NCBI RefSeq assembly: GCF_006345805.1
Contig: NW_021824748.1
Coordinates: 1-17,838 of the forward strand
Direction: 5' to 3'
Source of the DNA: Octopus sinensis
Taxonomy: Eukaryota
Length of the DNA stretch: 17,838 bases
Shown here: positions 1 to 17,838 of the stretch, one piece after another
Layout of the letters: the number at the start of each line of letters is the position of its first letter
How positions within the stretch are numbered: position 1 is the first letter of the stretch
Made by a program: the position numbers and the translations under genes
Notes under the pieces: model-generated
Databases searched by the model: none
What the model was told of the DNA's origin: nothing
What the model saw: only the letters and a program-made list of their open reading frames with translations

Positions 1-440
1 AGGGGCGATGGCAAGAGGCCGGACGGCGTCTCGCTCTTCCCGTTCAAGTGCGGCAAAGCGATCGTCTGGGACGCGACATGCTCTGACACTTTTGCGTCAA
101 CATGCCTTCTCGCGTCCGCGATCGAAGCTGGCACAGCGGCGAGGAGGGCAGAGACCCGGAAGAAAGACAAGTACGCCTCGCTCGCCGACAGATTCTCTCT
201 TTGTGCCTGTTTCATCGAACACATCAGGCACATTCGGCCCAGCCACGCTACGTTTTCTCACCGAGAGAGGCCGTCACCTCGGGAGGATTAGAAACGACCC
301 CCGTGAGGTCAATCGGCTTTTTGAGCGCGTCTCAATAGCCGTACTCAGGGGGAACAGTTTTCTATTCTCTCTGCGGCTAGTAGCTGACTCCCCGTTCCAT
401 TTTCTTTTCTATAAAATTATGTATTTAAAAAAAAAAAAAA
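1..440 (+). mobile_element. 3' end of a CRE-clade non-LTR retrotransposon (restriction-like endonuclease domain, frameshifted) with poly(A) tail; 5' part lies outside the window
   Basis: Stitched frames read GKRPDGVSLFPFKCGKAIVWDATCSDT...K-KY..L.DRF.FVPVSSNTSGTFGPATLRFL...DPRE..RLFERVSIAVLRGN. This is the RPDG / WDxT / KxxKY / RGN signature of CRE-type RLE C-termini. A14 tail at 427-440. Confidence 0.85.
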
Positions 441-631
441 CTAAATTATTAATCGATTTATAAAAAAAATAATAAAAGGTAACTTATATTATTTTTGGAC
501 GTTGAATTCAAAAATGTTATCAGATATGAGATCAGACCTTCATACTTCGAGATCTAGAAATTGGTCCCTTATCTCCACGTAGAAATGTCTAACATAAAAA
601 TGAACTTGTTTTTTGGGTTCGCGAGAAAATT

Positions 632-1260
632 TTAGCTAATGCCAATGCATATTTCATCATTTCTCTTAATGCCTGCTTTGGCATTCCAGTCTCCTGTCAG
701 AAATAAGACTGTTGTCTTGTTTAATACGTTGCATAATTCTGAGAGGCTTGCGTAAAACTTGTCCAACTCATTAGAAGCAACCAACAGTCTCCCCGTATGG
801 GGTGCGTACACGTTGATGATGGATAAAGTATTACTTCCTTTCGATTTCAATTTAAATTGAATAATCGCGATGCGGTCATTAACACTCCAGACTTTGAGTT
901 CCCTCTTTTCCAGCGAGGCTCGAACAGTGAATCCCAATCCGTAGTGTCGGCACTCAGAGGGGAGAAATATAAGGCGGTATTTTCCATAAGCTTCATCTGC
1001 CCTTCCGCGACCTTTGTCTCTTGAAGACAGCACACATCGACCCCGTAACGGTCTAGGTCGTCGCATAAGCTATTCCGTTTTGACTTCGCTGACAGTCCTC
1101 TAACATTAAAAGAAGCAATAGTAAAAGGCCTCGATCGAATAGAACATGTTTGAGACATATCAAAGAGAGGTACGTCACCACCTCAACCAATCTTAATGGT
1201 CGCATGGCCATATGGATAGTAATCCATAAACTGAAAGTTCAAATCACAGCAAAAGGCGTA
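632..1260 (-). mobile_element. RTE-like LINE 5' portion: APE endonuclease N-terminus (one frameshift near 990) with putative 5' UTR; 3'-truncated
   Basis: TIASFNVRGL, VDVCCLQETK, HYGLGF, NDRIAIIQF, IINVYAP and LTGDWNAKAG are APE-endonuclease motifs typical of RTE-clade elements. No RT domain follows. The UTR extent is approximate. Confidence 0.8.
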
Positions 1261-1387
1261 TAAATGCGAATCCTGAATACTATCTAGTAAAAAGATTATA
1301 TTTTGAGAATCAAGTCTAATTATGTTGAATTTAACTTTATTTTATTTATTTAGTTACAAAAAATTATTTTGATTTATTTTAAAAAGC

Positions 1388-2089
1388 ATGTCATCTAATC
1401 CGTCGTCACGTAGGTTTAAGCGCACAATTTACATACATGGGTGTGAATTTTCTGGTTAGTTTTAAGCAAATCACATCTGCAGGAAAATATTTGTTTATTA
1501 ACTGTTTTTTCAATAATAGAAACCAGGAAATTGACTTCAGCCATAGTATGTAATAATGAAAATAATGTGGTAGAACAAAGATTGTTCTTGACGGTAAAGG
1601 GGGAAGAGGTTGAAATTAATTTTTTGAATGTCCTAAATTGGTATTTTAATATTTTGTAATATACAAGAGTGAAATTACAGGTACCTACTATAATATGAGA
1701 TATAGCCTAACTGCCTTAGGATATATTATTTTATATAACGTGAATAATGAAAAGAGGTGAGATCAATGTTTTACCTTAAGTTTTTTGTCAGCCAAGCTAA
1801 CTCTGGGTTATATTAAAAAATTATCCCAATGTTTCATCCTTCGTCTAATTGGACTTGCCGTTATCCGGTAGTTCTCGCAGGCACTTATTTCGATCCAAAT
1901 AAATCCAATGAACTGATAGAACGTGCTGATAGTTTGCAAATTATATGAATATTCCTCATATTCTTACATCTTCTGAAAATAACTTTGTTTATTTTATTTA
2001 TTTATATTTTGTAGAACGTCGATTTGGCTTTCAGGACATTATTCTATGAAATAGAAAGTTATTATGGCTTATATGCTCCTGAATTCTAA
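1388..2089 (+). CDS. Divergent Ras-superfamily small GTPase-like protein (~180 aa, 6 micro-introns; one +1 frameshift near 1932-1934 needed, possibly a homopolymer error)
   Basis: GT-AG introns at 1455-1482, 1546-1573, 1641-1667/1669, 1757-1780, 1843-1871 and 1987-2014. Spliced product: MSSNPSSRRFKRTIYIHGCEFSGKYLFINCFFNN...TVKGEEVEIN...ALGYIILYNVNNEKSFLSAK...LLAGTYFD...FANYMNIPHILTSSENNFNVDLAFRTLFYEI...*. This is colinear with the Ras fold (GxxxxGK, YxVxxxxSF, LxG..D, TS....NVD.AF..L..EI). Exact splice sites at 1641 and 1843 are uncertain. Confidence 0.7.
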
Positions 2090-2383
2090 ATTACAAAAAT
2101 TATATTTTTAAATTAATTAGAAAGGTGTCGATTAAAGGAACACAGATTGATGATAATTCAAGACAAAACCCTAGAAAAAATTTAATAATTTTAGCTAATA
2201 TAGTTATATTTTATTACAACTTAAATGGTAATATTTAAATTTAATTTGACTGATGTAACATGTTTCTAATGGGAACATGTAATAAAACATATTAATTCTA
2301 AATAAATCACAAATACATAATTAGCAATTAAAAAATATATATATTAATCTTGACGTTCTAAATTCATTTCTGTATTCAGAAAT

Positions 2384-2449
2384 CTCATCAGATCTTCCTA
2401 GCGAGAGTTATGAATTCTGTCCCTGATTTCGTTAGGAAGGTCTGAGGAG
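2384..2449 (+). ncRNA. Candidate pre-miRNA-like hairpin (23-bp stem, 20-nt loop)
   Basis: 2384-2406 pairs with 2427-2449 at 22/23 positions when three G.U wobbles are allowed on the + strand. It is a GC-richer island in AT-rich intergenic DNA. No expression evidence. Confidence 0.3.
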
Positions 2450-2767
2450 AATACCGAGGTGATTTCCAACTCAGGAGCAAATTTTAGTTAATTTAGTTAT
2501 AAATTATTATGTTTTAAAGCGATTAAATTTGATGGTTGTTAATTGTTTCTAATGGGTGCACCACGTGCGATGGCAATCAGGGTCAACTTCGGATCTATTT
2601 GAGTCCCCTATTGTAATATATCAAACCGCAGGTATCTTACTCGATTTGTTCAAATGCGTCAACAAAATTTACCTTAGTGGCAAGAAACATAATAAATCAC
2701 TTCTAAAATAATAGCGTTCTTATTTAAATCTAAAAATGCGTTTTTATTTTCATTAAAAATAAACGCG

Positions 2768-3298
2768 AGATCTCCACTTGTGTGCAACCAATCGACCTGA
2801 TTTTTCCAGGACAACTGCCTCCCTTGAAGGTCTACTATTTTAACTTGTTCAAACTCCTCTAAACATTTTTACTATCTCATACTAAGGAACCATGTACGAT
2901 CTAACTTAAGATGTCAGACTTACAATGTAAATAAGAAAATAAATTAATTAATTAAAAATATTGTTATATATCAATTTTGATCTTTTATGAACGTTTTTGC
3001 ATGCAAAACTGGAGTCAGACGTTCCTAGACCTTAGTTTCTTTATAGGCTACTACAATGTATGCTAAGCCTATCCATAAGGGCCCTTCTACAAGAGGCCTG
3101 GAATTACGCAGTTTATTGATAAAATCTCTAGAATACATTAACAAATTCCCTAAACATATTATAAATTAGTTGATTAACAAATTTGAAAAGCTGAACTGTC
3201 TGAACTTTACATATTTCTAACTAAAAATGAGTCTTTATTTCCCGACAAAACACCCCCCCAAGATCTCCACTTGTGTGCAACCAATCGACCTGATTTTT
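2768..3298. repeat. 38-bp exact direct repeat pair (2768-2805 and 3261-3298)
   Basis: AGATCTCCACTTGTGTGCAACCAATCGACCTGATTTTT occurs at both positions. Confidence 0.9.
2953..3170 (+). repeat. ~218-bp dispersed repeat, left arm of an inverted pair with 6905-7122
   Basis: Direct alignment with the reverse complement of 6905-7122 shows roughly 90% identity by eye. Weaker homology may extend to ~2905. Confidence 0.9.
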
Positions 3299-3607
3299 TC
3301 AGACATAAGTTTAAATATGATAGTAAATTGTATTAGCCTGTTCAACCTTTTTTTGGACCTTCGTCCATGCCAAATCAAAGCCTTTTTGATAAACACGTGT
3401 CTCAATAAAGGAAATTTGTTCGAATATGTATTTAAAATTGACTGTTTAAGTTAAAAATATATTTAATGGTCCTTGAACAATTAGTATGTTGACATTCTTA
3501 TGTGCCTCCGATATGCGAGATCTCTCCAACGGCCTAATTGTTCTTAAATTTTACAGAATAACTAAAAGCCCGTTTTTACATAATTTTTCAAAAATCAAAT
3601 TTAAAAC

Positions 3608-4509
3608 AAATTGCCCAGAGAACAACTGTCCAAACAATATCACTACGATTTTGGACTCCGAGCTCTGAAATCAGTGCTTGTGATGGCCGGTGATTTGAAA
3701 AAAACTTCCCCTGATCTTTCGGAGGTCTCGTCTTTATCTAATGAGAACAGGAAGTGGTCCTGATGAGAACACTGAGAGATATGAACCAACCCAAATTCAT
3801 CTACGAAGACATCCCTCTGTTCCTTGGACTGATTTCCGACCTTTTCCCCGGGCTCGACTGTCCTCGAATTCGGTACCCAGGCTTCAATGGCGCGGTGGAA
3901 ACATCTTTGAGGGAAAATAATTACGTTTTGCTCGAATCACAAGTTGCCCCTTTTACTGATTCCGAAGGTTAACAAAGTGGTACAAATGCACGAGACAATG
4001 ATGACGAGGCACACCACCATGATCGTGGGGCCAACGGGGGGAGGCAAATCGGTGGTTATCAAAACGTTGGCCGATGCTCAAACGAGGTTATTTCGTCGAT
4101 CTACTCCAAGACTCGGGATACACACCAAACTATTCATTTTGAACCCAAAGGACAGGCCCGTCGTCAAATTATACGGAATATTAGATCCCACAACCCATGA
4201 TTGGACCGACGGGCTCCTTTCCAACATATTCCGCGAAATAAACCGGGCTCTGCCTCAGGACAAGAACGAAAGACGATATGTCGTGTTTGACGGCGACGTG
4301 GATGCGTGTGGGTGGAGAACATGAATTCCGTGATGGACGACAATAAACTGCTGACACTCGCCAACAGTGAGAGAATTCGACTCCAGTCCCACTGCGCACT
4401 GTTGTTTGAGGTTTGTTGCAGAAATCATTTTAGGTCGGTGATTTGAAGTATGCTTCTCCTGCTACTGTTTCCCGAGCTGGGATGGTTTATGTCGACCCCA
4501 AAAATGTCT
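3608..4509 (+). pseudogene. DNAH10: Internal fragment of axonemal inner-arm dynein heavy chain (end of AAA1 to AAA2 region), DNAH10-like, retaining 4 micro-introns
   Basis: Introns at 3725-3750, 3943-3967, 4087-4110 and 4411-4433. Spliced: [25 protein letters not shown]...MRTLRDMNQPKFIYEDIPLFLGLISDLFPGLDCPR...TRHTTMIVGPTGGGKS...DGDVDA(L)[19 protein letters not shown]...[26 protein letters not shown], closely matching the DNAH10 sequence as I recall it. There is a 1-nt deletion near 4307. Both ends break mid-exon. Confidence 0.9.
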
Positions 4510-5716
4510 AGCTTCAGCGAAAACTGACGTATTGATTGTTAACGAGACGAAGCTGAAGGGATCAAATAAAATTGAATTTGAAGGCTACAAATCCCTTAAT
4601 ATCCCCTGGAAAACTGACGCAGTAGCAGGAACCTCTGTCTTCTATAATGGAAGTATGAGAGTCAAAAACGGAAAGATTATTGAAGACAAGTCCTGTGAAC
4701 TTATATCGTTCGAACTACTTACAGCCGTTGGCTGGTTTACTGTCGGAGGGATGTATTCAAAGGCTTTGAGAAGCTACCCGGCAGTTGTTAGGACATTCTT
4801 TGAAGAGAACAATCTGGCTATCCTAGTCGGTTACCTGAACGCAAAGAATATTGTCTATGGGTGTGAAGCAACCAATACGGACGGAGAGGTTTTTGAGAGT
4901 TTGTCTCGAAATCTCGGTTTTTCGATATGGACGTCCGAAGAGCTAAACCACTATCCGGATAGAGGCAAACCGGATCGCCTTTTCTCTCCTCGGCGTCTAT
5001 TACTCCACTCTGTGATCGTCAGACAATCGAGGTGGATGTAGGAAGTGATCACATCCCGCAATCATTGAGGCTAAGGACGAAAATAAATCTGACAGAGGAC
5101 GTGTTTATTGGATATAATCTGTCGAATGTGGATTGGCATCTATTTGAGTACTCTATGCGCTTGGCACTTAATACTACCGTGCTCCGTTCTGTTCGGACCA
5201 TGAAGGATATCGACGACCTATCTAAGGTCATCAATTGTCGAATTTTTGGAAAAATTTACGGAAAAGAGAGTATTGAGAGCATCGGGCCCTTGTTTCCGCC
5301 AAACAGACAAAAAACTGTCGATGCTTATAACGAAGAAGGGCACCCTTCAGAATCACAGGAGGAGATGTTCCAACGTGGGGGTCAGAAATCAGTTAAAAGT
5401 TGAAATCAACCATCTCAAGACGATGATAGTAGAAATTGGCAAAAAGAAAATAGAAAAATCATGGAGAAAGGAACGCCGAATGCTGGATAAAAGAAATCCG
5501 AAGTTTTGGAAGGCGTATCAGCGCCTGAACAACGCGGAAGGGAAAGTCGACAATATTGTGTTAAAGGGGCAAGATGGAAAGTATATCCCCTCCGATCTTG
5601 TCCCGGATGAACTAAGAAGGCAGCTGGGTAGAACCCAAGAAGTCGAACCTGCATCAATTATTCCACAAAAGACCTTTGAGAAAGTCACTAAAGCCTTTCA
5701 ATTCTTATATTTATAA
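4510..5716 (+). mobile_element. 5'-truncated Jockey/I/CR1-like LINE ORF2 fragment: APE endonuclease plus linker, frameshifted
   Basis: DVLIVNETKL, GGMYS, VGYLNAKN..YGC..TN..G, PDR and GSDHIP are endonuclease motifs. A basic linker follows (FWKAYQRL). The clade is uncertain. Confidence 0.75.
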
Positions 5717-5949
5717 AAAGCCTTCCGATTTTAACAAAAGCTATAACTATTTGTAAAAAAATATTTCATAAAATATAATTAAATATTTTTCCTCCAAATT
5801 ATTTTTTTTCAAAATGTTGCAGCAGGCGTACAGGAAGCATTTGTAAAGGAAACTTGTTTGAACGTATTCGGCATCAACTTTCTTCAGAGTTTACTTGCCT
5901 TAATATAGTAGAAATTTTAGCTTAACAAAAGATATCAAAAATAATTAAT

Positions 5950-6110
5950 AAAAGTAATTATCATGAAGTCTACAAGTTGATTGATTGTCAAAGGCGTTTG
6001 TTGTAAAAAACAATTATCGAAGACAATGGTTTAAAGAAATTGAGTACCTACCAGAACCAATAGTTACGAGATGGGGGAGCTAGTTTAAAGCTGTTTCTTA
6101 CTATGCTCTG
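5950..6110 (+). mobile_element. Decayed hAT-like transposase fragment
   Basis: Stitched frames give NYHEVYKLID.VK..FVKNNYRRQWFKEIEYLPEPIVTRWGS*FKAVSYYA, matching the hAT 'PEPVxTRWGTW..A..YY' motif. Confidence 0.55.
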
Positions 6111-6289
6111 GCCAAAAGAAGTTTTTTATTTCTGGCTAATCTTATACCCATGTATTGCAGGAGCACTAATTTCACCAATAAACATCAATGGAGTATTGGA
6201 GGCAACTAACAAACTGAAAACCAGGGACAAGATTATACCCAACTTGAACTAATAAACTACCCGTCAATGAAGCTTGCTGAAACCATTGC

Positions 6290-6720
6290 ATACATCTTGT
6301 TAATTCCACTACATTAACCCGGAAAATCAGAAAGGGCACTTACTCAACTTAAGACTCTCCTACTAACGACTCTCCTGAAAGTATTGTCATTCGAGACGAT
6401 AAAAACCAAGGTGGAAATTTTCTATCGCCAGGGCAAAGTGGGTTTAGACCTGGCATATCCACTGGTGATGTCATCTGGACACACAGATGGACCTTTGCCT
6501 TATGTCAAAAATGCAAACGATGCATCGAGATACTTGGAATGTGCAGAGCACAGAGAGGAATTGACATGGAATACTTTTGAGTATTTTTAACAAATTGAAG
6601 TAAGTTATTTGTGATTCCATATAACATATGTGGCAGACCTTCCACTTCTGAACCCATTTTTCTTACCAACTGTGATATGTCGCCGTCAAGGTTGCGACGC
6701 AGATCGGTTACGTTCAAAAT
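6290..6720 (+). mobile_element. Decayed LINE reverse-transcriptase N-terminal fragment (possibly the continuation of 4510-5716)
   Basis: LIPLH*PGK...LLKV..., NFLSPGQSGFRPGISTGD and HGILL are recognisable RT motifs across frameshifts. Confidence 0.6.
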
Positions 6721-6904
6721 TTTTAATACAAATTACCTTTCTAAAGTTATTTTTTTCTGTTCATTACTTTGTTTGATTTTAATAATTTTTTCTGCAAAAA
6801 TTTTAAAGTTTCTGATTTGGTTGAAGAAAAACAGAACCAACTCAAAAATATTAGCAGTTAAAATTTTGTTACTTGGTTAAAATGTATCCTTTGATTTTTG
6901 CTTG

Positions 6905-7122
6905 ACTGATTTATAATATTTTAGGGAATTTGTTAATGTATTCTAGAGATTTTATCAATAAACTGCATAATTCCAGTCCTCTTCTAGAAGGGTCCTTATG
7001 GATAGGCCATTAGCATACATTGTAGTAGCCTATAAAGAAACTAAGGTCTAGGAACGTCTGATTCTAGTTTTGCATGCAAAAACGTTATAAAACATCAAAA
7101 TTGATATATAACAATATTTTTA
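6905..7122 (-). repeat. ~218-bp dispersed repeat, right arm of an inverted pair with 2953-3170
   Basis: Reverse complement aligns to 2953-3170. Confidence 0.9.
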
Positions 7123-7153
7123 TAAACATTGTATTGACATTTTAAGAAAATAA

Positions 7154-7800
7154 ATCTATGATCACTTGTGTGAAGAACTAGTCAAGATAATCCATGGTGA
7201 ATACACACCGGATGAGTGGTTCTATACTGGAATCACATACCCAAGGATCCAAAGATTTGAGACCAATTACTTGTATGTCTAACTTATATAAACTTGCAAC
7301 GAAATGTGTTAACAGGAAGTCGGGAGATTATATTGAGGCATATAATCTGATTGTCAATAATCAATTAGGAACTCGGCGAATGTGTCAAGGGGCAAAGGAA
7401 CAAGCAATTCTTAACCGGTGCATTCACAAGCAAAACGGAAATAATTTGTTTTCTACCTGGATTGATGTAAAAAAGCGTTCGATTTGGTAGATCACGACTT
7501 TCTGTTCCAGGTGCTTGAAAACTCCGGACTCCCTAGCTGGATTGTGAATTTTGTGAAGAACCTTGTAACGAAGTGGAGAATAAAGCTAATTCTGAATCAT
7601 AATGAAATCGGAGAGGTAAAATTGGAAAGAGGCATACTCCAGGGTGATTCCTTGTCACCTTATATCTTTACCCTGGTGATGGATCCTCTTAGTAGAATTC
7701 TGAATGCTAAGTACCCAAAAGTGATGATTGATAAACAAGATCAGGATTGTATTACATATACAACAAATCACTTACTGTTTATGGATGATCTAAAAATATT
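7154..7800 (+). mobile_element. R4/Dong/NeSL-like non-LTR reverse transcriptase fragment
   Basis: PDEWFYTGITY, DLRPITCMSNLYK, QLG..RMCQGAKEQ, WIDVKK(AFD)SVDH, RGILQGDSLSP and NHLLFMDDLK are present. Truncated right after the FMDD motif, with two frameshifts. Confidence 0.85.
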
Positions 7801-7829
7801 GAAATGTGTACATCTACATCTATGCAGGG

Positions 7830-9409
7830 AAAAATATTGGGAATGAACTTAAGTATGTTTTGCAAATGGGCGTAAAATTTATCAATTATATCTACTCTGT
7901 TTCGTCGACATAACTGTCCATTTTTGTTCTTTACAATTCTAAGGTACCCATCTTCCCCCAAACACGACCCCAACTATTTTTATATTTAATTTCTATGCCG
8001 GTTTTTTATGAGCCAGTATTCTTTTCCATTATCTACCCCATATCCAACGAGACACGCTGCATGTACGCTGTTACATCCAGGATCATCAAAAATTCCTATA
8101 ATGTTATACAATTATACCTCCTGAATACGAATACAAATATTTCGATATACAAATTGTAATTCCGAAAGGACCAATTTTCAGTAAAGTTCTTAATGCCAAA
8201 AAATGGTAAATATTGACATAATCTGTGACTACTATTGGATTGTTTTTATATCTGCATTCTTTTTTCTATTACAAAGTACAGTTTTATAAACCATTCCAAG
8301 ATAAGGGTACTGTTCAGTTGTGCTGATTCCCCCATTTTGAATGATATATTCATAAGCGTAATACTGGGATCCGCTTTTACATCGACAATATTCACAGCAA
8401 TCAAGCACGTTTTGTTTACTAAAACTAACCAACTTGTCATGCTTAATCGCATATTGATCTTCAAGACTGGCAATCTGAAGAGTAATTATTTATTTACCAA
8501 CCGCGCTGAATATATAACATGATTCAAAATTATGCTGATTTTTGACATTTATAACTACATTTTTATCTCCAGTCAAAAAATAATGAAAATCCTTTTCATT
8601 TTCTGAGAAAAAAGATGTTCCGTAGTCACTTGTGTCAAAATAATTTAATTTGTGTAGCTTTGGAAGTTCATCCTCAGTCTGGGAATATTTCTAACACAAA
8701 ACAACCATATCTGCGAACGAGTTTATTTCTAGTTTTTTTTTTTAATTAACAATAATTGATTAAAAGACAACGAAAAACGTTAAGTCCCAGCGGCAAGGAC
8801 GCAGTGTGCGTTGCCCCGAACAATGGCCAGGCCGATGCGCTGGCGGAACCAGAGGCCCTCTCTCGTGTCCTTGAGCCTCCTCCCGATGGACTACCCGACC
8901 TCTTTGAGGAACGAGTCAGTCTCCTTTCCCGCAGCTCCAGCGGTCTCCAGGGCGATTGCCGTAACGCGGTAGCGGTCCGCGAGCGAAGAATATTTTTGTA
9001 GTTTCATCTTTTCGGCGTGGTTTGCAGCCGAACAAGGGTTTGCGGCGGAAGAATGGATCCTCGATTTTGAAAAGGTATCCACAACGGTAACATCCCATAC
9101 GATGGCCTTCCCCGACGAGTACGGGAATATCTAGTTGGAAGGAAATGGCATTTCTTTTAAATTCCAAATTGTGTCTATCAATCAAAGCCAAATTATTTTG
9201 AAACTCTGTCTGATTGTATTTTTGTCGCTAAAAATTGTATATTTTAAATGCCAACTAATTTTTTAGTGAACTCTTCCCATCGCTGATTACTTTTTGTGCC
9301 ATATAAACTAATTAATTTTTTTCTTTTTCTTCCCAGAAATCTATTTCGGATTTGTAGTGATCAAAATAAGAATTGTCGCGATCAAAATCAGAAAAGATAA
9401 AAACAACAT
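7830..9409 (-). pseudogene. Cathepsin L-like (papain family C1A) cysteine protease with signal peptide and I29 prodomain, interrupted by a CRE insertion and frameshifts
   Basis: ATG at 9409 gives a hydrophobic leader (MLFLSFLILIATILILI). Then FQNNLALIDRHN (ERFNIN-like), SFQL|EINSFADMTEDE (GNFD-like), FDWR, VKNQHNFESCYIFSAIASLEDQYAIK, SFSKQNVLDC, NGGISTTEQYPY, VHAACLVGYG, YWLIKNRWG and GEDGYLRI. There are at least six 22-28-nt introns, one GC-AG (7973-7998). The 3' end is approximate. Confidence 0.85.
8733..9129 (-). mobile_element. 5'-truncated CRE-clade retrotransposon 3' end with poly(A) and 7-bp TSD
   Basis: IFPYSSGKAIVWDVTVVDTF...AEKMKLQKYSSL...ALETAG...RQRIGLAIVRGN. A11 tail (T run 8733-8743). 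TCTAGTT is duplicated at 8728-8734 and 9130-9136. Confidence 0.88.
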
Positions 9410-10004
9410 TTTTAAATTTGATTAAAAAATTAAAAGAACAATTATTCATTAATTGTTTCTATTCTTACACACAAATATATAAGCACGAAGAATCACAATT
9501 TTCTTAAGTTAAACTTGTAAAATATCTTTTCTATATACAATTTAAAAAATTAATTAATAAAGCAGCCGAAATACATTTTCTCATTTTGAATGCTACAAAT
9601 CTGCAAAAACATCAAAAATTAAATAAATATAAGTTGGAATTTAATCAAATTTATTTCAAAAGTTGGGTTTTTCTGAAAAGTACATAAGTCGAGATTAATG
9701 AAAAATTACTTTAACTAGTTTGTAATTAAAGTATTAAAGAGATAACGGCAAAAAATTTGAAATTATCTGGAAAGATTCCCAGTAAAACTCTTCTAAACAA
9801 CCTGCTAATCTGAAGATGGGAATCGAAATCGTCCCGTATTCCATGTAAAGTTCGACCTCTAAATGAGGCACTAAGTGCCTCAAATCAGAGGTTTCCCCAA
9901 AAAAGAGGTTTTTCAAAAAGTTCAATAAATAAAGAAAAAGAACATTATTTTTTAAAATAATCAGTTAATTTTTCTCCATATTTATATTTATTTTTAATTC
10001 CTAA

Positions 10005-11547
10005 CTACACTTTCTTTCTGATTTCATAAAAATCATGAAGAGAATCTGGAATCAAATCAAAGATGTTTGTCTCTAAGTTTTCCATCAAACTTAAAATTTG
10101 TGATATTGATGGTTCGCAGCTTATATTCTCATAGATATTTGGATCATTATCTTCTATTTCATCAAAACATTCATCAATAACATTATTAAATATTTCTTCA
10201 GATGATTCATTTATGCAACTCGAGTCTGATGGAAATTGTCGAAAAACCTTTTGCCAGCAGTTATAAATAATATCCGCAGATACATTATTCCAAGCATCTG
10301 AGATTATTGTTACCACTTATCGCAAATTTAATTTGGATAAAGACTCTATAAACAAATCCTGGTCATCTTGAAAACATAAAAAATCAATTAGACAATTCCA
10401 ATAATGGAAACATAAATATTTGCAAGAAAGAAATTAAAGATAGCTATGTTAATTAAAGGCCTCACGAGACACCCGACCAGCCTCGCGAATGGCGAAGCCG
10501 TTCCCTCGGATCACAGCAATCGACAGACGTTCCAGGAGCCAAGAAAACTCTCTTGGATCGTGACTAGTCCTTGAAATCCGTCGACCGAGCGAGCGAAGGA
10601 AGCGGAGTGTCTTGGGACCGAAGATCCCGGAGGACCGAAGATTCCAATAATTATCCTTGATTCCAGCATCCAATGGTTGAAGTATTGGTGTCGTATTTTT
10701 TGGTAAAATAAAAAATCAACGTTGCTAAATGTCGATATTTTGTGGCAAGCAGCGTTATCTAATAACATTAAGATTTTTCTTTTTTGAATAATCATTTTTT
10801 CATTAATTTTTTTGAGCCATGATATAAAAATATCTCTTGTCATCCACGCATTTTTGGACGAAGAGTATGAAATTCCATAAATTTCGGGAGAAAATTTTTT
10901 GAAACATCTAGGATTTCTATATTTTCCGATTATTAATGGTTCATATTTTTCTCCAGTGTAACTACAGCATAGATGAAGAGTAACTTTATCTTTACTCCTT
11001 TTAAAGCCCCGTGCCGAATCACCAGTTTTCACGAATGATTTACGTGGGGTAAGTTTGATAAAAAGAGAAGTTTCGTCACAATTAAAAATGTTCTCCTTTC
11101 AATATTGTTCAACTTTGATATTTAATTCTGATAAAAAATTCAAAATTATCGCATGATCAGCAGATGCGGATTCGCCTGACAATGTTCGGAATTTTAATTC
11201 ATGCCTCTGCTTGAATTTTTCTAACAATCTATTTGAAGCTTTAAACTTGTTTAAGCCCATTCTCGAAGAAACAGTTAGGGAAATTTTTTTTAAAGAGTTC
11301 CAGAAACTGGAACATTCTGATCCCTTAGACGCTGAAAAATATCAAGGACTTTTTCATCAAGTCCGTTTTTATTTTCACTTAATGATGAGGAAAGAAATCC
11401 TTTTTTGATAAATGGAAGAATATTCTTTTTTATACGAAAAATAGTTCCCTTGCTAGTATTGTACATTATGGATAATCTCCTCTCAGAATGTTCTTTCTTT
11501 AAAAGATGATCAGCAATCTTCAACTTGGTTTCATAATTCAAAGGCAT
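10005..11547 (-). pseudogene. Tigger/pogo transposase (HTH-psq, CENP-B HTH, DDE_1), frameshifted and interrupted
   Basis: MPLNYETKLKI...NVPVSG, FKASNRLLEKFKQRH, IFNCDETSLF, GFKRSKDKVTLHLCCSYTGEK..PLIIGK..NPRCFK, KNAWMTRDIF..WL, LMLLDNAACH, QPLDAGI and ISDAWNNVSADIIYNCWQK. Confidence 0.92.
10406..10640 (-). mobile_element. Short CRE-clade 3' fragment inserted in the pogo transposase; 11-bp TSD, no poly(A)
   Basis: SGIFGPKTLRFLRSLGRRISRTSHDPREFSWLLERLSIAVIRGN. ATTCCAATAAT is duplicated at 10395-10405 and 10641-10651. Removing the insert restores QPLDAGIKDNYWNCLIDFL. Confidence 0.85.
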
Positions 11548-11674
11548 TACACAAGAAATTTGAAATGAAACGTGTCTTAAAATATTTATTTTTTAAATTG
11601 GTATTAATTAATTTTATTTAATAAAAAATCAATCCCCCAAATAGAGATGTTAAAATTAATTGATTTTTTATAAA

Positions 11675-11948
11675 TTTTTTTTTTTTTTTTAAATGACAAA
11701 CTTATTGTTAATAAACGAAAAGAGTTAAAATGCGCAGCGAATCGACTGGCAATTCCCGCGCATGATGGCCAATGAGATCCTTTGAAAGAGTCTGATCGAC
11801 TCGTTGGGATCTTTCGTAGCAACCACGAGCTTAGATCCAAGGCGACGGAGAAACGATAGCGTCTGCGGACCGATGACTCCAGAGGTTTCCACCGCGACTG
11901 CAGCGAATAGGTGATTCATGGCCAGGACCCGGTACTTCTTCTGTTTTG
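11675..11948 (-). mobile_element. Short CRE-clade 3' fragment with poly(A), inserted in the pogo 5' noncoding region
   Basis: QKKYRVLAMNHLFAAVAVETSGVIGPQTLSFLRRLG...DPNESIRLFQRISLAIMRGN. T16 at 11675-11690. TTTTATAAATT occurs at 11666-11676 and 11949-11959 (AT-rich TSD). Confidence 0.85.
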
Positions 11949-12279
11949 TTTTATAAATTGGTTAAAAAATTTATAATGCCCCAAAACAGAGTTTTCCCCA
12001 AAAAAGAGGTGCCCCACCCCTGGAGGTGCGCCCCAATTAGAGGTCGGACTGTACCAACATCTCAGCCTAAATACGATGCTAGTCCCCTTTAAAGGGAATT
12101 TTATATCAATTCTTTAAGCGTTTCTCAGATTTAATTAAAACACTTAATAAAAATTTTAAAAATGGTTTCTATAAAAAGTTTGTTAGGTCAATTTTTGTAA
12201 TTAAGTCAATTTTAAATAAAACTAAGAACAAAATTCAAAAGTCCAGATAATTTTTTTTTATAAATTATGTTAGTTGCCC

Positions 12280-12520
12280 GTAACTTGCAAAAATAATTTT
12301 TATGAACAAACAAAAAAAACACAAGGAAACAAAGAAGCATTTTTTACAAAAAATTATATATCCACAAATACAAGACAATTGATAATTGTTGTTTCAAGTT
12401 ATTGTTACAAAAATTTTGCGACAGACTTAACGGAACCATTTGTATCTGCAAACATTCCACTTTGTAAATTGAGGAATGAAGCAAATATCAGCTTGTCAAA
12501 GAAATTTACAAGATTGATTT
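12280..12520 (+). mobile_element. Decayed hAT-like transposase N-terminal fragment
   Basis: FATDLTEPFVSANIPLCKLRN resembles the 'F..DL...FVSANIPL.KL.N' motif of hAT-like transposases. Confidence 0.5.
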
Positions 12521-12587
12521 CTCTTCAAATTTTTCTATCATCAGTAAAATTATTAATGACACTATTGGAAATAAAAAGCCAAAAAGG

Positions 12588-15143
12588 TTAAAAATCAACA
12601 ACAGGAGTAGCACTAGCAGTCTGCAAAGAATACTTCATTTTAGCCGGATAGTTGGTATTATTAATCAATGAATAAGATATCCCTACCATAACACACAATT
12701 TCTACCATCCAACACTTCATAGAAATTCCCCCTCCACATCACAAAAGAATCACTTTCGTCAATCTCCATCTCTACAGTCCCAGCCTGCACTGTCAAAATC
12801 TAGAATTTTATACCTCACAACTAACTAAAAATATCCCCTCCAAAGTCACCAACGGCTTTCTAGAATGAGGAAACAGCACCAACAATCCAAATAAATTGGG
12901 CCTGTCATCACAGTGGGAATACACCGCGTGTGTCTCAAAGGACTCCAACAGTTGTACTCTCCTCACAATCGACACTAAACAAACTAATAAACACTAAAAT
13001 AACACTGATCTCTAACTTCCCTCAAATTAGAAGTAAATTGAGGAATAATGACATTATTGGGTTTTGACTTGATTGGGTCGTTATGAACTAAATTGACTTT
13101 ATACCAACTCACGATATGAACGGAGGTGTTTTGTTATCCCCACAATCTGCAACCCATAGCCAAAGTCCGAATATTTAATCCTCTCTCCATTAAAAGGGTC
13201 TAGCCCGACCACTCGTACTCGATTTGACTGGCGAGATGACAACGGGTTCAATTCAGGCACAACTTTAAATTAGTTACACACAAACTTATTCTAGCTCGGA
13301 TTCCATCCGCTGCCAATCGCTATGTACGTTTAGTTAACAAGCCCATACCTCGTTGATTCCCTCAAATCTGGCGATTATGTCAGCGATAGGTTCTTCATCG
13401 GCTATGGGCATCATCGAATCATTTATTCTGCCACTTGAGAGACGTGTCCTTTTATTACGTCGTTTTTTCTTGTTCTTAGCCTTCCTGATATATATACTAA
13501 TATTAAATAAAACCACTTTCGGGGTGATCCATCAGGGATATCAGCCATCATCAGATCCGTCCCAATTTGTTTATCAACCATTACCGGAGAATTAATTTCC
13601 ATAACCACTTTCTCTGCTAAAATTTCATCAGTATACAGACTAGGATCACTAAAAATGTGTATCAGGACACAACATACCCAACTTTGACGGAATTTGTTAC
13701 TCGAATTGGACTATTGAGTTCCGAATTTACAGTCGAAGAGGGGGAAAATGACACATTAGGATTATTTTCAATAAAAATGTTGCCGGAATTCAATGATTCT
13801 CGATTTTTGTTCAAGGAGGGGCCAACGAGGATCACATCCTCAGGTTCGCTATCAGAACTAGCAATAAAAGTGACTCGTCTTTTTTTTTTCTTCGATAGAT
13901 ATTCCTCAAAATCAAAATGAACACCTTCCTTCTCAACAATCTTACCCACCTCGCCAAAATGAGTCTTGTTCTTGCTCTTGTCTCGACTGGAAAGGTTTTC
14001 ACGTGCAGTCGTGTTTCGACCTTTCTTTAAAATGGACACTGTCGATTTGGAATGAGGGACACCAGTGGTCACTTGTCCAAAATTAGGATTCTTTTGATGG
14101 ATGACAGGCTCATCTTGTATTATATGACTTTTGGCTTTAGAGTTTTCCTTATTGTATAATCTTTTCGAGTTTTTTGACGACTTTTTTGGCGAAATTGAAT
14201 CAGATATATTCAAATTAGAACCTTCGTGGCCCATAACAGTCTCTTGTCCCAAGAAATGCGTTTTATCAGAATTTTTATCATAGGAAACTTCACGAGTGCG
14301 ATTATTATGGCTATTTTTGGCCATTCTTGAAACTCTCTTGGTTGAATTTCTGCTATTTTCAACACCAGAAGGTAATTCGTAGATGATTTCGACATCTTCT
14401 ATCTCGTGTCCCGAGGATTGGGGGTTCTCATCAGCCAAATCAGAGAAATAATCACTTCTATCCACATCTGTCCCAGCTTGAAATCCCAAAGATATCATTT
14501 CAGGTCTATTCTGACTCTTTTGTGTAGAGTCTCTTTGAACTGAGGCGATTGAGATATCCTGGGGATCATCCCTCCATAAAGGGTTTTGCCTTTCTTGCTC
14601 AATACTCATCTTGTAGGTCGAATTCGGCCACTTTGAGTGAGAAACCTTACGAGTAATCAATCCTTGTACAGGTCCTCCAATTGAGGATTTTAATAACTTT
14701 GTTAAATTGGCATATTCAGAGCTTCTTAGCATGTCATCCATGATAGGGGACTCCGCAGGGAACAATTCGGCGGTTTTTTCAGATTTTTTGCTATTTCTGT
14801 CCACATTTGATGACCTTGGTTGGAATTTTACTACTGATGGATGATTTGTCTTATCTTTCGGTGCTGAAAATAAACGTAGATAGTTATTCTGTGGGATTAA
14901 GATGGAATTTTTAACCAAAATGCTCCTGTCTTGTATTGGTGGAGGATTTCCATGGCTCTGTTCTTCGTAACGAGTGCTTTCTAATCCGCTAATGTCGTGA
15001 TCTTGGTCATTTGGGTGGATTTGGATTTCTGGTTGTTTAGAGCAGGGCAATTACCGTCAGGGAGAAGAAGCTTGTGCGTTTTTTTATTTCCAAGTTCCTT
15101 TAATATTCTTTTTTTACTAAAAGTTGTTATTATTTGACATCAT
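12588..15143 (-). CDS. CENPC: CENP-C/Mif2-like inner kinetochore protein (~762 aa, 11 exons, no frameshift required)
   Basis: GT-AG introns at 15138-15117, 15054-15029, 13677-13649, 13516-13485, 13348-13320, 13285-13263, 13112-13088, 13003-12975, 12813-12785 and 12705-12683 give a 2289-nt open frame. The protein has a long S/K/R-rich disordered region, RQSNRVRVVGLDPFNGERIKY (CENP-C-motif-like), and a cupin-like C-terminus (LFGLLVLFPHSRKP...GTVEMEI...FVMWRGNFYEVLDGISYSLINNTNYPAKMKY). The first 5-nt exon and the 12813 donor are the least certain parts. Confidence 0.7.
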
Positions 15144-15326
15144 TTTTGAAGATTAAAATATAATTAATGTCACCGGCCGTAGGATGGACGGCGCCGTTGA
15201 GTGGACACTAAGCAATATTTTTAATTAAAAATATTTTTACAATAATAATCTCCATTAAAAAATCAAAATTATTTAAATAATTTATTAAATATTCCTAATT
15301 TTTGTTTAATTAAGAATCGCGTGAGA

Positions 15327-16036
15327 ATGGTTTTGTTGTATCTATTGCAATCCTTTGTTGAAAAATTAATTAATTATATTGAAACTGGCTTGATAGAAGA
15401 TGAAACACAGAGGAAAGAACGTTTTAAAATACGTTCTCTCTCAAAAAATTTTATTTATGAGCAATCTGTGCTTTTCATTCTGAAAAATGGTAAAAAACTA
15501 AGATTCTTCACAATCGAACAAAATGAATTTAAGATGAAAACAATTGAGGTAAATATAAAATCACATTTTGTAGGCTGAACACAATTTAAACCATTTTGGT
15601 CGTGATAGGCTTTATTCCAAACTCTGTGAAGAAATTTATCCGATTACGAGAAAAGAGGTCCTTACTGTTGTTAGCCGGTGTGAAGTTTGCCAGGTTTAAT
15701 ATTTATGAGCAATATAGGCAGACATTACAGAAGAAAATACAGTTGCAATATTAGAACAGAGAAATAATGTAGTAGAAAATTTAGAAAAAGCAGGAGCGAA
15801 AATGTCTAAAAAAGGAAATGGAAATTCGACGAAAAGGATATAAATGTCGGAGATTCTGTTATTATCCGACATGATAGAGACGCAAATGTGAATAATAGGA
15901 AATATCATCTTCACAATGAAATATCTTCAGAGAAATTTTATATCGTCGACAAAAAAATAATTTATGTGTGTTAAAAGATGAAAATGGAACAGAAATTGAA
16001 TCCATTCACATTAGTAGACTCAAACGATTAGTTTAA
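15327..16036 (+). CDS. Integrase-derived protein (~220 aa): H2C2 zinc-binding domain plus C-terminal domain, DDE/rve catalytic core absent; 2 micro-introns, 2 probable homopolymer frameshifts
   Basis: Introns at 15549-15573 and 15694-15717. Exon 2 = AEHNLNHFGRDRLYSKLCEEIYPITRKEVLTVVSRCEVCQ (HxxxH...CxxC). Exon 3 = ...RNNVVENLEKAGAKM...DINVGDSVII...ENGTEIESIHISRLKRLV*, if one A is added in each of the runs 15808-15813 and 15951-15957. Confidence 0.7.
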
Positions 16037-16099
16037 ATTTTTGGTTAATAAAATTTTAAAAATTGTATAAAAAGTTTTTCAACTTAAAATAAGAAGCAA

Positions 16100-17093
16100 A
16101 CACACCGCGGCCGAAGGCCGCATAGGGGAATAGTTGGATTCCAAAAAAATCCGGCCGTAGGCCAATTGGTTTAGGTTGGACCTTAAAAACTACACACCGC
16201 GGCCGAAGGCCGCATAGGGGAATAGTTGGATTCCAAAAAAATCCGGCCGTAGGCCAATTGGTTTAGGTTGGACCTTAAAAACTACACACCGCGGCCGAAG
16301 GCCGCATAGGGGAATAGTTGGATTCCAAAAAAATCCGGCCGTAGGCCAATTGGTTTAGGTTGGACCTTAAAAACTACACACCGCGGCCGAAGGCCGCATA
16401 GGGGAATAGTTGGATTCCAAAAAAATCCGGCCGTAGGCCAATTGGTTTAGGTTGGACCTTAAAAACTACACACCGCGGCCGAAGGCCGCATAGGGGAATA
16501 GTTGGATTCCAAAAAAATCCGGCCGTAGGCCAATTGGTTAGGTTGGACCTTAAAAACTACACACCGCGGCCGAAGGCCGCATAGGGGAATAGTTGGATTC
16601 CAAAAAAATCCGGCCGTAGGCCAATGGTTTAGGTTGGACCTTAAAAACTACACACCGCGGCCGAAGGCCGCATAGGGGAATAGTTGGATTCCAAAAAAAT
16701 CCGGCCGTAGGCCAATTGGTTTAGGTTGGACCTTAAAAACTACACACCGCGGCCGAAGCCGCATAGGGGAATAGTTGGATTCAAAAAAATCCGGCCGTAG
16801 GCCAATTGGTTTAGGTTGGACCTTAAAAACTACACACCGCGGCCGAAGGCCGCATAGGGGAATAGTTGGATTCCAAAAAAATCCGCCGTAGGCCAATGGT
16901 TTAGGTTGGACCTTAAAAACTACACACCGCGGCGAAGGCCGCATAGGGGAATAGTTGGATTCCAAAAAAATCCGGCCGTAGGCCAATGGTTTAGGTTGGA
17001 CCTTAAAAACTACACACCGCGGCCGAAGGCCGCATAGGGGAATAGTTGGATTCCAAAAAAATCCGGCCGTAGGCCAATTGGTTTAGGTTGGAC
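16100..17093. repeat. Tandem array of ~10.9 copies of a 92-bp GC-rich multi-hairpin unit
   Basis: Units start at 16100, 16192, 16284, 16376, 16468, 16559, 16650, 16742, 16832, 16922 and 17012. They differ only by single-base deletions. Confidence 0.98.
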
Positions 17094-17838
17094 TTACTAC
17101 CTGAAAGCCTAAGGCTGGATAAGAAGTAATACGTATGCAGCAATTAAGGTTTGGTTAGGGTTCCCTTTAGAAATCTGTACTGGTCATCTCTAAAATTGCT
17201 GTTAGGATACCAACGTCTATTTTATTTAATAAATTTTACAAATAAATTCGATTTATAACTATTAAAAAGTATTATTTTAAATGGTAAACCTCGAAATATA
17301 ATAAACATTATGATTTTTAATCAATAATCGTAGAAAAAACGGTGTGGTTGGTTTTGTTAGCTCTCTTATTTTCTCAAAAGTCACCAAATTCATCGAAAAT
17401 AGGCTTAAAATGGGACTTGGAAAAAATAAGGTATGTTTTATATGAGCAAAATTGAAATAAATGAGATTTTGAAAGTGTCCAACGAACGGCGCCGTCCAGC
17501 CTACGGCCGGTGACAATTAATATTAATTTTATACAATCGTCGATCCATTGTTGCTCTGAATAAACACACAAGTTGTTGTTGCGCAATAAATTAATATGCG
17601 CCATTATATATTTGGTTTATATTTAAAAACAATTAAATTCTCGATTCTGAATGCTTCAAAAATTAATTTGTGTGATTTACGATAACGTATTTTTTAGGAA
17701 AATACTATCAAACGGAAAAAACGACTTGATTTTAAACTAAACAGTTCTAAGCTGATTTGTTAATTCTATTGTTCAACAAAAGCTTTAAGTTTTCCTGAAG
17801 CGACAAAAAATTTGTTTTGAAAGTAAAGGTTGTTTTCC

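What the first reader, a model, noticed from the sequence alone, without database searches (positions are those of the whole stretch)
12588..15143. Cryptic, highly divergent CENP-C-like gene with a non-canonical centromere-targeting motif
Seen: ten micro-introns splice into one uninterrupted 762-aa frame. The motif RQSNRVRVVGLDPFNGERIKY keeps the SxR arginine and GERxxY, but replaces PLxYW with GLDPF. A second partial motif, RRNKRTRL (~13435-13460), lacks aromatics. A cupin-like domain ends the protein. Known: the CENP-C motif uses this Arg plus the Tyr/Trp pair to read the acidic patch and the CENP-A tail, and the cupin dimerises. Inference: a CENP-C orthologue likely missed by standard annotation, implying a co-evolved unusual CENP-A C-terminus in this lineage.
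Basis: partly seen in the sequence, partly recalled or inferred. Interest (0 to 1): 0.72.

Follow-up and report, generated by a model that had tools for sequence, protein, structure and literature searches.

The report
Divergent CENP-C gene with micro-introns
The region holds a real, intact gene for the kinetochore protein CENP-C in an animal genome with 20-32 base introns (probably a dicyemid); its centromere-binding motif is divergent, but no more so than in related invertebrates, so the finding is ordinary.

Summary
On the minus strand, 15143..12588, eleven exons joined by ten GT-AG introns of 20-32 nt give one open frame.

The last 200 residues are a CENP-C motif (aa 584-604) followed by a C-terminal Mif2/CENP-C cupin (aa 672-753).
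- Pfam CENP-C_C is the best hit, E 0.0017, 19 bits, below the gathering score of 29.
- A motif+cupin profile built from 117 family members scores 41.4 bits. The best of 2000 shuffles scores 4.3.
- hhalign gives 94.5 % probability, E 7.5e-8, over 185 columns.
- The only two PDB hits of the motif exon are CENP-C motif peptides.
- Junctions 6, 9 and 10 are uniquely favoured by homology.

So this is a CENP-C family member. Its best pairwise matches are mostly spiralian CENP-Cs.

The "non-canonical" motif (RQ for RR, GLDPF for PLxYW) keeps the invariant arginine, an aromatic residue and GERxxY. Mollusc and leech CENP-Cs vary at the same positions, so nothing requires an unusual CenH3 tail.

RRNKRTRL sits in a lysine/arginine run and is more likely a nuclear localisation signal. 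"Missed by annotation" cannot be tested. The cupin fold could not be predicted because the tool refuses spliced sequences.

The parts
12588..15143 (-). Whole CENP-C-like coding region: 11 exons, 10 micro-introns, 766 aa in the best model
   Evidence: Splice model and translation. Junction test. Family profile match.
15139..15143 (-). Coding part of exon 1 (ATGAT), followed by intron 1 (15138-15117, 22 nt)
   Evidence: This is the only ATG-initiated way into the exon 2 frame. Inferred from frame only. An alternative acceptor at 15108 is also possible.
15055..15116 (-). Exon 2, followed by intron 2 (15054-15029, 26 nt)
   Evidence: Frame continuity. Homology does not discriminate the junction.
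13678..15028 (-). Exon 3: 450 codons, a Ser/Lys/Asn-rich N-terminal and middle region with no detectable similarity to anything. Followed by intron 3 (13677-13649, 29 nt)
   Evidence: Long ORF. No Pfam family. No similarity to 164 CENP-C family proteins. No database homologue.
13517..13648 (-). Exon 4, followed by intron 4 (13516-13485, 32 nt)
   Evidence: Frame continuity. Several alternative junctions are equally allowed.
13349..13484 (-). Exon 5, holding the basic run. Followed by intron 5 (13348-13320, 29 nt)
13439..13462 (-). RRNKRTRL (aa 525-532) inside KKAKNKKKRRNKRTRL: a basic patch, probably a nuclear localisation signal and not a second CENP-C motif
   Evidence: Matches only the basic half of the motif, profile positions 29-41, 4.7 bits, E 0.5. 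No hydrophobic or aromatic half and no GERxxY follows.
13286..13319 (-). Exon 6, followed by intron 6 (13285-13263, 23 nt)
   Evidence: Junction 6 is uniquely best against the family profile. Alternatives lose 2.5-16 bits.
13113..13262 (-). Exon 7, the CENP-C motif exon. Followed by intron 7 (13112-13088, 25 nt)
   Evidence: As an unspliced six-frame piece it is the best match in the window to the family profile: 17.5 bits, E 6e-5. Its only PDB hits are the CENP-C motif peptides 4x23_V and 7bxt_K.
13171..13233 (-). CENP-C motif RQSNRVRVVGLDPFNGERIKY (aa 584-604)
   Evidence: Gapless alignment to rat VRRSNRIRLKPLEYWRGERIDY. Column statistics. Profile domain of 13.6 bits over aa 571-617.
12995..13087 (-). 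Exon 8, the linker between motif and cupin. Followed by intron 8 (12994-12975, 20 nt)
   Evidence: Frame continuity. Homology does not discriminate the junction.
12826..12974 (-). Exon 9, first part of the cupin. Followed by intron 9 (12825-12800, 26 nt)
   Evidence: Junction 9 is uniquely best. Alternatives lose 6-19 bits.
12706..12799 (-). Exon 10, middle of the cupin. Followed by intron 10 (12705-12683, 23 nt)
   Evidence: Junction 10 is uniquely best. Alternatives lose 6-15 bits.
12588..12682 (-). Exon 11: end of the cupin, a short tail and the TAA stop (12590-12588)
12630..12924 (-). Mif2/CENP-C-type cupin core (aa 672-753), spanning exons 9-11
   Evidence: Pfam PF11699: E 0.0017, 19 bits, profile 15-81 of 85. 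Family profile: 19.7 bits with a single one-residue gap. hhalign: 94.5 % probability. The invariant Gly, Lys, Gly, Tyr and Asn columns are kept.

Best explanation
This is the CENP-C (Mif2/Cnp3/HCP-4 family) gene of a fast-evolving animal with micro-introns, most probably the dicyemid Dicyema japonicum or a close relative.

Inferred from the family:
- The motif's basic half, including the kept invariant Arg of SxR, docks on the H2A/H2B acidic patch of the CenH3 nucleosome.
- The hydrophobic half (Leu, Phe) contacts the hydrophobic CenH3 C-terminal tail.
- The cupin dimerises the protein, so two motifs act together.
- The long, disordered, unconserved N-terminal two thirds carries short linear motifs that recruit the outer kinetochore (Mis12 complex) and whatever other inner-kinetochore (CCAN) subunits remain.
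- The Lys/Arg run 50 residues upstream of the motif probably serves nuclear import.
For: - Splice model with ten GT-AG introns of 20-32 nt and no stop codon.
- Introns 6, 9 and 10 are uniquely favoured by homology.
- The same intron size class is anchored by homology in the neighbouring dynein fragment and is documented for D. japonicum.
- Pfam CENP-C_C is the top hit, E 0.0017.
- The only PDB hits of the motif exon are CENP-C motif peptides.
- A profile of 117 CENP-C C-termini scores 41.4 bits on the candidate against at most 4.3 bits for 2000 shuffles. It gives two collinear domains, motif then cupin.
- hhalign gives 94.5 % probability, E 7.5e-8, over 185 aligned columns.
- All residues invariant across 12 diverse CENP-Cs are kept.
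- Seven of the ten best pairwise matches are named, and all seven are animal proteins. Four are named CENP-C or Mif2/CENP-C cupin proteins by a source, and five are spiralian: nemertean, leech (two) and gastropods. This fits a dicyemid.
- Host clues: GC about 36 %, LINE and pogo repeats, and an axonemal DNAH10-type dynein, so a ciliated lineage. Compare the D. japonicum genome at 36.7 % GC and 49 % repeats.
Against: - The Pfam score (19 bits) is below the gathering score (29).
- phmmer of the C-terminus finds no solved cupin.
- No homologue was found by direct database search.
- The N-terminal 555 aa match no CENP-C region or Pfam family.
- Several near-invariant residues are changed: second Arg to Gln, Pro to Gly, Tyr to Pro, and the Pro of the VPxGN strand to Leu.
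- There is no transcript evidence for the junctions.
- The fold could not be predicted.
- The rest of the genome could not be searched for a better copy.
Confidence: 0.87

Rival explanations
1. This is a true CENP-C whose altered motif (RQ instead of RR, GLDPF instead of PLxYW) reflects a changed mode of nucleosome recognition that co-evolved with an unusual CenH3 C-terminal tail.
For: Gln at the second Arg is rare: 115/117 family members have Arg. Gly at the Pro position was not seen in 117 sequences. Pro at the first aromatic position was not seen either.
Against: The invariant Arg, the Leu, an aromatic residue at the Trp position, GER and Tyr are all kept. 16/117 members lack the Pro, 14/117 lack Tyr, Trp or Phe at the first aromatic position, and 22/117 lack Trp. 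These include named mollusc and leech CENP-Cs. Recognition is thought to depend on tail hydrophobicity and not on sequence (PMC5371998). Dicyemid proteins evolve fast in general (PMC6543705, abstract).
Confidence: 0.12
2. This is a decaying or subfunctionalised paralogue, and the working CENP-C is encoded elsewhere in the genome.
For: The cupin score is low, 19-20 bits against 80 bits or more for the listed family members. Several near-invariant residues are lost. The locus sits among transposon remains and next to a dynein fragment with a frameshift.
Against: A 2.3-kb frame stays open across eleven exons. All ten introns have GT-AG ends. Residues invariant in the family are retained. The genome is reduced to about 5000 genes, which makes paralogues less likely.
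Confidence: 0.07
3. This is an unrelated cupin-containing protein with a chance arginine-rich stretch. CENP-C has been lost, as in some holocentric insects.
For: Cupins are common, and each separate match is weak: motif E 0.14 against the PDB, cupin below the Pfam cut-off.
Against: Motif and cupin match one profile collinearly with the family's spacing, at the extreme C-terminus. The joint score is 41.4 bits against at most 4.3 bits for shuffles, and hhalign covers 185 columns. Generic cupin families do not appear among the Pfam hits.
Confidence: 0.02

Closest known systems
CENP-C / Mif2 / Cnp3 family. Pfam PF11699 CENP-C_C. Solved cupins: 7X85, 2VPV, 6O2D, 6O2K. Full-length entries: 7XHN, 7ON1. 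Motif-nucleosome complexes: 4X23, 7BXT.
   Same: A CENP-C motif lies about 70 residues upstream of a C-terminal cupin that ends the protein. The invariant Arg, Ser, Arg, Leu, GER and Tyr of the motif are kept. So are the invariant Gly, Lys, Gly, Tyr and Asn of the cupin. The N-terminal part is long, basic and serine-rich, and unconserved.
   Different: Second Arg to Gln. PLxYW becomes GLDPF. VPxGN becomes VLDGI. The linker between motif and cupin is short and lacks the usual Lys/Arg run, which sits upstream of the motif here. No Mif2_N, CENP_C_N or CENP-C_mid region is detectable. The Pfam score is below the gathering cut-off.
Spiralian CENP-Cs: Tubulanus polymorphus XP_074643319.1, Helobdella robusta T1FRW1 and T1G805, Patella vulgata XP_055956396.1, Haliotis rufescens XP_046336990.2, Batillaria attramentaria KAG5710273.1.
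   Same: These are among the best pairwise matches to the candidate, each with two collinear segments, motif and cupin. Their motifs also depart from PLxYW: TLESH, VLDGW, TLDWY, PIEWF.
   Different: Pairwise scores are only 18-23 bits. These proteins keep RR. None has Gly-Leu-Asp-Pro-Phe.
Vertebrate CENP-C with two nucleosome-binding regions: the central region (RRISRRPSDWW in human) plus the CENP-C motif.
   Same: An Arg-rich stretch (RRNKRTRL) lies upstream of the true motif.
   Different: The upstream stretch has no aromatic or hydrophobic half. It scores 4.7 bits, E 0.5, and is embedded in a Lys run. Nothing here supports a second nucleosome-binding site.

Membership tests
CENP-C / Mif2 family | CENP-C motif: basic R-x-S-x-R-x-R half, then a Leu/aromatic half, then G/N-E-R-x-x-Y | tested here: met
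   Gapless match to the rat and chicken motif peptides, which are the only PDB hits. Profile domain of 13.6 bits (17.5 bits for the exon alone, E 6e-5 in the six-frame search). The residue invariant in 117/117 members is kept. Four near-invariant positions are changed.
CENP-C / Mif2 family | C-terminal cupin domain homologous to PF11699 (CENP-C_C) | tested here: met
   PF11699 is the top Pfam hit, E 0.0017, covering profile positions 15-81 of 85. At 19 bits it is below the gathering score of 29. The family-specific profile gives 19.7 bits with a single one-residue gap. hhalign gives 94.5 %, E 7.5e-8. The shuffle control reaches at most 4.3 bits against 41.4 for the candidate.
CENP-C / Mif2 family | Architecture: motif directly N-terminal to the cupin, with the cupin at the extreme C-terminus | tested here: met
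   Motif at aa 584-604 and cupin at aa 672-753 of 766. The two are collinear in a single hhalign and HMM alignment.
CENP-C / Mif2 family | The cupin folds as a jelly-roll beta-barrel and dimerises | not testable with these tools
No other route was tried. The only support is the near-gapless profile alignment to families with solved cupins.
CENP-C / Mif2 family | N-terminal Mis12-complex-binding region and CCAN-binding regions (Mif2_N, CENP_C_N, CENP-C_mid) | tested here: inconclusive
   No Pfam hit at E up to 10. No similarity of aa 1-555 to 164 family proteins. These regions are short and poorly conserved between phyla, so absence of a match is weak evidence.
CENP-C / Mif2 family | Binds CenH3 nucleosomes and localises to centromeres | not testable with these tools
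   This needs an experiment.
CENP-C / Mif2 family | It is the orthologue: the best or only such gene in its genome | not testable with these tools
   The source genome is not in any searchable collection. No protein of the organism is in the database.
Second nucleosome-binding 'central region' of vertebrate CENP-C | Arg anchor plus a pair of aromatic residues about 8 residues downstream | tested here: not met
   RRNKRTRLSSGRINDSMMP has no aromatic residue. It scores 4.7 bits, E 0.5.

The most novel reading that the evidence does not exclude
In dicyemids the hydrophobic half of the CENP-C motif has been remodelled (Gly-Leu-Asp-Pro-Phe, with Gln replacing the second Arg) together with the CenH3 C-terminal tail. 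This would be a lineage-specific recognition code in an animal with a drastically reduced genome and possibly a reduced inner kinetochore.
Probability: 0.1. Interest if true: 0.4.

Novelty: new member of a known kind. Interest (0 to 1): 0.22.

Why it matters
It shows that an animal with one of the most reduced genomes and the shortest introns known keeps the CENP-C route of kinetochore assembly, which implies a CenH3-based centromere. It supplies a hand-checked gene model with ten micro-introns, three of them anchored by homology, that could help train or check annotation of such genomes. It adds one more divergent sequence to the range of tolerated variation in the CENP-C motif. It does not change how CENP-C is understood.

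Tried and rejected
- Direct homology search with the full 766-aa protein found nothing at E <= 0.01.
- phmmer of the C-terminal 204 aa against PDB sequences found nothing at E <= 10.
I did not look for a way round this. The cupin fold therefore rests on profile alignment.
- A 31-aa motif query was too short for the protein search.
- Exhaustive enumeration of all splice paths through the 3' exons timed out. An earlier run started in the wrong phase and was discarded. I replaced them with a junction-by-junction test.
- The N-terminal 555 aa showed no conserved segment against 164 family proteins.
- I tested 'missed by annotation' by asking whether the organism's proteome is in the database at all. 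The neighbouring dynein's best hit is 70 % identical, so the proteome is not there and the question stays open.
- A literature search for CENP-C together with Dicyema found no paper.
- Myxozoan origin was considered and rejected as less likely. The window carries an axonemal dynein (DNAH10-type) fragment, and myxozoans are non-ciliated; that last point is from my own knowledge. The only myxozoan GC figure I read is H. salminicola at 29 %; the window's 36 % fits D. japonicum at 36.7 %.
- That all ten introns are non-3n is not independent evidence, because I could only see introns that change the frame.

Full report
**What is in the sequence**

The feature lies on the minus strand. A 1.39-kb open frame (15050-13665) is followed downstream by short open pieces in alternating frames. 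Ten GT...AG segments of 22, 26, 29, 32, 29, 23, 25, 20, 26 and 23 nt join these pieces. The result is one frame from the ATG at 15143 to the TAA at 12590-12588, giving 766 aa.

An alternative intron 7 (13104-13068, 37 nt) gives exactly that length, and homology cannot separate the two. The coordinates, the number of introns, and both quoted peptides are confirmed: RQSNRVRVVGLDPFNGERIKY at 13233-13171 and RRNKRTRL at 13462-13439.

**Are such introns credible?**

Yes. The same window carries a fragment of an axonemal dynein heavy chain of the DNAH10 type, E 1e-76 to solved DNAH10 chains. Alignment to highly conserved orthologues fixes its exons. They are joined by introns of 26 nt (3725-3750), 25 nt (3943-3967) and 23 nt (4411-4433).

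Introns with a median below 30 nt are documented in animals only for myxobolid myxozoans and for the dicyemid Dicyema japonicum. In both, splice signals are reduced to little more than GTa...AG (PMC13644364).

The window points to a dicyemid (inference):
- Its GC is about 36 %.
- It holds LINE endonuclease and reverse-transcriptase remains and a pogo-type transposase.
- It holds a ciliary dynein.
- The D. japonicum genome has 36.7 % GC and 49 % repeats rich in LINEs (PMC6736024).
- Myxozoans lack cilia. This last point is from my own knowledge.

**What the protein is**

- *Pfam.* Pfam's best hit for the whole protein and for its last 204 aa is CENP-C_C (PF11699). It has E 0.0017 and 19 bits and covers profile positions 15-81 of 85. 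This is below the gathering score of 29.
- *Motif exon against the PDB.* At E <= 10 it finds only two chains out of 177,635. Both are CENP-C motif peptides bound to nucleosomes, 4x23_V and 7bxt_K, and both align without gaps.
- *Building a family profile.* I retrieved vertebrate CENP-C C-termini (the query was written from memory and matched database proteins at up to 95 % identity). I aligned six of them (A1) and searched the 1.84-billion representative library. This gave 1174 family members at E <= 0.001. From the 150 listed I trimmed 117 that cover motif and cupin and built a profile.
- *Profile result.* On the candidate it gives two collinear domains: motif at aa 571-617 (13.6 bits) and cupin at aa 672-753 (19.7 bits). 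On the C-terminal 206 aa the total is 41.4 bits, against at most 4.3 bits for 2000 shuffles.
- *hhalign.* The C-terminus against the family alignment gives 94.5 % probability, E 7.5e-8, over 185 columns from the motif to the last strand.
- *Unspliced control.* In an unspliced six-frame search of the whole window, the four best pieces are exons 7, 5, 10 and 11 of this gene.
- *Conserved residues.* In an alignment with 12 diverse members (A2), every column invariant in the others is also kept in the candidate: Arg, Ser, Arg and Tyr of the motif, and Gly, Lys, Gly, Tyr and Asn of the cupin. A profile of A2 finds all solved CENP-C, Mif2 and Cnp3 cupins.

**Support for the splice model**

For each intron I listed every alternative GT-AG pair nearby that keeps the frame open, and scored the products with the family profile.
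- Junctions 6, 9 and 10 lie in conserved sequence. For these my model is uniquely best, and alternatives lose 2.5 to 19 bits.
- Junctions 1-5, 7 and 8 lie in unconserved sequence and are not discriminated. The length is therefore uncertain by a few residues.
- The 5' end (a 5-nt coding start, then a 22-nt intron) is the only ATG-initiated solution nearby. It remains an inference.

**How unusual is the motif?**

Column counts over 117 members:

| Motif position | Family | Candidate |
|---|---|---|
| Arg of SxR | Arg in 117/117 | Arg (kept) |
| Following Arg | Arg in 95/117 | Arg (kept) |
| Leu | Leu in 98/117 | Leu (kept) |
| Glu of GER | Glu in 113/117 | Glu (kept) |
| Final Tyr | Tyr in 111/117 | Tyr (kept) |
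| Second Arg of RR | Arg in 115/117 | Gln |
| Pro | Pro in 101/117, Gly in none | Gly |
| First aromatic | Tyr, Trp or Phe in 103/117 | Pro |
| Trp | Trp 95, Tyr 14, Phe 2 | Phe |

So the motif is divergent, but the aromatic contact and the arginine anchor survive.

The same positions vary in other invertebrates:
- Patella vulgata CENP-C has TLESH.
- The two Helobdella proteins have VLDGW and TLDWY.
- Haliotis has PIEWF.
- Unnamed members have RLNHL, RLNCD and RLNRD.

A review of the structural work states that CENP-C reads the greater hydrophobicity of the CENP-A tail rather than a specific sequence (PMC5371998). The inference of a co-evolved, unusual CenH3 tail is therefore not required by the data. 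I give it about 0.1.

**The 'second motif'**

RRNKRTRL sits in KKAKNKKKRRNKRTRL. It matches only the basic half of the profile (4.7 bits, E 0.5) and has no aromatic residue after it. A nuclear localisation signal is the simpler reading (inference).

In most family members a Lys/Arg run lies between motif and cupin. Here that linker is short, and the basic run lies upstream of the motif.

**The rest of the protein**

Residues 1-555 are Ser/Lys/Asn-rich. They match no Pfam family, no CENP-C region in 164 family proteins and no database protein. This is usual for CENP-C, whose N-terminal functions rest on short, fast-evolving linear motifs.

**Relatives**

The best pairwise matches, at 18-23 bits, each have a motif segment and a cupin segment. 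Seven of the ten are named:
- Spiralians: Tubulanus (nemertean), Helobdella (leech, two proteins), and Patella, Batillaria and Haliotis (gastropods).
- Others: Glandiceps (hemichordate) and Trichoplax (placozoan).

Four of the named ones are called CENP-C or Mif2/CENP-C cupin proteins by a source. The predominance of spiralians fits the placement of dicyemids within Spiralia (PMC6543705 and PMC6736024, abstracts).

**What could not be done**

- The structure predictor and the representative search refuse spliced sequences. I did not seek another route, so the cupin fold is supported only by near-gapless profile alignment.
- The source genome is in none of the searchable collections. Even the conserved dynein has no hit above 70 % identity. 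Whether the gene was missed by annotation, and whether a better copy exists elsewhere, remain open.
- No paper in the library mentions CENP-C together with Dicyema.

**Verdict**

- The identification as CENP-C is well supported (0.87).
- The claims of a special recognition mode and of a second motif are not supported.
- This is a new, divergent member of a well-known family in a poorly annotated, fast-evolving lineage. It is a useful annotation but not a surprise.

Noticed in passing
window 3605-4508 (+): Fragment of an axonemal dynein heavy chain of the DNAH10 type, covering about residues 2040-2330 of about 4500. Its exons are joined by homology-anchored introns of 26, 25 and 23 nt. There is a one-base frameshift relative to the conserved ...DGDVDA/(L,V)WVENMNS... 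at about 4306/4307, so this is either a pseudogene or an assembly indel. No further dynein exons are visible on either side.
   Followed up: partly
window 2953-3154 and 6920-7122: Long inverted repeats, three adjoining arm pairs of 45-88 nt at 89-97 % complementarity. They bracket the dynein fragment and the LINE-like ORFs (4532-5716). This may be a transposon-like unit that captured a gene fragment, or nested insertions.
   Followed up: no
window 16100-17093 (array extends about 16008-17195): Tandem array of a 92-nt unit, 10.9 copies at 98 % matches in the core. It is bounded by 50-nt inverted repeats at 15160-15209 and 17474-17523. The proximal arm lies only about 20 nt upstream of the CENP-C start codon, so the gene's promoter region is very short or lies within the repeat element.
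   Followed up: partly
window 632-1158 (-), 4532-5716 (+), 7194-7846 (+): LINE remains: an AP-endonuclease domain (Exo_endo_phos, E 3e-6) and a reverse transcriptase (RVT_1, E 1e-11). The frames are broken.
   Followed up: partly
window 10005-11547 (-): pogo/Tigger-type transposase (DDE_1, E 8e-21) with an upstream helix-turn-helix-like ORF, split over several frames. Short direct repeats at 9876-9909 and 11977-12010 may mark its ends.
   Followed up: no
window 1-500 and 10449-10673: Two GC-rich ORFs share a similar peptide: ...GTFGPATLRFLTERGRHLGRIRNDPREVNRLFERVSIAVLRGNSF... and ...GIFGPKTLRFLRSLGRRISRTSHDPREFSWLLERLSIAVIRGNGF... This is probably a repeated element of unknown type.
   Followed up: no

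What the first reader, a model, noticed from the sequence alone, without database searches (positions are those of the whole stretch)
15168..17515. Ginger2/TDD-like element encoding a spliced integrase with the catalytic core cleanly missing
Seen: intact TGT...ACA TIRs and a perfect 5-bp TSD. The gene has host-type 24-25-nt introns. Exon 2 is exactly the H2C2 zinc finger (120 nt, phase 0-0) and splices straight to the post-catalytic C-terminal region, so the whole DDE core is absent precisely at an intron. The only lesions are two A-run frameshifts that look like read errors. Known: Ginger elements are cut-and-paste transposons with gypsy-like integrases and can contain introns. Inference: an intron-to-intron deletion created a non-autonomous element that may still express a multimerisation/DNA-binding-only protein. 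That protein could act as a dominant-negative regulator or a domesticated binder of the adjacent repeat array. Truncated binder + array + TIR next to a centromere gene is the best candidate for an undescribed system in this window.
Basis: partly seen in the sequence, partly recalled or inferred. Interest (0 to 1): 0.8.

Follow-up and report, generated by a model that had tools for sequence, protein, structure and literature searches.

The report
Core-less Ginger2-type transposon copy
This is a young, non-autonomous copy of a Ginger2/TDD-type cut-and-paste transposon that has lost its catalytic core in a deletion ending inside a tiny host-type intron; this is an ordinary kind of transposon decay, and nothing shows that the leftover protein has a job.

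Summary
The sequence-level observation holds. The element spans 15168-17515 (2,348 nt). It has 42-nt TGT...ACA inverted ends (38/42 identical) and a perfect 5-bp duplication, ATTAA. Its gene has 25- and 24-nt introns around a 120-nt zinc-finger exon. That exon joins directly to the C-terminal domain.

Full-length relatives (340-480 aa) carry about 190 further residues at this junction. Those residues hold the whole D,D35E core.

Relatives found in metagenome and read-archive contigs have homologous TGTCACCG... ends. One also has a 5-bp duplication. They encode integrase only, and their nearest named proteins are KRBA2/SCAND3-like. Filing the element as Ginger2/TDD-like is therefore reasonable.

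Host-type 23-26-nt introns were confirmed in a dynein fragment in the same window.

Not supported:
- The "centromere gene" is probably a pogo transposase remnant 3.6 kb away.
- No other core-less relative was found.
- An intron-to-intron origin could not be tested without the parent element.
- Whether the two A-run frameshifts are read errors remains unresolved.

The 92-nt array lies inside the element and repeats an 11-nt motif from the inverted ends.

Best reading: a trans-dependent deletion derivative. A repressor role like that of the P-element KP protein is possible but unproven.

The parts
15163..15167 (.). Left copy of the 5-bp target-site duplication, ATTAA
   Evidence: Read directly from the sequence. 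It is identical to 17516-17520. Chance probability is about 0.003 from the flank composition.
15168..15209 (+). Left terminal inverted repeat, TGTCACCGGCCGTAGGATGGACGGCGCCGTTGAGTGGACACT
   Evidence: Found as an inverted-repeat pair. It matches the right TIR at 38 of 42 positions. It is homologous to the TIRs of the L006 and TARA relatives.
15210..15326 (+). AT-rich 5' non-coding region (presumed promoter and 5' UTR)
   Evidence: Assigned by position only. No test was made.
15327..15548 (+). Exon 1 (74 aa): the family-typical N-terminal domain ending in the RFF..E..FK motif
   Evidence: It aligns with the N-termini of full-length relatives from the same start Met. The AlphaFold2 model shows two helices plus a three-stranded sheet, with pLDDT of about 97.
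15549..15573 (+). Intron 1, 25 nt, GTAAAT...TGTAG
   Evidence: Removing it is needed to keep the reading frame. It also restores exactly the RFF-to-HFGRD spacing (19 aa) seen in the intronless relative L001, and the zinc-finger position 77-113 seen in P0003.
15574..15693 (+). Exon 2, 120 nt, phase 0-0: the H2C2 (HHCC) zinc-binding domain
   Evidence: Pfam PF17921 scores 26.6 bits against a cut-off of 25.5. It matches P0001 at 41% identity over 39 aa.
15694..15717 (+). Intron 2, 24 nt, GTTTAA...ATATAG; this is the junction where about 192 aa of catalytic core are missing
   Evidence: It carries in-frame stops if retained. Relatives continue from CxxCQ straight into the D,D35E core at this point. 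The GTT donor matches host dynein introns.
15718..16036 (+). Exon 3: a linker helix plus an SH3-like C-terminal domain, ending in the stop TAA at 16034-16036. Two -1 frameshifts lie in A6 (15808-15813) and A7 (15951-15957).
   Evidence: It matches the P0001 C-terminus at 39% identity over 109 aa. The frameshift sites were located. The beta-barrel is modelled with pLDDT 80-96.
16047..16052 (+). AATAAA hexamer 11 nt after the stop codon; a possible poly(A) signal upstream of the array
   Evidence: Read from the sequence. Its function was not tested.
16100..17093 (+). Tandem array of 10.9 copies of a 92-nt unit, lying inside the element. Each unit carries the TIR motif CCGGCCGTAGG plus a degenerate second copy (CACCGCGGCCGAAGG).
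   Evidence: TRF reports 98% matches. The units show 0 substitutions and 8 single-base deletions. The 11-mer has 12 hits against 0.05 expected.
17094..17473 (+). AT-rich spacer between the array and the right TIR
   Evidence: No ORF, no Rfam match and no repeat were found here.
17474..17515 (-). Right terminal inverted repeat, ending ...CCGGTGACA
17516..17520 (.). Right copy of the 5-bp target-site duplication, ATTAA

Best explanation
The element is a young, non-autonomous copy of a compact Ginger2/TDD-type cut-and-paste DNA transposon.

Full-length family members are about 1.9-2.3 kb. They have TGTCACCG... inverted ends. They encode one 390-480-aa integrase-like transposase with five parts: an N-terminal extension domain, an HHCC zinc finger, a D,D35E core, a linker and an SH3-like C-terminal domain.

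This copy lost about 0.6 kb or more, covering the whole core. The deletion junction now lies inside a 24-nt GT...AG intron of the host's size class. The remaining exons therefore still join in frame.

The copy keeps both 42-nt ends, and its perfect 5-bp ATTAA duplication records an integrase-type insertion. It cannot cut or join DNA itself. It can move only if a full-length relative in the same genome supplies transposase in trans (inferred).

The internal 92-nt array is an expansion of end-like sequence that multiplies the terminal motif CCGGCCGTAGG. The preserved core-less reading frame is most simply a by-product of the copy's youth and of the host's minimal splice signals. It is not evidence of a new function.
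For: - TIRs and TSD are present as described.
- H2C2 passes the Pfam cut-off.
- P0001 matches on both sides of the gap at 39-41% identity and carries 192 extra residues that include rve.
- Among 26 representative-library hits, every protein that matches both the N- and C-terminal parts (342-478 aa) contains the core; the shorter hits match one part only. The zinc finger sits at the same residues, 77-113, as in P0003 and the TARA element.
- A full-length relative was rebuilt from two overlapping TARA contigs. It is 1,862 nt with TGTCACCGG ends, a 5-bp TSD (TAAAA) and a 388-aa D,D35E protein with 5 tiny introns.
- The L006 element is 2,272 nt. Its TIR aligns with the window's along its length; by eye about three quarters of the first 40 positions match.
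- Family members encode rve only and are named KRBA2/SCAND3-like. RT-bearing polyproteins score at most 156 bits, against at least 212 bits for the family.
- KRBA2 and SCAND3 derive from the Ginger2 clade (PMC3575427).
- TGTNR ends, 5-bp TSDs in TDD-4/5, and the absence of YPYY and GPY/F define Ginger2 (PMC2836005).
- Host introns of 26, 25 and 23 nt with GTC/GTT donors occur in the dynein fragment.
- L009 is another truncated derivative carrying internal short tandem repeats, so this kind of decay recurs in the family.
Against: - No autonomous partner from the same genome could be examined. Trans-mobilisation and the deletion mechanism are therefore inferred.
- A deletion that lands in an intron and keeps phase 0 on both sides is not the commonest outcome of random breakage. 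That leaves some room for selection on the reading frame.
- Placement in Ginger2 rests on defining features and on similarity-derived names. It does not rest on a tree with TDD-4 or Ginger2 reference sequences.
Confidence: 0.8

Rival explanations
1. The core-less protein is a functional regulator like the P-element KP repressor. It would keep the end-binding and multimerising modules (N-terminal extension, HHCC, SH3-like CTD). It could poison transpososomes built by the full-length enzyme, or occupy the ends and the 11-22 end-like sites in the array.
For: - The junction is in frame and falls between domains.
- The AlphaFold2 model is confident (mean pLDDT 90.2), with a continuous helix across the junction.
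- The best PDB fold matches are PFV and Ty3 integrases, whose NED, NTD and CTD contact DNA ends. The E-values are only about 2e-3.
- The array repeats the TIR 11-mer.
- An AATAAA hexamer lies upstream of the array.
- The KP precedent is taken from my own knowledge of P elements.
Against: - No transcript or binding data are available.
- No second core-less relative was found.
- There are two frameshifts in exon 3. If they are real, they remove the CTD.
- The youth of the copy (perfect TSD, zero substitutions in the array) explains the intact frame without invoking selection.
Confidence: 0.12
2. The copy is simply dead: both A-run frameshifts are real slippage mutations, so at most a 146-aa N-terminal fragment plus a short out-of-frame tail could be made.
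For: - Two of the four A runs of 6 or more in the CDS are shifted. All 11 A7 and 10 A5 runs in the array are uniform, and the array's 8 deletions hit only 2-nt runs. Fisher's exact test gives p = 0.057 (A7 runs only) or p = 0.018 against 22 array A-runs, one more than the 21 counted (11 A7 + 10 A5), so that value is approximate.
Against: - Identical array units would hide a systematic undercall.
- The assembly does carry single-base deletions: 8 in the array with 0 substitutions, and possibly one in the dynein fragment.
- Both CDS shifts are -1, the same direction as those deletions.
Confidence: 0.45
3. The gene is a domesticated host gene, or a fragment of an LTR retrotransposon, rather than part of a DNA transposon.
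For: The nearest named homologues (KRBA2/SCAND3-like) carry the names of domesticated genes.
Against: - The gene lies inside intact inverted (not direct) repeats with a TSD.
- Relatives are TIR-bounded units of 1.9-2.3 kb.
- Neither the element nor the family has RT, RNase H or an LTR.
Confidence: 0.03

Closest known systems
[quoted passage not shown]
   Same: - The termini follow TGTNR (here TGTCA), and the 42-nt TIRs are close to, though slightly shorter than, the roughly 50-180 bp reported for metazoan Ginger2.
- The TSD is 5 bp, as in TDD-4/5, and the target is AT-rich.
- The transposase family has H2C2 plus D,D35E and lacks the YPYY and GPY/F motifs.
- There is no RT.
   Different: - This copy lacks the DDE core.
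- Metazoan Ginger2 elements make 4-bp TSDs.
- This family is very compact (1.9-2.3 kb).
- It has 24-25-nt introns.
- It carries an internal 92-nt array of end-like sequence.
KRBA2 and SCAND3/ZBED9 (mammalian genes with a Ginger2-derived integrase domain; PMC3575427)
   Same: They are the nearest named homologues of the family's full-length proteins.
   Different: They are TIR-less host genes that keep the catalytic fold. The names on the hits are transferred by similarity, not tested.
P-element KP repressor (an internally deleted P element encoding a DNA-binding and dimerising protein without a catalytic domain; own knowledge)
   Same: It is an internal deletion derivative whose remaining frame keeps the N-terminal binding and multimerising parts and loses catalysis.
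   Different: - It belongs to an unrelated transposase superfamily.
- KP's repression is shown experimentally; nothing is shown here.
- KP spread to many copies, whereas here only one copy is known.
Prototype foamy virus and Ty3 integrases (PDB 4e7k, 3oyk, 4bac, 7q5b)
   Same: These are the best fold matches to the model. They share the N-terminal extension domain plus HHCC bundle and the SH3-like C-terminal barrel.
   Different: The matches are marginal (E about 2e-3, TM 0.3, because the core is missing). Those enzymes have the catalytic core domain between the NTD and CTD.
Ginger1 / Gin-1
   Same: It is also a Gypsy-integrase-related TIR transposon with TGTNR ends and occasional introns.
   Different: Ginger1 has YPYY and GPY/F motifs, 4-bp CCGG/CCGT TSDs, and extra OTU or Ulp1 domains. 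None of these is present here.

Membership tests
Ginger2/TDD | Terminal inverted repeats whose ends follow TGTNR...YNACA | tested here: met
   The ends are TGTCA...TGACA. The TIRs are 42 nt with 38 of 42 positions matching.
Ginger2/TDD | Target-site duplication of 4 bp (metazoan) or 5 bp (TDD-4/5) at an AT-rich target | tested here: met
   A 5-bp ATTAA lies on both sides. The TARA relative has a 5-bp TAAAA.
Ginger2/TDD | Transposase with an H2C2 zinc finger | tested here: met
   PF17921 scores 26.6 bits against a cut-off of 25.5.
Ginger2/TDD | Transposase with a DDE (D,D35E) integrase core | tested here: not met
   The core is absent from this copy: a 192-aa gap at the intron-2 junction. It is present, with a D-D offset of 39 and a D-E offset of 36 residues (that is, D,D35E), in nearly all full-length relatives checked; the first D motif was not picked up in three of them. 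The copy therefore belongs to the family by descent but is non-autonomous.
Ginger2/TDD | No YPYY and no GPY/F motif (distinguishes it from Ginger1 and Gypsy) | tested here: met
   Neither motif occurs in the window protein or in the 19 relatives checked.
Ginger2/TDD | No reverse transcriptase, RNase H or LTRs | tested here: met
   The element is 2.3 kb with one gene. Family hits are rve-only. RT-bearing hits score at most 156 bits against at least 212 bits for the family.
Ginger2/TDD | Phylogenetic placement with TDD-4 and Ginger2 reference transposases | not tested
   No reference sequences were available. The only support is indirect: the nearest named proteins are KRBA2/SCAND3-like, and those genes derive from the Ginger2 clade (PMC3575427).
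Non-autonomous deletion derivative | A full-length partner with matching TIRs in the same genome | not testable with these tools
   The source genome is not searchable. TIR and protein scans of metagenome contigs found nothing. Exact-protein look-ups also found nothing.
KP-type truncated-transposase repressor | The truncated protein is expressed, binds the element's ends and inhibits transposition | not testable with these tools
   Only domain content and a confident fold are available.
LTR retrotransposon or solo LTR | Direct long terminal repeats and gag/pol with RT | tested here: not met
   The repeats are inverted and there is no RT.

The most novel reading that the evidence does not exclude
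The 220-aa protein (N-terminal extension, HHCC and SH3-like domains, no core) is made and acts as a trans-dominant regulator of the family, a Ginger-type counterpart of the P-element KP repressor. The internal array of 11-22 end-like sites would act as a decoy or loading platform for it or for the full-length transposase. The exon-precise loss of the core would then have been favoured by selection.
Probability: 0.1. Interest if true: 0.6.

Novelty: new member of a known kind. Interest (0 to 1): 0.3.

Why it matters
As it stands, the finding is a clean textbook example of how a cut-and-paste element becomes non-autonomous. It also adds a compact Ginger2/TDD-type family to a host with 23-26-nt introns.

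Two side points could interest transposon and intron specialists.

First, related elements from tiny-intron hosts carry introns at entirely different positions, while relatives elsewhere have none. That makes this family a possible tracer of recent intron gain.

Second, if the core-less protein proved to be active, it would be the first KP-like regulator described for an integrase-type DNA transposon. Neither point is established here.

Tried and rejected
- The exact-match scan of JGI metagenome contigs with a 24-base TIR pattern found nothing.
- The back-translated peptide scan of the same collection gave 70 pattern hits, none confirmed.
- Exact-protein look-ups for the element's unspliced first ORF and for the neighbouring 462-aa ORF found nothing on record. 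The host could therefore not be named and no sister copies were retrieved.
- The P0010 loci L002 and L003 show no convincing TIRs around the gene.
- L006 has no matching TSD in the 8 nt of right flank available.
- Two-sequence MAFFT alignments of the window protein with P0001 misplaced the zinc finger. BLASTP and larger alignments were used instead.
- Rfam at E up to 1 found no RNA family in the element or the array.
- I considered using the dynein frameshift as proof of assembly error and dropped the idea. The dynein piece lies between 200-nt inverted repeats and may itself be a pseudogene fragment.
- I considered dN/dS against relatives and rejected it. At 39-53% amino-acid identity, synonymous sites are saturated and most divergence predates the deletion.
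- I rejected the idea that intron 2 holds a relic of coding sequence. The ATGAG.AAT similarity to the TARA codons after CxxCQ is out of frame and short.
Full report

Yes. The window carries a 2,348-nt unit at 15168-17515.

- It is bounded by 42-nt inverted repeats that start TGTCACCGG and end CCGGTGACA. They match at 38 of 42 positions.
- A 31-nt TIR pattern hits only these two sites, against 0.00 expected.
- The pentamer ATTAA lies immediately outside both ends (15163-15167 and 17516-17520). Given the flank composition, the chance of this is about 0.003.

The gene model is as follows:

- The ATG is at 15327.
- Exon 1 is 15327-15548.
- A 25-nt GTAAAT..TGTAG intron is at 15549-15573.
- Exon 2 is 15574-15693 (120 nt, phase 0-0).
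- A 24-nt GTTTAA..ATATAG intron is at 15694-15717. It contains in-frame stops if retained.
- Exon 3 runs from 15718 to a TAA at 16034-16036.

Exon 3 is interrupted by two -1 frameshifts. One is in an A6 run (15808-15813) and one in an A7 run (15951-15957).

**2. What the protein is**

The spliced protein, with the frame restored at the two A runs, is 220 aa. It passes the Pfam cut-off for Integrase_H2C2 (26.6 against 25.5 bits). All four zinc ligands are in exon 2.

Its only close database relative is P0001. P0001 has the zinc finger, a Pfam rve core and a C-terminal region.

- The window protein matches P0001 at 41% identity over the zinc finger and 39% over 109 C-terminal residues.
- It has nothing for the 192 residues in between.

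An exhaustive HMMER scan of 1.84 billion representative proteins found 26 relatives.

- Every hit that matches both the N- and C-terminal parts of the query (342-478 aa) contains the core.
- None joins the zinc finger directly to the C-terminal domain.

The window protein starts at the family's usual Met. Its zinc finger sits at residues 77-113, exactly as in P0003 and the TARA protein. It is therefore a full-length family protein minus the core.

The strings produced by adding one A at each frameshift (KKRKWKFDE and DKKNN) are conserved in P0001, P0028 and P0037. The two shift sites are therefore placed correctly.

**3. The family**

Two overlapping TARA Oceans contigs (L005 and L004) share a 576-nt identical overlap. 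Together they give a complete relative:

- It is 1,862 nt long.
- Its ends are TGTCACCGG.../...CCGGTCACA.
- It has a 5-bp TSD, TAAAA.
- Its 388-aa protein, in six exons, has an intact D,D35E core.

A Logan contig (L006, encoding P0002) holds a 2,272-nt element with an intronless 413-aa gene. Its TIR, TGTCACCGTCCGGTGGGCGGACCCCGCCGTTGG, aligns with the window's TIR along its length.

The strong profile hits (at least 212 bits) are all rve-only proteins of 230-500 aa. Where NCBI names them, they are called KRBA2-like, SCAND3-like or 'putative transposable element'. Most named examples come from Microsporidia, plus Octopus. Polyproteins that carry RT and RNase H score at most 156 bits.

KRBA2 and SCAND3 derive from the Ginger2 clade (PMC3575427).

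Bao et al. (PMC2836005) define Ginger2/TDD by the following:

- TGTNR termini.
- H2C2 plus DDE.
- No YPYY or GPY/F motif.
- 4-bp TSDs in metazoans, or 5-bp TSDs in TDD-4/5.
- AT-rich targets.

Each of these features was checked here and met, apart from the missing core of this particular copy. I did not build a tree with TDD-4 or Ginger2 references, so placement in the clade is by features and indirect naming only.

**4. Introns**

A dynein heavy-chain fragment in the same window reads continuously once three introns are removed:

- 26 nt at 3725-3750, GTCTCG..ACAG.
- 25 nt at 3943-3967, GTTGCC..GAAG.
- 23 nt at 4411-4433, GTTTGT..TTAG.

'Host-type' is therefore correct, and so is the weak GTT donor of intron 2.

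Among animals, such introns are known only from myxobolid myxozoans and Dicyema. In those groups the splice signals shrink to GTa...AG (PMC13644364). The host itself could not be identified.

Intron 1 is well supported. Removing it restores the exact 19-residue spacing between RFF and HFGRD that is seen in the intronless L001.

The 'intron-to-intron deletion' idea could not be tested, for three reasons:

- The TARA element has five introns (39, 24, 28, 22 and 24 nt). None is at either window position. One of them, at phase 1, does lie in the variable linker between the core and the C-terminal domain.
- L009 has a 33-nt intron at yet another site.
- With signals this minimal, one breakpoint inside an intron plus any in-frame downstream AG would be enough.

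**5. Are the frameshifts read errors?**

This is unresolved.

- In favour: the 92-nt array has 0 substitutions but 8 single-base deletions. The dynein fragment has one single-base deletion. Both CDS shifts are also -1.
- Against: all the array deletions hit 2-nt runs, while its 11 A7 and 10 A5 runs are uniform. In the CDS, 2 of the 4 A runs of length 6 or more are shifted. Fisher's exact test gives p = 0.057 (A7 runs only) or p = 0.018 against 22 array A-runs, one more than the 21 counted, so that value is approximate.
- Caveats: identical array units would hide a systematic undercall. The dynein piece sits between 200-nt inverted repeats and may be a pseudogene.

**6. The array**

The array at 16100-17093 (10.9 copies of 92 nt) lies inside the TIRs, downstream of the stop codon and of an AATAAA hexamer.

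- The TIR motif CCGGCCGTAGG (TIR positions 6-16) occurs in both TIRs and in ten of the eleven array units, always in the left-TIR orientation; one unit carries a single-base deletion in it. That is 12 hits against 0.05 expected.
- The other half of each unit carries a degenerate copy, CACCG-CG-GCCGAAGG.

The array is therefore an expansion of end-like sequence, not an independent neighbouring feature. L009 shows that other decayed family members also hold internal short tandem repeats.

**7. Fold**

AlphaFold2, run on a 31-sequence alignment, gives a confident model with mean pLDDT 90.2. It shows:

- Two helices and a three-stranded sheet at residues 1-60.
- A three-helix HHCC bundle.
- One long helix running across the deletion junction (residues 111-147).
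- A C-terminal beta-barrel.

The best PDB matches are prototype foamy virus and Ty3 integrases. They are followed by SH3, KOW and Tudor barrels. E-values are about 2e-3 and TM-scores about 0.3, as expected when the core is missing.

This supports the domain labels (N-terminal extension, NTD, CTD). It says nothing about expression or activity.

**8. Context**

- The window is a nest of transposons.
- The likely 'centromere gene' is a fragmented pogo/Tigger transposase (DDE_1 at 74.5 bits, HTH_Tnp_Tc5) at 10008-11592 on the minus strand. It lies about 3.6 kb from the element.
- The nearest ORF (13662-15050, minus strand, 462 aa) has no Pfam match. Its 5' end lies 113 nt from the insertion.

**9. 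Verdict**

The best-supported reading (confidence 0.8) is a young deletion derivative of a Ginger2/TDD-type element.

- Shown: it retains both ends and the insertion scar, it cannot catalyse transposition, and it belongs by descent to a family with intact members elsewhere.
- Inferred: it is mobilised in trans, and the deletion arose at an intron.

A KP-like regulatory role for the core-less protein remains possible (about 0.1), but no result obtained here supports it. Novelty: a new member of a known kind.

Noticed in passing
window 2956-3160 and 6915-7123: Inverted repeats of about 200 nt (95-97% identical) bracket 3.75 kb. The enclosed DNA holds a dynein heavy-chain fragment (3611-4500, three 23-26-nt introns, one frameshift near 4306) and a non-LTR endonuclease-like ORF. 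This may be a TE-captured or pseudogene fragment rather than the live dynein gene.
   Followed up: partly
window 10008-11592 (minus strand): A fragmented pogo/Tigger-type transposase (Pfam DDE_1 at 74.5 bits, HTH_Tnp_Tc5). It resembles CENP-B only in the sense of shared transposase ancestry.
   Followed up: yes
window 1-500 (+), 8750-9130 (-), 10452-10715 (-), 11607-11961 (-): Four GC-rich (about 44-46% GC) pieces encode similar protein tails (...G..TL.FL..LG.....DP.E...L.QR.S.A..RGN...). They look like 5'-truncated copies of one retroelement family inserted at four places.
   Followed up: no
window 7900-8600 (minus strand): Pieces of a cathepsin L-like gene (Peptidase_C1, 57.9 bits). The splice-site calls are irregular and a retroelement tail lies just upstream. 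The gene may be disrupted or affected by single-base assembly errors.
   Followed up: partly
L005+L004 (TARA contigs), L009, versus L001, L006, L008: Family members from tiny-intron hosts carry introns at entirely different positions: the window has 2, the TARA element has 5, and L009 has at least 1. Other relatives are intronless. This suggests fast intron gain or loss in a DNA-transposon gene.
   Followed up: partly
L009 230-500 and 1040-1056: Another decayed family member. Its C-terminal domain is cut off and replaced by 18-nt AAAAAGCCCGAAAG-type tandem repeats with an inverted copy downstream. The contig ends in ...ACGGTCACA, a family-type terminus.
   Followed up: partly
L001 130-132: An in-frame TGA sits in the otherwise continuous reading frame of the closest relative. 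It is 11 codons upstream of the HFGRD motif, near the position of the window's intron 1. It could be a mutation, a sequencing error or a reassigned codon.
   Followed up: no
L006 63-129: The left end of the P0002 element is itself a near-palindrome (TGTCACCGTCCGG...CGTCGGACGGTGACA). This looks like a back-to-back duplication of the terminal repeat.
   Followed up: no
protein hits: The named members of this compact integrase-only family are mostly from Microsporidia (Dictyocoela, Nosema, Pseudoloma, Nematocida). An Octopus protein is also a strong hit, and a Mytilus protein is a weaker one (75 bits). Its presence in several unrelated parasites hints at horizontal spread.
   Followed up: no

Follow-up and report, generated by a model that had tools for sequence, protein, structure and literature searches.

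A 92-bp tandem array in Octopus sinensis that shares a motif with the inverted ends of its probable transposon carrier

A block of nearly identical 92-bp repeats lies between the inverted ends of what appears to be a mobile element in Octopus sinensis (contig NW_021824748.1), and the locus raises the question of where these repeats came from: from the ends of the element itself, from an unrelated repeat taken up by it, or from the way in which the sequence was assembled. The original prediction favored a very recent amplification of a binding site related to the ends. Analysis of the window, by which we mean the whole 17,838-nt stretch of DNA, confirmed the observation behind this prediction with small corrections and lent partial support to its interpretation.

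The array and its carrier element

Tandem Repeats Finder reported one strong array in the whole window, a 92-bp repeat at 16100-17093 (period 92, 10.9 copies, 98% matches, 1% indels, score 1932), and these coordinates are identical to those originally proposed. The array was cut at every ACACACCGCGG, which yielded 11 units. Units 1-4 and 7 are identical and have a length of 92 nt each; units 5 and 6 are shorter by one base (91 nt) and units 8-10 by two (90 nt). The last, unit 11, is incomplete and breaks off after GGTTGGAC. The visible array is single and approximately 1 kb long, and at this size it is a minisatellite. A CRISPR-like array was rejected given the lack of spacers and the eukaryotic context. 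The features of the array and of the element around it are given below, with the basis for each in brackets.

15163-15167, no strand: left copy of the target-site duplication, ATTAA, 5 bp (read directly; identical bases at 17516-17520)
15168-17515, + strand: whole element, 2,348 bp, read as a non-autonomous integrase-type (Ginger2/TDD-like) DNA transposon (inverted ends, TGTCA...TGACA, 5-bp duplication, H2C2 remnant, no DDE core or reverse transcriptase domain)
15168-15209, + strand: left terminal inverted repeat (TIR), 42 nt, begins TGTCA (38 of 42 positions match the right end)
15321-16036, + strand: decayed integrase-like gene remnant in five pieces and three frames, without the catalytic core (reading pieces, of which only the zinc-finger piece is significant)
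15574-15696, + strand: remnant of an integrase H2C2 zinc-binding domain (Pfam PF17921 Integrase_H2C2)
16100-17093, + strand: 92-bp tandem array, 11 units (Tandem Repeats Finder and unit splitting)
16100-16191, + strand: first unit, intact at 92 nt and composed of two diverged ~46-nt modules (half-versus-half alignment, four-way alignment, pattern scan)
17094-17473, no strand: AT-rich non-repetitive stretch from the array to the right end (unit similarity borderline, then absent; no family match)
17474-17515, - strand: right TIR, 42 nt (inverted-repeat pairing, alignments, pattern scan)
17516-17520, no strand: right copy of the target-site duplication, ATTAA (read directly)

The TIRs that had been proposed for the element were recovered as arms at 15160-15209 and 17474-17523 (50 nt including flanks), which pair with 86% complementarity. 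The termini read TGTCA from 15168 and TGACA up to 17515, and ATTAA abuts both of them. A piggyBac-like TTAA duplication was rejected because it requires an unpaired or mismatched terminal base, which these termini do not fit, and ATTAA is preferred. Within 15168-17515 we found no long terminal direct repeats, reverse transcriptase, or RNase H; likewise, neither Helitron termini nor a Rep-helicase remnant was found, with no such domain in any piece of the element. The enclosing inverted ends together with the integrase remnant place the array inside a mobile element, as had been claimed. The array makes up 42% of this element, starting 64 bp past the last reading piece of the remnant and stopping 380 bp short of the right end, and it is flanked by plain AT-rich DNA. 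A second AT-rich inverted pair at 15260-15291 and 17223-17254 (32 nt, 84%), situated ~90-260 bp inside the ends, may be what is left of inverted ends that were once longer, or a chance pairing in AT-rich DNA.

The integrase-like remnant is heavily damaged, with the whole catalytic core missing (one large internal deletion), three changes of frame, and three in-frame stops between two pieces of the same frame. The piece at 15574-15696 matched PF17921 (Integrase_H2C2) with E = 4.6e-6 and 27.1 bits, compared with a curated cut-off of 25.5, and in the PDB its similarity to the N-terminal domain of PFV integrase was weak (E = 0.18); further PDB matches, to collagen IV, were discarded as spurious CxxC matches. 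The later pieces matched DUF5641 weakly (E = 0.18) and yielded no match to PDB structures. We take them to resemble the region downstream of the catalytic core in gypsy-type integrases, and we infer that they represent C-terminal integrase. Pfam revealed no rve/DDE core, reverse transcriptase, or other domain in the other element pieces of at least 30 aa.

Two interruptions of the remnant, each of 24-25 nt, have GT and AG at their borders, and these could be very small introns and not damage, at a size that would be unusually small for an animal. One of them holds an exact 14-nt copy of another sequence of the remnant and is also similar to a stretch close to the right end; its sequence suggests filler DNA left at a repair junction rather than an intron. 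The tiny GT-AG stretches also prompted us to consider a ciliate genetic code, which was dropped, as a dynein piece elsewhere in the window best matches animal DNAH10 and a scan for ORFs ending in TGA only was uninformative.

On the evidence of these features, the carrier is read as a Ginger2/TDD-like non-autonomous DNA transposon, and not as a proven member of that group. Ginger2/TDD elements have TGTNR termini, inverted ends of ~50-180 bp, and duplications of 4-5 bp (5 bp in TDD-4/5) (PMC2836005, PMC6839031), and the Ginger2 target duplication is also given as 6 bp (PMC6839031). They use AT-rich targets and have an integrase-type transposase with H2C2 and DDE domains and no reverse transcriptase (PMC2836005, PMC6839031). 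The element described here likewise has TGTNR...CA termini, TIRs of tens of bp, a 5-bp AT-rich duplication, an H2C2 domain, and no reverse transcriptase, and it shows each testable Ginger2/TDD feature except TIR length, where its 42 nt fall just under the published 50-180 bp. It also differs in that the published RTATAY target preference is not evident and in that the DDE core, which defines the clade, is missing from this copy. With the DDE core missing, support for the Ginger2 assignment comes from the ends, the duplication, and the 41-aa zinc-finger piece. Tandem repeats receive no mention in the two Ginger papers (PMC2836005, PMC6839031).

The element is known from one copy. The satellite core had no match in viral contigs, metagenomes, or prokaryote genomes, and the pattern of the inverted ends had none in metagenomes or prokaryote genomes. 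A 16-mer from an inverted end was found in three viral contigs, and these were judged chance matches in GC-rich phage DNA that lack further similarity. At the protein level, neither the N-terminal piece nor the H2C2 piece joined to the following piece in the same frame had a homologue among 5.8 billion proteins. The 41-aa H2C2 piece by itself gave 0 matches among 1.84 billion representative proteins, and it is too short for a library of that size. Exact look-ups of three ORFs of the window found nothing.

The window also holds other fragments. A pogo/Tigger-type transposase fragment at 10514-11032 (- strand; Pfam DDE_1, E = 8e-21) and a weak endonuclease/reverse-transcriptase hint at 635-1066 (- strand) make the window a patchwork of decayed mobile elements. 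A reverse transcriptase fragment at 7484-7843 (+ strand; Pfam RVT_1, E = 1e-11) lies 7 kb from the element and has no sequence relation to the protein pieces of the element. At 2953-7122, inverted arms of about 200 bp (2953-3154 and 6905-7122, 89-97% complementary) surround ~3.75 kb that include, at 3944-4321 (+ strand), an isolated exon-like piece with similarity to axonemal dynein heavy chain 10 at the AAA1/AAA2 boundary (Pfam AAA_6), the best PDB match of which is mammalian DNAH10 (E = 3e-43). Judging by this match, the host is probably an animal, one with a genome rich in AT. The ORFs next to the dynein piece had no match, and this region may be a transposon-captured gene fragment or two small inverted elements that flank a pseudogene piece. 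The longest ORF of the window, at 13662-15050 (- strand), would encode 462 aa rich in Ser, Asn, and Lys, and a distance of 118 bp separates its start from the left end of the element. This ORF had no Pfam match and no homologue among 5.8 billion proteins; it could represent an orphan gene or a low-complexity exon that evolves fast, or it may not be a gene.

A motif common to the repeat unit and the inverted ends

The 92-mer is a diverged dimer of ~46-nt modules, a substructure that is new here. The two halves of the unit (45 and 47 nt) aligned with a score of 15, compared with a shuffle mean of -12.9 ± 6.7, and it is because none of 2000 shuffles scored as well that we regard the unit as a dimer. 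In the first unit each module consists of CGGCCG-W-AGG, followed after 14-20 nt by K-TGGA. A search with the 12-mer that the unit shares with the right end, allowing two mismatches, revealed a second related site in each unit, GCGGCCGAAGGC, at a distance of 44 or 48 nt from the first. The array as a whole therefore amounts to ~22 end-like modules, all of them oriented as the left end.

The 11-mer CCGGCCGTAGG occurs 12 times in the window compared with 0.00 expected. Ten of these sites are in the units, one is in the left end at 15173 on the + strand, and one is in the right end at 17500 on the - strand, which bears out the claim that both TIRs contain it and that the units carry it in the orientation of the left TIR. 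The relationship proved to be larger than was claimed, as every intact unit carries a two-part motif in each of its halves, and the two ends carry it as well. In the right end this motif comprises the exact 12-mer CCGGCCGTAGGC, which is the match of the unit to that end (4 of 2000 shuffles were as good), plus GTTGGAC; in the left end it reads CGGCCGTAGG...GTGGA. The unit thus shares with the terminal part of an inverted end both an exact 12-mer and a second block, at conserved spacing. When the two halves and the two ends were placed in a four-way alignment, the blocks CGGCCG-A/T-AGG and TGGA were invariant and their spacing was equal. Local alignments of each half with each end beat shuffles in three of four cases, at 4-6 per 1000; the fourth, the left end with half A, was not significant (189 of 1000 shuffles as good).

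A scan of the window with the pattern CGGCCGWAGG-N14-20-KTGGA gave 18 matches compared with 0 expected, for a short motif (10 + 5 nt) that was defined only once the sequence had been inspected, and with shuffles throughout that preserve base composition only. Sixteen of the matches are in the array and one is in each end, on the + strand for the array and the left end and on the - strand for the right end, and none falls outside the array and the ends. This confinement suggests that the link between the array and the inverted ends is more than chance, and even with a motif defined post hoc a chance similarity appears unlikely.

Taken with the anatomy of the unit, the shared motif leads us to favor, as the probable reading, a transposon-borne minisatellite that derives from the end of the same transposon and was recently expanded or homogenized. 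Alternatively, an unrelated satellite or host repeat could have been captured by the element or have expanded within it, the match to the ends then being a coincidence of two GC-rich, palindrome-rich sequences. The exact match of just 11-12 nt and the one alignment that failed to reach significance are compatible with such an event, and a small non-autonomous element, Xenopus miDNA4, has been proposed to have taken up a tandem repeat that already existed (PMC12628747). Moreover, no single-copy progenitor is visible in the copy examined, as the left flank of the array is without similarity to the unit and that of the right flank is borderline (12 of 500 shuffles as good); further downstream, from 17200 on, similarity is absent (216 of 500 and 155 of 500 shuffles as good). 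A coincidence would nevertheless have to place a spaced two-part motif in the array and the two ends and nowhere else, to place it in both diverged halves of the unit, and to produce a 12-mer match that shuffles rarely equal, and we consider capture unlikely.

Uniformity of the array and its possible roles

Comparison of the ten full units with the first unit revealed 0 substitutions, 0 insertions, and 8 one-base deletions spread over five units, in agreement with the earlier description of the units as free of substitutions. The statement that each unit has all five of the motifs listed for it holds for the intact units but not for units 5, 6, 8, 9, and 10, in which one or two motifs are broken by a deletion. 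Because the units are without substitutions, the expansion would have been recent or the units are being kept alike by conversion; their identity across ~1 kb fits the recent amplification that was originally proposed and fits ongoing homogenization too. Set against ends that differ at 4 of 42 positions and a decayed gene, the substitution-free array suggests that expansion or homogenization is much younger than the decay of the element. The imperfection of the TIRs can also be original, with the inverted ends imperfect from the start, and the uniformity of the array could in part reflect assembly polishing.

A further possibility is that the array is an artefact of assembly or consensus building, with a true number of units that is lower or higher and with both its length and its one-base differences stemming from a long-read assembly. 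All eight differences between units are one-base deletions within runs of at least two identical bases, and they cluster in the second half of the array; deletions without any other change and clustered in this way are typical of an unpolished long-read consensus of a repeat. However, 73% of the positions in the unit lie in such runs (p about 0.08 for all deletions falling there), and the location of the deletions is for this reason weak evidence by itself. An artefact could account for the copy number and the deletions, but not for a 92-nt periodicity with unique flanks inside a coherent element, and as an explanation of the array we regard it as distinctly unlikely.

In the favored reading, the carrier belongs to the cut-and-paste transposons with an integrase of the retrovirus type as their enzyme, and it is a non-autonomous copy shortened by an internal deletion. 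The starting point of the array would have been a ~46-nt module resembling the terminal 42 nt and located in a non-coding stretch 3' of the integrase gene. Duplication and divergence of this module would have produced the 92-nt dimer, which would then have been amplified head to tail to ~11 copies via unequal exchange or replication slippage. We infer this order of events and this mode of expansion, as we do any binding of integrase to the modules. One aspect of the layout speaks against derivation from the ends: the modules are oriented as the left end yet lie near the right end, unlike the subterminal binding sites of foldback-type elements, which are arranged symmetrically.

Should the array have a function, a cluster of secondary integrase-binding sites would be likeliest, by analogy with the Galileo and Tetris elements. 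It is at least as likely that the array is a neutral by-product, of the type that can seed satellite DNA. Each module, being oriented as the left end, is turned toward the right end and could stand in for the left one. Conceivably the ~22 modules are integrase-binding sites that would either attract the enzyme of the family to a defective copy or offer it a ladder of alternative left ends, which would be the first such site array in an integrase-type (Ginger-like) DNA transposon and might seed a satellite across the genome of this animal. We give this fuller proposal a slim chance.

The unit had also been described as a series of consecutive mini-hairpins. All five of the motifs in question are present in the sequence, and four of the five form hairpins in the minimum-energy DNA fold of the intact unit. 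Mini-hairpins with a GNA loop, of the C-GNA-G type, are known for their unusual stability (PMC13037366). Folded as single-stranded DNA, the + strand of the unit reached -16.0 kcal/mol with z = -2.07 and the - strand -16.5 kcal/mol with z = -2.62, in both cases a somewhat more stable fold than that of shuffles. Four motifs were also folded singly, each against 200 shuffles, with the following results.

GCGGCC-GAA-GGCCGC: -6.8 kcal/mol; 2 of 200 shuffles fold as well; z = -3.1
CCGGCCGTAGGCC: -2.9 kcal/mol; 18 of 200 shuffles fold as well
GGATT-N7-AATCC: -1.3 kcal/mol; 61 of 200 shuffles fold as well
AGGT-TGG-ACCT: -1.1 kcal/mol; 20 of 200 shuffles fold as well

The description is therefore accurate for GCGGCC-GAA-GGCCGC, which is strongly stable, and overstated for the other three folded motifs, which at -1.1 to -2.9 kcal/mol are not clearly more stable than shuffles. 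The unit contains four 6-nt palindromes compared with 1.36 expected, a marginal excess (96 of 2000 shuffles as high), and the inverted ends fold no better than shuffles. The palindromic cores are explained just as well as half-sites for protein recognition, for which structure is not required. An RNA gene or tRNA-derived unit was rejected, as the unit matched neither an Rfam family nor a tRNA. Cruciforms in duplex DNA need longer stems than the 4-6 bp present here, and the substrate of DDE-type integrases is duplex ends and not hairpins. Despite the one stable hairpin and the folding of both strands of the unit, these points make it very improbable that the array acts via DNA secondary structure, with single-stranded triloop hairpins that serve as an origin-like, pause, or recombination signal and also drive their own expansion.

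Known array-carrying elements and the route to satellite DNA

The closest precedents for an array derived from the end of its own transposon are Tetris of Drosophila virilis and Galileo of D. buzzatii, in which repeats lie within a TIR-bounded non-autonomous element and the unit shares a stretch with the terminal part of the TIR (37 bp at ~80% in Tetris) (PMC4079207). The TIR-220 repeats of Tetris have this 37-bp stretch in common with the terminal domain of its own inverted ends, the internal repeats of Galileo carry extra or secondary transposase-binding sites, and both elements have been proposed as seeds of satellites (PMC4079207). In contrast to the present element, their repeats are part of long inverted ends and occur symmetrically at both ends, whereas here a single array lies on one side, ~380 bp inside the right end and oriented as the left end. 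Unit length is 92 nt (2 x 46) here and about 220 nt there, and the enzyme of the present element is of the integrase type and not of the P-element/THAP type. With no module in the left subterminal region, the element does not have a foldback architecture, and given its single one-sided array it would work like the Tetris/Galileo group without being a foldback element.

A second set of relatives in design comprises small non-autonomous elements (MITEs), namely miDNA4 and Xstir of Xenopus and the element of the clam Donax, which also combine a TIR-bounded non-autonomous element with an internal array whose copy number can vary (PMC12628747). Such array-carrying MITEs are regarded as a stage on the way from mobile elements to satellite DNA, and the origin of satellite DNA from tandem repeats within mobile elements has been reviewed (PMC12628747). 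These carriers differ from the present one in being Tc1/mariner-type or unclassified and in having no coding remnant, and the miDNA4 repeat is thought to have been captured (PMC12628747). A literature search found no work in which a tandem repeat of 92 bp occurs together with inverted ends and a transposon; a 13-mer was not found in the literature, and any link between Ginger2 and satellite DNA was incidental there.

Because the route from mobile element to satellite DNA is already known, the locus is a clean example of it and not a new kind, and the finding by itself alters no current view. Few starting points of satellite DNA have been documented, and tandem repeats within mobile elements are among them; this locus shows an early stage at which the module, the dimer, the amplified dimer, and the link to the terminus are all still recognizable. 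The published carriers that we found are foldback/P-type, Tc1/mariner-type, and Helitron elements, to which it would add an integrase-type DNA transposon. If the motif is conserved across the family, it would indicate a recognition sequence, not described in PMC2836005 or PMC6839031, for Ginger-type integrase at the ends of these elements.
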